Source: Escherichia coli
GTDB lineage: Bacteria > Pseudomonadota > Gammaproteobacteria > Enterobacterales > Enterobacteriaceae
NCBI RefSeq assembly: GCF_003334385.1
Contig: NZ_QOWN01000047.1
DNA length: 34,123 nt
Strand: one strand, 5' to 3'
In this document: positions 1 through 34,123 of the stretch, piece by piece
Numbering within the stretch: position 1 is the stretch's first letter
Layout: the number at the start of each line of letters is the position of its first letter
Made by a program: the position numbers and the translations under genes
The notes under the pieces: model-generated
What the model was told of the DNA's origin: nothing
The model's input: the letters and a program-made list of their open reading frames with translations, nothing else
Databases searched by the model: none

Positions 1-13489: not shown

Positions 13490-14263
13490 TCAGACGTCGA
13501 CTTTATCCAGCGGCCATGAATCAAACAGATAGCCGTCAAAATAAATATCGTCAACGTTCGAGAATTCCAGCAGACGTTGCTTAACGTTTTCCAGATGCTG
13601 CCACATTGCCAGCTTCGCCGCTCGGGCATCTTTTTTGATTAACGCGGCGAGGATCTGTTTGTGATCGCCCAACCACTCTTTGCGATACAGGCTGTCATCC
13701 AGATGGCTGTGCAACTGGATCCACATTGGATTGTTTTCCCGCCACTGCCAGGACTGACGGAATAACTCCACCAGCATGCTGTTATGCGTTGCTTCGGCAA
13801 TGGCGAGATGGAACTGCATATCACCGCTTTCGCTGCTACCCGGCGCGCTGGAAGCCAGTTCACGCTCTTCCAGTTGCAATGCCTGACGCATTTTGACGAT
13901 ATCTTCGCGGGTAGCCTGCAAAGCGGCAAATTCCGCGATGTTACTTTCCAGTAACTGACGCGCCTGTAACAGCTCAAAAGGACCCGCATCATTACAGACG
14001 TTGGCATCCGAACTGTCTGTGTTGTGGCTGCCTGAGCTATCAAGAACATAGATACCGGCACCCCGGCGCACTTCCACCAGCCCTTTGATCTCCAGCATGA
14101 TCAGCGCTTCACGTACCACCGTCCGCGTGACATCAAGCATTTCTGCAATTTCACGCTCCGGCGGCAGCCGTTCGCCAGGATTGTACGGCGTCTTTATGAT
14201 CAGATCGCGGATCATCGCCCCGACTTCCTGGTAAGGTCTTTGCGCAGAGGTGGCAGATTTCAT
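13490..14263 (-). CDS. uxuR: GntR/FadR-family repressor UxuR
   Basis: 257-aa ORF with N-terminal GntR HTH; adjacent to uxuB-uxuA. Confidence 0.9.
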   Translation of the reverse strand: MKSATSAQRPYQEVGAMIRDLIIKTPYNPGERLPPEREIAEMLDVTRTVVREALIMLEIKGLVEVRRGAGIYVLDSSGSHNTDSSDANVCNDAGPFELLQARQLLESNIAEFAALQATREDIVKMRQALQLEERELASSAPGSSESGDMQFHLAIAEATHNSMLVELFRQSWQWRENNPMWIQLHSHLDDSLYRKEWLGDHKQILAALIKKDARAAKLAMWQHLENVKQRLLEFSNVDDIYFDGYLFDSWPLDKVDV

Positions 14264-14300
14264 GGTGTTGTGTCCGTTAGGTGCGGTTAATCAAATTTTT

Positions 14301-14334
14301 GCCGGATGCGGCGTGAACGCCTTATCCGGCCTAC
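14301..14334. repeat. REP (repetitive extragenic palindromic) element
   Basis: GCCGGATGCGGCGTGAACGCCTTATCCGGCCTAC between uxuR and uxuB matches the enterobacterial REP consensus. Confidence 0.8.
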
Positions 14335-14477
14335 AACGGGCAATTTTACGGCCCCTGTTAATCTCAAACTATACCATTAGCACTGGAAGTTGGCACGTAC
14401 AGGTGGGCAAAAAAACGAAAACTGGTCAACCAAATATCAGTTTGATTGACCAGTAAGTCTGTAGGGTAATCAGTTAG

Positions 14478-15938
14478 TTACAGCGCAGCCACACACTCGC
14501 GCGCACCGCGTTCGCACAGCTGCTGATATGCCGCCGTCACCGCGCCAACAAAGTCGGCATTCTGCGGCAGATCATCGGCAAAAATACCGCTCAGGCCTAG
14601 CAGCGCTTTCACGCGGTCTGCGCCCTGATACTGCGCGTTAATCTTCTGGAACTCGGCCAGCATCGGGTCGACCACGTCAATGGCATTACCCTGCTCATCC
14701 ACGCCCTGGGTGTAACGCATCCAGCCAGCCACGCCCAGCGCCAGGTGACGCCAGCTGCCGCCGTTTTGCAGGTGCAGACGCACCGGGTCCAGCAGACGCT
14801 GCGGTAACTTCTGGCTGCCGTCCATCGCAATCTGCCAGGTACGGTGACGCAGAGACGGGTTGCTGAAACGCTCGATCAGCAGCGTCGCATAGGCGTTCAG
14901 GTCCGTACCTTCCGGCATCGACAGCGTTGGCGCTTGTTCCTGCATCATCAGGGCAAAGGCCGCTTTGCGATAATCCGGGTTAGTCATGGTGTCGGCAATA
15001 GTTTCATAGCCGCCGAGGTAACCGAGGTACGCCAGGAAAGAGTGGCTACCGTTCAGCATACGCAGCTTCATCATTTCGAACGGCACAACGTCTGCAACGA
15101 ACTGTGCGCCCACTTTATCCCAGTCCGGGCGACCATTAACGAAATTATCTTCAATCACCCACTGACGGAACGGTTCGCAGGCAATGGCGCACGGGTCGTA
15201 AACGCCCAGCTGGTCAGCAATTTCCTGTAAGGTTTCTGGCGTCGCCGCCGGAACGATGCGGTCAACCATGGTGCACGGGAAGGTGACGTTCTCTTCAATC
15301 CATGCCGCTAGCTGCGGGTCACGCGCCTGAGCCAGCCCCAGTACCGCGACCTTCGCCACATGACCGTTTTCACGCACGTTATCGCAGGACATCACCGTAA
15401 ATGCTTTCAGCCCTTTTTCACGACGCAGACGCAAGGCTTCGACGATGTAACCAATCGCGGACTTCGGCGCAGTCGGGTTTTCCAGATCGTGCTTGATCAG
15501 CGGGTTATTGAGATCCAGTTGACCGCTTGCCGCATCAGCGCAGTAGCCTTTTTCCGTGACCGTCAGAGAGACAATCGCCGTTTGCGGACGCGCCATCGCG
15601 TTGAGAATACCTTCGCAGCCGTCGATTTCCGGGTGCAGCGCTTCTTTCATCGAACCGATAATTTTCAGCTCGGTGCTTTCCGCGCCTTTTTCCGCCACGG
15701 TGTACAGCAGTTGCTGTTTTTTCAGGTTTTCGATCAGCACGCGGTCGTTGCCTGGCATCAGGTTAACTTCGCAGATACCCCAGTCGCTGTCGGTGCTTTC
15801 CAGCAGATGATGGGTGTACAGCGCCTGGTGCGCACGGTGAAACGCCCCGCAACCGAGATGCACAATGCGTGATTCCAGACGAGAATGATCCCATGACGGG
15901 CGGGCAACCGGCAGATTGCTGTCAACAATAGTAGTCAT
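14478..15938 (-). CDS. uxuB: D-mannonate oxidoreductase UxuB
   Basis: 486-aa ORF of the mannitol dehydrogenase family with a Rossmann N-terminus (IVHLGCGAFHRAHQ). Confidence 0.9.
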   Translation of the reverse strand: MTTIVDSNLPVARPSWDHSRLESRIVHLGCGAFHRAHQALYTHHLLESTDSDWGICEVNLMPGNDRVLIENLKKQQLLYTVAEKGAESTELKIIGSMKEALHPEIDGCEGILNAMARPQTAIVSLTVTEKGYCADAASGQLDLNNPLIKHDLENPTAPKSAIGYIVEALRLRREKGLKAFTVMSCDNVRENGHVAKVAVLGLAQARDPQLAAWIEENVTFPCTMVDRIVPAATPETLQEIADQLGVYDPCAIACEPFRQWVIEDNFVNGRPDWDKVGAQFVADVVPFEMMKLRMLNGSHSFLAYLGYLGGYETIADTMTNPDYRKAAFALMMQEQAPTLSMPEGTDLNAYATLLIERFSNPSLRHRTWQIAMDGSQKLPQRLLDPVRLHLQNGGSWRHLALGVAGWMRYTQGVDEQGNAIDVVDPMLAEFQKINAQYQGADRVKALLGLSGIFADDLPQNADFVGAVTAAYQQLCERGARECVAAL

Positions 15939-16018
15939 CGTAAACTCCAGAATCCGTCTTCAGAGAGTGACGGCAAGGAAGAAGGAACCGGCACGGCGCG
16001 CAGCCATGCCGGTGGATA

Positions 16019-17203
16019 TTAACGGCTAAAGAAAGCGCGCTGGATCGCCAGTTCGACACCGCGAACTTCGGCCAGGCCTTTCAGACGACCAATTGCGGAG
16101 TAACCTGGGTTGGTTTTCTTCTTCAGGTCGTCCAGCATCTGATGACCGTGGTCCGGACGCATCGGGATCAGGTCTTCTTTGCCTTCCGCTTTACGACGGT
16201 GTTCTTCTTCAACAATCGCTTTCACCACTTCGTACATATCAACGTCACCGTTCAGGTGCGCCGCTTCGTGGAAGGTTTTCGGGTTATCTTCACGCATGGT
16301 GGAGCGCAGATGGGTGAAGTAAATACGCGGACCGAACTGCTTGATCATATCAACCAGATCGTTGTCAGCACGCACGCCGTAGGAACCGGTGCACATGGTG
16401 AAACCGTTCGCCATGCTATTTACGGTATCAACCATCCACTGCATATCTTCAATGGTAGAAACAATGCGCGGCAGGCCGAGGATTGGGCGCGGCGGATCGT
16501 CCGGGTGAACAGCCATACGCACGCCAACTTCTTCGGCAACCGGAATAATCGCCTTCAGGAAGACGGCAAAGTTTTCGCGCAGTTTGGCTTTGTCGATATC
16601 TTTGTACAGCTCCAGGTGCTTACGGAACTGGTCGAGGGTGTACCCTTCTTCCGCGCCCGGCAGACCGGCAATGATGTTACGGGTCAGACGCGCTTTGTCT
16701 TCGTCGCTCATAGTGGCGAAGCGTTCAGCTGCCTGAGCAATTTCTTCTTCGGTGTAATCCGCTTCCGCACCTGGGCGTTTCAGGATATGCATTTCGAATG
16801 CAGCGAATTCGATCTGGTCGAAGCGCAGAGCTTTGGAGCCGTCTGGCAGCACGTATTCGAGGTCAGTACGGGTCCAGTCGAGCACCGGCATGAAGTTGTA
16901 GCACACGGTGCGAATACCGCACTGCGCCAGGTTGCGCAGAGTCTGCTGATAGTTAGCGATCCACTGCTCATAGTTGCCAGTGTGGGTTTTGATATCTTCG
17001 TGAATTGGCACGCTTTCTACGACAGACCACACCAGGCCTGCATCTTCAACGATAGCCTTGCGTTTGAGGATCTCTTCTACGGACCATACTTCACCGTTCG
17101 GGATATGGTGCAAAGCGGTAACCACGCCAGTCGCGCCCGCCTGACGGACATCAGCTAAAGAAACCGGATCGTTTGGGCCGTACCAGCGCCAGGTCTGTTC
17201 CAT
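16019..17203 (-). CDS. uxuA: D-mannonate dehydratase UxuA
   Basis: ORF 16019-17239; start taken at the in-frame ATG ([14 protein letters not shown]...) giving 394 aa. Confidence 0.9.
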
Positions 17204-17365
17204 GATTTTTCCTCTTTCACATAGTGGGTTCCACAGCAAAGAGACGCGGAACCCTGGAGTTGTTTAGGTATCCGGATGAACAACCAGACCGCAGCCGTGG
17301 CGTTGCATCGGATGAGATGGCGTATAAGTTCTACCTTTTGGTAAGACATGTCAACCCGAATTCTG

Positions 17366-17383
17366 AAATTGGTTAACCACATC
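17366..17383. promoter_or_regulatory. Candidate UxuR/ExuR operator (palindrome AAATTGGTTAACCAC)
   Basis: Perfect 10-bp palindrome TGGTTAACCA flanked by AAAT, in the divergent uxuA-gntP region; resembles the TGGT-N-ACCA type operator. Confidence 0.55.
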
Positions 17384-17473
17384 ACAAGAATTTCACTCTC
17401 CTGGTTGTTGCTGCAAATTGCAGCAAAAGGTAATCGATGGTTATTGATCAGAGGATGTGACATTCATCGCAAC

Positions 17474-17488
17474 AATGGTTGACCAATT
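17474..17488. promoter_or_regulatory. Second candidate UxuR/ExuR operator (AATGGTTGACCAATT)
   Basis: Inverted half-sites TGGT/ACCA about 55 bp upstream of the gntP start codon. Confidence 0.45.
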
Positions 17489-17542
17489 TACATAACATGT
17501 CGCCCAAAATAACAACGGTTCAACCAGGTAAGGTAAAACGTT

Positions 17543-18886
17543 ATGCATGTGCTTAACATTCTCTGGGTGGTATTCGGCATTGGTCTGATGCTGGTACTGA
17601 ATTTGAAGTTCAAAATCAATTCAATGGTGGCCTTGTTGGTGGCGGCGCTGTCCGTCGGGATGCTGGCGGGCATGGATTTGATGTCGCTGCTGCACACCAT
17701 GAAAGCGGGCTTCGGCAACACACTGGGGGAACTGGCTATCATCGTGGTGTTCGGTGCGGTCATCGGTAAATTGATGGTCGACTCCGGCGCGGCTCACCAG
17801 ATAGCGCATACGCTGCTGGCACGTCTCGGTCTGCGTTATGTACAGCTGTCGGTGATTATCATCGGCCTGATTTTCGGTCTGGCGATGTTCTATGAAGTGG
17901 CCTTTATCATGTTAGCACCGCTGGTTATTGTTATTGCCGCCGAAGCTAAAATTCCGTTCCTGAAACTGGCGATCCCGGCAGTAGCAGCTGCCACTACCGC
18001 ACATTCACTGTTCCCACCGCAGCCGGGTCCGGTGGCGCTGGTGAATGCTTATGGCGCGGATATGGGGATGGTTTATATCTATGGCGTACTGGTGACGATC
18101 CCAAGTGTCATCTGCGCAGGTCTGATCCTGCCGAAGTTCCTCGGCAATCTTGAGCGCCCAACGCCATCATTCCTGAAAGCAGATCAACCGGTAGATATGA
18201 ATAATCTGCCCTCTTTCGGCGTTTCGATTCTGGTGCCGTTGATCCCGGCGATCATTATGATCTCTACCACCATCGCCAATATCTGGCTGGTAAAAGATAC
18301 CCCTGCGTGGGAAGTGGTTAACTTTATCGGTTCCTCGCCGATTGCAATGTTTATTGCGATGGTGGTTGCATTCGTACTCTTTGGCACCGCGCGCGGGCAC
18401 GATATGCAGTGGGTAATGAACGCTTTTGAAAGCGCGGTGAAAAGCATTGCAATGGTGATTCTGATCATCGGTGCAGGTGGCGTGCTGAAGCAGACCATCA
18501 TCGACACCGGCATCGGCGACACCATCGGCATGCTGATGTCCCACGGCAATATCTCGCCCTACATCATGGCATGGCTGATCACCGTACTGATTCGTCTGGC
18601 GACGGGTCAGGGTGTGGTTTCAGCGATGACCGCCGCCGGGATTATCAGTGCAGCAATCCTTGATCCAGCAACTGGTCAGCTGGTTGGCGTGAATCCGGCG
18701 CTGCTAGTACTGGCGACGGCTGCGGGTTCCAACACCCTCACCCACATTAACGATGCCTCATTCTGGTTGTTCAAAGGTTACTTTGACCTGTCAGTAAAAG
18801 ACACGTTGAAAACCTGGGGTCTGCTGGAGCTGGTCAACTCCGTGGTTGGGCTGATTATTGTGCTGATTATTAGCATGGTAGCGTAA
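17543..18886 (+). CDS. gntP: GntP-family permease (fructuronate/gluconate transporter)
   Basis: 447-aa polytopic ORF of the GntP permease family, divergent from uxuA. Confidence 0.9.
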
Positions 18887-18896
18887 AAGAGCACCT

Positions 18897-18917
18897 GAGC
18901 CTGCCATTGGCAGGCTC
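18897..18917 (+). terminator. Hairpin immediately downstream of gntP (possible terminator)
   Basis: GAGCCTGCC-ATT-GGCAGGCTC stem-loop 11 bp after the gntP stop, followed by TGTT; weak U-tract. Confidence 0.45.
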
Positions 18918-18950
18918 TGTTCGGATTGTCGGTAAAGTGCGCTTTGTTTA

Positions 18951-18987
18951 TGCCAGATGCGACGCTGACGCGTCTTATCTGGCCTAC
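18951..18987. repeat. REP element (variant)
   Basis: TGCCAGATGCGACGCTGACGCGTCTTATCTGGCCTAC in the convergent gntP/fimH intergenic region. Confidence 0.7.
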
Positions 18988-19058
18988 AAAGGGCTAACGT
19001 GCAGGTTTTAGCTTCAGGTAATATTGCGTACCTGCATTAGCAATGCCCTGTGATTTCT

Positions 19059-19961
19059 TTATTGATAAACAAAAGTCACGGCAATAATCGATTGCACATT
19101 CCCTGCAGTCACCTGCCCTCCGGTACGTGCGTAATTTGCCGTTAATCCCAGACTTACCGCCGAAGTCCCTACTGCTCCTAACGATACCGTGTTATTCGCT
19201 GGAATAATCGTACCGTTGCGCGTCAACTGTACGCCGACGCCCTGTGCAGGTGAAAACGACGCGGTATTGGTGAAAATCGAGTTGCCCGCATCTGCGGTTG
19301 TGCCGGAGAGGTAATACCCCAGGTTTTGGCTTTTCGCACAATAAACGGTAAGAGGAATCGGCACTGAACCAGGGTAGTCCGGCAGAGTAACGGTGACATC
19401 ACGAGCAGAAACATCGCAGCCGCCAGTGGGCACCACCACATCATTATTGGCGTAAATATTCCACACAAACTGGAAATCATCGCTGTTATAGTTGTTGGTC
19501 TGTCGCAAAATAAGCACGGCAATTAATGAGCCAGCTTTAATCACCACCCCGCCCGCACTGCTCACAGGCGTCAAATAAAGCGCCACCGGCCACGGCTTAT
19601 CCGTTCTCGAATTATAAACAACCCGCGGCGTTTCACTGGTGGTCGGAAATGGATAGCTACTGCCACTATATTTTACGGTCCCGGAAAAATTAGATAACAC
19701 GCCGCCATAAGCCGAGCCTCGTTGCAGTGTGACATAATCTGTAATGGTTTCCGGGTAATCGTTATGGCAAAAGATTTGCGTCGAAAGATCCACGACCAGG
19801 TTTTGCCCCACATTCACGGCGGGCGCAAGGTTTACATAAACATTGGCGCTGCCACCGCCAATAGGGATAGCGGTGCCATTGGCGGTTTTACAGGCGAATG
19901 ACCAGGCATTTACCGACCAGCCCATCAGCAGTACAGCAAACAGGTTAATAACTCGTTTCAT
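19059..19961 (-). CDS. fimH: Type 1 fimbrial adhesin FimH (mannose-binding)
   Basis: ORF 19059-19970; start at MKRVI... gives 300 aa; mature N-terminus FACKTANGTAIPIGGGSANVYVNLAP recognised as FimH. Confidence 0.95.
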   Translation of the reverse strand: MKRVINLFAVLLMGWSVNAWSFACKTANGTAIPIGGGSANVYVNLAPAVNVGQNLVVDLSTQIFCHNDYPETITDYVTLQRGSAYGGVLSNFSGTVKYSGSSYPFPTTSETPRVVYNSRTDKPWPVALYLTPVSSAGGVVIKAGSLIAVLILRQTNNYNSDDFQFVWNIYANNDVVVPTGGCDVSARDVTVTLPDYPGSVPIPLTVYCAKSQNLGYYLSGTTADAGNSIFTNTASFSPAQGVGVQLTRNGTIIPANNTVSLGAVGTSAVSLGLTANYARTGGQVTAGNVQSIIAVTFVYQ

Positions 19962-19980
19962 TACAATCATCTCTTCGGCT

Positions 19981-20484
19981 TCAGCTGTAGGTATAGGTGA
20001 TGCTAATCACTGCCTGAATGGTTCCCTGAGTGGCTCCGCCATTTACCGTCAATGCTCTGACCTGTAACGGGAAGTGCGCTGATTGTGAGGAATCATCCAC
20101 CTGAACTGTTTTGGTTGCGCCACTATTCAATGTGTTGCCACTGTCATCCTGTAGCTCTAACTGGATGTTTTGCGCGGTCCCCTGGTTTTTATAATATCCG
20201 GTACTGTCGGCTGCCCCGCTGAAGCTGGCAGTGACCCTCGACGTTCCCACCGGACAATTAGTCAACTCAAGCGCAACATCATGCCAGGCCGATGCCGCCC
20301 CGGCAGACATCAGACTGAAAGAATAAAGATCGCCGAGATCTACCGTGGCATTGGTGGTGGAAACCGTGCACGGTTTGGCGACGACCTTACCGTTCACCGT
20401 GATGGTGACATCGGCTGCCTGTATCGTCGCACTTGCGAGCGCCAATATTGCCGCCAATACATACCCACGTTTGCACCATTTCAT
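19981..20484 (-). CDS. fimG: Type 1 fimbrial minor subunit FimG
   Basis: 167-aa pilin-like ORF with signal peptide, between fimH and fimF. Confidence 0.9.
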   Translation of the reverse strand: MKWCKRGYVLAAILALASATIQAADVTITVNGKVVAKPCTVSTTNATVDLGDLYSFSLMSAGAASAWHDVALELTNCPVGTSRVTASFSGAADSTGYYKNQGTAQNIQLELQDDSGNTLNSGATKTVQVDDSSQSAHFPLQVRALTVNGGATQGTIQAVISITYTYS

Positions 20485-20496
20485 GAGCCTCTCCAG

Positions 20497-21027
20497 TTAC
20501 TGATATTCAAGAGTGAAGGTAGCCGTGGCATTGATATGCCCCGCAGTGACAGGCACCTGTGTCGCCATTAGCCGGGCGTAAAAATTCAGCGTATTTGGTT
20601 TACCCGGCGTCAGGGTCGTCCACGAAATCGCGGACGATGGGGCATTAATGGGTATCTGATTTTGTTGCTCATTCAGAAGCTGTATTCCCAGTCCCGCAAC
20701 CGCTGACACCGTATTTTCAAGTGCAAGCAGGTTGGCATTGTGGCTATCTGCAACACCGGTAAACCCAACTTTTACGGCAGAAACGGCATTACCACAGGGT
20801 GACAGCAAAATACGAAATGGAACGACAGGAGTCGTCGCGCCAATGTTGTTAAATTGCTTCGCCGCGTTTTCCATCAGATCAACAGTAAAATTGGTTGATT
20901 CAGCGGCCACACTACAGCCGTTATCTCTGACATAGCCGCGGATAGTAATCGTGCTATCCGCAGCCAAAGCGTGACTTACCGCCAGCCACAAAAAAGCGCA
21001 CAGAAGATAAAAAGGTTTGTTTCTCAT
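20497..21027 (-). CDS. fimF: Type 1 fimbrial minor subunit FimF
   Basis: ORF 20497-21030; pilin-like with signal peptide; start at the second Met gives 176 aa. Confidence 0.9.
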
Positions 21028-21036
21028 CACGCCCCC

Positions 21037-23673
21037 TTAACGACATTCAGCTGATAGCTGAGTTAATAACTGCTGCTGACTCTCTGGTGGCAGTTGATAA
21101 TTGGCGACACAGTGAGCATTTTCCTCTTCTCCCCATTTCACCTGAACTTTTCCCGCTAAAGGCATTCCGCTGAGGTAAACCTGACCATTATCCGCAACAA
21201 TGCCGCTACTCTGGCTACTCTCTGATGTCACCATCGCCCCAAACGGCAGCGGCTTATTATTGTGGATTAGCGTCATGAGCAGTTTTATCCCAACGCGCGC
21301 TTTAAACTCTGCTCGCACGATCGCCCCACGGGTGGGAACAACGTTAGCGACCGCGTTATCTAAATCGACGTTATCAGCCAGGGTATTGGTATCCAGCGCT
21401 ACTCTGTTCTCCCGATATTCAGTGGCATAAGGCAGCACGGCATAACCGCGCCAGTCGGTACGCACCCCCGTCTGGTTTTCGACTTTTGCATCTTTTGCGC
21501 CAGGCGCTTTAACAAGCACCACCGTATCGTTTAACGGCTGCCCCAGCGTTACGCCATTGGCATGAGCCAGTACCCCACCGCTGACTCCGTAATAGAGCTG
21601 CTTAATATCATCGCTATGGCTGTAACCGATGTTGGCATTGCCGTAACCACCGCGATAATTCAGCGTGGCGTAGCCTGTACTTCCGCTATTACCATCACCT
21701 CCCCCGGCGTAACCGGTTTGCACGCTATAGCTGAGGTTGTTGTCTTCCAGCAACGTACCGTATACACCGACCAGATTGGTCATCCGACCGTTGAGATCGA
21801 GTGACATGCTGTAACTGGCACTGGCATGTCGCCACTGAGATTTACTGTCAGAACGCAGCCAGTGGCTGAAAGGAATATTGACGTTAAGCGCTAACATCTG
21901 ATCCCGTCCTTTTTGCCAGGCGTTTTTCGTCAGGCTATAGCTGAGCGTCCAGTTGATATCTTCGAATGCAGTATTTAAACCAGCCTGGAATTGCTCATCG
22001 ACATTACTCGTTCCCCAATAAGTTTGATGGCTACCACTCAAATACAGTGTTGATGTGCGCCCGAGTTGCTGAGTAACGGTGAGTTGTAATTTCCCGCGTT
22101 TGTTATAAGCGAGATTGTAATAGTCGGTGAATTTCGGCTTAACCTGAATAACACCATCCTGTGTTTCGATGTTGTAGCCATTCATTCGACTGTATGTTGT
22201 ATCAGCGAAATTAAAATATCCGCTGGTCGAATAACGGTAACCCACTAACTGAATATTCGTGCCTGATTCATTGAGCGATTTGTTATAGAGAAAACGCACC
22301 GATTGTCCGTCATGCTGACTGTCATCGGGAAGTGTGGAATTAGCCTGCGTCATATCCACAGACAGAGCGCCCAGTGCCCCCATGTTTTTCCCGATACCGA
22401 AATTAAACGCACGATAACGATCCGCCAGTTGCGTTCCACCATATATTGTCCAGCCAGCCGGAAGGCCGTGGAGTAATGTACTCTGGAAAAAGCGGGGTTT
22501 TTCCTGCTGCGCATTTCCACTACGGTATTCTCCTGCCGTAATGGAATAACGAGTATGCCCTTCACGTTGCAAAAGCGGGACTGACGAATAGGGTACGGTA
22601 AAGATCTGCGTGCTGCCGTCAGCCTCTTTAATCGTTACCTGCAAGTCACCACTATTACCTGCGGCATAGATATCGTTGATGGTAAAAGGCCCCGGCGGCA
22701 CCGTACTATTATAAATGTCATACCCATTTTGTTTAATAGTGACCTGTGCAGTACCACGAGCAATACCGTGGATCACCGGAGCAAATCCTCTTTGGCTATC
22801 GGGTAACATATTGTCATCTGAGGCCAATTGTGCGCCGCGAAAGTTAATACCATCGAAAATATCGCCCTGGGGATAACCATCACCCAGCGTCAGCCGGGAA
22901 CGTAACGGAATTATGTCTCGCTCAAGCCAGGTATTGATATGCTGCCATTTATTTTTGCTACCTGATGAACTGTCGCTACTGTTATAACTCCAGGTGGTAT
23001 TGTCGCGTAAACGCCACGCACCAATATTTAACCCACTCTGTAGGTTTAAATATGCATAATGGCTGTTACCCCCAATCCGATTCTGTACACTATTTCCGCT
23101 GAAATTATAATTGAGCAATCCGGCATTAATACCAGGATCCCATAACTCAGGAGGAATATAACCACGCGCGCGATTACTCATAAATGCCTGAGGGATCGTC
23201 AGGTTGAGTCGCTGCTGACCAACATCCAGATGCGCAGTAGCGTCATGGATCATTGAGGTTAATGGCACGCAGGCATCATCCGCCAGCAGATTCATACCGG
23301 AGACAGAAGCCGTATTCAACTCCATACTTGCAAGTTGCGCGCGTGTCAGGCAGGGAACAATCCCTTGTTCACTGTCGCCCGTATTAAATGTGACATCACG
23401 CGTTGCCATATAACCATTATTCAAATAGATATCGACACGATACGTCCCTGGCGGTAATTCTTGCCCATTTTCAAAACGCGATAAATCGGCCACAGCCTGG
23501 GGATCATCCGCTAAAAAGCGCGGATTAAAATAGAGTTCGGCAGATGACAAAGGTGCCTGTGCGGCAAAAGCACAGGCGACAAAGAGCCGGACAAAAAAAC
23601 CAGCCAAACGATGCTTACGAATATGCAAGCATTGTGTGTTTCGCTGGTAAAGTCTTAAATTCAGATATGACAT
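21037..23673 (-). CDS. fimD: Type 1 fimbrial outer membrane usher FimD
   Basis: 878-aa usher-family ORF in the canonical position. Confidence 0.95.
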   Translation of the reverse strand: MSYLNLRLYQRNTQCLHIRKHRLAGFFVRLFVACAFAAQAPLSSAELYFNPRFLADDPQAVADLSRFENGQELPPGTYRVDIYLNNGYMATRDVTFNTGDSEQGIVPCLTRAQLASMELNTASVSGMNLLADDACVPLTSMIHDATAHLDVGQQRLNLTIPQAFMSNRARGYIPPELWDPGINAGLLNYNFSGNSVQNRIGGNSHYAYLNLQSGLNIGAWRLRDNTTWSYNSSDSSSGSKNKWQHINTWLERDIIPLRSRLTLGDGYPQGDIFDGINFRGAQLASDDNMLPDSQRGFAPVIHGIARGTAQVTIKQNGYDIYNSTVPPGPFTINDIYAAGNSGDLQVTIKEADGSTQIFTVPYSSVPLLQREGHTRYSITAGEYRSGNAQQEKPRFFQSTLLHGLPAGWTIYGGTQLADRYRAFNFGIGKNMGALGALSVDMTQANSTLPDDSQHDGQSVRFLYNKSLNESGTNIQLVGYRYSTSGYFNFADTTYSRMNGYNIETQDGVIQVKPKFTDYYNLAYNKRGKLQLTVTQQLGRTSTLYLSGSHQTYWGTSNVDEQFQAGLNTAFEDINWTLSYSLTKNAWQKGRDQMLALNVNIPFSHWLRSDSKSQWRHASASYSMSLDLNGRMTNLVGVYGTLLEDNNLSYSVQTGYAGGGDGNSGSTGYATLNYRGGYGNANIGYSHSDDIKQLYYGVSGGVLAHANGVTLGQPLNDTVVLVKAPGAKDAKVENQTGVRTDWRGYAVLPYATEYRENRVALDTNTLADNVDLDNAVANVVPTRGAIVRAEFKARVGIKLLMTLIHNNKPLPFGAMVTSESSQSSGIVADNGQVYLSGMPLAGKVQVKWGEEENAHCVANYQLPPESQQQLLTQLSAECR

Positions 23674-23739
23674 TATTCCTCCGGTTTAAAATCACCCGGC
23701 AGTCAATTCTTTTTATTCAGGCGAAAAATTCCCCCTGCG

Positions 23740-24465
23740 TTATTCCATTACGCCCGTCATTTTGGGGGTAAGTGCGCCATAATCATTTATTGTTCGGTAA
23801 GTAATATTGCTTCCTGCATCAGAAGGCAATTTAACCGTGCTTTCGCCCATTGGAGGCACCAATGCATTTTCAAGAACCCGGGTTCCGGCATTCAACTCTG
23901 TTACCGTCAGGTAATAGGGTGTCGGGTTAATCAGAGTCAGAGAATTCGCGCTACGACGAAATCTTAATTTTTCTGCGGCCTGATCGGGTGGCAACGCTAA
24001 TTTAGCCGGGCGATAGTACAGTTTAATGCGGCTGATAATTGCGAGCTGTAGCGTATTCTCAGTCAATTTTGATTTATCCATTGACGGAATCGCTTTAACG
24101 TTCATCCAGAATAAACTTTCCCGATCCTGTGGCAATTGGTTATTTGTTGCATCAAGAATACGTAAGGTATTCTCTTTTTTTCCCTTCATCGCAAACAGAG
24201 GTGGCGTCACGATAAAACGACCATCCTTTACACCATCGGCATTTTCCACCCATGATTGAATTAAATAGGTGCTATTTTCATCATTATTTGTCACGGCAAG
24301 TTGCACTTGTTTTTGCCCTGCCGGATAAATTACGCGAGTCGCACCTAAGGCCACTCCCGCTTCGGCGCGTCCGGCAACCATCATTGCCATGAACATCAGG
24401 ATACCTGCCAGCAAGCAGAATGTTATTTCCTGCGATTTCCTTACATTGACGTTTTTATTACTCAC
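23740..24465 (-). CDS. fimC: Type 1 fimbrial periplasmic chaperone FimC
   Basis: 241-aa PapD-like chaperone with signal peptide. Confidence 0.95.
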   Translation of the reverse strand: MSNKNVNVRKSQEITFCLLAGILMFMAMMVAGRAEAGVALGATRVIYPAGQKQVQLAVTNNDENSTYLIQSWVENADGVKDGRFIVTPPLFAMKGKKENTLRILDATNNQLPQDRESLFWMNVKAIPSMDKSKLTENTLQLAIISRIKLYYRPAKLALPPDQAAEKLRFRRSANSLTLINPTPYYLTVTELNAGTRVLENALVPPMGESTVKLPSDAGSNITYRTINDYGALTPKMTGVME

Positions 24466-24501
24466 TGTCCTGTTCCTGTTATCACATTATCTGCTGAACA
24501 A

Positions 24502-25041
24502 TTACTGATAGGTTAAAGAGAACCAGGCCTGGGCATTGGCGATGCCGCCAGTAACCCGACGCCCGGTAGCACGATATTTGGCGATGAAATGTAGCGAAGT
24601 AGAGCCTGAGTAAAGCCGTTTCCAGTTTGCTGGAGGACGATTAATCGGTACGAGGTTTCCTTCATCATCAAACAACGCTACGCCAATATTGGTGGCTATC
24701 CCTGGCCCCTCTCCCACGGAAAGCACATCTGGATTTTTACCATCCGCGACACCGTGAAACGCCACACCCACACGTTCACTCACCACCGTGCTACATTCCC
24801 GTAAATGAATAACAAAAGGCACCGGTGCGCTATCTTCCCCTACCGCATGAAACCGGTTACTGCTGATTTGCCCCATATTGACCGTCATTTGTTTATCACC
24901 GGCTTCAATCCGGCAAGTTTCCGCAATAATGACGCCCTGAAATTGCATATTTCCGCCGGGCAGCGTGGTGTTCCATTTATTTCCGGCCAGAGCAAACATT
25001 GGCAGCAACGACGCTAATAGAAATAATCTCTTCCTTTTCAT
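24502..25041 (-). CDS. fimI: Type 1 fimbrial subunit-like protein FimI
   Basis: ORF 24502-25173; start at internal [19 protein letters not shown] gives 179 aa pilin-like protein. Confidence 0.85.
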
Positions 25042-25105
25042 CGTTATTTTTATCGCACAAGGGTGGGCATCCCTGCCCGTAATGACGTCCCTGAACCTGG
25101 GTAGG

Positions 25106-25660
25106 TTATTGATACTGAACCTTGAAGGTCGCATCCGCATTAGCAGCACCCGGGGTTGCCTCGCCGATTGCATAATAACGCGCCTGGAACGGAATGGTGT
25201 TGGTACCGTTATTCAGGGTTGTTTGTGCACTAAATGTCGCACCGTCCAGCGTCAGCTCATTTCCTGTTCTGTCCAGTATCTGCACACCAACATTTGTTGC
25301 GCTACCCGCAGCTGAACTCTGCAGAGCCAGTACTTTAGGATGAGCACTGTCAATCGCAGTCCCCAAGAAGGCAACAGCGGCTTTTGTGGCAACACTGGTA
25401 TCGCAATCATTCAGCTGAATGTTAAAACCGACAGCAGAGCTGGTTGCTCCAGTCTGCTTCAGACTAGCGGTACGAACCTGGCCCAACTGAACGGTTTGAT
25501 CAACAGAGCCTGCATCAACTGCGCAAGCGGCGTTAACAACTTCCCCTTTAAAGTGAACGGTCCCACCATTTACCGTCGTGGGTGTAGTTTCAGCCAGAGC
25601 CGCTGTAGAACTCAGGGACAGAGCCGACAGAACAACAATTGCCAGAGTTTTAATTTTCAT
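25106..25660 (-). CDS. fimA: Type 1 fimbrial major subunit FimA
   Basis: 184-aa pilin ORF ([18 protein letters not shown]..., C-terminal ...ATFKVQYQ), immediately next to the fimS switch. Confidence 0.95.
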
Positions 25661-25779
25661 ACTGCTTTCCTTTCAAAAAACTATTTCTAAATCGACATGG
25701 GCAGTCGTTCCGTACACTTTGTTTTGTCAACGAGTTTGACTGCCAACACTGCACAGTTTCCCCCCAAAAGATGAAACAT

Positions 25780-26094
25780 TTGGGGCCAAAACTGTCCATA
25801 TCATAAATAAGTTACGTATTTTTTCTCAAGCATAAAAATATTATAAAACGACAAAAAGCATCTAACTGTTTGATATGTAAATCATTTCTCTTGTAAATTA
25901 ATTTCACATCACCTCCGCTAAATGTAAAGCTAACGTTTCTGTGTCTCGAAGCAACTTCCTCATTCTTCTCTCCAAAAACCACCTCATGCAATATAAAAAT
26001 CTATAAATAAAGATAACAATAGAATATAAAGCCAACAAATAAACTGAAAAAGTTTGTGCGCGATGCTTTCCTCTATGAGTCAAAATGGCCCCAA
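25780..26094. mobile_element. fimS: fimS invertible phase-variation switch (about 314 bp) bounded by 9-bp inverted repeats
   Basis: TTGGGGCCA at about 25780-25788 and its inverse TGGCCCCAA at about 26086-26094 flank an AT-rich segment between fimA and fimE, matching the known fim switch architecture. Confidence 0.85.
25799..25829 (-). promoter_or_regulatory. Candidate fimA sigma70 promoter inside fimS, reading toward fimA (switch ON)
   Basis: On the minus strand, TTGAGA (about 25829-25824), an 18-bp spacer and TATGAT (about 25805-25800) lie just inside the fimA-proximal inverted repeat and point at fimA. Confidence 0.6.
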
Positions 26095-26141
26095 TTGTCT
26101 TGTATTTATTTGTTTTTTACCTTTACTATCAATAAGTTAAA

Positions 26142-26738
26142 TTAAACCTCTTCTCTTTTTAATTTTTCGTTTATAAGATTATTTCTTTCCCATAATCCGG
26201 CAAAACGAGCAGCATTACTGGCGGTATAACGCACAGTATGGCGAATATTTCGATGCCCGAGATAATCCTGAATTAAACGGGTATCTGCACCACGCTCCGC
26301 CAGTTCATAACCGCAAGCATGCCTTAACATATGAGGATGAGTCTGCGTTACGGTTCCAGCTTCAATACCGGCATCGCGAATAATGCGATAGGCCTGCTGG
26401 CGAGAAAGCCGACTCCCGCGGCGAGAAATAAATATAGCGTCGGTCCGGTCAGCGCCTTTCCAGTTAGCACGTTCCTGGGTCCAGCGTTCCACGGCTTCAC
26501 GCTCATCAAAACGTAACGGGTGAACGGTAGAAAATCCGTTCTTCAGTCGGCGAATATTTATTCGACCTTCATTAAGGTCAAGGTCCTGATAATGCAGATC
26601 AAGCAGTTCACTAATACGCATCCCATGCCGATATGCCAACAGAATAAGACAATAATCTCTGGCTCCCGTTGCCCCGTAACAAACCGCCTGCATCATGGCC
26701 TGAACTTCTTTACCGGTAAGATAACGACGTTTACTCAC
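26142..26738 (-). CDS. fimE: Tyrosine recombinase FimE (ON-to-OFF switching)
   Basis: 198-aa lambda-integrase-family ORF with C-terminal HxxR...Y catalytic signature (LGHRNIRHTVRYT); ends about 50 bp from fimS. Confidence 0.95.
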   Translation of the reverse strand: MSKRRYLTGKEVQAMMQAVCYGATGARDYCLILLAYRHGMRISELLDLHYQDLDLNEGRINIRRLKNGFSTVHPLRFDEREAVERWTQERANWKGADRTDAIFISRRGSRLSRQQAYRIIRDAGIEAGTVTQTHPHMLRHACGYELAERGADTRLIQDYLGHRNIRHTVRYTASNAARFAGLWERNNLINEKLKREEV

Positions 26739-27214
26739 AATAGTAGTACTCCTGACTGAGATATATTTGAATGAATACCTATAGGAAACCTCAATCGGTC
26801 AAAATTAGCCCAATAGATAAAAAGATAACCACACACGAAGTGATGTGGCTATCAGTCAATTACATTAAATATCATACAAAAATAAAATATCACTGATGTG
26901 ATAACATCTATTTTCATTGATTTGATTCAATATAACAAGAGATTGCAGTGGATTAACTTCCAGTTGCTTAAAAAATAAAGAAAAAATGTGAAAACAGATG
27001 AATTTAAGTGATGTGTAAATTTATGAATGATTTTGTTTATTTATTTTGAAGAACATAAACCATTGTATTTTGTATGGATATGGTTAACTTAATGTTTATT
27101 ATTATAATTAAGAATCACACTTACAATAACATCAATTAATAAATGGTTAATCATTTTTGATATATCGTAAGAATAATGTAGTTTTTAACACCATCCCTGG
27201 TATCTCAACTATCT

Positions 27215-27817
27215 CTATAAAACAGCGTGACGCTGTCGTCCTCTGGCCCTATCCCAGATGCCGTAAAAACGCCCTGCATTGCTGGCGGTATACCAGACAG
27301 TATGACGAATATTGCGATGCCCAAGATAATCCTGGATAAGTCGCGTATCTATTCCCATATTCGCCAAAGCAAAACCACACGAATGGCGTAACATGTGCGG
27401 ATGAATCTCCAGTGACAACCCGGCATTACCACCGGAAGTCGAGATAATATGGTAAAACTGTTGCCGAGAAAGCGGATTCCCCTTACGCGATAAAAATACC
27501 CATTCGCTCTCAGCATGCGGGTACGAAGTACGGATACTCAACCAGTTTTTTAAAGCCTGAACTTCTTTGTTCAATAGCGGGTGCGTTGTTGAAAAGCCTT
27601 TTTTTAATCGATGGATATAGATACACTTTGCCTTAAGATCAATATCCGAAATCCTCAATCGACAAATTTCACTCGCCCGGAAACCATGAATAAAACAAAG
27701 CAAAGTCAGACAATAATTACGTGCTGCATGAGGCCCGGTATTTGCTGCTTTAAGGAGTGATTCGATTTCACTATGGGTCAGGAAGTTCCTTTTTTTGTTA
27801 TCAGCCTTATTCTTCAT
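27215..27817 (-). CDS. fimB: Tyrosine recombinase FimB (bidirectional switching)
   Basis: 200-aa paralogue of FimE (LGHRNIRHTVWYT) upstream of fimE. Confidence 0.95.
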   Translation of the reverse strand: MKNKADNKKRNFLTHSEIESLLKAANTGPHAARNYCLTLLCFIHGFRASEICRLRISDIDLKAKCIYIHRLKKGFSTTHPLLNKEVQALKNWLSIRTSYPHAESEWVFLSRKGNPLSRQQFYHIISTSGGNAGLSLEIHPHMLRHSCGFALANMGIDTRLIQDYLGHRNIRHTVWYTASNAGRFYGIWDRARGRQRHAVL

Positions 27818-28825
27818 CGTTTTCCCTTATAATTACAGACGCGCACTAGCTGTGCTGGGTTAGCAATAATCCAACATTTTAATCCTGATTATGTTTATAA
27901 AAGCGAACGTTTGCTTAATAACTAACGTAAGTGGACCAGTTCTTCTGAGTGAACTTAAATGGAGTAGCGATAGTTACTTATAATAACTTTGCCATACAAA
28001 CGCCATGCTCTTGCATGCTATGTACCTTTATATATTTATAAATCTGATACGAATCGAATAATAACCCTCATCATTAATGCAACTAATCTTATCTATATAT
28101 CATGTGATATGTTCTGTAACAAGTAAAATCAACATAAAAAATTCAGCAAAATTTAATATTCGTTCAACTAGCCGTCTCACATATGACATTATTAGTCAAC
28201 TGCATTTGCCACAAAATGGCTATTTCATGGAACGCAGTAATTTTTTAGTGGCTATTATCATGCTAATTCTTAGATCCCTAGCGATTATTCCTGCCTGGTT
28301 CGTCAGCTTAGGCCATGAGATTGTTACATTCCCTTTTATCCTGGAGATATGGGGGAACGCAGGCGACGCTTTTTCATCTACATCCGTTGGTAACTATGGC
28401 TTTGGTCACTACGACTTAAACCTTCCTCAATCACAGCTATTCGCCGGGCGATACGGCAAACAAACTAAGTGAAACATCATCCTGAAAACACCAACATCAA
28501 CAAGCCTCTCCAGATCGACATCAGGAGTGACCAGTTACAAGCCACAAACCAAGAAACATATTTCATGATGAGAATTATACTCAGCCTGATGGCGGGTAAA
28601 CACTTATTTTCACCAAGCTCACTGAGTTAGCTTGCAAAGCTTTCTTTGTTTAGATTCTAAATAAATTATTTACAAAACAGATTGTTAAAAGAAAACCTTT
28701 AGTTTTTGAAGACCAATGCAAGTGTTCGTCTGTCTTCACATGGCATCTGCTTCTTAGGAAAAGATCGACATATTTTGTGACACGAATTGCAAATCTGGTT
28801 TTGTTGTATGGATTGCGTGATTTTT

Positions 28826-28852
28826 GATCTGGTATAACAGGTATAAAGGTGC
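28826..28852. promoter_or_regulatory. Candidate NanR operator (tandem GGTATA repeats) with adjacent Dam GATC site
   Basis: GATCTGGTATAACAGGTATAAAGGTG read directly; GGTATA repeats are the NanR recognition element, sited in the long fimB-nanC intergenic region. Confidence 0.6.
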
Positions 28853-29270
28853 ACCGCGATAGTCAATGAGACTGGGCATCTCGTAATCTATGGCAAACAT
28901 CACTTCAGTTCTTTCTCATCGGGTGATGAAAACGCACTTCAGTCTGAAAGGAATATGAAAATGAGATCAACAGACACTCTATTTTATGACTCTGGGTAAA
29001 ATGGATTGAGTAAGCGATATAGCTTACGAAAATTCAAATCAATTAAACATCAGCAGAGATTTTATACTCAGGTATTTAATCTGGCCCTCTGTTTATTTAA
29101 ATAATGTGGAAAGAGATTTTTCACAGGAGATATTATACAAAAAATATAAAATACAGCTACCGGTTGCCAAAGACACTATAAGCCTGGCAAAAAAATATTA
29201 CACAACATAAATGCTAATTGTTTATGCGGGCTTTGTATTGCTTTCTGTATCCTACAAATGAGTGAAATTT

Positions 29271-29987
29271 ATGAAAAAGGCTAAAATACTTTCTAGCGTA
29301 TTATTACTGTGCTTTTCGTCCCCATTAATTTCTCAGGCTGCGACACTGGACGTACGTGGTGGATATCGTAGTGGAAGCCACGCCTATGAGACTCGACTCA
29401 AAGTCAGTGAGGGATGGCAAAATGGATGGTGGGCAAGCATGGAAAGTAATACCTGGAATACCATTCATGATAATAAAAAGGAAAATGCCGCACTCAATGA
29501 TGTTCAGGTTGAAGTTAATTACGCGATTAAACTTGATGATCAATGGACGGTGCGCCCGGGAATGTTAACGCATTTTAGCAGCAATGGCACACGCTACGGA
29601 CCCTACGTAAAACTGTCCTGGGACGCGACAAAAGATCTTAATTTTGGCATTCGCTATCGTTACGACTGGAAAGCTTACCGACAACAAGACTTATCTGGTG
29701 ATATGTCTCGTGATAACGTTCATCGTTGGGATGGATATGTCACTTACCATATTAATAGTGATTTCACCTTCGCATGGCAAACGACGCTATACAGTAAACA
29801 GAACGATTATCGCTATGCAAACCATAAGAAATGGGCGACGGAAAATGCATTTGTTCTACAATACCATATGACGCCCGATATTACGCCATACATAGAATAT
29901 GACTACCTTGACCGTCAGGGTGTTTACAACGGCAGAGATAATTTATCGGAAAACAGTTATCGCATTGGTGTGTCATTTAAACTGTAG
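29271..29987 (+). CDS. nanC: N-acetylneuraminic acid outer membrane channel NanC (KdgM family)
   Basis: ORF 29262-29987; start at MKKAKIL... gives 238 aa with signal peptide and C-terminal Phe-like beta-barrel ending (VSFKL). Confidence 0.9.
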   Translation: MKKAKILSSVLLLCFSSPLISQAATLDVRGGYRSGSHAYETRLKVSEGWQNGWWASMESNTWNTIHDNKKENAALNDVQVEVNYAIKLDDQWTVRPGMLTHFSSNGTRYGPYVKLSWDATKDLNFGIRYRYDWKAYRQQDLSGDMSRDNVHRWDGYVTYHINSDFTFAWQTTLYSKQNDYRYANHKKWATENAFVLQYHMTPDITPYIEYDYLDRQGVYNGRDNLSENSYRIGVSFKL

Positions 29988-30006
29988 TAGACAGGAGACA
30001 GTCACA

Positions 30007-31113
30007 ATGAATAAAACAATAACGGCGCTTACTATCATAATGGCTTCATTTGCCGCAAACGCGTCTGTATTACCGGAAACTCCTGTGCCATTTAAAAGTG
30101 GTACCGGAGCAATTGATAACGACACTGTCTACATTGGTTTAGGTAGCGCAGGTACGGCATGGTACAAGCTGGATACACAGGCCAAAGATAAAAGATGGAC
30201 AGCGTTAGCTGCATTCCCTGGCGGACCGAGAGATCAAGCAACCTCTGCATTTATTGATGGCAATCTGTATGTGTTTGGCGGCATTGGCAAAAACAGCGAG
30301 GGCTTGACTCAGGTATTTAATGACGTACACAAATACAACCCCAAAACCAATAGCTGGGTTAAATTGATGTCGCACGCGCCGATGGGCATGGCGGGCCATG
30401 TGACTTTTGTACACAACGGCAAGGCTTATGTTACTGGCGGTGTTAACCAGAATATCTTCAATGGCTATTTTGAAGATCTCAACGAAGCTGGAAAAGATTC
30501 AACCGCTATAGATAAAATCAACGCCTACTATTTTGACAAAAAAGCAGAAGATTATTTCTTCAATAAGTTTCTGTTGTCTTTTGATCCCTCAACACAGCAA
30601 TGGAGTTACGCTGGCGAATCTCCCTGGTACGGAACGGCTGGTGCGGCGGTTGTGAATAAAGGTGATAAAACCTGGCTTATTAATGGCGAAGCCAAACCAG
30701 GATTGCGAACGGATGCCGTATTTGAACTTGACTTCACCGGTGATAATTTAAAATGGAATAAGCTTGATCCCGTCTCATCACCAGATGGCGTCGCTGGCGG
30801 TTTTGCGGGGATAAGCAATGATTCTCTTATATTTGCTGGAGGGGCCGGATTCAAAGGTTCACGAGAAAATTACCAGAACGGTAAGAACTATGCGCATGAA
30901 GGCCTGAAAAAATCATATAGCGCTGATATTCATCTTTGGTATAACGGGAAATGGGATAAATCGGGTGAATTATCGCAAGGTCGGGCCTACGGAGTATCAT
31001 TGCCCTGGAATAATAGTTTATTAATTATTGGCGGTGAAACTGCAGGCGGCAAAGCAGTGATGGATTCAGTTTTAATTTCTGTGAAGGATAATAAAGTCAC
31101 AGTACAAAACTAA
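30007..31113 (+). CDS. nanM: N-acetylneuraminate mutarotase NanM (Kelch-repeat beta-propeller)
   Basis: ORF 29899-31113; start at MNKTITALTIIMASFAANA gives 368 aa with signal peptide; repeated GG...Y Kelch-like blades. Confidence 0.9.
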   Translation: MNKTITALTIIMASFAANASVLPETPVPFKSGTGAIDNDTVYIGLGSAGTAWYKLDTQAKDKRWTALAAFPGGPRDQATSAFIDGNLYVFGGIGKNSEGLTQVFNDVHKYNPKTNSWVKLMSHAPMGMAGHVTFVHNGKAYVTGGVNQNIFNGYFEDLNEAGKDSTAIDKINAYYFDKKAEDYFFNKFLLSFDPSTQQWSYAGESPWYGTAGAAVVNKGDKTWLINGEAKPGLRTDAVFELDFTGDNLKWNKLDPVSSPDGVAGGFAGISNDSLIFAGGAGFKGSRENYQNGKNYAHEGLKKSYSADIHLWYNGKWDKSGELSQGRAYGVSLPWNNSLLIIGGETAGGKAVMDSVLISVKDNKVTVQN

Positions 31114-31118
31114 CGCTT

Positions 31119-31142
31119 CAGGGCCCCGGTAAAGGGGCCCTG
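31119..31142 (+). other. Perfect 9-bp stem-loop in the nanM-nanS intercistronic gap
   Basis: CAGGGCCCC-GGTAAA-GGGGCCCTG directly after the nanM stop codon and before the nanS RBS. Confidence 0.5.
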
Positions 31143-31177
31143 CTATCAATTTGTCATTTCAATTACGCGAAATTTAT

Positions 31178-32158
31178 ATGAACGCAATAATATCGCCTGA
31201 TTATTACTATATTCTTACCGTTGCTGGTCAGTCTAATGCCATGGCGTATGGCGAAGGACTGCCATTACCGGACAGGGAAGATGCGCCTCATCCCAGAATT
31301 AAACAATTAGCGAGATTTGCGCATACGCATCCCGGAGGCCCGTCATGTCACTTTAACGACATTATTCCACTGACTCACTGCCCACACGATGTTCAGGATA
31401 TGCAGGGTTATCACCATCCTCTGGCAACGAATCATCAAACACAGTACGGCACCGTTGGCCAGGCACTGCATATAGCACGGAAATTACTGCCCTTTATTCC
31501 TGATAATGCAGGGGTTCTCATCGTTCCGTGTTGCCGTGGCGGATCGGCTTTTACCGCGGGCAGCGAAGGGACATATTCAGAACGGCACGGAGCCAGCCAT
31601 GATGCTTGTCGTTGGGGAACGGATACTCCGCTATACCAGGATTTAGTCAGCAGAACGCGAGCCGCACTGGCAAAAAATCCGCATAACAAATTCCTCGGCG
31701 TATGCTGGATGCAAGGCGAATTTGACTTAATGACCAGTGACTACGCGTCACACCCTCAACACTTTAATCATATGGTTGAAGCCTTTCGTAGGGATCTAAA
31801 ACAATACCATTCTCAGCTTAATAATATTACTGACGCACCGTGGTTTTGCGGCGATACCACCTGGTACTGGAAAGAAAATTTCCCTCATGCGTATGAAGTT
31901 ATTTATGGCAATTATCAAAATAATGTTTTAGCCAATATTATTTTCGTCGACTTCCAGCAACAAGGTGAAAGAGGACTGACGAACGCGCCTGATGAAGACC
32001 CGGACGATTTAAGCACGGGATATTACGGTTCAGCGTACCGGTCACCGGAGAACTGGACGACGGCACTGCGAAGCAGTCATTTCAGCACGGCAGCCCGTCG
32101 GGGGATTATTTCTGACAAGTTTGTAGAAGCAATTTTGCAGTTTTGGCGCGAAAGGTGA
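31178..32158 (+). CDS. nanS: Probable 9-O-acetyl-N-acetylneuraminate esterase NanS
   Basis: ORF 31151-32158 (TTG-initiated in the track); ATG at 31178 (MNAIISPDYYYILTVAGQSNAMAYG) gives 326 aa with SGNH-like GQSN motif. Confidence 0.85.
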   Translation: MNAIISPDYYYILTVAGQSNAMAYGEGLPLPDREDAPHPRIKQLARFAHTHPGGPSCHFNDIIPLTHCPHDVQDMQGYHHPLATNHQTQYGTVGQALHIARKLLPFIPDNAGVLIVPCCRGGSAFTAGSEGTYSERHGASHDACRWGTDTPLYQDLVSRTRAALAKNPHNKFLGVCWMQGEFDLMTSDYASHPQHFNHMVEAFRRDLKQYHSQLNNITDAPWFCGDTTWYWKENFPHAYEVIYGNYQNNVLANIIFVDFQQQGERGLTNAPDEDPDDLSTGYYGSAYRSPENWTTALRSSHFSTAARRGIISDKFVEAILQFWRER

Positions 32159-32165
32159 GCGTTCA

Positions 32166-32816
32166 TTAATTTGATTTATTCGCATCCATCAGCGCTTTTA
32201 ACTGCTCCGGCGTAAACGGTGGTTTGCGTCGGTGCAACATCGCATGGCAATTAGGGTACACAGGCAGCAAATCATTAACTGGATCCAGCTGGTAATCCTC
32301 TTTGATGGCTGACAGCGGCACCAGGTGATGCACATGGATAAAGCCTTCAGCGATATCACCATAGATCTTCACCAGATCAACACCGCATACGTTGCACTGG
32401 CATCCATGATGTTCGACCGCTTTATCTCGGGCCTTTTTATCGCGTTCATAGCGGTTTACTGTCACCTTTATCGCCGCACCTTCAAGGTATGTCTCCTGCG
32501 ACGGCAACTCATCCGGGAACAGAACGTCGGCTATGGGAGCCGCAGCGGCTTTATCCAGATGAATATGAAATCCCTGCTCTATGAGTAGCTTGACACATTT
32601 AGATTTTATTCCGCCGGTGAAATCCGCAGGGGTAAATTGCGTCCCCGTCATCAATGTCGCTGCGATGCCAGCAATCGCCTTCGAGGGGTAACGTCGGCCA
32701 TGATATTCAATCTCATACAACCGCGCAGGCTGGAACTGATGAGTTTCTCCCGCATCCCATAAATGGATAGCTTCGATGATATACCGCCGCGGAAGATGAT
32801 CAGGGAGTTTATTCAT
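32166..32816 (-). CDS. HNH endonuclease with N-terminal putative modified-DNA (possibly phosphorothioate) sensing domain; candidate type IV restriction enzyme
   Basis: 216-aa ORF. C-terminal HNH signature read directly: CQCNVCG ... HVHHLVP ... NDLLPVYPNCH. N-terminal about 120 aa contains RRYPSKA (Y-P-x-x-A), reminiscent of the sulfur-binding cavity of SBD domains; the SBD assignment is inference. Confidence 0.6.
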   Translation of the reverse strand: MNKLPDHLPRRYIIEAIHLWDAGETHQFQPARLYEIEYHGRRYPSKAIAGIAATLMTGTQFTPADFTGGIKSKCVKLLIEQGFHIHLDKAAAAPIADVLFPDELPSQETYLEGAAIKVTVNRYERDKKARDKAVEHHGCQCNVCGVDLVKIYGDIAEGFIHVHHLVPLSAIKEDYQLDPVNDLLPVYPNCHAMLHRRKPPFTPEQLKALMDANKSN

Positions 32817-32919
32817 GGAGAATGTCCTTATACGTTCTCAGAACAGGCAGCAAAAAAACAAATGAGATCAAGGTAATATATCTTCACTTGCAGGCTTGAA
32901 CAGCAGAAAATTTGCGAGC

Positions 32920-33138
32920 ATGATCGCAATTATTTCACTGCCAGGGATATCAATAGCTTCCAGTAAATCGCTACAGCAGGCAATTGCCAATATAAAAATC
33001 TGGCACAAGGGTGAACAGCGCGCGCCGCATAAGCCATTGTTATTGCTATACGTATTAGCGGGATACCTGAATGGACATCCGCGCCTTTTCGATTATTGTA
33101 GTGGAACTGTCTACGAGGATGCAGTTCGAAGTGAGTAA
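32920..33138 (+). CDS. Hypothetical small protein (possible gene remnant), divergent from the HNH gene
   Basis: ORF 32896-33138 (TTG in track); first ATG at 32920; no recognisable domain. Confidence 0.25.
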   Translation: MIAIISLPGISIASSKSLQQAIANIKIWHKGEQRAPHKPLLLLYVLAGYLNGHPRLFDYCSGTVYEDAVRSE

Positions 33139-33161
33139 GTAAAGGTTGCTGGAAACGATCA

Positions 33162-33380
33162 ATGCCGCCATACAATGATTTTTTAGGATCAACAATGAGT
33201 AATAAAAACTACGAAAGTCACCGCAAAGCGATTGTTAGTAAAGGTATACCACCCGCTCTATTAAATAGGCTCACCAATTCGGATGTTCAGGTGATCAATA
33301 CCTTCTTAACACGAGTGAGCAAACTGGAACTATCTCAACAAGAGAAAGACTGGATCATAAAAATCATCTCTATGGTTTAG
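33162..33380 (+). CDS. Hypothetical small protein
   Basis: 72-aa ORF; an internal ATG preceded by AGGA would give 61 aa; different frame from the preceding ORF; no recognisable domain. Confidence 0.25.
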   Translation: MPPYNDFLGSTMSNKNYESHRKAIVSKGIPPALLNRLTNSDVQVINTFLTRVSKLELSQQEKDWIIKIISMV

Positions 33381-33581
33381 ACAATTTCAGCCTTGTAGCC
33401 TTTCAAGGGTTTTGTGTGGGTACAAACATTATCGAATCGGGGTATAGCCGCAGCTGTAGCTGTATCCACATCAGTAAGTTGATGTAGGTTGACTTAGGTT
33501 GAGCGAAAAATAGCGAAAAGCCTTGTGTGGCGCGGATTTCAGTCATAAAAAAACGTCCGTTGATGTCTATTGATGTTCCGA

Positions 33582-33612
33582 TGGTGCGAAGGTGCGAAGG
33601 CCGGACTCAAAC
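33582..33612 (-). repeat. Degenerate copy of the tRNA-Leu (leuX) 3-prime end; putative island attachment-site remnant
   Basis: Minus-strand read GTTTGAGTCCGGCCTTCGCACCTTCGCACCA matches the T-arm/acceptor 3-prime end of leuX (GGTTCGAGTCCGGCCTTCGGCACCA) with one deletion and an 8-nt tandem duplication; no complete tRNA is present. Confidence 0.55.

Positions 33613-34123: not shown

Follow-up and report, generated by a model that had tools for sequence, protein, structure and literature searches.

Two Solitary REP Elements at the uxuR–uxuB and gntP–fimH Spacers of Escherichia coli as Relics of Inverted REP Pairs

The stretch of Escherichia coli DNA analyzed here (34,123 nt in full, hereafter the window) covers the yji–uxuRBA–gntP–fim region and contains exactly two REP elements, as judged by a composite sequence pattern applied to all 34 kb: REP1 in the spacer between uxuR and uxuB, and REP2 in the spacer between gntP and fimH. 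The best overall explanation, to which we assign a probability of about 0.8, is that both are solitary relics of BIMEs (REP pairs), with candidate roles suggested by their positions. In kind, the two elements are nothing new: They are ordinary solitary REPs and belong to an already known class. The genes and sequence features on which the analysis rests are the following, with the type of evidence in parentheses.

13490-14263, minus strand: uxuR
14301-14334, minus strand: REP1, a solitary y-type REP reading GTAGGCCGGATAAGGCGTTCACGCCGCATCCGGC (pattern match, inverted repeat, fold)
14337-14349, minus strand: GTAAAATTGCCCG, the distal arm left over from an inverted z2-like partner REP that has been lost (cross-species alignment)
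14368-14396, minus strand: predicted promoter-like site for uxuR with -35 GTGCCA, 17-nt spacer and extended -10 TGgTATAGT (consensus scan)
14408-14454, minus strand: terminator-like hairpin directly after uxuB, with a 14-bp stem (14454-14421) followed by TTTTCGTTTTTTT (terminator scan)
14478-15938, minus strand: uxuB
16019-17203, minus strand: uxuA
17543-18886, plus strand: gntP
18897-18917, plus strand: GC-rich hairpin 11 nt after the gntP stop, GAGCCTGCCA T TGGCAGGCTC (inverted repeat, fold -17.9 kcal/mol)
18952-18987, minus strand: REP2, a solitary z1-variant REP reading GTAGGCCAGATAAGACGCGTCAGCGTCGCATCTGGC (pattern match, inverted repeat, fold)
19010-19034, plus strand: decayed z2 partner remnant AGCTTCAGGTAATATTGCGTACC, which in the window allele has lost the GTAG head and the 5' arm
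19059-19970, minus strand: fimH

Identity and abundance of the two REPs

REPs have been known in E. coli since 1984. The original prediction had placed canonical REP palindromes between uxuR and uxuB and between gntP and fimH, and both are indeed present at these borders, with the genes correctly named. A consensus scan with the full composite pattern GTAGGCCNGATAAG-N(8-18)-GCATCNGGC matched these two sites and no other in the 34-kb window, against an expectation of 0.00 matches derived from 100 dinucleotide shuffles. The 14-nt REP head alone recovered the same two sites only, and short-word BLAST with y, z1 and z2 queries detected no further REP copy in the window. The designation as canonical is likewise justified, as both REPs satisfy every sequence criterion examined. 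REP1 (34 nt) and REP2 (36 nt) are imperfect palindromes with inverted arms, and both are extragenic, located in spacers between annotated genes. The GTAG head abuts the stem foot and occupies minus-strand positions 14334-14331 in REP1 and 18987-18984 in REP2. In both predicted structures an AA/GC internal loop separates the outer from the inner stem: REP1 combines a 7-bp outer stem, the AA/GC mismatch, a 4-bp inner stem and a TTCA loop, while REP2 combines the outer stem GCCAGAT/ATCTGGC, the AA/GC mismatch, a 5-bp inner stem and a GTCA loop. A T:A to A:T swap in the outer stem of REP2 is compensated on both sides and keeps the pairing. GTAG and the stem mismatch are required for binding by TnpA_REP (PMC3333891). 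The predicted folding energies are -20.9 kcal/mol for REP1 (z = -3.8) and -21.9 kcal/mol for REP2 (z = -6.3); across the RNAs from either strand of both elements they range from -20.9 to -21.9 kcal/mol (z = -3.8 to -6.8), and 0 shuffles were equally stable. The hairpins also remain when the entire leader or spacer is folded.

Both elements are, moreover, members of a large family. A REP1-containing query matched a median of at least 37 places per genome (at least 40 in 2281 records), and a sensitive search with a REP2 query gave a median of at least 40 (at least 40 in 5013 records), so that most of the 5426 genomes contain at least 40 related copies each, nearly all of these copies chromosomal. 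This bears out the earlier description of the elements as ordinary for this type of genome. Near-exact copies of REP2 are few, as megablast with a 471-bp query spanning it yielded a median of 3 places per genome. It can practically be dismissed that the two are chance palindromes or ordinary intrinsic terminators outside any repeat family: Such an origin would fit two GC-rich stem-loops situated in spacers beside gene ends, but it is contradicted by the chance expectation of 0.00 for the REP pattern, by the at least 40 related copies per genome, and by the absence of a T-run after either stem (AAAAATTT / CTACAACG for REP1, ATAAACAA / CTACAAAG for REP2), neither REP having been called by an intrinsic terminator scan of both strands. 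Rfam, searched with the complete window at gathering thresholds, gave no match, which is neutral with regard to REP identity, and the RefSeq record of K-12 has no REP features annotated; y and z1 copies were listed from 50 kb of K-12. The window contains no rayT, which is present in K-12 and in 3575 of the 5426 genomes, including strain 300709. Solitary REPs are the minority state in K-12 (84 of 584; PMC3333891).

The two palindromes had also been taken to confirm a core-chromosome context. This context is borne out, the stronger evidence being synteny across complete E. coli genomes: At a coverage of at least 80%, the uxuR–uxuB spacer is found in 5405 and the gntP–fimH spacer in 5344 of 5426 complete E. 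coli genomes. In strain 300709 the uxu–fimH region is 100% identical to the window, and 4674 E. coli records carry a uxuR–uxuB spacer at least 99% identical to it.

Origin from inverted REP pairs

Comparison with related genomes establishes, at the level of sequence, that both REPs are the surviving halves of inverted REP pairs, a relic status that the original prediction had overlooked. For the uxuR site, a scan of genome contigs with a degenerate uxuR pattern recovered 8 species, which covered Escherichia and the K. oxytoca group, with no Salmonella, Citrobacter or E. fergusonii among them. E. albertii, E. whittamii and Escherichia sp. MOD1-EC7003 carry a full z2-L-y pair at this site, which can be aligned over its full length with a BIME between fliC and fliA of E. 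coli and constitutes a repeated module with a median of 8 places per genome. In E. coli, 55 bp comprising the rest of the z2 partner and the long L linker are absent between the remnant arm and REP1; Escherichia sp. E1V33 shares this state, in that the 55 bp are absent and the distal arm of the partner is retained. Depending on the species, the uxuR leader holds a REP pair, a single REP or a degenerate head. At the gntP–fimH site, where MOD1-EC7003 was aligned with E. albertii and E. coli strains, E. albertii has both REPs, with an intact partner (GTAGGCCTGATAAGCGTTGCGCATCAGGC). The alleles of E. coli differ in how the z2 partner is truncated, and strains EC01 and 10034292-3 have kept the head of the REP2 partner. 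Within the window neither element forms a BIME: Each REP stands alone, accompanied by partner fragments only (14337-14349 and ~19010-19034). Complete BIMEs occur in E. albertii at both sites and in E. whittamii at the uxuR site only.

REPs, short imperfect palindromes carrying GTAG on their 5' side, are recognized, and presumably spread, by the tyrosine transposase RayT/TnpA_REP. According to the preferred explanation, BIMEs would have entered both spacers in an ancestor of Escherichia and then been eroded by small deletions. That the direction of change was deletion in E. coli, as opposed to gain elsewhere, is suggested by the partner fragments and by five or six species rather than by a dated tree. 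Read in this way, both loci would represent clean cases of decay from a BIME to a solitary REP, and sister species as well as strains of E. coli would still carry the intermediates. RayT was also considered as the agent of the 55-bp deletion: The right end (C|T) fits linker cleavage, the left end (CCCG|AT) does not, and we make no claim in this respect.

A mobile uxuBA–gntP unit bounded by the two REPs, which lie in direct orientation, was rejected on two grounds, the existence of a uxuA-uxuB-uxuR arrangement in Klebsiella without any REP and the separate BIME histories of REP1 and REP2. The span 14301-18987 merely extends from REP1 to REP2, and there is no functional tie between the two elements.

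Positions and candidate roles

Any effect of the REPs on the host would, judging by their position, arise from a hairpin of ~-21 kcal/mol that forms upon transcription. For REP1, the surroundings point to a specific transcript: It lies 143 nt beyond the uxuB stop and 37 nt before the uxuR ATG, downstream of both a terminator-like hairpin and a conserved promoter-like site, and for this reason most likely belongs to the uxuR 5' leader, not to the end of the uxuB message. The terminator-like hairpin (fold -18.8 kcal/mol, z = -5.7) has conserved arms and a variable loop across Escherichia and Klebsiella, and each of its arms resembles a UxuR/ExuR operator half-site (consensus from PMC8092373). 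The promoter-like site is the only minus-strand site in the spacer according to the consensus scan, and both of its hexamers are kept in five Escherichia and three Klebsiella species, whereas the flanks diverge. On the basis of this predicted promoter, with a match to 9 of 12 consensus positions and its conservation, the placement in the leader is probably correct, and REP1 would extend from about +27 to +60 relative to the predicted uxuR start. The same stretch would also be the uxuB–uxuR spacer of any uxuABR read-through transcript. In the Klebsiella oxytoca group the same hairpin and promoter-like site are followed by a short leader without a REP; since the architecture is the same there, REP1 appears unnecessary for uxuAB expression. 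The element would be clear of the ribosome-binding region and probably near-neutral, and at most it may, once read-through RNA has been processed, protect the uxuAB portion, as it could protect uxuAB only on read-through transcripts. Its assignment to the leader is relevant for the design of uxuR promoter and leader constructs.

REP2, on the other hand, is flanked by two convergent genes. It is situated 65 nt past the gntP stop and 71 nt past the fimH stop, in a spacer for which the terminator scan called no canonical intrinsic terminator. The GC-rich hairpin close to the gntP stop has a poor U tract and was not called by the scan either, and is consequently no canonical terminator. REP stem-loops stop exonucleases, and many Rho-dependent transcripts end at such structures (PMC6061677; PMC12306157). 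The original prediction had suggested that the REPs may stabilise upstream transcripts; from position, this is plausible for REP2 only, within the shared 3' region of the convergent genes. There, REP2 would most likely act as a barrier to 3'-to-5' exonucleases and in this way both define and protect the 3' ends of two RNAs, the fim (…fimH) message and gntP read-through. The spacer itself is polymorphic as regards a boxC-like insert and the partner REP, of which there are several alleles, and this would make it usable as a lineage marker beside the widely typed fimH; in K-12, a 69-bp insert directly follows the gntP 3' hairpin.

In its broader form, in which the REPs function mainly as 3' stabilisers, REP1 for uxuAB and REP2 for gntP, the suggestion is doubtful, albeit not without appeal. 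REPs at 3' ends or between cistrons stabilise upstream RNA (PMC12306157; PMC6061677), both hairpins are stable on either strand, and Shimada et al. treat the locus as uxuABR, which makes read-through from uxuB into REP1 plausible. However, the distance of REP1 from the uxuB stop, its location behind a 14-bp hairpin with a T-run and the conserved promoter-like site, and the identical architecture of Klebsiella without a REP argue against such a function for uxuAB, and in the case of gntP another hairpin intervenes between the stop codon and REP2. For translation coupling, Liang et al. in 2015 reportedly arrived at a REP-to-stop distance of ~15 nt. Neither element lies this close to a stop codon, the distances being 143 nt (uxuB), 71 nt (fimH) and 65 nt (gntP). 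REPs of this translation-coupled type, which act by ribosome stalling near the stop codon, are mentioned in PMC12306157. The literature search found no usable transcription start or 3'-end data for uxuR, uxuB, gntP and fimH: The Cappable-seq files examined have no coordinate within range, the tables of Adams 2021 contain, for the target genes, an antisense site in gntP only, and Tutukina 2023 gives promoters at the uxuR 3' end only.

We also asked whether its leader position could have made REP1 a cis-regulator of uxuR that tunes mRNA stability or translation, or attenuates uxuAB read-through, with autoregulation in Escherichia unlike that in Klebsiella. A REP or BIME does lie between the conserved promoter-like site and the uxuR ATG in 5 of 5 Escherichia genomes, and the near-identity of the spacer in 4674 E. 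coli records would be in line with such a function; we nevertheless regard it as unlikely, because spacer identity does not exceed that of the flanks and the variation between species is that expected of a decaying repeat. Furthermore, 37 nt separate the hairpin from the ATG, the ribosome-binding region is free of pairing in the centroid fold, and at ~27 nt from the predicted 5' end the hairpin provides no 5'-terminal protective stem. The whole uxuR leader folds no more stably than shuffled sequences (z = -1.2) and gives no sign of a larger evolved structure. The corresponding evolutionary scenario is quite improbable: A BIME would have inserted into the short conserved uxuR leader of early Escherichia, and the surviving y REP would set the UxuR level via mRNA stability or read-through attenuation. 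If this were true, hexuronate autoregulation would be wired differently in Escherichia and Klebsiella.

Finally, the REPs might act not as RNA hairpins but at the level of the DNA, where they would bind gyrase, IHF or Pol I or insulate supercoils between convergent or tandem transcription units. Binding of IHF, Pol I and gyrase as well as insulation of supercoiling have been reported for REPs and BIMEs (PMC3333891), and REP2 is positioned between convergent genes, where positive supercoils accumulate. These activities are, however, credited mainly to BIME pairs and the L linker, and E. coli has neither the L linker nor the partner at the uxuR site and only a truncated partner at the fimH site, which leaves little likelihood for an action of this kind.

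Comparison with known systems

REP1 corresponds to the y-type REP (palindromic unit Y), with which it shares GTAG, the outer stem GCCGGAT/ATCCGGC, the AA/GC mismatch and the inner stem GGCG/CGCC. It matches 30 of 32 bases of the y REP co-crystallised with TnpA_REP/RayT (REPtron copy; PMC3479197) and differs from K-12 y copies at one loop base only. What sets it apart from this type is its solitary state outside a BIME and its location in a probable 5' leader instead of a 3' UTR or an intercistronic spacer. REP2 is of the z1 type: GTAG and AA/GC are shared, and its inner stem and loop GACGCGTCAGCGTCGC are identical to those of the K-12 copy at yafJ, whereas its outer stem reads GCCAGAT/ATCTGGC compared with GC(C/A)TGAT/ATCAGGC in the sampled K-12 copies.

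The ancestral arrangement at the uxuR site resembles the BIME-1 or RIP/RIB type, in which a long L linker carries an IHF site: The uxuR leaders of E. albertii, E. whittamii and MOD1-EC7003 consist of an inverted z2-like REP, a 33-nt L-like linker and a y REP. In comparison with a BIME containing the long L, the window has lost the linker and keeps only the y half and 13 nt of the partner. As BIME-1 is defined with z1 (PMC3333891) and the partner at the uxuR site is z2-like, even the ancestral form would be atypical. With regard to the REP stabilisers of the malE–malF type and the stem-loops at Rho-dependent ends, REP1 differs in that it is not located at a 3' end. REP2 is a stable stem-loop, lies 65-71 nt past two convergent stops and has no canonical terminator nearby, a likeness that is one of sequence and position only.

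REP1 and REP2 in the region from uxuR to fimH

The original prediction had placed canonical REP elements between uxuR and uxuB and between gntP and fimH, and pattern, palindrome and fold searches located both with exactly the borders it had given.

Features of the region from uxuR to fimH
13490-14263, minus strand: uxuR
14301-14334: REP1, GTAG-headed imperfect palindrome on the minus strand; plus-strand reading GCCGGATGCGGCGTGAACGCCTTATCCGGCCTAC
14396-14368, minus strand: promoter-like site (GTGCCA, 17 nt, TGgTATAGT), the sole minus-strand one in its spacer
14478-15938, minus strand: uxuB
16019-17203, minus strand: uxuA
17543-18886, plus strand: gntP
18952-18987: REP2, GTAG-headed imperfect palindrome on the minus strand; plus-strand reading GCCAGATGCGACGCTGACGCGTCTTATCTGGCCTAC
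19059-19970, minus strand: fimH

The head motif GTAGGCCNGATAAG has two sites in 34 kb, in REP1 and REP2 only, and the full head-gap-tail pattern matches twice in the window versus 0.00 expected from shuffles. Inverted arms are found in both elements, each of which folds on either strand into a hairpin whose two stems are separated by an internal AA/GC mismatch (-20.9 to -21.9 kcal/mol); 0/200 shuffles folded as well. These pattern, inverted-arm and fold results establish the exact coordinates and set the features far beyond chance. Searched by short-word BLAST for y, z1 and z2 sequences, the window gave no further match longer than 11 nt.

By megablast, 13400-19200 with its annotated genes uxuR, uxuB, uxuA, gntP and fimH is matched by 5426/5426 complete E. 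coli genomes, by several at 100% identity; the window is oriented as the reverse complement of K-12 MG1655. Strain SCU-104 is 99.85-99.97% identical to the window from mdtM to past nanM. The invertible switch fimS (25776-26098, bounds TTGGGGCCA and TGGCCCCAA) is inverted relative to both MG1655 and SCU-104, with collinear flanks; the MG1655 reference being phase-OFF, the window may be phase-ON.

Spacer architecture and traces of former REP pairs

Read in the sense direction (minus strand), the uxuB-uxuR spacer opens with a 14-bp hairpin (14454-14421; -18.8 kcal/mol) 23 nt past the uxuB stop, which is followed by TTTTCGTTTTTTT and is the only terminator-like site called. Both arms, TTTGGTTGACCAG and TTTGATTGACCAG, are similar to the consensus for UxuR operators, AAATTGGTATACCAATTT (PMC8092373); the site (14408-14454, minus strand) comprises two inverted UxuR/ExuR-box-like half-sites and may do double duty as uxuAB terminator and uxuR operator. 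Past the promoter-like site follow a 13-nt fragment GTAAAATTGCCCG, REP1, 37 nt and the uxuR ATG. A cross-species scan with a degenerate uxuR pattern, one genome per species, returned eight loci, four from Escherichia and four from the Klebsiella oxytoca group. The arms of the hairpin and the two promoter hexamers are conserved at all Escherichia loci and at the Klebsiella loci too, while the hairpin loop is not conserved between the genera. The Klebsiella leader past the -10 hexamer measures only ~30 nt and lacks a REP, which, together with the conserved site, identifies the REP as part of an Escherichia-specific insertion before the uxuR start codon. REP1 would accordingly be placed within the uxuR 5' leader, downstream of the conserved promoter-like site. 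The lone K-12 difference in the 231-bp alignment of this spacer, a plus-strand T versus C at 14356, adjoins the partner-REP remnant on its upstream side, within the predicted leader.

The same site is occupied in E. albertii, E. whittamii and Escherichia sp. MOD1-EC7003 by a z2-like REP in inverted orientation that a 33-nt linker (…ATCAATCGCAATTTATTGAATACGCACTCTT) joins to the y REP; 55 bp of this unit are missing from E. coli and Escherichia sp. E1V33, the partner's distal arm being kept. This pair with its linker is a dispersed module in E. coli (median 8 places per genome), and the uxuR-site pair aligns end to end with the z2-L-y BIME (an inverted REP pair with long linker, L) between fliC and fliA. 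To judge from these alignments, REP1 once made up one half of a BIME, and the retained partner fragment argues for a deletion in the E. coli line rather than a gain elsewhere.

In the gntP-fimH spacer, a GC hairpin with a poor U tract (18897-18917) lies past the gntP end (18886), and REP2 is situated 65 nt past the gntP stop and 71 nt past the fimH stop; scans of both strands of this spacer called neither a canonical terminator nor a promoter. In whole-spacer folds of either strand the REP2 hairpin persists, lengthened by flanking CTTTG/CAAAG pairing. In E. albertii a linker of 22 nt separates a degenerate inverted z1 REP from an intact z2 (GTAGGCCTGATAAGCGTTGCGCATCAGGC), and the MOD1-EC7003 spacer holds z2 alone; E. 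coli EC01 and 10034292-3 have z2 with its head and a truncated tail, and in the window, K-12 and Nissle a headless z2 tail alone is left. By this comparison, REP2 too once had a partner. The window-type partner allele occurs in at least 2187 genomes and the head-bearing allele in at least 517 (megablast).

A GC-rich palindrome of 69 bp (…CCCCTCGCCCCTCCGGGGAGAGGGTTAGGGTGAGGGG…) is inserted between the gntP hairpin and REP2 in K-12, O26 RM10386 and EC01 and is absent from the window, Nissle and 10034292-3 (window 18918-18930 versus 2212-2453 of the K-12 locus L001). It is a dispersed repeat (median 16 places per genome) and resembles boxC. O26-type strains keep the spacer, REP2 and fimH; of gntP they retain only the final 93 nt, which the annotation lists as an incomplete pseudogene (RM10386 locus L003, 1501-1593). 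Beside gntP in E. albertii (locus L007, 3837-4301), FimH aligns over 155/303 residues only, which suggests a degraded fim cluster.

Possible roles in the transcripts

REP2 would be the stablest structure downstream of two convergent genes without canonical terminators, and the fim polycistronic RNA would contain it in the GTAG sense. This arrangement fits the published model, in which transcription stops further on, often through the action of Rho, and the RNA is then shortened by exonucleases as far as the REP stem (PMC6061677). REP1 is probably near-neutral, since in the modeled centroid fold it and the ribosome-binding region are unpaired with each other and the full uxuR leader shows no unusual degree of structure (z = -1.2); secondarily, it may act as a 3' barrier once uxuAB read-through RNA has been processed. 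The remark that the REPs may stabilise upstream transcripts is only partly apt. DNA-level roles of REP1 and REP2 involving IHF or gyrase are less likely now that L linker and partners have been lost. A translation-coupled REP mechanism is excluded, as the REP-to-stop distances are too long.

Copy number and REP family membership

REPs are described as extragenic, multicopy imperfect palindromes of 30-40 nt with GTAG 5' of the stem foot; they fall into the three classes y, z1 and z2, and a stem mismatch is needed for binding by TnpA_REP (RayT) (PMC3333891, PMC12306157). Rfam at gathering thresholds returned no match. A 541-bp query holding REP1 matched a median of 37 places per genome (at least 40 in 2281 records), and REP2 alone, in a sensitive search, at least 40 (at least 40 in 5013 records), chromosomal almost throughout. 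Many REPs occur in 5426/5426 E. coli genomes, though megablast found rayT (K-12 locus L006:47637-48134) in 3575/5426 only, in one or two copies each; strain 300709, whose region is identical to the window, has it. Both REP1 and REP2 are solitary, a minority state among K-12 REPs (84/584; PMC3333891). They belong to the multicopy RayT-type REPs and are what is left of former pairs; such elements are already known, and neither is new in kind.

Comparison with REPs from a 50-kb K-12 sample that includes rayT bears out their canonical identity. There, y copies read GTAGGCCGGATAAGGCGTT(T/C)ACGCCGCATCCGGCA and z1 copies GTAGGCATGATAAGACGCG(C/T)CAGCGTCGCATCAGGCA. By its sequence REP1 is a y REP, sharing 30/32 bases with the one crystallised with TnpA_REP (PMC3479197), whereas REP2 shares the z1 core and differs in its outer stem GCCAGAT/ATCTGGC, a two-sided swap that keeps the pairing.

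What the first reader, a model, noticed from the sequence alone, without database searches (positions are those of the whole stretch)
17204..17542. Two palindromic TGGT-ACCA operators in the divergent uxuA-gntP control region
A perfect TGGTTAACCA palindrome and a second TGGTTGACCA site sit between divergent uxuA and gntP, suggesting one repressor (UxuR and/or ExuR) controls both the hexuronate catabolic operon and the permease from shared operators.
Basis: partly seen in the sequence, partly recalled or inferred. Interest (0 to 1): 0.35.

Follow-up and report, generated by a model that had tools for sequence, protein, structure and literature searches.

The report
Known UxuR/ExuR operators between uxuA and gntP
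The two small palindromes are real and are the already-described binding sites of the E. coli hexuronate repressors UxuR/ExuR in the control region shared by the uxuAB operon and the fructuronate transporter gene gntP, so this is textbook regulation and not a discovery.

Summary
TGGTTAACCA lies at 17370-17379 and TGGTTGACCA at 17476-17485. Both are in the 339-bp spacer between uxuA (minus strand) and gntP (plus strand) of an E. coli chromosome.

Each is the core of an 18-bp site resembling the published UxuR operator AAATTGGTATACCAATTT. A weight matrix built only from other hexuronate operons ranks site A first in the 34-kb window. A third site upstream of uxuR ranks second, and site B ranks fourth.

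Both sites, and a CRP-like site abutting site B, are conserved between Escherichia and Citrobacter, while the DNA between them is not. Both 18-mers are identical in K-12. Published genomic SELEX places the single UxuR peak in the gntP/uxuA spacer, and gntP is cited as a UxuR-regulon member.

The geometry suggests one proximal operator per promoter rather than truly shared operators. Site B sits in the gntP core promoter. Site A sits just upstream of the uxuA -35-like hexamer and overlaps a CRP-like site. The two centres are 104-106 bp apart, which may allow cooperation.

Novelty: already known. Interest: low.

The parts
17366..17383 (.). Site A, the uxuA-proximal UxuR/ExuR operator: AAATTGGTTAACCACATC (core TGGTTAACCA 17370-17379)
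   Evidence: Ranks first of all 18-mers in the window with a matrix built from 7 non-uxu sites: 18.5 bits, above the maximum of 200 shuffles. About 1e-4 such hits are expected per 339 bp. Cross-genus identity is 93%. The 18-mer is identical in K-12.
17472..17489 (.). Site B, the gntP-proximal UxuR/ExuR operator: ACAATGGTTGACCAATTT (core TGGTTGACCA 17476-17485)
   Evidence: Scores 12.9 bits and ranks fourth in the window. About 0.01 such hits are expected per 339 bp. The core is conserved in E. albertii and four Citrobacter loci, with 83% cross-genus identity. The 18-mer is identical in K-12.
14419..14436 (.). Site C, an operator upstream of uxuR (probable autoregulation): AAACTGGTCAACCAAATA
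   Evidence: It is the third TGGTNNACCA in the window. It scores 15.3 bits and ranks second. It lies between the uxuB stop and the uxuR start. The literature reports that UxuR represses its own gene.
17456..17471 (.). CRP-like site TGTGAcattcaTCGCA abutting site B
   Evidence: Matches 9 of 10 positions of the CRP core and is one of only 2 such positions in the 34-kb window. The half-sites are conserved and the N6 is variable across Escherichia and Citrobacter, with 90% cross-genus identity. Its function is inferred.
17371..17386 (.). Weaker CRP-like site GGTTAACCACATCACA, overlapping site A
   Evidence: Matches 8 of 10 positions of the CRP core, as do only 12 positions in the window. The TGTGA half is mostly conserved across genera. 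Its function is inferred.
17349..17354 (-). TTGACA, a -35-like hexamer for uxuA, 11 bp downstream of site A on the uxuA strand
   Evidence: Read directly from the sequence. It lies in a block conserved between Escherichia and Citrobacter. No matching -10 passed the consensus scan, so the assignment is tentative.
17493..17498 (+). TAACAT, a -10-like hexamer for gntP
   Evidence: Read directly from the sequence. With the CRP-like centre at 17463.5, it fits a class II layout with a start near 17505. This is inferred. The consensus scan found no canonical sigma-70 promoter.
16019..17203 (-). uxuA (mannonate dehydratase)
   Evidence: TIGR00695 scores 793 bits against a cut-off of 199.55. RefSeq annotation agrees.
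14478..15938 (-). uxuB (fructuronate reductase)
   Evidence: NF011611 scores 1130 bits against a cut-off of 603. RefSeq annotation agrees.
13490..14263 (-). uxuR (GntR/FadR-family repressor)
   Evidence: NF007588 scores 582 bits against a cut-off of 442. The ExuR model scores 253 bits, below its cut-off of 396.
17543..18886 (+). gntP (fructuronate transporter; RefSeq annotates this strain's copy as gluconate permease GntP)
   Evidence: NF007459 scores 909 bits against a cut-off of 647. The K-12 record names the product 'fructuronate transporter'.

Best explanation
The two palindromes are the operators of the paralogous GntR/FadR-family repressors UxuR and ExuR in the divergent gntP/uxuAB control region of E. 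coli. A repressor dimer binds each 18-bp site through the TGGT-N2-ACCA core and its AT-rich flanks. Site B lies between a CRP-like site and the -10-like hexamer of gntP, at about -33 to -16 of the inferred start. A bound repressor there would block RNA polymerase. Site A lies immediately upstream of the uxuA -35-like hexamer and overlaps a weaker CRP-like site. A bound repressor there would most likely block CRP-dependent activation or upstream polymerase contacts, possibly helped by contact with site B 106 bp away. A third site upstream of uxuR provides autoregulation. Fructuronate or glucuronate releases the repressor, so the transporter, the two catabolic enzymes and the repressor are induced together. 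What is shown here: the sites exist, match the motif, are conserved, and have the stated positions relative to the genes. What comes from the literature: UxuR binding in this spacer, the regulon membership of uxuAB and gntP, and effector release. What is inferred: the transcription starts, the CRP roles, and the mechanism at site A.
For: The sites are present and exceed chance. Their flanks extend the match to the published, functionally tested UxuR operator AAATTGGTATACCAATTT: site B matches 14 of 18 positions and sites A and C match 13 of 18, as counted on the identical K-12 18-mers. An independent matrix built from uxaC/exuT, exuR, uxaB, uidA and uidR sites ranks A first, C second and B fourth among about 34,000 positions. 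About 1e-4 (A) and 0.01 (B) such hits are expected per 339 bp. Cross-genus identity is 93% for site A, 83% for site B and 90% for the CRP-like site, against 30% for the DNA between them and 16% for the uxuA leader. Motif matches of at least 11 bits lie upstream of uxuA in 49 of 80 loci from other gammaproteobacteria, whatever the neighbouring gene. The cores are invariant in divergent Escherichia strains. The spacer is at least 99% identical in 4531 of 5405 E. coli genomes. uxuR is encoded two genes away. In the literature, genomic SELEX finds the single UxuR peak in the gntP/uxuA spacer, with binding weakened by glucuronate (PMC5934670). Deleting uxuR strongly raises UxuA and derepresses a uxuAB promoter fusion (PMC9369180). 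uxuAB and gntP are activated on glucuronate or on uxuR deletion (PMC10016265).
Against: Taken alone, site B scores no higher than the best hit expected somewhere in a random 34-kb sequence (12.9 bits against a shuffle maximum of 12.9 +/- 1.6). Its assignment therefore rests on location and conservation. No canonical sigma-70 promoter was found by the consensus scan, so all positions relative to transcription starts are inferred. The primary papers that mapped the operators and promoters (Blanco 1986, Rodionov 2000, Bates Utz 2004, Suvorova 2011, Tutukina 2016) are not in the held library. Site-by-site experimental assignment, and ExuR binding at each site, therefore could not be verified here. 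The training sites for the matrix were picked by similarity to the published consensus, so the matrix is independent of the uxu region but not of the consensus.
Confidence: 0.93

Rival explanations
1. The two operators work as a pair. Repressor bound at A and B (a dimer of dimers, or UxuR-ExuR hetero-oligomers) loops the roughly 105 bp between them, so each site contributes to repression of both promoters. This is the literal meaning of 'shared operators'.
For: The centre-to-centre distance is 106 bp in E. coli and E. albertii and 104-105 bp in four Citrobacter loci, about 10 helical turns. The intervening sequence is only 30% identical across the two genera. The better half-sites face outwards as a 14-nt inverted repeat. 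Pairs 102-110 bp apart recur upstream of uxuA in Cedecea, Enterobacter sp. Ag1, Erwinia psidii and the second Citrobacter copy.
Against: Only two genera carry this exact arrangement, so the conserved length may simply reflect few indels. Other taxa have pairs 63, 142, 186 and 201-234 bp apart. UxuR is modelled as a dimer, and no higher oligomer is documented in the papers read. No binding or phasing data were available.
Confidence: 0.25
2. The sites belong to another FadR-subfamily regulator with a TGGT...ACCA type operator, such as PdhR, LldR or FadR, and not to UxuR/ExuR.
For: FadR-subfamily proteins share half-sites of this kind (from my own knowledge of the family). UxuR gives weak hits to the LldR, PdhR and NanR models.
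Against: From my own knowledge, PdhR-type sites have 3 bp between the half-sites. Here the spacing is 2 bp at all three sites, the same as the published UxuR operator and the sites upstream of the other hexuronate genes. The sites lie next to uxuR and its target genes. SELEX with UxuR gives its single peak in this spacer.
Confidence: 0.02
3. The palindromes are chance occurrences in an AT-rich spacer and have no function.
For: Each core is only 10 bp. Site B alone is not significant against the whole window.
Against: There are three copies against 0.44 expected, all in promoter regions of the uxu cluster. They are conserved across genera while the flanks diverge. They match an independent matrix. 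Published UxuR binding falls in this spacer.
Confidence: 0.01

Closest known systems
UxuR/ExuR operators of the gntP/uxuAB control region in E. coli K-12
   Same: All three 18-mers are identical to K-12. In locus L003 of NC_000913.3 they start at 2351, 2457 and 5404, which corresponds to about 4551350-4551367, 4551456-4551473 and 4554403-4554420. The flanking genes and their order are the same. This is the same element in another strain.
   Different: Nothing of substance differs. Against K-12 the spacer has three single-base differences, all outside the sites.
The divergent uxaCA/exuT control region of the ExuR regulon
   Same: It also pairs a sugar-acid transporter gene with a divergent catabolic operon, with two motif matches in the spacer (L002 3796 and 3976). 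It uses the same repressor family and the same motif.
   Different: The K-12 sites there are more degenerate (5 mismatches each to the consensus, with imperfect cores) and 180 bp apart. From the older genetics cited, ExuR is the principal repressor there.
Enterobacter sp. R1(2018): an ExuT-like MFS transporter gene divergent from uxuAB (locus L014)
   Same: There are two good motif matches in the spacer between a sugar-acid transporter gene and uxuA.
   Different: The transporter belongs to a different family (MFS, D-galactonate transporter subfamily, not GntP), and the sites are 186 bp apart.
PdhR-type FadR-subfamily operators
   Same: They are palindromes with TGGT / ACCA half-sites, recognised by a winged-helix GntR domain (from my own knowledge).
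   Different: The half-site spacing there is 3 bp, against 2 bp here, and the regulon is unrelated.

Membership tests
UxuR/ExuR operator (GntR/FadR subfamily, hexuronate regulon) | An 18-bp palindrome resembling AAATTGGTATACCAATTT with an intact TGGT-N2-ACCA core | tested here: met
   The TGGT and ACCA cores are perfect at A, B and C. Site B matches 14 of 18 consensus positions, and sites A and C match 13 of 18. The consensus is taken from PMC8092373.
UxuR/ExuR operator (GntR/FadR subfamily, hexuronate regulon) | A high score with a weight matrix derived from other regulon members | tested here: met
   The matrix was built from 7 K-12 sites outside the uxu cluster. Site A scores 18.5 bits (rank 1), C 15.3 (rank 2) and B 12.9 (rank 4). 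Site B is borderline when taken alone.
UxuR/ExuR operator (GntR/FadR subfamily, hexuronate regulon) | Location in the promoter region of hexuronate or fructuronate utilisation genes | tested here: met
   Sites A and B are in the uxuA/gntP spacer, and site C is upstream of uxuR.
UxuR/ExuR operator (GntR/FadR subfamily, hexuronate regulon) | Conservation in orthologous regions of other species | tested here: met
   Both cores are conserved in E. albertii and four Citrobacter loci, while the surrounding DNA diverges. Motif matches lie upstream of uxuA in 49 of 80 loci.
UxuR/ExuR operator (GntR/FadR subfamily, hexuronate regulon) | The cognate repressor gene is present in the genome | tested here: met
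   uxuR is at 13490-14263 and scores above the equivalog cut-off. exuR is not in the window but is present in E. coli K-12.
UxuR/ExuR operator (GntR/FadR subfamily, hexuronate regulon) | Direct binding by UxuR, released by fructuronate or glucuronate | not testable with these tools
   The literature reports a single genomic SELEX peak of UxuR in the gntP/uxuA spacer, reduced by glucuronate. A consensus operator confers UxuR- and inducer-dependent control on a synthetic promoter.
UxuR/ExuR operator (GntR/FadR subfamily, hexuronate regulon) | Binding by ExuR at these particular sites | not testable with these tools
   Cross-regulation of uxuAB by ExuR is stated in reviews of the older genetics. 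No site-level data could be read.
PdhR-type FadR-subfamily operator | Half-sites separated by 3 bp | tested here: not met
   All three sites have 2 bp between TGGT and ACCA. The 3-bp rule is from my own knowledge.
Class II CRP-dependent promoter (gntP) | A CRP site centred near -41.5 with a weak or absent -35 hexamer | tested here: inconclusive
   A CRP core matching 9 of 10 positions is centred at 17463.5 and is conserved. The -10-like TAACAT at 17493-17498 would place the start near 17505. No transcription start data were available, and the consensus scan found no promoter.

The most novel reading that the evidence does not exclude
The two operators are kept about 10 helical turns apart (104-106 bp) in Escherichia and Citrobacter although the DNA between them has diverged to near-random identity. 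This would fit a repression loop formed by UxuR and/or ExuR that silences both divergent promoters together. In that reading, site A acts as an anti-activator site overlapping a class I CRP site, and not by blocking polymerase directly. I found no statement of such a loop in the papers I could read.
Probability: 0.2. Interest if true: 0.3.

Novelty: already known. Interest (0 to 1): 0.07.

Why it matters
It matters little as a discovery. The element is a well-studied piece of E. coli sugar-acid regulation, identical in sequence to K-12. It does show that the first-stage reader can recognise real operators from raw sequence. The only open points are mechanistic details: whether the two sites cooperate by looping, how site A represses from upstream of the -35-like hexamer, and what the Escherichia-specific palindrome between the sites does. 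These would interest specialists in hexuronate regulation or builders of fructuronate biosensors.

Tried and rejected
- **Promoter and terminator scan (17100-17650):** it found no consensus promoter or terminator. Promoter positions were therefore inferred by eye from the CRP-like sites, the hexamers and conservation.
- **Rfam scan of the whole window:** no family reached its threshold, so there is no known RNA element in the uxuA or gntP leaders.
- **Primary papers:** Bates Utz 2004 (PMC524916), Suvorova 2011 (PMC3147527), Robert-Baudouy 1981 (PMC217263) and Bouvier 2019 (PMC6304669) are not held. One search timed out. A full-text search for the site sequence together with 'UxuR' found nothing.
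- **Genome scan:** the genome-contig scan failed twice for lack of capacity before it succeeded.
- **Matrix hit at 33263-33280 (14.1 bits):** it was considered as a fourth operator and rejected. Its core is imperfect (AGGC..ACCA), it lies in a degenerate island after nanS, and its score is within the chance range.
- **Palindrome TTGCTGCAA-A-TTGCAGCAA (17408-17426):** it was considered as part of the control system. It is absent from Citrobacter and imperfect in E. albertii, so it is not part of the conserved core and remains unexplained.
- **PdhR-type assignment:** rejected because the half-site spacing differs.

Full report
**What the window is.** The 539 bp around the finding are 100% identical to several E. 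coli chromosomes, including the type strain ATCC 11775, and match 5405 of 5426 complete E. coli genomes. RefSeq annotation of the matching region gives the gene order yjiC, uxuR, uxuB, uxuA, then gntP on the opposite strand, then fimH through fimB and nanC. NCBIfam equivalog models confirm four of these genes:
- UxuR at 13490-14263, minus strand: 582 bits against a cut-off of 442.
- UxuB at 14478-15938, minus strand.
- UxuA at 16019-17203, minus strand.
- GntP at 17543-18886, plus strand.

The range given in the finding, 17204-17542, is exactly the divergent uxuA/gntP spacer.

**The observation.** TGGTTAACCA is at 17370-17379 and TGGTTGACCA is at 17476-17485. The pattern TGGTNNACCA occurs three times in the window against 0.44 expected, and only 1 of 100 shuffles reached three. 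The third copy, TGGTCAACCA at 14423-14432, lies between the uxuB stop and the uxuR start. The similarity extends beyond the cores:
- Site A, 17366-17383: AAATTGGTTAACCACATC.
- Site B, 17472-17489: ACAATGGTTGACCAATTT.
- Site C, 14419-14436: AAACTGGTCAACCAAATA.

Sites A and B together form a 14-nt inverted repeat that is 93% complementary, with the better half-sites facing outwards.

A published UxuR operator, AAATTGGTATACCAATTT, placed between the -35 and -10 of a synthetic promoter gives UxuR-dependent repression that is relieved through fructuronate (PMC8092373). I fetched the K-12 regions of the other hexuronate genes. In their spacers I found seven matches: two for uxaC/exuT, one for exuR, two for uxaB, one for uidA and one for uidR. 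A symmetrised weight matrix built only from these seven reproduces the consensus.

Scanning the whole window gives site A at rank 1 (18.5 bits, above the best of 200 shuffles). Site C is at rank 2 (15.3 bits) and site B at rank 4 (12.9 bits). With first-order Markov nulls, the expected number of hits per 339 bp is 1e-4 at the score of A and 0.01 at the score of B. Site B alone would not stand out in 34 kb. Its location and conservation carry the argument. The rank 3 hit at 33263 has an imperfect core, lies in a degenerate island and is within the chance range. All three 18-mers are identical in K-12.

**Conservation across species.** A scan of one genome per species with UxuA returned 80 loci. 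The arrangement of gntP divergent from uxuAB-uxuR is found in Escherichia and in four Citrobacter loci. In an alignment of the spacers, cross-genus identity by block is as follows:

| Block | Cross-genus identity |
|---|---|
| Site A | 93% |
| CRP-like site beside site B | 90% |
| Site B | 83% |
| uxuA promoter-like block | 70% |
| gntP leader | 69% |
| 69 bp between the operators | 30% |
| uxuA leader | 16% |

The uxuA leader carries a segment of about 79 nt that Citrobacter lacks. The centre-to-centre distance between the cores is 106 bp in Escherichia and 104-105 bp in Citrobacter.

Across all 80 loci, 49 have at least one matrix hit of 11 bits or more within 450 bp upstream of uxuA, whatever the neighbouring gene is. 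Loci without a hit are mainly those where uxuA directly follows uxuR. In Enterobacter sp. R1 the divergent neighbour is an ExuT-like MFS transporter gene, and again there are two sites.

Within E. coli the spacer is at least 99% identical in 4531 of 5405 genomes. In the most divergent strains retrieved, the differences fall outside the cores.

**Literature.**
- Genomic SELEX with purified UxuR gives a single specific peak in the spacer between gntP and uxuA. Binding falls as glucuronate is added, and the target is listed as gntP/uxuABR (PMC5934670, PMC8249747).
- Reviews of the field state that UxuR and ExuR, which are paralogues, together control uxuAB, gntP, exuT, uxaC and uidABC and repress their own genes (PMC9369180, PMC10016265).
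- Deleting uxuR strongly raises UxuA and derepresses a uxuAB promoter fusion.
- uxuAB and gntP are activated on glucuronate or on uxuR deletion.
- Bates Utz et al. [quoted passage not shown] From my memory of its abstract, UxuR binds an operator overlapping the gntP promoter, fructuronate abolishes binding, and gntP needs cAMP-CRP.

The element is therefore already known.

**Likely mechanism.** The positions below are inferred, because the consensus scan found no canonical promoter.

For gntP:
- A CRP core matching 9 of 10 positions, TGTGAcattcaTCGCA (17456-17471), is one of only two such positions in the window.
- With the -10-like TAACAT at 17493-17498, this fits a class II layout starting near 17505.
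- That places site B at about -33 to -16, where a bound repressor would exclude polymerase.

For uxuA:
- A perfect TTGACA (17354-17349, minus strand) lies 11 bp downstream of site A, in a conserved block.
- Site A overlaps a CRP core matching 8 of 10 positions (17371-17386, centre 17378.5).
- That centre would sit near -60 if the start is around 17317-17319.
- Site A would then act mainly by blocking CRP or upstream polymerase contacts, and not by covering the core promoter.

Each promoter thus seems to have its own proximal operator. The conserved spacing of about 105 bp allows cooperation by looping but does not prove it. Other taxa show pair spacings of 63 to 234 bp. Site C fits the reported autoregulation of uxuR.

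**Rivals.**
- Another FadR-subfamily regulator is unlikely, because the half-site spacing is 2 bp at all three sites, as in the UxuR operator.
- Chance is excluded by the counts, the matrix scores and the conservation.
- The looped or shared reading remains possible. I give it about 0.2-0.25.

**Verdict.** The refinement is that the operators look dedicated to one promoter each and are not literally shared. The element is already known, so interest is low.

Noticed in passing
window 14419-14454: A third TGGT-N2-ACCA site (AAACTGGTCAACCAAATA) lies upstream of uxuR and ranks second with the matrix. It is probably the uxuR autoregulatory operator. Its left part, ACTGGTCAA (14421-14429), also pairs with TTGACCAGT (14446-14454) as a 9-nt inverted repeat.
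   Followed up: partly
window 14301-14334: A REP-like palindromic element (GCCGGATGCGGCGTGAACGCCTTATCCGGCCTAC) lies between the uxuR-upstream operator and the uxuR start codon, presumably inside the uxuR leader.
   Followed up: no
window 17408-17426: A perfect palindrome, TTGCTGCAA-A-TTGCAGCAA, sits midway between the two operators. As single-stranded DNA it folds at -8.3 kcal/mol (z -3.5). It is present in E. coli, has one arm mismatch in E. albertii and is absent from Citrobacter. No regulator could be assigned.
   Followed up: partly
window 17226-17304: A segment of about 79 nt in the uxuA leader is present in Escherichia and missing in Citrobacter. The 126-nt leader folds into two hairpins (-39.2 kcal/mol, z -2.4), one of them just upstream of the ribosome-binding site. 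There is no Rfam match.
   Followed up: partly
L007 1-3000; L087 (E. coli strains SCPM-O-B-8794 and EC23HZZ201): Some E. coli strains keep both operators and the gntP promoter region, but their sequence diverges just before the gntP start codon and no gntP follows. In L007 the ORFs upstream of uxuA have sizes like those of nanM and nanS, which would suggest loss of the gntP-fim-nanC segment. These ORFs were not identified.
   Followed up: partly
window 17204-17542 compared with 17104-17642: Across E. coli genomes the spacer alone is at least 99% identical in 4531 of 5405 genomes. The same spacer plus 100 bp of coding sequence on each side reaches 99% in only 613. The non-coding control region therefore varies less than the adjacent gene ends.
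   Followed up: no
window 25780-26094: The fim invertible switch (fimS) lies between fimE and fimA and is recognisable by its 9-bp inverted repeats TTGGGGCCA at 25780-25788 and 26086-26094. Its orientation (ON or OFF) was not determined.
   Followed up: no
window 33263-33280: AAATAGGCTCACCAATTC scores 14.1 bits with the UxuR/ExuR matrix (rank 3). It has an imperfect core and lies in a degenerate island downstream of nanS. I judged it a chance match.
   Followed up: partly
window 17518-17527: GGTTCAACCA in the gntP leader, just upstream of the ribosome-binding site, is conserved between Escherichia and Citrobacter. In Citrobacter it reads TGGTTGAACCA on the other strand, a TGGT-N3-ACCA arrangement. 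Its significance is unknown.
   Followed up: no

Follow-up and report, generated by a model that had tools for sequence, protein, structure and literature searches.

The stretch of DNA analysed here (hereafter the window; 34,123 nucleotides of Escherichia coli contig NZ_QOWN01000047.1) carries the type 1 fimbrial genes on its minus strand, together with two tyrosine recombinase genes and a short segment bounded by inverted repeats. In a genome that is 99.9% identical, RefSeq annotates the fim genes under the same names. The genes and the parts of the switch are arranged as follows:

19059-25041, minus strand: fimI-fimC-fimD-fimF-fimG-fimH, genes for structure and assembly downstream of fimA, each with an intact open reading frame
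25106-25660, minus strand: fimA, the major type 1 fimbrial subunit and first gene driven by the switch
25780-26094, minus strand: fimS invertible element, 315 bp, assigned to phase ON by its identity to the inverted MG1655 fimS and its ON restriction patterns
25780-25788: IRR, the fimA-proximal 9-bp repeat, TTGGGGCCA on the plus strand and TGGCCCCAA on the minus strand, exact match
26086-26094: IRL, the fimE-proximal 9-bp repeat, exact match
25863-25875, minus strand: putative IHF site II TATCAAACAGTTA, inside fimS, a match to the consensus WATCAANNNNTTR
26127-26139, plus strand: putative IHF site I TATCAATAAGTTA, just outside IRL, a match to the same consensus
26142-26738, minus strand: fimE, tyrosine recombinase (ON to OFF), 198 aa, 100% identical to K-12 FimE
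27215-27817, minus strand: fimB, 200-aa tyrosine recombinase acting in both directions, 100% identical to K-12 FimB

Across the whole window the 9-bp repeat TTGGGGCCA has exactly two copies, one on the plus strand (25780-25788) and one on the minus strand (26086-26094), and it is the fimS inverted repeat sequence published previously (PMC9820224). A sequence-only reading of this DNA had described the repeats as intact, and both arms are indeed exact, at the ends of the element as that reading had placed it (25780-26094). They lie 297 nt apart, giving an element of 315 bp with both repeats counted. Chance alone would supply 0.41 matches to the repeat, and two or more copies turned up in 8 of 100 shuffles. 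Since a pair of 9-mers is by itself weak evidence, our identification of fimS rests on homology and synteny. After inversion, the element aligns globally to the fimS of MG1655 with 304 of 315 positions identical (97%). It sits inside the 481-nt non-coding gap that separates fimE on one side from fimA on the other, upstream of fimAICDFGH. The features that mark fimS were all found at this position: repeats bounding about 314 bp, location between fimE and fimA, homology to the reference, and adjoining fimB and fimE genes. On these grounds of homology and position, we identify 25780-26094 as E. coli fimS, the promoter switch of the type 1 fimbrial operon.

The closest comparison is thus the 314-bp type 1 fimbrial phase switch of E. 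coli K-12, which was reportedly described by Abraham et al. in 1985 and Klemm in 1986. Beyond repeats, position and overall identity, the two share FimB and FimE proteins without a single difference, consensus matches for IHF sites I and II, and the SnaBI, BstUI and HinfI landmarks used below. Promoters carried on short segments bounded by inverted repeats and flipped by adjoining tyrosine recombinases are also found in Klebsiella (fimS with FimB and FimE) and Proteus (mrp with MrpI). In contrast to those switches, what the window holds is not an analogue but the fim locus of E. coli. Both the element and its state are textbook biology.

The remainder of the window contains several features in their own right. 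Between fimB and nanC lies a non-coding stretch of about 1.4 kb (27818-29261), as in K-12, in which a relative has one short hypothetical open reading frame annotated. Past nanC and nanM, from about 31150 to 34123, the sialate O-acetylesterase gene (nanS) is annotated as partial in strain 102651, a genome 99.9% identical to the window; an HNH endonuclease open reading frame (32166-32816, minus strand) and then restriction and prophage-like gene fragments follow. The match of most genomes to the window ends near 34088, and this region (about 31150-34123) resembles the boundary of a variable island. The RNA 2'-phosphotransferase gene kptA (7355-7909, minus strand) is intact here (184 aa) and is annotated as frameshifted in strain 102651. 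Rfam and tRNA scans of the whole window found no Rfam families and no tRNAs.

Within fimS, the orientation-specific landmarks are placed as follows:

25800-25829, minus strand: candidate fimA promoter directed toward fimA, with -35 TTGAGA (25829-25824), an 18-nt spacer and -10 TATGAT (25805-25800)
25813-25818: SnaBI site TACGTA of a published orientation assay, marking the promoter end of fimS, which faces fimA here
25852-25880, minus strand (the fimA coding strand): sequence identical to the GrpQ footprint published for the 'phase-ON orientation', at -220 to -192 from the fimA ATG
26059-26062: BstUI site CGCG, marking the promoter-distal (Lrp/Fis) end of fimS, which faces fimE here

In a consensus scan of positions 25600-26250, the TTGAGA-18-TATGAT pair scored 10 of 12 and was the best of four sigma-70-like sites. 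The sequence-only reading had called it the only good promoter of this type inside the element; it is the best match, but three weaker sites scoring 9 of 12 are also present. The earlier description of a promoter abutting the fimA-proximal repeat and pointing into fimA holds: the candidate -10 ends 11 nt short of IRR. The candidate -35 is preceded, at a distance of about 34 nt, by the putative IHF site II. Four sites in this interval do not represent a regional excess (2.2 ± 1.4 in shuffled sequence). We tentatively take the two hexamers to be those of PfimA, the fimA promoter that Olsen & Klemm reportedly mapped in 1994. A search of the literature for the fimA promoter hexamers and the transcription start yielded reviews and figure legends only, as the sequence figures are images. 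Because the assignment of these hexamers to PfimA is tentative and the scan is not significant regionally, we judged orientation by experimentally calibrated assays instead.

Using the published SnaBI assay primers CAGTAATGCTGCTCGTTTTGCCG and CAGAGCCGACAGAACAACG (PMC11724981), we computed digests in silico for three sequences: the window, its synthetic inversion and MG1655. The published fragment sizes are 403+198 for ON and 440+161 for OFF (PMC11724981). The window yields a 602-bp product that is cut into 405+197, the ON pattern, and both MG1655 and the synthetic inversion yield 162+440, the OFF pattern. We ran the BstUI and HinfI assays in the same way, with presumed assay primers. For BstUI, the sizes published for the Dorman laboratory assay are 433+293 in the ON and 539+187 in the OFF orientation. 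The computed fragments were 293+435 (ON pattern) for the window and 540+188 for MG1655 and the synthetic inversion. The HinfI assay reportedly gives 489+70 when fimS is ON and 359+200 when it is OFF; in silico, the window gave 75+485 (ON pattern), and MG1655 and the synthetic inversion gave 359+201. The computed sizes deviate from the published ones by 1-5 bp, which the 315-bp allele and differences between strains explain in part.

Two further landmarks concern the direction of the element. According to a paper from the Dorman laboratory, the BstUI site sits at the promoter-distal end of fimS and IHF-1 adjoins IRL. As the end carrying the BstUI site and the Fis and Lrp region faces fimE here, the promoter end faces fimA. 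The GrpQ footprint in phase ON was placed at -219 to -191 from the fimA ATG (PMC11724981), and its exact copy in the window is offset by 1 nt because of the extra A in the 315-bp allele. In a direct MAFFT alignment, MG1655 carries the fimS core inverted relative to the window; the core is not colinear, so we took the identity value from the global alignment of the inverted element.

These data support the conclusion that fimS in this record has the orientation known in the literature as phase ON, as the sequence-only reading had proposed: the promoter end adjoins fimA, the three digests are of the ON type, and MG1655 is OFF. We consider it practically impossible that the state has been assigned the wrong way round and that fimS is really OFF. 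We found no support for such an error, the one soft point being that the consensus promoter scan by itself is statistically weak. Against it stand the three restriction-based assays, which rule it out, the promoter-distal BstUI/Fis/Lrp end on the fimE side, and the opposite orientation and OFF patterns of MG1655. The majority orientation among assemblies, which is opposite to that of the window as expected for OFF, is in line with the ON assignment as well.

That majority comes from a survey of 5426 complete genomes of E. coli. The locus is present in 4721 of them, and a match was counted when a single piece covered 80% or more of a 641-bp query. The orientation of the window was found in 248 of the 4721 genomes and the opposite orientation, queried with a synthetic inverted version, in 4458. 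Among the 4706 complete assemblies with a called orientation, about 5% (about 1 in 20) are therefore ON. FimE activity is described in the literature as predominant, with most cells OFF, and the low share of ON assemblies is consistent with the bias of FimE from ON to OFF. The 641-bp switch region of strain 102651, whose surrounding 25 kb are 99.9% identical, matches the window at 100% identity and in the same orientation. Many genomes also carry the same 315-bp allele, 100% identical, in the OFF orientation.

Two assemblies of one O104:H21 strain illustrate the inversion. They have identical flanks and opposite fimS orientations: 94-3024 (CP009106.2) is ON like the window, and ATCC BAA-178 (CP023541.1) was assembled OFF, its fimS being identical to the window element once reverse-complemented. 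The occurrence of both orientations among genomes, and in two assemblies of one strain, is comparative evidence that the segment really inverts. The fimS of 94-3024 (locus positions 1469-1781) is 313 bp long, unlike that of the window, owing to two single-base homopolymer deletions relative to ATCC BAA-178, which are probably sequencing errors. A separate variation was seen in relatives that include strain 126 and EC5, where an IS1, accompanied by a 9-bp duplication GAGAAGAGG, lies in the last fimE codons and about 50 nt away from IRL (1594-2363 in loci L004 and L005, equivalent to window positions 26147-26155). Inversion apparently still takes place in this lineage, since strain 126 has fimS in the ON and EC5 in the OFF orientation.

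According to the established model, FimB and FimE, encoded just upstream, recombine the two 9-bp repeats, which the half-sites of both tyrosine recombinases overlap, with help from IHF and Lrp through DNA bending. FimB inverts the segment both ways and FimE mainly from ON to OFF. In the ON orientation, PfimA would transcribe fimAICDFGH; a flip of the segment would disconnect the promoter from fimA and turn the operon OFF. Inversion also links or unlinks fimE and a Rho-dependent terminator inside fimS. Promoter activity, the recombination mechanism and a fimbriate culture are what we infer from this literature. The identity and orientation of the element, the intact recombinase and structural genes, and the presence of both orientations in near-identical genomes come from the sequence and its comparison.

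With every part of the switch wild type, the ON state of this record is almost certainly a snapshot of a reversible, working switch and not a fixed genotype. We considered a locked-ON mutant, in which a defective recombinase, repeat or cofactor site would hold fimS in the ON orientation. ON is the minority state among assemblies (248 vs 4458), and a lesion that fixes it is one route there. Such a lesion is nevertheless extremely improbable here, and we rejected it: FimB and FimE are identical to their K-12 counterparts, both inverted repeats are exact, both IHF consensus sites are present at positions that agree with published descriptions, and the identical allele is OFF elsewhere. Moreover, by a rough count from the match lists, about 27 of about 451 genomes with an at least 99% identical locus are ON, near the overall 5%. 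This appraisal covers the window; the trans-acting ihf and lrp lie outside it.

The fimS allele of the window differs from the 314-bp element of MG1655 by one extra A and 10 substitutions. The additional base falls in a run of four A residues at 25789-25792 (TTGGGGCCAAAAC; three in K-12), between the promoter-side repeat and the -10. The 315-bp allele is common and occurs in both orientations. Because the extra A lies in the recombinase half-site region, it could alter FimB or FimE binding, or the spacing between promoter and repeat, and so shift the bias toward ON in this lineage. We regard this as very unlikely, as the ON share in the rough count above is no different from the overall fraction, and the extra A thus shows no sign of biasing the state.

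The record shows the orientation adopted by the assembler, presumably that of the majority of reads. The chief alternative left is a choice by the assembler between two populations: the culture may have been mixed or mostly OFF, with the inversion bubble resolved to ON by chance or by polishing order. It is established that fimS populations are normally mixed, and the differing assemblies of 94-3024 and ATCC BAA-178 would fit such a choice. However, assemblers normally take the majority path, and, with repeats of only 9 bp, any read spanning a junction reveals the orientation. The strong OFF skew in the 4706 assemblies likewise suggests that the assembled orientation tracks biology and is not a coin flip. 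Overall, we find an arbitrary orientation unlikely. The sequence-only reading had gone on to state that the assembly represents a piliated state, which may reasonably be inferred from the ON orientation. As this orientation is needed for fim transcription yet not sufficient for it, we would say that the cells may have been piliated.

In summary, the window records the E. coli type 1 fimbrial switch in its less frequently assembled orientation. Such an ON record is useful for annotation, where an apparent 315-bp 'inversion' between strains is to be read as phase variation and not as divergence. The orientation also hints at the growth or selection of the sequenced culture, and the share of about 5% ON among complete E. 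coli assemblies may serve as a baseline.

Follow-up and report, generated by a model that had tools for sequence, protein, structure and literature searches.

A fimB-nanC regulatory module with NanR and NagC operators and adjoining Dam sites in an Escherichia coli strain, identical in sequence to the K-12 module

The spacer between the recombinase gene fimB and the sialic-acid channel gene nanC of Escherichia coli raises the question of whether one operator lets sialic acid govern both genes, and whether the GATC sites beside it make its binding sensitive to Dam methylation. We addressed it in a 34-kb stretch of E. coli chromosome (34,123 nucleotides, hereafter the window), with the fimB-nanC spacer as the focus. 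A sequence-only reading of the window had proposed a NanR-type operator of GGTATA repeats with flanking GATC sites, about 430 bp upstream of nanC and about 1 kb upstream of fimB in a long AT-rich intergenic region, and control by sialic acid shared between the two genes with possibly methylation-sensitive binding. The genes, the operator and its Dam site are as follows.

fimB, 27215-27817, minus strand: tyrosine recombinase acting on the type 1 fimbrial switch; of the regulated genes, the distal one
nanC, 29272-29987, plus strand, ATG at 29272: sialic-acid outer-membrane channel and first gene of nanCMS, the proximal regulated operon
NanR operator O_NR, 28831-28854, plus strand: GGTATA-ACA-GGTATA-AAG-GGTGCA, two exact repeats and a degenerate third
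Dam site GATC-NR, 28826-28829, no strand: 1 bp from GGTATA repeat 1

The spacer (27818-29271) is indeed long and AT-rich, with 1,454 bp and a GC content of 36.2% vs 48.3% for the whole window. O_NR lies in the control region of the sialic-acid genes, upstream of nanC-nanM-(nanS), and the distances from its first repeat to the two start codons came close to those estimated: the ATG of nanC is 441 bp downstream of it, and that of fimB is 1,014 bp away. The open reading frame list and the annotation of strain 94-3024 place nanM directly after nanC. In the stretch ~31178-32816, nanS is truncated in the 94-3024 lineage; the identical strain 94-3024 has it as a partial sialate O-acetylesterase, so that the nanCMS operon here consists of nanCM and a remnant. 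Beyond the nanS remnant lie fragments of island or IS genes and, on the minus strand, a gene for an HNH endonuclease (32166-32816). A 131-aa open reading frame in the spacer (28077-28472) is very unlikely to be a missed gene, its MG1655 counterpart carrying frame-breaking single-base indels.

The repeats themselves were found as proposed. The sequence GATCTGGTATAACAGGTATAAAGGTG is present exactly at 28826-28851, the exact GGTATA units occupy 28831-28836 and 28840-28845, and the degenerate unit GGTGCA occupies 28849-28854, which gives O_NR at least two direct GGTATA repeats with 3-bp spacers, as expected of an operator of NanR, a regulator of the GntR/FadR type. The window contains a single tandem GGTATA-N3-GGTATA, and 100 dinucleotide shuffles produced none; lone GGTATA hexamers are mildly enriched in the window (17 found vs 10 expected). 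The number of GATC sites is ordinary (136 found vs 123 expected in the window, five of them in the spacer), and the meaning of the two GATC sites near the operator therefore lies in their position. According to Horne et al. 2021, the GGTATA-repeat operator occurs in exactly three operons (nanA, nanXY and nanC), an oligonucleotide with (GGTATA)2 binds NanR with a KD of ~25 nM, and going from three repeats to two leaves the nanomolar affinity unchanged, with two dimers bound. The layout of two exact repeats and one degenerate repeat fits these two-repeat binding data, and as the third repeat is degenerate, perhaps only two NanR dimers may bind at O_NR. An absence of NanR binding to this segment is contradicted by genomic SELEX, in which NanR bound the nanC/fimB spacer of K-12. 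In the same study NanR stayed on this one site, nanC/fimB, in vitro even with Neu5Ac.

The second GATC, which had been placed about 60 bp from the first, is separated from GATC-NR by 59 bases, and the estimate of distance therefore held; the site, however, belongs to a NagC operator and not to NanR. The NagC operators and the neighbouring candidate sites are listed below, where the names in quotation marks are those of the known NagC operators in Table 1 of the FITBAR paper.

NagC operator O_NC1 ('fimB1', TGCAATTCGTGTCACAAAATATG), 28769-28791, minus strand: exact match to FITBAR Table 1
NagC operator O_NC2 ('fimB2', CATAATTCTCATCATGAAATATG), 28557-28579, minus strand: 22 of 23 bases as in FITBAR Table 1
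Dam site GATC-NC, 28763-28766, no strand: 2 bp from O_NC1
CRP-like half-palindrome TGTGA-N6-TTGCA, 28776-28791, plus strand: overlaps O_NC1, putative CRP site of the nanC promoter
IHF-like AATAAATTATTTA, 28660-28672, plus strand: weak candidate near the midpoint between O_NC1 and O_NC2

Using a NagC position weight matrix trained on eight other FITBAR-listed sites, with the fimB sites left out, we obtained the two top scores across the 34 kb at O_NC2 (19.4 bits) and O_NC1 (11.8 bits), as against a 99.9th percentile of 6.9. Their centres (28568 and 28780) are 212 bp or ~20 helical turns apart, a distance which permits cooperative looping of the type seen with the NagC operator pairs at nagE-nagB, glmU and chb. 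The K-12 literature documents NagC binding upstream of fimB by EMSA and an action of NagC on fimB which requires two sites, implying a loop, and a NagC loop between O_NC1 and O_NC2 would likewise be implied here. McVicker et al. place the sites in agreement with the present coordinates if the fimB leader is ~250 nt long. Matches to the CRP consensus were not above chance in the window, and the putative CRP site at 28776-28791 is proposed from positional homology only. Matches to the IHF consensus WATCAANNNNTTR were likewise not above chance in the window, and AATAAATTATTTA carries one mismatch to it; its position would suit a need for IHF, which the title of Sohanpal 2007 names as required.

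The spacer as a whole matches that of strain 94-3024 at 100%, is ~96% identical to that of the K-12 derivative H17 (~4% divergence), and was found in 5,110 of 5,426 complete E. coli genomes, in only 263 of these 5,110 at an identity of at least 99%. The 93-bp segment with O_NC1 and the repeats has a counterpart in 5,099 E. coli genomes, 3,110 of which carry it without any change. In the spacer alignment with K-12 MG1655 the segment 28760-28857 (98 bp) is 100% identical, with GGTGCA as the third unit in MG1655 also, and directly adjoins the most diverged stretch of the spacer. The same boundary is seen in an alignment of nine diverse E. coli strains, including K-12, O157:H7 and E2348/69, where four of 92 columns vary in 28764-28855 vs 40 of 124 in 28640-28763. 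None of the nine strains differs in either exact GGTATA repeat or anywhere in the O_NC1 box, the changes being located outside the boxes, in the spacer between the repeats or in the degenerate third repeat. Strain STEC1585 has changes at 28838 (inter-repeat spacer) and 28849 (third repeat), strain F5656C1 has TATC in place of GATC-NC (28763), and the outermost base of O_NC2 (28579) is A in the window vs G in the eight other E. coli. As a separate observation, E. coli E69 (locus L084) has a nanC-type upstream sequence which diverges right after the GGT of the third repeat; its nanC lies 443 bp downstream and is only 84% identical over the segment aligned by tblastn.

A chance resemblance, or a decayed relic that no longer functions in the present strain, might be read into the degenerate third repeat, the substitution at 28579 in O_NC2 and the truncation of nanS downstream. 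However, the tandem repeat is missing from every shuffle, the 98 bp are those of K-12 down to the GGTGCA unit, and the element is strongly conserved across strains and across ~5,100 genomes. We consider this explanation effectively refuted, and would grant it next to no chance of being right.

The closest known system is O_NR, O_NC1 and O_NC2 of the K-12 nanC-fimB region (El-Labany 2003; Sohanpal 2004, 2007; Condemine 2005), with the same locus, spacing and flanking genes. The differences are the strain background, the O_NC2 substitution and the ~4% divergence elsewhere in the spacer. In K-12, NanR and NagC activate fimB, and the inducers Neu5Ac and GlcNAc lower its expression. The proposed sharing of NanR control between nanC and fimB thus agrees with the published K-12 system, to which the segment is 100% identical. 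From the observed sequence identity, operator matches and conservation, we conclude with high confidence that the segment is the O_NC1 and O_NR part of the regulatory module between fimB and nanC, with the sequence known from K-12 and working by the mechanism proposed below, for which binding, activation and protection from methylation are taken from the K-12 literature. The element is already known and does not depart from the K-12 system. It ties the host amino sugars sialic acid and GlcNAc to type 1 fimbriation, a major factor in colonisation and urinary-tract virulence, but this link has been known from K-12 for some twenty years, and the same sequence in another strain adds nothing new to it.

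In the mechanism that we propose for the module, NanR dimers would bind cooperatively to the repeats at 28831-28854 when amino sugars are absent, and NagC would occupy O_NC1 and O_NC2 and close a DNA loop across the 212 bp, probably aided by IHF. The bound NanR would cover the core of the nanC promoter and keep nanCMS repressed, and NagC on O_NC1 would overlap the CRP-like site of the same promoter. [quoted passage not shown] When sialic acid is present, Neu5Ac would release NanR, and GlcNAc-6-P (a breakdown product of Neu5Ac) or external GlcNAc would release NagC, after which nanCMS would be induced and fimB expression would drop. GATC-NR and GATC-NC would lie within the protein footprints, shielded from Dam as long as the regulators are bound and methylated once they leave.

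The placement of the nanC promoter in this scheme draws on a comparison with the other two NanR operators, as a paralogous cassette of ~87 bp recurs in all three control regions (nanC, nanXY or yjhBC, and nanA), made up of a CRP/NagC-type site, a 35-bp spacer and GATCT with the repeats.

Cassette coordinates in the three-way alignment: nanC 28764-28850; nanXY, locus L001, 2975-3057; nanA, locus L003, ~4610-4690

The nanC cassette is 77% identical to that of nanXY and 63% to that of nanA, as against ~36% in the flanks. [quoted passage not shown]

Besides the 25-mer, the operator of nanA (nanATEK-yhcH) shares with that of nanC a homologous stretch of 62 bp upstream and a CRP-type site at equal distance. 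It differs in its perfect third repeat, (GGTATA)3 vs GGTGCA, in its control region devoid of a NagC-like site (top matrix score 1.8), and in its closeness to the start codon (37 bp vs ~420 bp for nanC). With no more than 37 bp between the operator and the nanA start codon, the repeats must contain the core of the nanA promoter, and by homology the nanC promoter core most likely overlaps O_NR. The nanC leader would then be ~420 nt long, with the CRP-type site ~61 bp upstream of the start and open to occlusion by NagC. The operator had been described as lying far upstream; it is upstream of the nanC ATG, as stated, but from the homology to nanA it is probably located at the nanC promoter itself. 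Reportedly, Neu5Ac induces nanC expression and GlcNAc modulates it by way of NanR and NagC, with cAMP-CRP, OmpR and CpxR as activators; this is consistent with the layout.

A simple sigma-70 scan of the spacer returned no promoter at O_NR and fewer matches in total than the shuffle mean, but a scan of this kind tells nothing about a CRP-dependent promoter whose -35 element is poor. A literature search for the nanC transcription start gave nothing useful, and a scan of the whole window at the Rfam gathering thresholds gave no match, so that none of the known RNA elements falls in the long leader of nanC. The closest paralogue is the nanXY operator, with its 77% identity over the cassette, GATCT with repeats and a similarly long leader (~410 bp); it differs from nanC in having a perfect third repeat and no divergent recombinase gene, and at the place corresponding to O_NC1 the matrix does not recognise a NagC site. 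Elsewhere in the nanX (yjhB) leader, ~250 bp downstream of the NanR operator, a NagC-like 23-mer TATCTTTCATAGAGTGAAATATG was seen (L001 3290-3312, 13.4 bits). As a weaker point, the nanC/fimB module may have arisen by duplication of a catabolic CRP-NanR promoter cassette, with the CRP site re-tuned to a NagC site.

This paralogy with the nanXY and nanA promoters suggests a catabolic-promoter origin and not a fimB enhancer, and so speaks for an operator which serves nanC only, its effect on fimB being indirect through divergent transcription, supercoiling or displacement of H-NS. H-NS binds multiple sites upstream of fimB, and the literature calls the mechanism of distant activation unresolved and lists alternatives. 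Against this, the K-12 genetics treat NanR and NagC as activators of fimB acting via O_NR and via O_NC1 with O_NC2. Moreover, O_NC2 lies 212 bp from O_NC1 toward fimB without an obvious role at nanC, and nonetheless it is conserved and outscores every other NagC site in the window. We therefore find a role confined to nanC highly improbable and retain the module shared by nanC and fimB.

An exact scan of ~100,000 species genomes for the 20-mer GGTATAACAGGTATAAAGGT returned 90 loci. In 86 of them the 20-mer directly precedes a nanA homologue, and 83 of these 86 have nanR as the next neighbour on the upstream side. The nanA-type operator is spread over ~86 enterobacterial species, and the 20-mer stands upstream of nanC only in E. 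coli-derived sequences, in agreement with Vimr, according to whom relatives have a single nan operator. Three entries (L009, L075 and L078) look like contaminations of other assemblies with E. coli or Citrobacter DNA, namely a contig of a 'Bacteroides' metagenome-assembled genome with a nanC-type site, a 265-bp 'Methylobacterium' contig with a nanXY-type site, and a 'Chryseobacterium sp. 18061' contig which is nearly identical to Citrobacter sp. 18056.

The dinucleotide CT precedes repeat 1 in 86 of 87 nanA-type operators, whereas the full GATC is found in 46 of the 87 and is missing from 41 with the identical 20-mer. The GATC is therefore dispensable for the persistence of the operator, which argues against a GATC that forms a required part of NanR recognition. 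Its presence at all three NanR operators of E. coli is striking nonetheless.

What, then, do the Dam sites do at the fimB-nanC module? NanR is said to bind region 1 and NagC region 2, each being needed for protection of its adjacent GATC, and reportedly GlcNAc abolishes only the protection by NagC and Neu5Ac abolishes both. In K-12 the three GATC sites beside the NanR operators are reported as protected from methylation, and in SMRT data their methylation level shifts over time, which contradicts full methylation of both sites under all conditions. A bioRxiv methylome paper contained nothing on the fimB-nanC locus and matched only through the word 'fimbriae'. The relation to Dam established in K-12 is that a bound protein protects its site from methylation, and the safest statement would be that the methylation state of the GATC sites serves as a read-out of occupancy.

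A true epigenetic switch would go further, in that methylation of GATC-NR (and GATC-NC) would lower the affinity of NanR (and NagC) and delay rebinding, so that nanC and fimB would show hysteresis or split into heritable ON and OFF subpopulations of the kind known at pap and agn43. The GATCT abutting all three E. coli NanR operators points this way, as do a 3- to 5-fold loss of nanC and nanR transcripts at 72 h in a dam mutant, for which the authors propose steric blocking of NanR, and the undermethylated GATC sites with Dam-dependent ON/OFF subpopulations at Salmonella nanA. However, the dam mutant was unaffected at 8 h and nanA itself was unchanged, the undermethylation in Salmonella was ascribed to CRP, and Westphal 2016 states that a methylation block of NanR 'has not been confirmed experimentally'. 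The 41 of 87 otherwise identical nanA-type operators without GATC, together with the NagC side of F5656C1, further imply that the GATC is not needed for operator function. On balance such a switch seems unlikely to us, and protection of the sites by bound NanR and NagC is the preferred account.

Feedback of methylation on NanR binding can nevertheless be put forward as a hypothesis, to which the ON/OFF subpopulations at Salmonella nanA lend indirect support, and it is the sole remaining point of some value at this locus. In a tentative and rather doubtful form of it, methylation of GATC-NR after release would lower the re-binding of NanR and so provide a short-term memory of sialic acid; if true, this memory would tie the induction of nanCMS to lowered fimB-driven fimbriation from one cell generation to the next. 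The likeness to pap (Lrp) and agn43 (OxyR) consists in a GATC in or adjacent to the regulator site, competition between the regulator and Dam, and a locus that controls an adhesin. However, at pap and agn43 methylation demonstrably blocks the regulator and the states are heritable, whereas at fimB-nanC only protection is reported, and in other genera the operator often lacks the GATC (kept in 46 of 87). We therefore do not place the element in the pap/agn43 family of Dam switches.

The phase variation of fim, unlike that of pap and agn43, is a DNA inversion by FimB and FimE and not an epigenetic state. The fim invertible element was located at 25780-26094; its inverted repeats of 9 bp are TTGGGGCCA at 25780 and the complementary copy at 26086, and compared with the MG1655 reference the element stands in the opposite orientation. 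On the minus strand, a strong promoter-like site, TTGAGA-18-TATGAT (25829->25800), is directed into fimA, and together with the inversion this indicates that the assembly holds the switch in phase-ON. Exact IHF consensus matches at 25863-75 and 26127-39 flank or occupy the invertible element.

What the first reader, a model, noticed from the sequence alone, without database searches (positions are those of the whole stretch)
31119..31142. Perfect GC-rich hairpin between nanM and nanS
A 9-bp all-G/C stem with 6-nt loop directly follows the nanM stop codon inside what should be one operon. It could act as a partial terminator or mRNA-stability element and set differential expression of nanS relative to nanC-nanM.
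Basis: seen in the sequence. Interest (0 to 1): 0.3.

Follow-up and report, generated by a model that had tools for sequence, protein, structure and literature searches.

The report
Conserved RNA hairpin after nanM
A strong RNA hairpin sits just after the nanM gene inside the E. coli sialic-acid operon nanC-nanM-nanS; related bacteria keep its shape, and it most likely lets the first two genes outlast or out-express the third, which is an ordinary kind of operon fine-tuning.

Summary
The hairpin is real and at the stated coordinates. Its arms are CAGGGCCCC (31119-31127) and GGGGCCCTG (31134-31142), the loop is GGUAAA, and it folds at -21 kcal/mol. It starts 6 nt after the nanM stop and ends 35 nt before the nanS ATG. 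One detail is wrong: the stem has 8 G-C pairs and 1 A-U pair, so it is not all G/C.

It is not a chance palindrome. About 0.03 such hairpins are expected per shuffled window. It occurs once per genome in 5036 of 5426 complete E. coli genomes. Pairing is kept across lineages through compensatory double changes, two G-U wobbles that pair only in the sense RNA, and complete stem replacement in more distant nanM orthologues. This holds whichever gene follows nanM (nanS, a yjhB-like transporter, or none).

No U-tract follows the stem, with 3 U in the first 8 nt, so it is not a canonical intrinsic terminator.

The best reading is an operon-internal protective 3' stem-loop of the malE-malF / Dar and Sorek 2018 type, which stabilises nanC-nanM mRNA relative to nanS. 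Weak termination is the main rival. I found no transcript data for the induced operon, so the function is inferred.

It is a new member of a known kind and of modest interest.

The parts
29271..29987 (+). nanC, the N-acetylneuraminate outer-membrane channel and first gene of the nanCMS operon
   Evidence: RefSeq annotation of the near-identical strain 504239, mapped to the window. KdgM/OmpL-type porin hit.
30007..31113 (+). nanM, the N-acetylneuraminate epimerase/mutarotase; stop codon TAA at 31111-31113
   Evidence: NCBIfam NF010730, 1.4e-180. Annotation.
31114..31118 (+). 5-nt spacer (CGCUU) between the nanM stop and the stem. A ribosome terminating at the stop would cover the first few stem pairs; this is an inference from known ribosome footprint size.
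   Evidence: Read directly from the sequence. The same 5-nt offset is seen in L024, L028 and L029.
31119..31127 (+). 5' arm of the hairpin, CAGGGCCCC
   Evidence: Pair counts.
31128..31133 (+). 6-nt loop GGUAAA. The first base is a G/A polymorphism within E. coli.
31134..31142 (+). 3' arm of the hairpin, GGGGCCCUG
31143..31177 (+). A/U-rich, unstructured spacer (CUAUCAAUUUGUCAUUUCAAUUACGCGAAAUUUAU) between the hairpin and the nanS ATG. It is not a U-tract and has no recognisable Shine-Dalgarno. It is the inferred place of the endonucleolytic cut that would separate nanCM from nanS. The start of the tail, CUAUC, is shared with relatives.
   Evidence: 3 U in the first 8 nt. Tail comparison. The cleavage role is inference only.
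31178..32158 (+). nanS, the sialate 9-O-acetylesterase and distal gene of the operon; intact 326-aa ORF
   Evidence: 98% identical to K-12 NanS over 326 aa. No sigma-70-like site on the + strand in the nanM-nanS spacer, so nanS is inferred to depend on read-through past the hairpin.

Best explanation
The element is a selected, sense-strand RNA stem-loop that marks the 3' end of the nanM cistron inside the NanR-controlled nanC-nanM-nanS transcript.

The most likely mechanism is differential mRNA decay:
1. RNA polymerase largely reads through the hairpin, because no U-tract follows it.
2. The polycistronic RNA is cut by an endonuclease in the A/U-rich, unstructured spacer or further downstream.
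3. The 9-bp, -21 kcal/mol hairpin then blocks 3'-to-5' exonucleases (PNPase, RNase II).
4. The nanC-nanM segment therefore outlives the nanS segment.

NanS also lacks a Shine-Dalgarno sequence. Together these features would give more porin and mutarotase than esterase from one promoter.

Shown here: the hairpin exists, is stable, is single-copy, is conserved in structure rather than sequence, lies on the sense strand, and lacks a U-tract. Inferred: the read-through, the cleavage, the exonuclease block and the resulting expression ratio.
For: Structure and stability: -21.0 kcal/mol, z = -4.7. The hairpin is kept in 86-nt and 271-nt folds.

Conservation within E. coli and its close clades:
- It is present once per genome in 5036 of 5426 E. 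coli genomes, and the spacer is identical in K-12.
- All nine variant sequences I fetched and read keep at least 8 bp. They carry a loop G/A change, 1-nt slippage in either arm, or G-C to G-U.
- Two divergent Escherichia lineages carry independent C-G to U-A double changes, at pair 7 (E69) and pair 8 (SCPM). On the nine-sequence alignment, 100% of cells are paired, and 8 of 500 shuffles reach the observed values for cells paired, double changes and covariation score.

Conservation in more distant NanM orthologues, which also have a hairpin within about 11 nt of the nanM stop with different stem sequences:
- E. albertii: GGCUCCU/AGGAGCC.
- L024: CAGGGCUCC/GGAGCCCUG.
- L026: GACUCUC/GAGAGUC, with 4 double changes.
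- L028 (71% NanM identity, followed by a NanS/SASA gene): AGCCCGGAG/CUCCGGGCU, with all 9 pairs changed on both sides.
- L031: a 13-bp stem.

Strand: two G-U wobbles (D6/7CC and L029) pair only in the sense RNA.

No U-tract: the terminator scan does not list the site, and there are 3 U in the first 8 nt.

Precedent: Dar and Sorek 2018 (PMC5927463) report that in 26 of 34 E. coli operon gene pairs with a stabilised 5' gene, the stabilised segment ends at a stable hairpin. These hairpins have no U-tract and no detectable Rho termination, and they are often conserved. The model case is malE-malF.
Against: - No transcript data are available for the induced operon. No 3' end, half-life or nanM:nanS ratio could be found. 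The Adams 2021 Term-seq tables have no 3' end at the junction, but nanCMS was not induced in those media.
- Some orthologous hairpins are followed by U-rich tails, which looks more like termination or attenuation. Examples are Salmonella L025 (AAUUUUUUUC), L026 (CUACAUUUUAUUUUCC) and L024 (UUAUCAAUGUUUU).
- The hairpin persists where nanS is a pseudogene (E. albertii, L029) or absent (L024). Its role is therefore not specifically about nanS dosage.
- The covariation sample is small, and for the most distant sequences (L028/L029) homology of the hairpin rests on position and the shared CUAUC tail.
Confidence: 0.5

Rival explanations
1. Leaky, non-canonical intrinsic terminator or attenuator. 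A fraction of polymerases stop at the hairpin, so nanS is transcribed less than nanC-nanM. This does not exclude the stabiliser role, because the same hairpin would protect the terminated 3' end.
For: The GC-rich 9-bp stem has a typical loop size. Orthologous hairpins in relatives carry more U-rich tails: Salmonella L025 has AAUUUUUUUC and L026 has CUACAUUUUAUUUUCC. The E. coli tail CUAUCAAUUUGUCAUUUC looks like a degenerate homologue of these. In L024 nanM is the last called gene and the same hairpin is the only obvious 3' structure.
Against: The E. coli tail has only 3 U in the first 8 nt and none adjacent to the stem, so it fails the scan criterion. L028, which also has nanS downstream, lacks a U-tract too: its tail is AUCUGAUAAUGG. 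The stem starts 6 nt after the stop codon, so a terminating ribosome would overlap it and tend to suppress termination during coupled translation; this is inference from established ribosome footprint size. No 3' end has been reported there (uninduced conditions).
Confidence: 0.25
2. Translation-linked element. The stem lies 6 nt past the nanM stop, so it forms only after the terminating ribosome leaves. It might act on ribosome recycling or re-initiation, or on the accessibility of the Shine-Dalgarno-less nanS start, rather than on RNA 3' ends.
For: The stop-to-stem offset of 5 nt is conserved in E. coli, L024, L028 and L029. nanS has no recognisable Shine-Dalgarno.
Against: The hairpin ends 35 nt upstream of the nanS ATG and does not pair with the initiation region in the folds. 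The hairpin is retained where no gene, or a dead gene, follows.
Confidence: 0.1
3. Relic or neutral palindrome. It would be the leftover stem of an ancestral nanCM terminator, or a quasi-palindrome kept perfect by template-switch repair, with no present function.
For: nanM is followed by different genes in different lineages, and nanS is reported as missing from most relatives of E. coli (PMC3658417). The hairpin was lost without obvious consequence in E. whittamii and Escherichia sp. E1V33.
Against: Pairing is kept over divergence in which the stem sequence is fully replaced. Compensatory doubles arose independently. All nine fetched variant sequences, drawn from across the ranking of about 5000 genomes, keep at least 8 bp. 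The G-U wobbles fit RNA-level constraint better than DNA-level constraint.
Confidence: 0.1
4. DNA-level site: an operator for a dimeric protein, a member of a repeat family (REP/BIME), or a recombination or insertion target.
For: The repeat is perfectly inverted. An IS1 sits exactly at its 3' edge in strain fS149a, and a deletion endpoint lies inside the 5' arm in E. whittamii and E1V33.
Against: It is single copy per genome. It is not annotated as a repeat or binding site in K-12. Half-site sequences are not conserved between lineages, only their complementarity. The G-U variants would be mismatches in DNA cruciforms.
Confidence: 0.05

Closest known systems
Operon-internal protective 3' hairpins that drive differential mRNA decay (malE-malF intercistronic structure; the set of 26 E. 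coli cases in Dar and Sorek 2018, PMC5927463)
   Same: A stable hairpin at the boundary between an upstream cistron and a downstream one in the same operon. No U-tract follows it. Its structure is conserved in related species. The upstream genes (an outer-membrane or periplasmic component, as with malE) are plausibly needed in larger amounts than the distal enzyme.
   Different: The defining behaviour has not been measured for nanCMS: a stabilised upstream segment with RNA 3' ends just after the hairpin. The malE-malF element is made of REP repeats, whereas this hairpin is unique in the genome. Most Dar and Sorek structures lie inside the downstream coding sequence, whereas this one is intergenic.
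Rho-independent (intrinsic) terminators, including leaky operon-internal attenuating terminators
   Same: A GC-rich stem of 9 bp, a 6-nt loop, and a position right after a stop codon. Some orthologous hairpins have U-rich tails.
   Different: No U-tract is adjacent to the stem in E. coli. The stem lies within reach of the terminating ribosome.
REP/BIME extragenic palindromes of E. coli
   Same: A GC-rich intergenic palindrome, transcribed, inside an operon. REPs are known mRNA stabilisers.
   Different: It is single copy per genome, is not annotated as REP in K-12, and has no Rfam match. From memory, the sequence does not resemble the REP consensus.

Membership tests
Rho-independent (intrinsic) terminator | GC-rich stem-loop (about 5-14 bp stem, 3-8 nt loop) | tested here: met
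   9-bp stem with 8 G-C pairs, 6-nt loop, -21.0 kcal/mol.
Rho-independent (intrinsic) terminator | U-tract (several consecutive U) starting within 0-2 nt of the 3' end of the stem | tested here: not met
   The tail is CUAUCAAUUUGUCAU, with 3 U in the first 8 nt. The site is not listed by the terminator scan, which requires at least 5 T in 8. The minus strand also fails, with tail AAGCGUUAGUUUUGU.
Rho-independent (intrinsic) terminator | RNA 3' ends generated at the site by RNA polymerase alone | not testable with these tools
   The only searchable Term-seq supplement (Adams 2021, PMC7815308) lists no 3' end at the junction, but the operon is repressed in those media.
Operon-internal protective 3' hairpin (differential decay; malE-malF / Dar and Sorek 2018 type) | Energetically stable hairpin at the boundary between a promoter-proximal and a distal cistron of one transcription unit | tested here: met
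   The hairpin lies between nanM and nanS. nanCMS is described as one NanR-regulated operon (PMC3658417). No sigma-70-like site lies on the + strand in the spacer.
Operon-internal protective 3' hairpin (differential decay; malE-malF / Dar and Sorek 2018 type) | [quoted passage not shown] | tested here: met
   The criterion is as stated in PMC5927463.
Operon-internal protective 3' hairpin (differential decay; malE-malF / Dar and Sorek 2018 type) | Structure conserved in related species | tested here: met
   Compensatory changes and full stem replacement with pairing kept in Escherichia clades, E. albertii and orthologues at 86%, 77%, 71% and 68% NanM identity. Absent in Aeromonas and in orthologues at 57% identity or below.
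Operon-internal protective 3' hairpin (differential decay; malE-malF / Dar and Sorek 2018 type) | Upstream segment longer-lived or more abundant than the downstream one, with processed 3' ends immediately after the hairpin | not testable with these tools
   No RNA-seq, Term-seq or decay data for induced nanCMS were found in the searchable literature.
REP/BIME repeat family | Many dispersed copies per E. coli genome | tested here: not met
   A 34-nt query in sensitive mode with E-value up to 10 gave a median of 1 place per genome and a maximum of 2.
Any curated Rfam RNA family | Match at or above a family's gathering score | tested here: not met
   0 matches in the whole window.
Palindromic operator for a dimeric DNA-binding protein | Conserved half-site sequence across orthologous loci | tested here: not met
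   Arms differ completely between lineages (CAGGGCCCC, GACUCUC, AGCCCGGAG) while complementarity is kept.

The most novel reading that the evidence does not exclude
The hairpin could be a ribosome-gated switch. Its 5' arm begins only 6 nt after the nanM stop codon, and this offset is conserved in several lineages. The stem could therefore form during transcription only when the ribosome translating nanM lags behind the polymerase. Poor nanM translation would then trigger termination or rapid decay of the distal nanS segment, while tight coupling would allow read-through. That would make distal-gene expression report on translation of the periplasmic mutarotase gene.
Probability: 0.08. Interest if true: 0.45.

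Novelty: new member of a known kind. Interest (0 to 1): 0.3.

Why it matters
nanCMS is part of the E. coli sialic-acid regulon, which matters for gut colonisation. How one promoter yields different amounts of porin (NanC), mutarotase (NanM) and esterase (NanS) has not been addressed in any paper I could search. A conserved 3' hairpin after nanM gives a concrete and easily tested post-transcriptional explanation. It also adds an intergenic, non-REP example to the class of protective operon-internal structures. The comparative result shows that the element travels with nanM rather than with nanS. That bears on how nanS, and in other lineages the yjhB/yjhC-like genes, were joined to an older nanC-nanM unit. 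None of this would surprise a specialist in bacterial mRNA decay.

Tried and rejected
- Rfam scan of the whole window found nothing.
- The terminator consensus scan does not list the site.
- A d'Aubenton-Carafa-type terminator score, with the formula recalled from memory and modern energy parameters, gave negative values even for likely true terminators in the window. I discarded it as uncalibrated and used only the U counts.
- Term-seq and 3'-end literature:
  - The Adams 2021 supplement has no 3' end at the junction, under uninduced conditions.
  - No supplements are held for PMC9023263, PMC4161252, PMC6061677 or PMC12259150.
  - The Dar and Sorek 2018 supplements do not mention the nan genes.
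- The primary nanCMS papers I tried to open by PMC id (intended as Kalivoda 2013, Steenbergen 2009 and Condemine 2005; two of the three ids were recalled from memory) are not held.
- Papers mentioning nanC, nanM and nanS together gave no per-gene polarity data.
- The exact hairpin in viral contigs gave 2 hits, both ordinary E. coli fim-nanCMS chromosome fragments.
- The genome-contig scan with NanM returned only 4 Escherichia loci. Wider orthologues came from the protein search and contig look-ups instead.
- MAFFT misaligned the distant hairpins of L028/L029. I therefore counted those pairs by hand-registered arms in a script. That register rests on the offset from the stop codon and the shared CUAUC tail.
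- The repeat-element, operator and antisense-terminator readings were rejected for the reasons given under the rival explanations.

Full report
**1. What is in the sequence**

The window is E. coli chromosome running mdtM ... uxuAB, gntP, the fim operon, fimE, fimB, then nanC-nanM-nanS on the + strand. It is near-identical to strain 504239.

| Feature | Window coordinates | Basis |
|---|---|---|
| nanC | 29271-29987 (+) | |
| nanM | 30007-31113 (+), stop TAA 31111-31113 | NCBIfam N-acetylneuraminate epimerase, 1.4e-180 |
| nanS | 31178-32158 (+) | intact 326-aa ORF, 98% identical to K-12 NanS |
| 5' arm CAGGGCCCC | 31119-31127 | |
| loop GGTAAA | 31128-31133 | |
| 3' arm GGGGCCCTG | 31134-31142 | |

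The phrase "all-G/C" is not: the second pair (A31120-T31141) is A-U.

The stem starts 6 nt after the last base of the stop codon and ends 35 nt before the nanS ATG.

**2. Is it more than chance?**

- As RNA the 24-mer folds at -21.0 kcal/mol (z = -4.7; 0 of 200 shuffles fold as well).
- It is the dominant feature of the MFE and centroid structures in 86-nt and 271-nt contexts.
- Perfect stems of at least 9 bp with at least 8 G-C pairs and a 3-10 nt loop occur once in the window, against 0.03 expected per dinucleotide-preserving shuffle.

**3. Distribution and variation in E. coli**

The whole 64-nt nanM-nanS spacer is identical to K-12 MG1655, where the stem lies at 4537630-4537653 on the minus strand. 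K-12's RefSeq record has no repeat, regulatory or terminator feature there.

A 34-nt query around the hairpin, in sensitive mode with E-value up to 10, finds one place per genome in 5036 of 5426 complete genomes. This matches the roughly 93% prevalence of nanCMS reported in PMC10088187. The hairpin is therefore not a REP/BIME-type repeat.

Of those genomes, 3301 are identical over the 34 nt, 1467 differ at one position and 268 at two. The nine variant sequences I fetched from across the ranking show:
- G/A at the first loop base;
- a G-C to G-U change (strains D6 and 7CC);
- loss of one C or one G from the C4 or G4 runs, giving an 8-bp stem and a 7-nt loop (-15.8 kcal/mol).

None of the fetched variants loses more than one pair.

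**4. Covariation in relatives**

Two divergent Escherichia lineages (NanM 91-93% identical) carry independent C-G to U-A double substitutions, at pair 7 (E69) and pair 8 (SCPM-O-B-8794). On the nine-sequence alignment every cell is a standard pair. Only 8 of 500 column shuffles reach the observed values for cells paired, double changes and covariation score, and slid registers score far lower.

NanM orthologues found by protein search, and their contigs, show the following downstream of the nanM stop:

| Locus | NanM identity | Gene after nanM | Hairpin |
|---|---|---|---|
| L022, E. albertii | 85% | nanS remnant | GGCUCCU UUAA AGGAGCC |
| L024 (nanA-nanT-nanC-nanM context) | 86% | none called | CAGGGCUCC GGUUAG GGAGCCCUG |
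| L026 | 77% | yjhB/yjhC-like genes | GACUCUC GUGCA GAGAGUC; 4 pairs changed on both sides |
| L025, Salmonella Eastbourne | 78% | MFS transporter | weaker interrupted stem plus AAUUUUUUUC |
| L028 | 71% | SASA-family nanS | AGCCCGGAG AUAU CUCCGGGCU, 5 nt after the stop; all nine pairs differ from E. coli on both sides |
| L029 | 68% | nanS remnant | same as L028, with one G-U |
| L031 | 59% | sialidase autotransporter | 13-bp stem, 11 nt after the stop |

The short tail CUAUC after the stem is shared between E. coli and L028. This supports positional homology.

In Aeromonas, Klebsiella oxytoca, Rouxiella and the E. coli NanM paralogue (49% identical, L034) there is no stop-proximal hairpin. 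In K. oxytoca and Rouxiella, ordinary-looking terminators lie 40-60 nt downstream.

The two G-U pairs (D6/7CC and L029) would be C-A mismatches on the other strand, so the constraint fits the sense transcript.

Conclusion: the hairpin is a selected RNA structure of the nanM 3' end. It is older than, and independent of, the particular gene that follows.

**5. Terminator or not?**

The tail is CUAUCAAUUUGUCAUUUC, with 3 U in the first 8 nt and none abutting the stem. The consensus scan does not list it. The reverse strand is no better.

Two defining features of an intrinsic terminator were tested: the stem is met and the U-tract is not. I therefore do not file it as a canonical terminator.

Weak termination cannot be excluded, especially since some orthologues have U-rich tails. 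The stem lies within reach of a ribosome sitting on the nanM stop codon. From established knowledge of ribosome footprints, this should interfere with hairpin formation during tightly coupled translation.

**6. Most likely mechanism**

The features match the class described by Dar and Sorek (PMC5927463). In 26 of 34 E. coli operon gene pairs where the 5' gene is stabilised, the stable segment ends right after an energetically stable hairpin. These hairpins lack a U-tract, show no detectable Rho termination, and are frequently conserved in Salmonella and Enterobacter. The model case is malE-malF, where the structure blocks PNPase and RNase II after an endonucleolytic cut.

Applied to nanCMS:
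1. The polymerase reads through the hairpin.
2. The transcript is cut in the A/U-rich unstructured spacer (31143-31177) or beyond.
3. The hairpin protects nanC-nanM.
4. The nanS segment decays faster. It also lacks a Shine-Dalgarno sequence (read directly).

Steps 1 to 4 are inference. Only the anatomy and its conservation are shown.

No internal promoter-like site lies on the + strand of the spacer. nanCMS is described as one NanR-controlled operon (PMC3658417).

**7. Direct evidence sought and not found**

- The Adams 2021 Term-seq tables contain no 3' end at the junction. They list only an antisense 3' end inside nanS at 4536716(+). The media used do not induce the operon.
- Other 3'-end or operon-architecture papers have no searchable supplements.
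- The Dar and Sorek supplements do not list nan genes.
- The primary nanCMS papers I tried to open are not held.
- Papers naming all three genes give no polarity data.

**8. Verdict**

- Observation: confirmed apart from "all G/C".
- Interpretation: partly supported. It is a real, conserved RNA element at the nanM 3' end. A stabiliser role is more likely than a terminator role, and the function is untested.
- Novelty: a new, apparently undescribed member of a known kind.
- Interest: modest.

Noticed in passing
window about 25776-26098; L016 8824-9146: This segment, upstream of fimA, is in the opposite orientation in an IMG/VR E. coli contig relative to the window. That is consistent with the known invertible fimS phase switch.
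   Followed up: no
window 31178-32158: RefSeq/PGAP annotates nanS as a truncated pseudogene ('missing C-terminus') in strain 504239, CFT073 and several other genomes. The 326-aa ORF here is intact and 98% identical to K-12 NanS, so this is probably an annotation artefact.
   Followed up: partly
L005 and L006 about 4108-4200; L022 about 4108-4250; L014 1530-1560: nanS has decayed independently in relatives. E. whittamii and Escherichia sp. E1V33 have a deletion that starts inside the 5' arm of the hairpin and removes about the first 25 nanS codons. E. albertii has an internal nanS deletion. In E. coli fS149a an IS1 sits exactly at the 3' edge of the hairpin and nanS is gone.
   Followed up: partly
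L025 3712-3850: In Salmonella Eastbourne the spacer between nanM and the MFS transporter gene holds a C8 run and a second GC-rich hairpin (CCCACCUCC CAG GGAGGUGGG), after a U-tailed weak hairpin. The gene caller's MFS start overlapping the nanM stop looks over-extended.
   Followed up: no
window 32159-34123: Homology to K-12 ends 3 nt after the nanS stop. Instead of K-12's ythB/yjhR region, this strain has an HNH endonuclease gene (32166-32816, minus strand), a remnant of a phosphorothioated-DNA-binding restriction endonuclease, and (beyond the window end in the matching strain) IS fragments. This is a variable island boundary.
   Followed up: no
K-12 NC_000913.3 4536716 (+), antisense inside nanS: The Adams 2021 Term-seq supplement lists an antisense RNA 3' end within nanS, 21 nt past the small-protein gene ythB. 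It is not related to the hairpin.
   Followed up: no
window 31160-31180: nanS has no recognisable Shine-Dalgarno upstream of its ATG (…ACGCGAAAUUUAUAUG). The L028 orthologue likewise lacks one.
   Followed up: no
window 13450-13478 and 18897-18917: These are the two other perfect hairpins of at least 9 bp in the window. They lie in the uxuR/yjiC spacer and in the convergent fimH/gntP spacer, and are likely ordinary gene-end structures.
   Followed up: no
L025, L026, L027, L032: In Salmonella and unnamed enterobacterial contigs, nanC-nanM is followed in the same orientation by an MFS transporter gene, and in L025-L027 also by a GFO/IDH-family dehydrogenase gene (yjhB/yjhC-like). In E. coli K-12 the yjhBC genes form a separate NanR-regulated operon (PMC3658417). 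This suggests the nanCM unit has been joined to different distal genes in different lineages.
   Followed up: partly

Follow-up and report, generated by a model that had tools for sequence, protein, structure and literature searches.

A candidate restriction nuclease that joins a ScoMcrA-type head domain to an HNH domain beside the nan operon of Escherichia coli, with the remnant of a divergent partner gene

What does the N-terminal half of a small HNH protein encoded beside the nan operon of Escherichia coli recognize, and does its gene belong to a restriction system? The gene lies in a stretch of 34,123 nucleotides of E. coli DNA, the whole of which was analysed and is called the window here. 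A sequence-only reading of the window had proposed that the N-terminal part of the protein senses phosphorothioate sulfur through a Tyr-Pro-x-x-Ala motif, in the way that the sulfur-binding domain (SBD) of McrA-like enzymes does, and that the protein is a modification-dependent restriction enzyme. The explanation that we favour, with a probability of roughly 0.6, is that the gene encodes a nuclease composed of a ScoMcrA-type head domain and an HNH domain (head-HNH), that it and an SBD-HNH gene are the two halves of an ancestral defence cassette next to the nan operon, that this partner has been lost, and that a Cys-to-Tyr substitution at residue 187 is probably damaging.

The open reading frame (ORF) begins with ATG and comprises 216 codons plus a stop, corresponding to a product of ~24 kDa, and the position, start and length given for it in the sequence-only reading agree with the ORF list (Table 1). 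Because the product has strong homologues in the protein database (n=1054, best E value 2e-144), the ORF is a real gene rather than a chance one. RefSeq names the protein “HNH endonuclease”, and an identical protein is present in E. coli E2865. The gene and nanS converge; nanS stops at 32158, is full length and shares 98% identity with K-12 NanS. On its other side, blastn comparison with K-12 leuX revealed two collinear minus-strand matches: positions 33595-33608 correspond to leuX positions 66-79 (14/14 matches), and positions 33534-33553 correspond to the sequence just 3' of leuX (19/20 matches). An 18-mer of this remnant occurs only once in the window. The gene had thus been placed properly between nanS and a leuX-derived att remnant, although the statement that it is the only clearly accessory gene in the window is not quite accurate, as the remnant of a second restriction gene adjoins it and is followed by island-end fragments. 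GC content is 0.50, compared with 0.42-0.45 in the flanks, which is no sharp anomaly. The ORF list contains no methyltransferase gene adjoining the head-HNH gene in the window.

Table 1. Coordinates of the features at the head-HNH locus, as positions in the window
Feature	Position	Strand	Basis or remark
29-codon ORF equivalent to the body of K-12 YthB	32077..32166	(-)	Translations; RefSeq hypothetical protein
Head-HNH coding sequence, complete	32166..32816	(-)	ORF list; RefSeq WP_001037966.1
McrA-type HNH (beta-beta-alpha-Me) domain with zinc knuckle, residues 121-216	32169..32456	(-)	Pfam, EcoKMcrA, PADLOC
Codon 187, TAC (Tyr); TGC (Cys, third zinc ligand) in relatives	32256..32258	(-)	54-relative alignment
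Inter-domain linker, residues 91-120	32457..32546	(-)	pLDDT 45-55; predicted disordered; conserved FPDE and EG motifs
ScoMcrA-type head domain, residues 1-90 (Pfam PF26345, ScoMcrA_N), alpha-beta-beta-alpha-alpha-beta	32547..32816	(-)	Profile match, AlphaFold
YPSKA codons, Y43-P44-S45-K46-A47	32676..32690	(-)	Head-domain signature; strand 2/helix 2 junction
Divergent intergenic spacer, 136 bp, containing the head-HNH ribosome-binding site (RBS) AAGGA	32817..32952	.	Equal spacing where both genes are intact
EcoWI-type SBD-HNH gene remnant	32953..33102	(+)	RefSeq pseudogene; NF045808 positions 2-45, E 1.7e-16
Degenerate leuX 3'-end copy with downstream flank (island att remnant)	33534..33608	(-)	blastn against K-12 leuX

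A ScoMcrA-type head at the N terminus

AlphaFold models contain a confidently predicted domain at residues 1-90, then a low-confidence linker and finally the HNH domain. The N-terminal region of 120 residues that had been set apart from the nuclease therefore does include a separate domain, but only about its first 90 residues are folded and the rest is linker. Within the linker, residues P101, E103, E112 and G113 are conserved among relatives.

The identity of the folded part was established by several routes. When 35 relatives were combined into a profile, its positions 6-88 aligned with residues 4-93 of the type IV enzyme ScoMcrA of Streptomyces coelicolor (5zmm_A, E value 1.9e-9), and there was no other match. 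A search of PDB sequences with the single protein sequence likewise aligned residues 24-86 with residues 29-92 of ScoMcrA (5ZMM), and in this alignment RRYPSKAIAGIA stands opposite RLYDSKAIAGVA. The Pfam family PF26345 (ScoMcrA_N) is a precomputed assignment for homologues sharing 99% identity with the protein, and homologues also carry PF01844 (HNH); a scan with an older Pfam-A release returned nothing on the N-terminal domain. The predicted fold is that of the solved ScoMcrA head domain. ScoMcrA itself is built from a head domain, an SBD (represented by constructs 91-260 and 91-442), an SRA domain and an HNH domain, and its head domain has been described as being of ‘unknown function’ (Liu et al. 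2018, PMC6224610).

The region of ScoMcrA that is matched bears directly on the proposal that the domain is an SBD-like sulfur sensor and the protein a phosphorothioate-dependent, McrA-like enzyme. The sulfur cavity of ScoMcrA is formed by H116, R117, Y164, P165 and A168, located in helix 5 (ALHR) and helix 8 (YPFWA), so that its two halves, H116-R/K117 (the HxP-LLL motif) and Y/M164-P165-F-W-A168, reside on two separate helices (PMC6224610). The Tyr-Pro-x-x-Ala arrangement named in the sequence-only reading is correct for the SBD of ScoMcrA (YPFWA, Y164-A168), and the RRYPSKA stretch is indeed present in the head-HNH protein, at residues 41-47. However, YPSKA aligns opposite YDSKA of the ScoMcrA head domain, for which the family consensus is YPPKA, and is not equivalent to the cavity motif. 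The profile matches residues 4-93 of ScoMcrA only, with none of the match falling on the SBD at 91-260, and the HK/HR-P-LLL motif of the sulfur cavity is absent from the head-HNH protein. Comparison of the head profile with an enterobacterial SBD profile in hhalign yielded a probability of about 0.3%, and the NCBIfam model PT-DNA_restrict (NF045808), which has a cut-off of 180 bits, gave the head-HNH protein a score of 17. The orthologue of the neighbouring gene served as a positive control and matches the ScoMcrA SBD at residues 94-229 (E value 3e-9); HKPLLLL and MPFWR, the true cavity motifs of E. coli, both belong to that neighbouring gene.

A sulfur-sensing head could still draw on the relationship of the protein to ScoMcrA, on the genuine SBD-HNH gene that adjoins it and on the weak PT-DNA_restrict match (E value 0.002), but given the evidence above we consider it highly improbable. 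The PT-DNA_restrict match covers residues 65-149, away from the cavity residues, and was set aside as a chance match, as was a weak hhalign alignment of the matching stretch TGGI / AGGF at 0.25% probability. Homology identifies the N-terminal domain as a ScoMcrA_N head and not as a sensor of phosphorothioate sulfur. The sequence-only reading had named an unrelated N-terminal fold as an outcome that would count against it, and with respect to the SBD this is what was found.

The YPxKA signature is strongly conserved in 145 family members (Y and P 91% each, K and A 95% each), and position 45, which is serine here, is proline in 98% of them. The near-invariant residues of the head family (H26, F28, S31, D35, Y43, P44, P45, K46, A47, G50, A52, F66, G69 and K88) are mostly kept. 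The departures seen in the enteric clade, S31A, D35E, P45S and K88D, fall at positions that are 96-99% conserved in the 145 other members. At least A31, E35 and S45 are shared by the closest enterobacterial homologues listed, and K88D occurs in some of them. Because these substitutions recur in close homologues, the four departures suggest a subfamily variant rather than decay.

The head domain among restriction modules

The head domain is not confined to proteins of this size. A search of 1.84 billion representative proteins with the head profile recovered 4014 clusters (E value ≤1e-3), with lengths from ~100 to 1567 amino acids. Among 89 longer head-containing members in which Pfam domains were counted as fusion partners, HNH (34/89) and HNH_2 (19/89) are the most frequent, followed by EVE (13/89), NOV_C (8/89), AAA_5 of the McrB type (7/89), nSTAND3 (6/89), DUF3427 (3/89), SAD_SRA and MrcB_N (2/89 each), and AspBHI_N and NUDIX (1/89 each). 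In proteins that carry GPPGxGKT, the McrB-type Walker A motif, the head is located upstream of the NTPase. Foldseek comparison against AFDB50 returned a matching set of partners together with DUF3883 and ZorC-EH proteins, and the PADLOC matches on head-containing proteins are to type IV or HNH restriction models. No SBD was detected in the 146 best head-containing representatives, which is a weak result given the narrow, four-sequence SBD HMM that was used. As judged from its fusions, the head keeps the company of type IV target-recognition modules.

Two roles for the head are compatible with these partners. The head occupies the same position as the readers of EVE-HNH, SRA-HNH, TagI and Mrr_N-HNH proteins and of McrBC, in which the N-terminal domain of McrB is variable, and it is also fused with such readers and with McrB-type GTPases. 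Because it often occurs together with known readers (EVE, SRA and McrB_N), it could serve either as an additional reader or as a general DNA-binding accessory. Thus, the head may bind DNA generically or play an accessory part rather than read a modification. In the head-HNH proteins of ~210 amino acids, the head is the sole candidate for a targeting domain. This minimal layout makes the head-HNH protein the cleanest system in which to define what the head recognizes. The structure of the head was solved in 2018, and the ~4000 protein clusters that contain the domain almost always link it to restriction or defence modules. No functional study of the head domain or of any head-HNH protein was found in the open literature searched. 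Both domains of head-HNH are already catalogued, and the enzyme belongs to a known kind, of which it is an uncharacterised variant.

The sequence-only reading had regarded a sensor joined to HNH as a design typical of type IV restriction enzymes. This view gains support from the ScoMcrA-head homology, from the fusions of the head to HNH, NOV_C, McrB-type GTPase (AAA_5), EVE, SRA and McrB_N modules, and from the variable island site, and the same fusions make a sensor-plus-HNH, type IV-like restriction enzyme a plausible interpretation of the domain architecture. The features by which such enzymes are assigned, namely a solitary nuclease, a reader-like domain, the lack of a cognate methyltransferase and an island or defence context, are all found at this locus. 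In the mechanism that we propose, the head would act as a DNA- or target-sensing module and the linker-tethered HNH domain would nick or cleave nearby DNA. The head-HNH protein would then operate as a solitary type IV-like restriction enzyme without a methyltransferase, with its activity perhaps dependent on modification of the target.

The HNH domain and the Cys187Tyr allele

The C-terminal domain was recognized by several methods, some of them with weak scores. The match to the Pfam HNH family in the older Pfam-A release covers residues 141-197 (E value 0.006), and the alignment with EcoKMcrA (6ghc) covers residues 123-198 (E value 0.02). The protein also matches the PADLOC model mREase_IV (PDLC03656), and Foldseek matches of this domain include Cap5, Cas5-HNH and the HNH domains of Cas9. 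EcoKMcrA (PDB 6GHC), the 5mC/5hmC-dependent NEco-HNH enzyme, provides the closest solved HNH domain by sequence and shares with head-HNH the general plan of a reader followed by a C-terminal McrA-type HNH domain. However, neither sequence nor fold searches revealed any likeness between NEco, its N-terminal reader, and the N-terminal domain of head-HNH.

The motifs on which a textbook HNH nuclease had been called (CxxC, HVHH, N, CH) are present as C141-x2-C144, H161-V-H163-H164, N189-C190-H191 and H195. Across 54 aligned relatives none of these residues varies except H161 (53/54), and the catalytic and metal-site residues H163, H164, N189, H191 and H195 are all retained. The domain departs from the textbook at its second zinc knuckle, which reads P-V-Y187-P-N-C190 instead of CxxC. 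The four-cysteine zinc site (CxxC ... CxxC) is therefore incomplete, with C141, C144 and C190 in place and tyrosine at position 187, where 52 of the 54 relatives carry cysteine and none other carries tyrosine. Among E. coli alleles, those at 94-98% identity to the window sequence encode Cys187, whereas Tyr187 marks a near-clonal allele group that is ≥99% identical to the window. The Cys187 allele of strain STEC379 is WP_001037978.1. The exact 57-nt sequence of the Tyr allele is found in ~660 genomes.

In McrA-type HNH domains, loss of one of the four zinc-ligand cysteines is expected to be destabilising. With one ligand missing, the allele in the window may be attenuated or dead, and C187Y probably weakens or inactivates it.

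A divergent cassette and its decay states

The remnant that faces the head-HNH gene across the spacer carries the RefSeq label of a “phosphorothioated DNA-binding restriction endonuclease” fragment. Its start codon has changed from ATG to ATA and it keeps 48 codons, among them RAPHKPLLLL, in which HKPLLLL represents one half of the sulfur cavity; everything after these codons is deleted. An intact SBD-HNH gene of 290 codons occupies the matching position in E. coli STEC379, E01, ET350 and GPEC1356, where it is again divergent from head-HNH. The N-terminal 170 residues of the intact protein match the SBD of ScoMcrA (5zmo, E value 2.5e-10; 5zmm residues 94-229), with HKPLLLL opposite ALHRPVLLL and MPFWRL opposite YPFWAL. 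Given that head-HNH matches ScoMcrA residues 4-93 and SBD-HNH matches residues 94-229, these adjacent stretches of ScoMcrA are the counterparts of the N-terminal domains of two separate, adjacent E. coli genes. ScoMcrA (Sco4631, PDB 5ZMM), a head-SBD-SRA-HNH protein, carries its SBD in the same chain, whereas the SBD of E. coli is encoded by a separate neighbouring gene; head-HNH lacks both SBD and SRA, the only experimentally established readers of ScoMcrA, and joins the head directly to HNH.

The divergent pair also occurs in Klebsiella aerogenes, in three Citrobacter species and in one Enterobacter species. At the K. aerogenes locus, genes for head-HNH, SBD-HNH and Mrr_N-HNH proteins lie side by side with a type I restriction-modification system next to them. 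In E. coli, a paralogue of head-HNH (57% identity) is carried on an integrative and conjugative element (ICE) with an SBD-HNH gene 4 kb away, and relatives of the head-HNH gene are located in defence islands or ICEs. Head-HNH is thus half of an old two-gene cassette beside nanS whose other half is SBD-HNH, and in the window this second half has decayed to a 48-codon stump.

The neighbouring gene resembles those of the phosphorothioate-dependent EcoWI/SprMcrA (SBD-HNH; PF26340, NF045808) enzymes. These enzymes and head-HNH are both small, two-domain sensor-HNH proteins that share one divergent cassette in Enterobacteriaceae, but their N-terminal domains are unrelated and their HNH domains belong to different families (PF13391 in SBD-HNH, PF01844 in head-HNH). 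EcoWI has a reported mass of 33.4 kDa (PMC7461809); the mass of the SBD-HNH neighbour, 33.2 kDa, is compatible with EcoWI identity without proving it.

Does head-HNH depend on this neighbour? The two proteins might form a two-gene phosphorothioate-restriction module in which head-HNH provides, for example, a second DNA contact or strand cut; in that event it would have little function in the window, where the partner is deleted. The persistence of the divergent pair across four enterobacterial genera, the SBD-HNH gene near the ICE-borne paralogue and the union of head and SBD in ScoMcrA are what such a module would predict. In addition, among species-representative genomes an SBD lies within 10 kb at 4 of 11 head-HNH loci but at none of 69 loci that encode the same HNH type with other N-terminal domains, and all five Tyr187 alleles among 12 sampled loci sit beside a dead SBD stump. 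Yet the known pairs are phylogenetically close and may represent a single inherited cassette. EcoWI-type SBD-HNH enzymes need no partner, in vitro or in vivo, and restrict phosphorothioate-modified plasmids unaided (PMC7461809), and the two HNH subfamilies differ. Many E. coli genomes carry only one gene of the pair, and the partner is missing beside some Cys187 alleles too: intact SBD-HNH stands beside four of the seven sampled Cys187 alleles and a stump beside the other three. Distant head-HNH genes, including those of Raoultella, K. pneumoniae, Atlantibacter, Pseudescherichia and a Sulfurimonadaceae MAG, have no SBD neighbour; a combined search by HMM and HKP-LLL motif found none outside the enterobacterial clade. 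We therefore judge a functional partnership to be improbable. Because SBD-HNH works alone, the simplest reading of the pair is that of two independent enzymes travelling as one cassette.

A more far-reaching interpretation, which we advance only tentatively and regard as unlikely, is that the head reads a DNA modification, or another non-self feature, in a role not recognised so far, and suffices on its own to target HNH. Head-HNH proteins would then be a new and widespread class of type IV enzyme, forming a dual-specificity cassette with SBD-HNH in Enterobacteriaceae, of which ScoMcrA would be the fused version. The conserved cassette and the ScoMcrA fusion offer a testable connection with phosphorothioate-directed restriction.

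The sequence-only reading had suggested a survey of presence and absence across E. coli genomes, and in 5426 complete genomes the gene proved to be variable. Some trace of head-HNH is present in 3151 genomes and an essentially full-length gene in 1239, whereas ~1900 retain only the last 106 nt. For SBD-HNH, 1707 genomes have a full-length gene and 4871 show traces of it. All four states of the locus occur: both genes intact, either one alone, and neither. Frameshifted and truncated variants of the locus also exist in E. coli. The head-HNH gene is rare on plasmids. Comparison of its E. coli alleles gave pN/pS values of 0.10-0.20, with constraint on either domain, which indicates that head-HNH has been under purifying selection. 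The gene to all appearances is, or was, functional.

These data also bear on whether the copy in the window is a decaying relic, with an intact ORF but an enzyme that is dead through loss of its structural zinc site. Such a fate would accord with Tyr187, found in no other relative in the alignment and limited within E. coli to one near-clonal allele group, and with the widespread decay of the locus through frameshifts, truncations, the 106-nt stump and the deletion in K-12; the partner gene in the window is already dead. On the other side of the ledger, the ORF is intact and carries no further lesions in roughly 660 genomes, and the remaining catalytic residues H163, H164, N189 and H195 are unaltered. 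We consider a dead enzyme to be a serious possibility, although not the leading one, and it bears on activity only, leaving the identity of the gene unchanged.

A role outside defence, as a homing endonuclease or as a packaging or processing nuclease of a phage or mobile element, would suit the frequency of HNH domains in such functions, the position of the gene at an island boundary and the presence of its paralogue on an ICE. However, a search of 50,697 phage records produced no full-length homologue, only matches to the HNH domain. The gene lies within neither another gene nor an intron, and belongs to a chromosomal cassette with a fixed site that is traceable in the 3151 genomes. Together with the restriction and defence modules to which the head is fused, this makes a selfish or housekeeping function very unlikely.

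The locus of K-12 represents a further decay state. K-12 lacks head-HNH, and its nanS-yjhR interval keeps the spacer, the RBS and the first five head-HNH codons. A simple promoter scan of the minus strand of the divergent spacer found no sigma-70 consensus, an uninformative outcome. The deletion joins the five codons to a short ORF that in the window lies 3' of the HNH stop codon, which it overlaps as TAATG, and that is antisense to the 3' end of nanS. This fusion encodes MNKLP-AHLSRQNCKIASTNLSEIIPRRAAVLK, annotated as the small protein YthB, the start codon of which is the head-HNH start. By this sequence correspondence, YthB is a deletion remnant, or chimera, of the head-HNH gene. For E. coli genomics, the findings account for a polymorphic locus of defence genes next to the nan operon as well as for the origin of YthB. 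Because YthB has been detected by epitope tagging (Weaver et al., bioRxiv 10.1101/511675) and is made from the head-HNH start, the expression signals of head-HNH would appear, indirectly, to be active.

A widely shuffled nuclease module and the head domain

The head-HNH protein joins a ScoMcrA-type head domain to a McrA-type HNH nuclease. A genome-contig scan for its HNH subtype (NRYERDxxAR ... PNCHAMLH) yielded 576 candidate loci, 80 of which were retrieved, and in most of these the match is confined to residues ~95-216. The same subtype is linked to many differing N-terminal regions across phyla (comparison loci L024-L092), which indicates that it is a widely shuffled nuclease module.

Within the head domain, positions 31, 35, 45 and 88 are S, D, P and K, respectively, at 96-99% in 145 other family representatives, and A, E, S and D in the enterobacterial clade to which this protein belongs. 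These residues (A31/E35/S45/D88) could reflect a shift in specificity in the head subfamily that is paired with SBD-HNH, the EcoWI-type phosphorothioate-dependent restriction gene.

Coordinates of features in the window and in retrieved comparison loci (L-numbers)
Feature	Location	Strand	Remark
nanS	window 31178-32158	+	full length, 98% identical to K-12 NanS
29-codon ORF	window 32077-32166	-	joined to HNH stop by TAATG overlap; antisense to nanS 3' end
Head domain, residues 31, 35, 45, 88	window 32547-32816	-	A31, E35, S45, D88
EcoWI-type SBD-HNH phosphorothioate-dependent restriction gene, remnant	window 32953-33102	+	
61-aa ORF, hypothetical protein WP_000066585.1 (RefSeq)	window 33195-33380	+	between SBD stump and att remnant
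YthB (b4802)	L098 (K-12) 5598-5696		
Array of three small sensor-HNH genes	L005 (Klebsiella aerogenes) 4260-6636		Mrr_N-HNH, SBD-HNH, ScoMcrA_N-HNH in a row
Second E. coli head-HNH paralogue	L010-L012 6001-6654		on integrative conjugative element (ICE)
Type II Zorya system (zorB2, zorE)	L093 (E. coli E01) 1-2382		abuts head-HNH/SBD-HNH cassette

Companion genes and defence loci

Of 5426 E. coli genomes, 1707 carry an intact SBD-HNH gene and 4871 retain some trace of it; the remnant in the window has an ATG>ATA change at its start codon and retains 48 codons. The adjacent 61-aa ORF had no match in NCBIfam. The three sensor-HNH genes of K. aerogenes, directly adjoined by a type I R-M system, constitute a compact type IV array. 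The ICE-borne paralogue of E. coli (57% identity; present on 565 contigs) is flanked by HTH regulators and TraI, and an SBD-HNH gene lies 4 kb away. At the cassette site itself, the abutting Zorya system of strain E01, together with the reduction of nanM/nanS there to a fragment, marks a hotspot for defence genes.

Origin of YthB and annotation of nanS

The small protein YthB of K-12, for which experimental detection has been reported (bioRxiv 10.1101/511675), originated as a deletion chimera. Its front part corresponds to the ribosome-binding site and first five codons (MNKLP) of head-HNH, and the remainder is the 29-codon ORF that otherwise follows the HNH stop codon. Many RefSeq/PGAP records call nanS a truncated pseudogene (e.g. 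L001 5013-5627), and it is these same records that call the 29-aa antisense ORF. The pseudogene label looks like an annotation artefact.

Follow-up and report, generated by a model that had tools for sequence, protein, structure and literature searches.

The stretch of E. coli DNA analysed here (34,123 nucleotides, hereafter the window) contains, divergent from a gene for an HNH endonuclease, two short open reading frames, and the question raised by this locus is whether they are the remains of one decayed gene, small partners of the nuclease, or two unrelated sequences. The ORF list confirms the layout given in a preliminary description: both ORFs are present, they diverge from the HNH gene, and their frames differ (coordinate modulo 3 of 1 for ORF1 and of 0 for ORF2), with 23 nt between the stop of ORF1 and the ATG at 33162. 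ORFs of this length are statistically unremarkable, the last 3.1 kb of the window being overlapped by 35 ORFs of at least 30 aa. As detailed below, ORF1 is a chimera, composed of a non-coding leader, codons 1-48 of a nuclease gene and about 13 codons reaching into the relic of a small gene; ORF1 and ORF2 together are ordinary genomic-island debris and not a partner pair of the HNH nuclease, and the region 32817-33380 is in all likelihood a scar left by recombination in the variable stretch that separates nanS from the leuX genomic-island site.

Table 1. Features of the locus and of the related operons in other genomes (coordinates are those of the window unless a locus number is given).
Feature	Position	Strand	Description or basis
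nanS	31151-32158		Intact in the window and in EH41
HNH endonuclease gene	32166-32816	-	216 aa, intact, WP_001037966.1; ORF, annotated in identical loci
Divergent intergenic region	32817-32952	.	Separates the HNH gene from the restriction-gene stump; GC 39.7%
ORF1	32896-33138	+	80 aa from TTG; 72 aa from ATG at 32920
Non-coding 5′ extension of the mechanical ORF1	32896-32952	+	In intact homologues the coding sequence begins at the counterpart of 32953
Pseudogene stump, codons 1-48, of an EcoWI-like SBD-HNH phosphorothioate-dependent restriction endonuclease	32953-33096	+	Homology to the intact gene
3′ relic of a small signal-peptide gene (members in phrog_4641)	33097-33189	+	Fused in frame to the stump
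ORF2	33162-33380	+	72 aa; or 61 aa from ATG at 33195
ORF2 proper	33195-33380	+	61 aa, WP_000066585.1, phrog_25874; homologues, profile match, selection
Weak terminator-like hairpin	33391-33418	+	CCTTG-N8-CAAGG, then GTTTTGTGTG; consensus scan only
leuX-island end relic	33478-33612	-	Similarity to the leuX region of E. coli W
Relic of a transcriptional-regulator fragment	~33752-33880	-	Annotation transferred from EH41
Relic of a DUF4942/methylase-subunit fragment	~33856-34005	-	Annotation transferred from EH41
Recombinase/signal-peptide/ORF2 operon	L024:1745-2738, L025:4203-5177, L018:1-948		
Last two operon genes only (signal-peptide, ORF2)	L023:4792-5186, L026:4804-5186		

The window is E. 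coli chromosome, and its nanC-nanM-nanS genes lie where the leuX island site has its far end. By megablast, the segment 32160-33700 has matches in 3842 of 5426 complete E. coli genomes, the top one being strain EH41 (NZ_CP045213), which is 99.9% identical across the whole segment and 100% identical over 32817-33700. The annotated order in EH41 is nanC, nanM, nanS, the HNH endonuclease (minus strand), a partial "restriction endonuclease" pseudogene, remnants and a CP4-type island with DUF957, CbtA/YeeU and antirestriction genes; the two relics on the minus strand within 33752-34005 stand ahead of these CP4-type island genes, which lie just past the window end. Most other strains carrying the HNH gene, the restriction-gene stump and ORF2 have nanS annotated as partial and as a pseudogene (L002, L004, L009 and L010 among others). 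The block nanC-nanM-nanS′-HNH-stump-ORF2 is found also on E. coli plasmids of 94-185 kb (L005, which is pMTY18781-2, plus 22-34 other plasmid places), where AbiEii/DUF4942/CbtA island genes come after it.

The product of the HNH gene gives a weak match to Pfam HNH at residues 140-196 (i-E 0.006) and matches PHROG HNH families with E-values down to 3e-7; its N-terminus matches positions 29-91 of the PADLOC mREase_IV model PDLC03662. Positions 95-231 of the same ScoMcrA-type model are matched by the EcoWI-like protein that is encoded divergently in other strains (L003:4794-5666), and in terms of these profiles the modules of ScoMcrA look as if they were split between the divergent HNH and EcoWI-like genes, one of which is often decayed in E. 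coli strains. In the window, a perfect palindrome, TTGCGA-N6-TCGCAA, occupies 32912-32929, inside the spurious 5′ extension of ORF1; on either strand it scores as terminator-like, and it may serve as an operator.

The first part of ORF1 derives from this EcoWI-like gene. The ORF had been described as lacking any recognisable domain; instead, residues 25-68 match positions 2-45 of the NCBIfam model NF045808 (PT-DNA_restrict, phosphorothioated DNA-binding restriction endonuclease) with an E-value of 1.7e-16. The score of 60.2 bits, obtained over positions 2-45 only, lies below the curated cut-off of 180 bits for this model of about 284 positions, and ORF1 is thus not a member of the family, whereas the protein of strain S87 reaches 438 bits over positions 2-284. 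At the same locus, S87 carries an intact nuclease gene of 290 aa beside the HNH gene, without ORF2; the stump is about 99% identical at the nucleotide level to this 873-bp gene (L003:4794-5666), and the identity ends exactly at 33096, corresponding to codon 48. Since the first codon of the intact gene corresponds to 32953, the preceding part of ORF1 (32896-32952) is a non-coding extension. The start codon of the stump is ATA in the window and ATG in the intact gene; among 13 truncated copies, only the window, L001, L002 and L006 have the change, most other truncated alleles having ATG. In identical loci PGAP annotates the stump as a partial pseudogene, "missing C-terminus".

The remainder of the nuclease was searched by tblastn in 32800-34123, using the 290-aa protein of S87 and the 291-aa protein of E. 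coli W: nothing was retrieved past approximately residue 54, and the C-terminal HNH catalytic domain of the EcoWI-like gene was not found within this interval. The similarity past nuclease residue 48, up to ~54, is a chance match across the junction. As no further nuclease piece is present in any frame, a frameshift is excluded. The stretch after 33096 was also considered as a divergent nuclease allele, given the resemblance of "YCSGTVYED" to "YGSEIYEP", and this was rejected because the homology of the stretch is to a small signal-peptide gene, at its 3′ end.

EcoWI is an SBD-HNH enzyme of 33.4 kDa (Lutz et al. 2020, PMC7461809), which cuts GpsAAC/GpsTTC at N7/N6 and restricts dnd+ plasmids (PMC7461809; Yang et al. 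2022, PMC9521924). The 291-aa protein WP_000199891.1 of E. coli W, which adjoins the leuX integrase and has a computed mass of 33.41 kDa, is taken here to be EcoWI on the basis of the enzyme name and mass; the S87 allele is 76% identical to it. In E. coli W the gene for this phosphorothioate-dependent endonuclease comes directly after leuX and the integrase (L021:9874-12518), which represents a second position for the gene family within the same island region. The likeness of the stump to EcoWI consists in its being the 5′ end of the gene whose intact S87 form has the high NF045808 score; however, it lacks the HNH domain, most of the SBD and the start codon, and cannot work as EcoWI. Unlike the E. 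coli W gene, it lies at the nanS side and divergent from a second HNH gene, not beside the integrase. The N-terminal 87 residues of the SprMcrA SBD are required for phosphorothioate-dependent activity (Lutz et al. 2020, PMC7461809); judged by its 48 codons, the stump would not be expected to support cleavage of this type.

The tail of ORF1 has a different source. Indeed, 33109-33189 corresponds to the last 27 residues of small proteins from Citrobacter, Enterobacter and a prophage (tblastn, 63-70% identity, E-values of 2e-9 to 2.5e-8 against the whole window), and 33110-33379 is 81% identical at the nucleotide level to L018:681-950, a prophage-like contig of IMG/VR in which a 72-aa signal-peptide gene (phrog_4641) is followed by a homologue of ORF2. 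The window retains the order small gene-ORF2 of the phrog_4641 loci, whose proteins have 64-74 aa in Citrobacter, Enterobacter and the prophage contig, and in the window, as there, the ribosome-binding site of ORF2 is embedded in the 3′-terminal part of the small gene. Unlike those genes, the relic is devoid of the signal peptide and the N-terminal half, and it contains two in-frame stops, a TAA at 33136-33138, which ends ORF1, and a TAG at 33184-33186. What is left is the last 27 codons and not a full-length ORF of 64-74 aa with an N-terminal signal peptide; the phrog_4641 HMM no longer detects the relic. The in-frame joining of the two relics of ORF1 is accidental.

The junction between them, TTCGATTAT|TGTAGTGGAAC, is identical in all the 13 truncated copies inspected (the window and 12 fetched loci), which indicates a single old event. 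The truncated arrangement occurs in about 750-1030 of the 5426 complete E. coli genomes, and the post-junction DNA in about 990-1030 of them, essentially once per genome and, in every copy inspected, at the nanS locus. Neither the undeleted ancestor (an intact nuclease gene, then recombinase, small gene and ORF2) nor the small gene joined intact to ORF2 was found in any of the 5426 genomes; as the undeleted arrangement was not found, we infer the donor and the exact event. This event was probably one ancient deletion or illegitimate recombination, which joined codon 48 of the nuclease gene to a point about 27-31 codons ahead of the stop of the small gene. It would have removed 242 nuclease codons, that is most of the sulfur-binding domain and the whole HNH domain, and would also have cost the small gene its signal peptide and the N-terminal half, together with any DNA between both genes. 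The two fragments are in frame by chance and, with a chance extension up to a TTG, are read as "ORF1", while the gene following the small gene in the donor element would have survived whole as ORF2, 61 aa from 33195. ORF1 is very probably a dead chimera, whose native ATG is now ATA in this lineage. The idea that the ORFs represent a decayed gene holds for ORF1 only, through truncation and fusion rather than a frameshift; ORF2 is an independent, intact gene.

The neighbouring genes vary among strains. In CP55_Sichuan the HNH gene is internally deleted and the nuclease gene is intact; in some strains an IS interrupts the HNH gene, and ORF2 is kept. ORF2 is intact in every inspected E. coli copy but one, which is cut by IS1. 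K-12 has a frameshifted EcoWI-like relic (aa 8-96, 69-92% identity) between yjhR and ythB/nanS, located at L007:8249-8515, which is approximately 4,536,248-4,536,514 of MG1655 NC_000913.3; the record has no feature there.

ORF2 also had been described as having no recognisable domain, a statement that does not apply to its 61-aa form: residues 1-61 match phrog_25874 along its full length (positions 1-61 of 61, E-value 3.7e-47, 159 bits). ORF2 belongs to this 61-position family of unknown function (PHROGs v4), with no sequence difference setting it apart, and its homologues P0125 and P0133 match the same profile; in the window it has lost the intact partner gene that usually stands upstream, and phrog_25874 is seen in islands or at the ends of prophages. 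The identical protein WP_000066585.1 is annotated as "hypothetical protein" in TOE17, A2 and 135; PGAP annotates ORF2 in some strains and leaves it unannotated in several genomes. Because homology is limited to 33195-33371, the start is placed at 33195, which has an AGGA 7 nt upstream of the ATG; according to the alignments, the ATG at 33162, giving the 72-aa form, is not the conserved start.

Homologues with 61-84% identity are present in Citrobacter, Enterobacter, Phytobacter, Serratia and the prophage contig; metagenomes contain homologues too. A scan of one genome per species retrieved Citrobacter sp. NCU1 (two copies), Enterobacter sp. JUb54, Phytobacter massiliensis, Serratia sp. DD3 and Kluyvera, plus two more matches in probably misassigned assemblies, and an exhaustive search of 1.8 billion representatives yielded small homologues at 63-68% identity. 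Five large repeat proteins (P0127, P0131, P0136, P0137 and P0140) were discarded as relatives, their scores being sums of weak tandem-repeat matches. Between ORF2 and its L018 homologue, dN/dS is 0.11; with more distant homologues synonymous sites are saturated (pS 0.79-0.96 versus pN 0.18-0.31), and among six sequences 30 columns are invariant, concentrated in SDxQVxNTFLTRVxKLEL. On the evidence of these comparisons, ORF2 is a real protein-coding gene under purifying selection across Enterobacterales. Within E. coli it is nearly invariant, which may reflect recency rather than selection. An absence of conservation for either ORF, envisaged in the preliminary description, is contradicted by the conserved relatives that both of them have.

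No match to ORF2 was obtained by tblastn in 50,697 phage records (INPHARED), and no complete phage among them carries it; scans of viral contigs added only four loci, three of which are E. coli copies of the same locus. On the prophage-like contig L018, lysis genes are near the ORF2 homologue, while the other contexts are island or chromosomal. Rfam gave no match in 32000-34123. ORF2 would still be producible in the window, translated from its own AGGA and transcribed either from the orphaned nuclease promoter or from a promoter-like site at the junction (33072-33099), the latter a weak consensus match from a scan that found 4 sites versus 2.4 expected. ORF2 is a real gene, yet its family is already catalogued and uncharacterised, and RefSeq and PHROGs cover both features.

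In L018, L024 and L025 the ORF2 homologue is preceded by the gene for a signal-peptide protein and, before this, by that for a short tyrosine recombinase (186-205 aa); the 4-nt overlaps or minimal gaps between them indicate that the three genes form an operon, conserved and translationally coupled in these other Enterobacterales (Table 1). Their products, a recombinase of 186-205 aa, a phrog_4641 protein of 64-74 aa and a phrog_25874 protein of 60-62 aa, are all uncharacterised, and the window retains only the 3′ third of the operon. The recombinase adjoins ORF2 in 3 of about 12 contexts, and many homologues have no recombinase nearby; in the other loci ORF2 stands alone or by unrelated mobile-element genes (5′ of an AAA_25 primase/helicase-like gene; after YeeR_C and Hha). 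A relationship of the short recombinases of the donor operon with FimB/FimE, both of which are encoded in the window, was considered and dropped, as tblastn gave no match at E < 1e-3.

Downstream of ORF2, the weak hairpin starts 10 nt past the stop and is absent in strains whose homology stops at 33390. Further on, 33478-33612 is 78% identical over 139 aligned columns to L021:9935-10064 of E. coli W, where leuX occupies 9874-9958. Within this relic, 33582-33612 (minus strand) represents the degenerate last ~24 nt of the tRNA-Leu gene leuX, with an internal GGTGCGAAG duplication, and 33478-33581 resembles the leuX-integrase spacer of E. coli W; ARAGORN found no intact tRNA. Homology to different strains breaks at 33608-33614, where the islands of the single strains abut, as would be expected for the relic of an island attachment site. 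All of 33097-33612 thus consists of the debris that an older element associated with leuX left behind.

Several other explanations of the two ORFs have to be weighed against this reading. That they are the halves of one larger gene split by a frameshift, as was proposed initially, agrees with their being neighbours on one strand, with 23 nt between them and a difference in frame, and with the fact that ORF1 does stem from a larger gene; however, the two intact proteins of 290 and 291 aa match only at residues ~1-54 and give nothing beyond the junction in any frame, nucleotide homology ends at 33096, translated searches found no single homologue continuous over ORF1 and ORF2, and ORF2 falls in a 61-aa family of its own, whose members begin at the equivalent of 33195, so that this proposal is scarcely credible. 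It is very improbable that the chimera is a functional new small protein, made of 48 SBD residues and a 13-residue tail: the fusion is in frame and the native ATG is kept in most truncated alleles, but in the window this codon is ATA, the tail is cut short by a nonsense mutation lying in a relic, PGAP calls a pseudogene, and 48 residues are a fraction of the N-terminal DNA-binding part of about 140. The same low probability applies to ORF2 as a chance ORF in non-coding island debris. It is short, without a Pfam or NCBIfam domain, unannotated by PGAP in several genomes, and chance ORFs of similar size are many; against this, frame, length and start are conserved at 61-84% aa identity, the dN/dS of the closest pair is low, homology is confined to ORF2, the PHROG match is full length, the helical model is confident and Rfam is empty.

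The second proposal of the preliminary description was that the divergent HNH nuclease has a small partner, immunity or regulatory protein encoded by ORF2, or by each of the two ORFs. The divergent layout beside a nuclease gene, the small, basic and helical nature of ORF2 and its occurrence in E. coli only at the HNH locus would suit such a role. This linkage within E. coli is nevertheless explained by the one shared junction event; in S87 the HNH gene lies beside the intact restriction gene without ORF2, and ORF2 persists where an IS splits the HNH gene. In other species, the homologues of ORF2 are in unrelated mobile-element contexts without HNH or PT-RE genes: none was detected by tblastn near ORF2 homologues in 12 loci, which argues that ORF2 is not the partner of the HNH nuclease. 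No co-occurrence across lineages was found, and no PADLOC model matches ORF2. The partnership is therefore highly unlikely, and the pair is best read as the truncated chimera and an independent gene.

As for what ORF2 does, its product is a basic protein of 7.0 kDa with a pI of 9.9, and the AlphaFold model (pLDDT 78.7) is all-alpha with four helices. Searches of Pfam, NCBIfam, PADLOC and PDB sequences with ORF2 were empty, the model gave no specific fold match, and no literature was found under the accession WP_000066585.1. Recombination directionality factors and other small regulators lie beside tyrosine recombinases, lambda Xis and the P4-type AlpA being examples. ORF2 resembles them in being small (61 aa), basic and, in the 3 of about 12 contexts mentioned, co-operonic with a short tyrosine recombinase; moreover, its most conserved part, IPxxLLxR-TxSD-xQVxNTFLTRV, is helix-turn-helix-like. 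In contrast with these, ORF2 is predicted to be all-alpha, without a wing, and it matched neither Xis nor AlpA nor any HTH family, whether by sequence or by fold. From its size, charge, helix-turn-helix-like conserved block and recombinase linkage, ORF2 might, with low confidence, be an accessory protein of integrative elements, small, basic and helical, that binds nucleic acid or has a regulatory role. A more specific proposal, which we consider doubtful, is that ORF2 and the signal-peptide protein (phrog_4641) constitute an undescribed accessory module, coupled translationally to short tyrosine recombinases of ~190-205 aa at the ends of enterobacterial integrative elements, with ORF2 as a DNA-binding controller of the recombinase or of the element.

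These results settle the annotation of the locus: ORF1 is not a gene, ORF2 starts at 33195, and no small partner accompanies the HNH gene at this locus. They also show that the EcoWI-like gene at the nanS/leuX junction decayed by different routes in many E. coli lineages. The biological interest lies in the role of the conserved 61-aa protein and in its source operon of recombinase, signal-peptide protein and ORF2; if the proposal of an accessory module were true, ORF2 would be a new small all-helical directionality or regulatory factor, still active as an orphan in about one fifth of E. coli strains.

Follow-up and report, generated by a model that had tools for sequence, protein, structure and literature searches.

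A Decayed leuX 3′-End Remnant as the Probable Distal Attachment Site of a Genomic Island in Escherichia coli

In the general model of tandem accretion, islands accumulate at a single tRNA gene, as exemplified by the pheV islands. PAI II536 carries hly/prf virulence cargo, is bounded by short perfect direct repeats, and shows measurable excision. The leuX gene is among the island sites used most frequently in Escherichia coli, and Fec/Ag43 leuX islands have been catalogued (PMC7545054); for PAI II536, excision, transfer, and specific reinsertion at leuX via a P4-like integrase have been shown experimentally (PMC3202238). Phage P4 itself uses attP and attB sites in leuX (NC_001609; Pierson and Kahn 1987), with a 20-bp core and an ATGTTT arm as found here.

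The locus described below lies near the end of a 34,123-nt stretch of E. coli DNA (contig NZ_QOWN01000047.1; hereafter the window). With PAI II536, PAI-S88-leuX, PAI-ED1a-leuX, and KpLE2 it shares the tRNA gene used, a P4-like integrase, and direct repeats of the tRNA 3′ end, although its distal repeat, unlike that of PAI II536, has decayed. Three differences separate it from P4: the element past the remnant is a large island of the Ag43/CbtA/fec type, the core is imperfect (a missing G and an 8-bp repeat), and leuX islands, unlike P4 attP, duplicate a terminator box of ~50 nt. Its likeness to tandem accretion lies in the displaced tRNA 3′ end followed by what appears to be the proximal arm of an earlier element; it departs from that model in that the older element is down to an arm of ~190 nt, perhaps with 1.2 kb of defence-gene debris, and that its integrase has been precisely removed.

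We conclude, with a probability of about 0.87, that a P4-family tyrosine integrase inserted an island into the 3′ end of leuX, the gene for tRNA-Leu(CAA), and that the segment is the distal attachment site (attR) of this island. The remnant is a scar of a known and ordinary type, with nothing new about it except the small curiosity of a variable repeat; the main value of the analysis lies in correct annotation, and the current view of tRNA-linked islands is unchanged.

The Remnant and Its Similarity to leuX

The features at the remnant are as follows.

33582-33612, remnant; plus-strand letters tggtgcgaaggtgcgaaggccggactcaaac, reverse complement GTTTGAGTCCGGCCTTCGCACCTTCGCACCA
33582-33608, minus strand, decayed attachment core (probable attR), corresponding to the 20-bp P4-type core GAGTCCGGCCTTCGGCACCA, the leuX 3′ end
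33585-33600, 8-bp tandem repeat in two copies; plus strand GTGCGAAG GTGCGAAG, minus strand CTTCGCAC or TTCGCACC depending on register
33534-33581, minus strand, relic of the leuX transcription terminator box (TCGGAACATCAATAGACATCAACGGACGTTTTTTTATGACTGAAATCC), with a decayed hairpin

On the minus strand the remnant reads GTTT GAGTCCGGCCTTCG-CACC TTCGCACC A; compared with the core, one G is absent and one extra 8-bp unit is present. The deleted G changes CTTCGGCACC to CTTCGCACC, and 19 of the 20 core bases are kept in order, plus the 8-bp insertion. Because of the absent G, an ungapped search with the 24-mer from the leuX 3′ end (three or fewer mismatches) found no match in the window, and a gapped alignment was required. 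In gapped local alignment, leuX alone scored 34 against the window (shuffle maximum, 27), and leuX with its 3′ flank, taken from NCTC11121, scored 95 (shuffle maximum, 31), aligning over 33612-33534. The exact 14-mer GAGTCCGGCCTTCG occurs once in the window and in none of 100 shuffles. The similarity to leuX is genuine, far above chance, and reaches well past the 31 nt originally flagged, for a total homology of ~220 nt made up of the core, the decayed leuX terminator, and a stretch homologous to the arm upstream of an integrase, apparently that of an older island.

The matched stretch coincides exactly with the 20 bp annotated as the attP core in phage P4. In P4 attP the core, itself intact, is preceded by ...TTTGATGTTT, with the arm bases ATGTTT. 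The GTTT of the remnant resembles a C-to-T change of the tRNA GTTC, the tRNA-derived part beginning at GAGTCC; since GTTT also precedes the core in P4 attP, it is an arm base of the element rather than a mutated tRNA base.

The remnant represents no more of leuX than its last 24 nt and lacks the cloverleaf of a tRNA gene or tRNA pseudogene. ARAGORN predicted no tRNA gene in the whole 34-kb window, and no Rfam family matched at E ≤ 1 within 32000-34123. The first-pass annotation, made from the letters and their open reading frames, had described a degenerate leuX copy of ~25 nt lying about 200 bp past the last small ORF, with an internal 8-nt tandem duplication and no complete tRNA. The alignment with the NCTC11121 sequence bears out the copy, and its position (a gap of 202 bp from the ORF end at 33380), the 8-mer occurring twice, and the lack of a complete tRNA were all found as described. 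The length was put too short by about threefold, the core and terminator together spanning ~79 nt, and the copy is degenerate in its missing G and 8-bp repeat but not in the C-to-T mismatch.

The relic box is ~90% identical to the box found 3′ of intact leuX in NCTC11121, PO06101, and ML775. Boxes after intact leuX comprise at least three alleles, a (K-12, HCP6S3), b (NCTC11121, PO06101, ML775), and c (SC475), and consist of a hairpin, a T-run TTTTTTT(A/G), and then a terminal TGCCTGAAATCC. On folding, these three leuX-adjacent types give -13.1 to -15.7 kcal/mol, with stems that differ and are each stable. The relic box in the window belongs to type b but carries two changes that disrupt the stem, and its folding energy is only -1.6 kcal/mol, in keeping with a terminator left without a tRNA to terminate. 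Each island seems to bring its own box, which makes the flanking direct repeat about 70-80 nt long instead of about 20. Within the sequence extracts the box (~50 nt) lies at 2491-2540 in K-12 (L003), 8062-8111 in NCTC11121 (L002), and 5086-5140 in L015.

The Junction and Its Flanks among E. coli Genomes

Positions 33100-34123 were compared by megablast with 5,426 complete E. coli genomes. Matches to the left side only stop at 33600 and those to the right side only start at 33591, so that the presence/absence break between strains coincides with the junction; the 10-bp overlap of the two families of matches, CCTTCGCACC, lies inside the remnant. The 142-nt junction of the window was found in 20 genomes at E ≤ 1e-40, 11 of them 100% identical, and the left flank adjoins differing elements in different strains: an island of the Ag43/CbtA type, a P4-like satellite prophage (strain E10), and, in T16R, a truncated island. 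For the final 2 kb of the window, no exact match was found in the collection. Genomes with two copies of the 8-bp unit, otherwise matching at 99.9%, align only to 34088, probably owing to a short indel (~12 nt by annotation offsets) just before the DUF957 gene.

On the island side of the remnant, the following features were recognised.

33609-33680, minus strand, right-hand (distal) island arm, which meets the core with ...AATCATGAGGTTAAGTCACATGTTT
33613-34123, minus strand, distal end of the leuX island, coordinates mapped from the NCTC11121 annotation
about 33752-33880, helix-turn-helix regulator fragment, within the island side
about 33856-34005, DUF4942 fragment, within the island side, without an NCBIfam match
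from about 34102, 3′ end of a DUF957 gene, within the island side

The same arm adjoins the core in the O6:K2:H1 strain and in A3024, where the outer flanks differ. Beyond DUF957, relatives carry DUF5983, a CbtA/YeeU toxin-antitoxin, Ag43, fec, and other genes, and the DNA to the right of the remnant is a distal end conserved across a widespread type of island. The P4 gene set (alpha primase-helicase, epsilon, delta/ogr, psu, sid) is not present on the island side of the window, being found only in E10, and the window's element is not a P4-like satellite prophage.

The leuX gene and integrase belonging to the window lie outside it, and this part of the account rests on close relatives. In PO06101, which has an identical 142-nt junction, leuX is 85.7 kb away and adjoins an intact tyrosine integrase of 414 aa, and the cargo between includes the Dpd 7-deazaguanine system, fec, Ag43, and CbtA/YeeU. 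In NCTC11121, a slightly different relative, leuX lies 27.9 kb from the junction, and the integrase, truncated next to an IS3 element, shares 54% identity with P4 Int (E = 3e-120). In both genomes leuX is on the strand of the remnant, and no further copy of the core was found between the island ends. The Fec and Ag43 cargo found in relatives agrees with that of the catalogued islands PAI-S88-leuX and PAI-ED1a-leuX. The difference in island size between PO06101 and NCTC11121 looks like the result of IS-mediated deletions. A copy of ISEc23 (IS66 family) abuts a truncated DUF5983 gene in NCTC11121.

A chimeric query, consisting of intact leuX joined to the left flank of the window, was used to search for an unoccupied site. 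In a stricter search (at least 99% identity), only one genome of the 5,426, HCP6S3_I1, has leuX joined to the flank: ahr and leuX are followed directly by the left flank, with neither integrase nor island, and beyond the flank come the restriction-endonuclease fragment, the HNH gene, nanS, nanM, nanC, and fimB. The terminator box of HCP6S3_I1 is of the K-12 type (a), as against box b for the relic in the window, and this arrangement may be a secondary deletion rather than an ancestral empty site.

A core copy, its orientation, an integrase (in the relatives), a presence/absence break, and an unoccupied arrangement, features by which an attR is recognised, were found. They agree with the first-pass proposals that the partial tRNA copy is the direct repeat at the distal end of an island (the break falls inside the core, and the leuX 3′ end stands opposite) and that this island extends from the remnant to leuX beyond the window. 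The three checks suggested there (alignment to leuX, a matching repeat beside leuX with an integrase gene, and comparison with an empty leuX site) each favoured this interpretation.

The P4-like prophage of strain E10, 12 kb in length, occupies the very junction seen in the window, and no other element separates leuX from the left flank there. The core of its attR has the missing G and three 8-bp units (6486-6520 of the extract). Given that this core is decayed although P4 attP is perfect, recombination with a pre-existing relic is suggested rather than insertion into a clean site. That the prophage occupies a secondary site, in tandem with another island, was considered and rejected, only the 12-kb prophage being present between leuX and the relic. 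In the second E10 extract (L013), positions 1037 and 13298 were recorded for the prophage. In T16R, a deletion joins a fragment of an Ag43-like (ESPR domain) gene straight to GGCCTTCGCACC... (about 6487-6510 of the extract); its endpoint inside the attachment core hints at integrase-mediated illegitimate recombination.

On the left side of the remnant, the window carries uxuR-uxuBA, gntP, fimH to fimB, nanC, nanM, and nanS (31151-32158), in that order, followed by the features below.

32162-33394, variable DNA between nanS and the relic arm, K-12 synteny ending at 32161
32166-32816, minus strand, intact HNH endonuclease gene (216 aa)
32896-33138, plus strand, N-terminal fragment (80 codons) of a restriction endonuclease that binds phosphorothioated DNA (NF045808, E = 1.7e-16)
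33162-33380, plus strand, 72-aa ORF without an NCBIfam match, the last small ORF before the remnant
33395-33533, minus strand, putative remains of an older island's leuX-proximal (attL) arm, homologous to the stretch from terminator box to integrase ATG

Homology with K-12 stops exactly at the nanS stop codon (32161), and none was found between that point and the remnant. In K-12 MG1655 no distal copy of the leuX core was found with three or fewer errors over the 49 kb from leuX to fimE. With no distal core and with homology ending at the nanS stop, K-12 is unusable as a reference for the junction; its leuX element, which we take to be KpLE2, has no detectable attR.

With the chimeric query, about 320 genomes gave matches of 81-95% identity that covered leuX plus about 190 nt. 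Two of the matches (H32, H33) show 81-85% identity over query positions 1-272, and in O103 ML775 and in SC475 the matched stretch runs straight into an intact integrase gene of 421 aa; in alignment, the terminator box and integrase-upstream arm of the ML775 and SC475 islands run collinearly with the flank of the window. The homology of the arm ends at the expected integrase ATG, at 33395 of the window, from which it follows that the integrase gene of the older island was lost. Native chromosome as the identity of the left flank was rejected, because ~320 genomes carry a related arm leading into an integrase gene. Judged by these alignments, the site appears to be the junction of the current island with the relic of an older one, and we infer that the genes of 32162-33394 are probably leftover cargo of that older island. 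A full-length gene of 278 aa, with the same product annotation as the endonuclease fragment, lies inside the island near leuX in both NCTC11121 and PO06101.

The nanS gene of the window is an uninterrupted ORF of 335 codons. At the same position RefSeq has only a partial "sialate O-acetylesterase" pseudogene in several close relatives, which is possibly an annotation artefact.

Proposed Order of Insertions and Alternative Readings

The following mechanism would account for the junction. The integrase would recombine the 20-bp core of its element with the identical end of leuX, the element bringing a fresh tRNA 3′ end and terminator beside its integrase, and the previous tRNA 3′ end, with whatever lay behind it, being displaced to the far end of the island. 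The DNA displaced in this case would be the proximal end of an earlier leuX island, that is, its terminator box and integrase-upstream arm. Of that older island only the proximal arm would have survived, possibly together with the HNH and endonuclease remains, before a newer island entered the regenerated leuX by tandem accretion. The relic of the older island would accordingly span 33395-33581, perhaps reaching to 32162, and the current island would begin past 33612 and run towards leuX. No longer under selection on the tRNA end and terminator, the displaced copy has decayed, with one G lost, an unstable 8-bp repeat gained, and the terminator hairpin gone. The order of the two insertions is one that we infer. 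The missing G is common to attR copies with unrelated outer flanks (the O6:K2:H1 strain, A3024), and this sharing, the attR of E10, and the mismatch of boxes a and b together point to repeated recombination among att copies, implying a history with more such recombination than a simple two-step model holds.

An alternative, implicit in the first-pass annotation, is a single insertion that left a simple attR bordering ancestral core chromosome, so that the DNA to the left would be native backbone. The left flank does behave as the stable side, being constant beside several different elements and beside intact leuX in one genome. Yet from the core to 33395 it is 81-85% like the arms that lead from leuX to an integrase ATG, and the likeness stops exactly at that ATG; nothing between 32161 and the remnant is held in common with K-12; and the intervening genes are fragments of the defence type. 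We therefore consider this reading unlikely. Chance similarity, or a decayed duplicate tRNA pseudogene with no link to mobile DNA, has a negligible probability: nothing but the shortness of the segment originally flagged speaks for it, and against it stand the alignment score so far above the shuffle maximum, the restriction of the copy to the last 24 nt of the tRNA, beginning exactly at the P4 core, and a synteny break at the same point.

For the preferred reading, an attR next to an older relic, two consequences can be drawn for annotation. The remnant shows where the leuX island of this strain ends distally, and, if the stretch from remnant to nanS is debris of an earlier island, the core genome reaches only to the nanS stop codon rather than to the tRNA remnant. 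Compared with attL, the 1-nt deletion and 8-bp insertion would probably impair precise excision.

Variation of the 8-bp Repeat

Copy number was counted with one query per unit number, the arm and flank unchanged; the counts are approximate, as the identity bands also hold partial matches to other arms. On this basis one unit occurs in about 2-3 genomes, two units (the allele of the window) in 20, three in about 457-485, and four in about 32-50. With arm and flank otherwise unchanged across one to four copies, replication slippage is the simplest cause, and it is most likely the one responsible.

The repeat could also be a by-product of the recombinase, with staggered cuts or misaligned strand exchange adding a unit at each integration or excision. 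It lies within the 10-bp overlap of the two match halves, where the crossover must have happened; its length of 8 bp fits the range of tyrosine-recombinase overlap regions; and the T16R deletion endpoint falls within the core as well. Against this, junctions that are otherwise identical differ in having one, two, three, or four copies, a hallmark of plain tandem-repeat instability, and neither an experiment nor a precedent was found for a footprint of this kind, so that we hold a recombinase origin to be improbable. A stronger form, in which the repeat is an integrase strand-exchange footprint that duplicates the overlap and whose copy number (1-4) records or tunes how tightly leuX islands are locked into the chromosome, is very improbable.

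Three copies is the commonest state of the repeat, the two copies of the window being a minority allele, and the variable repeat might serve as a candidate marker for strain typing.
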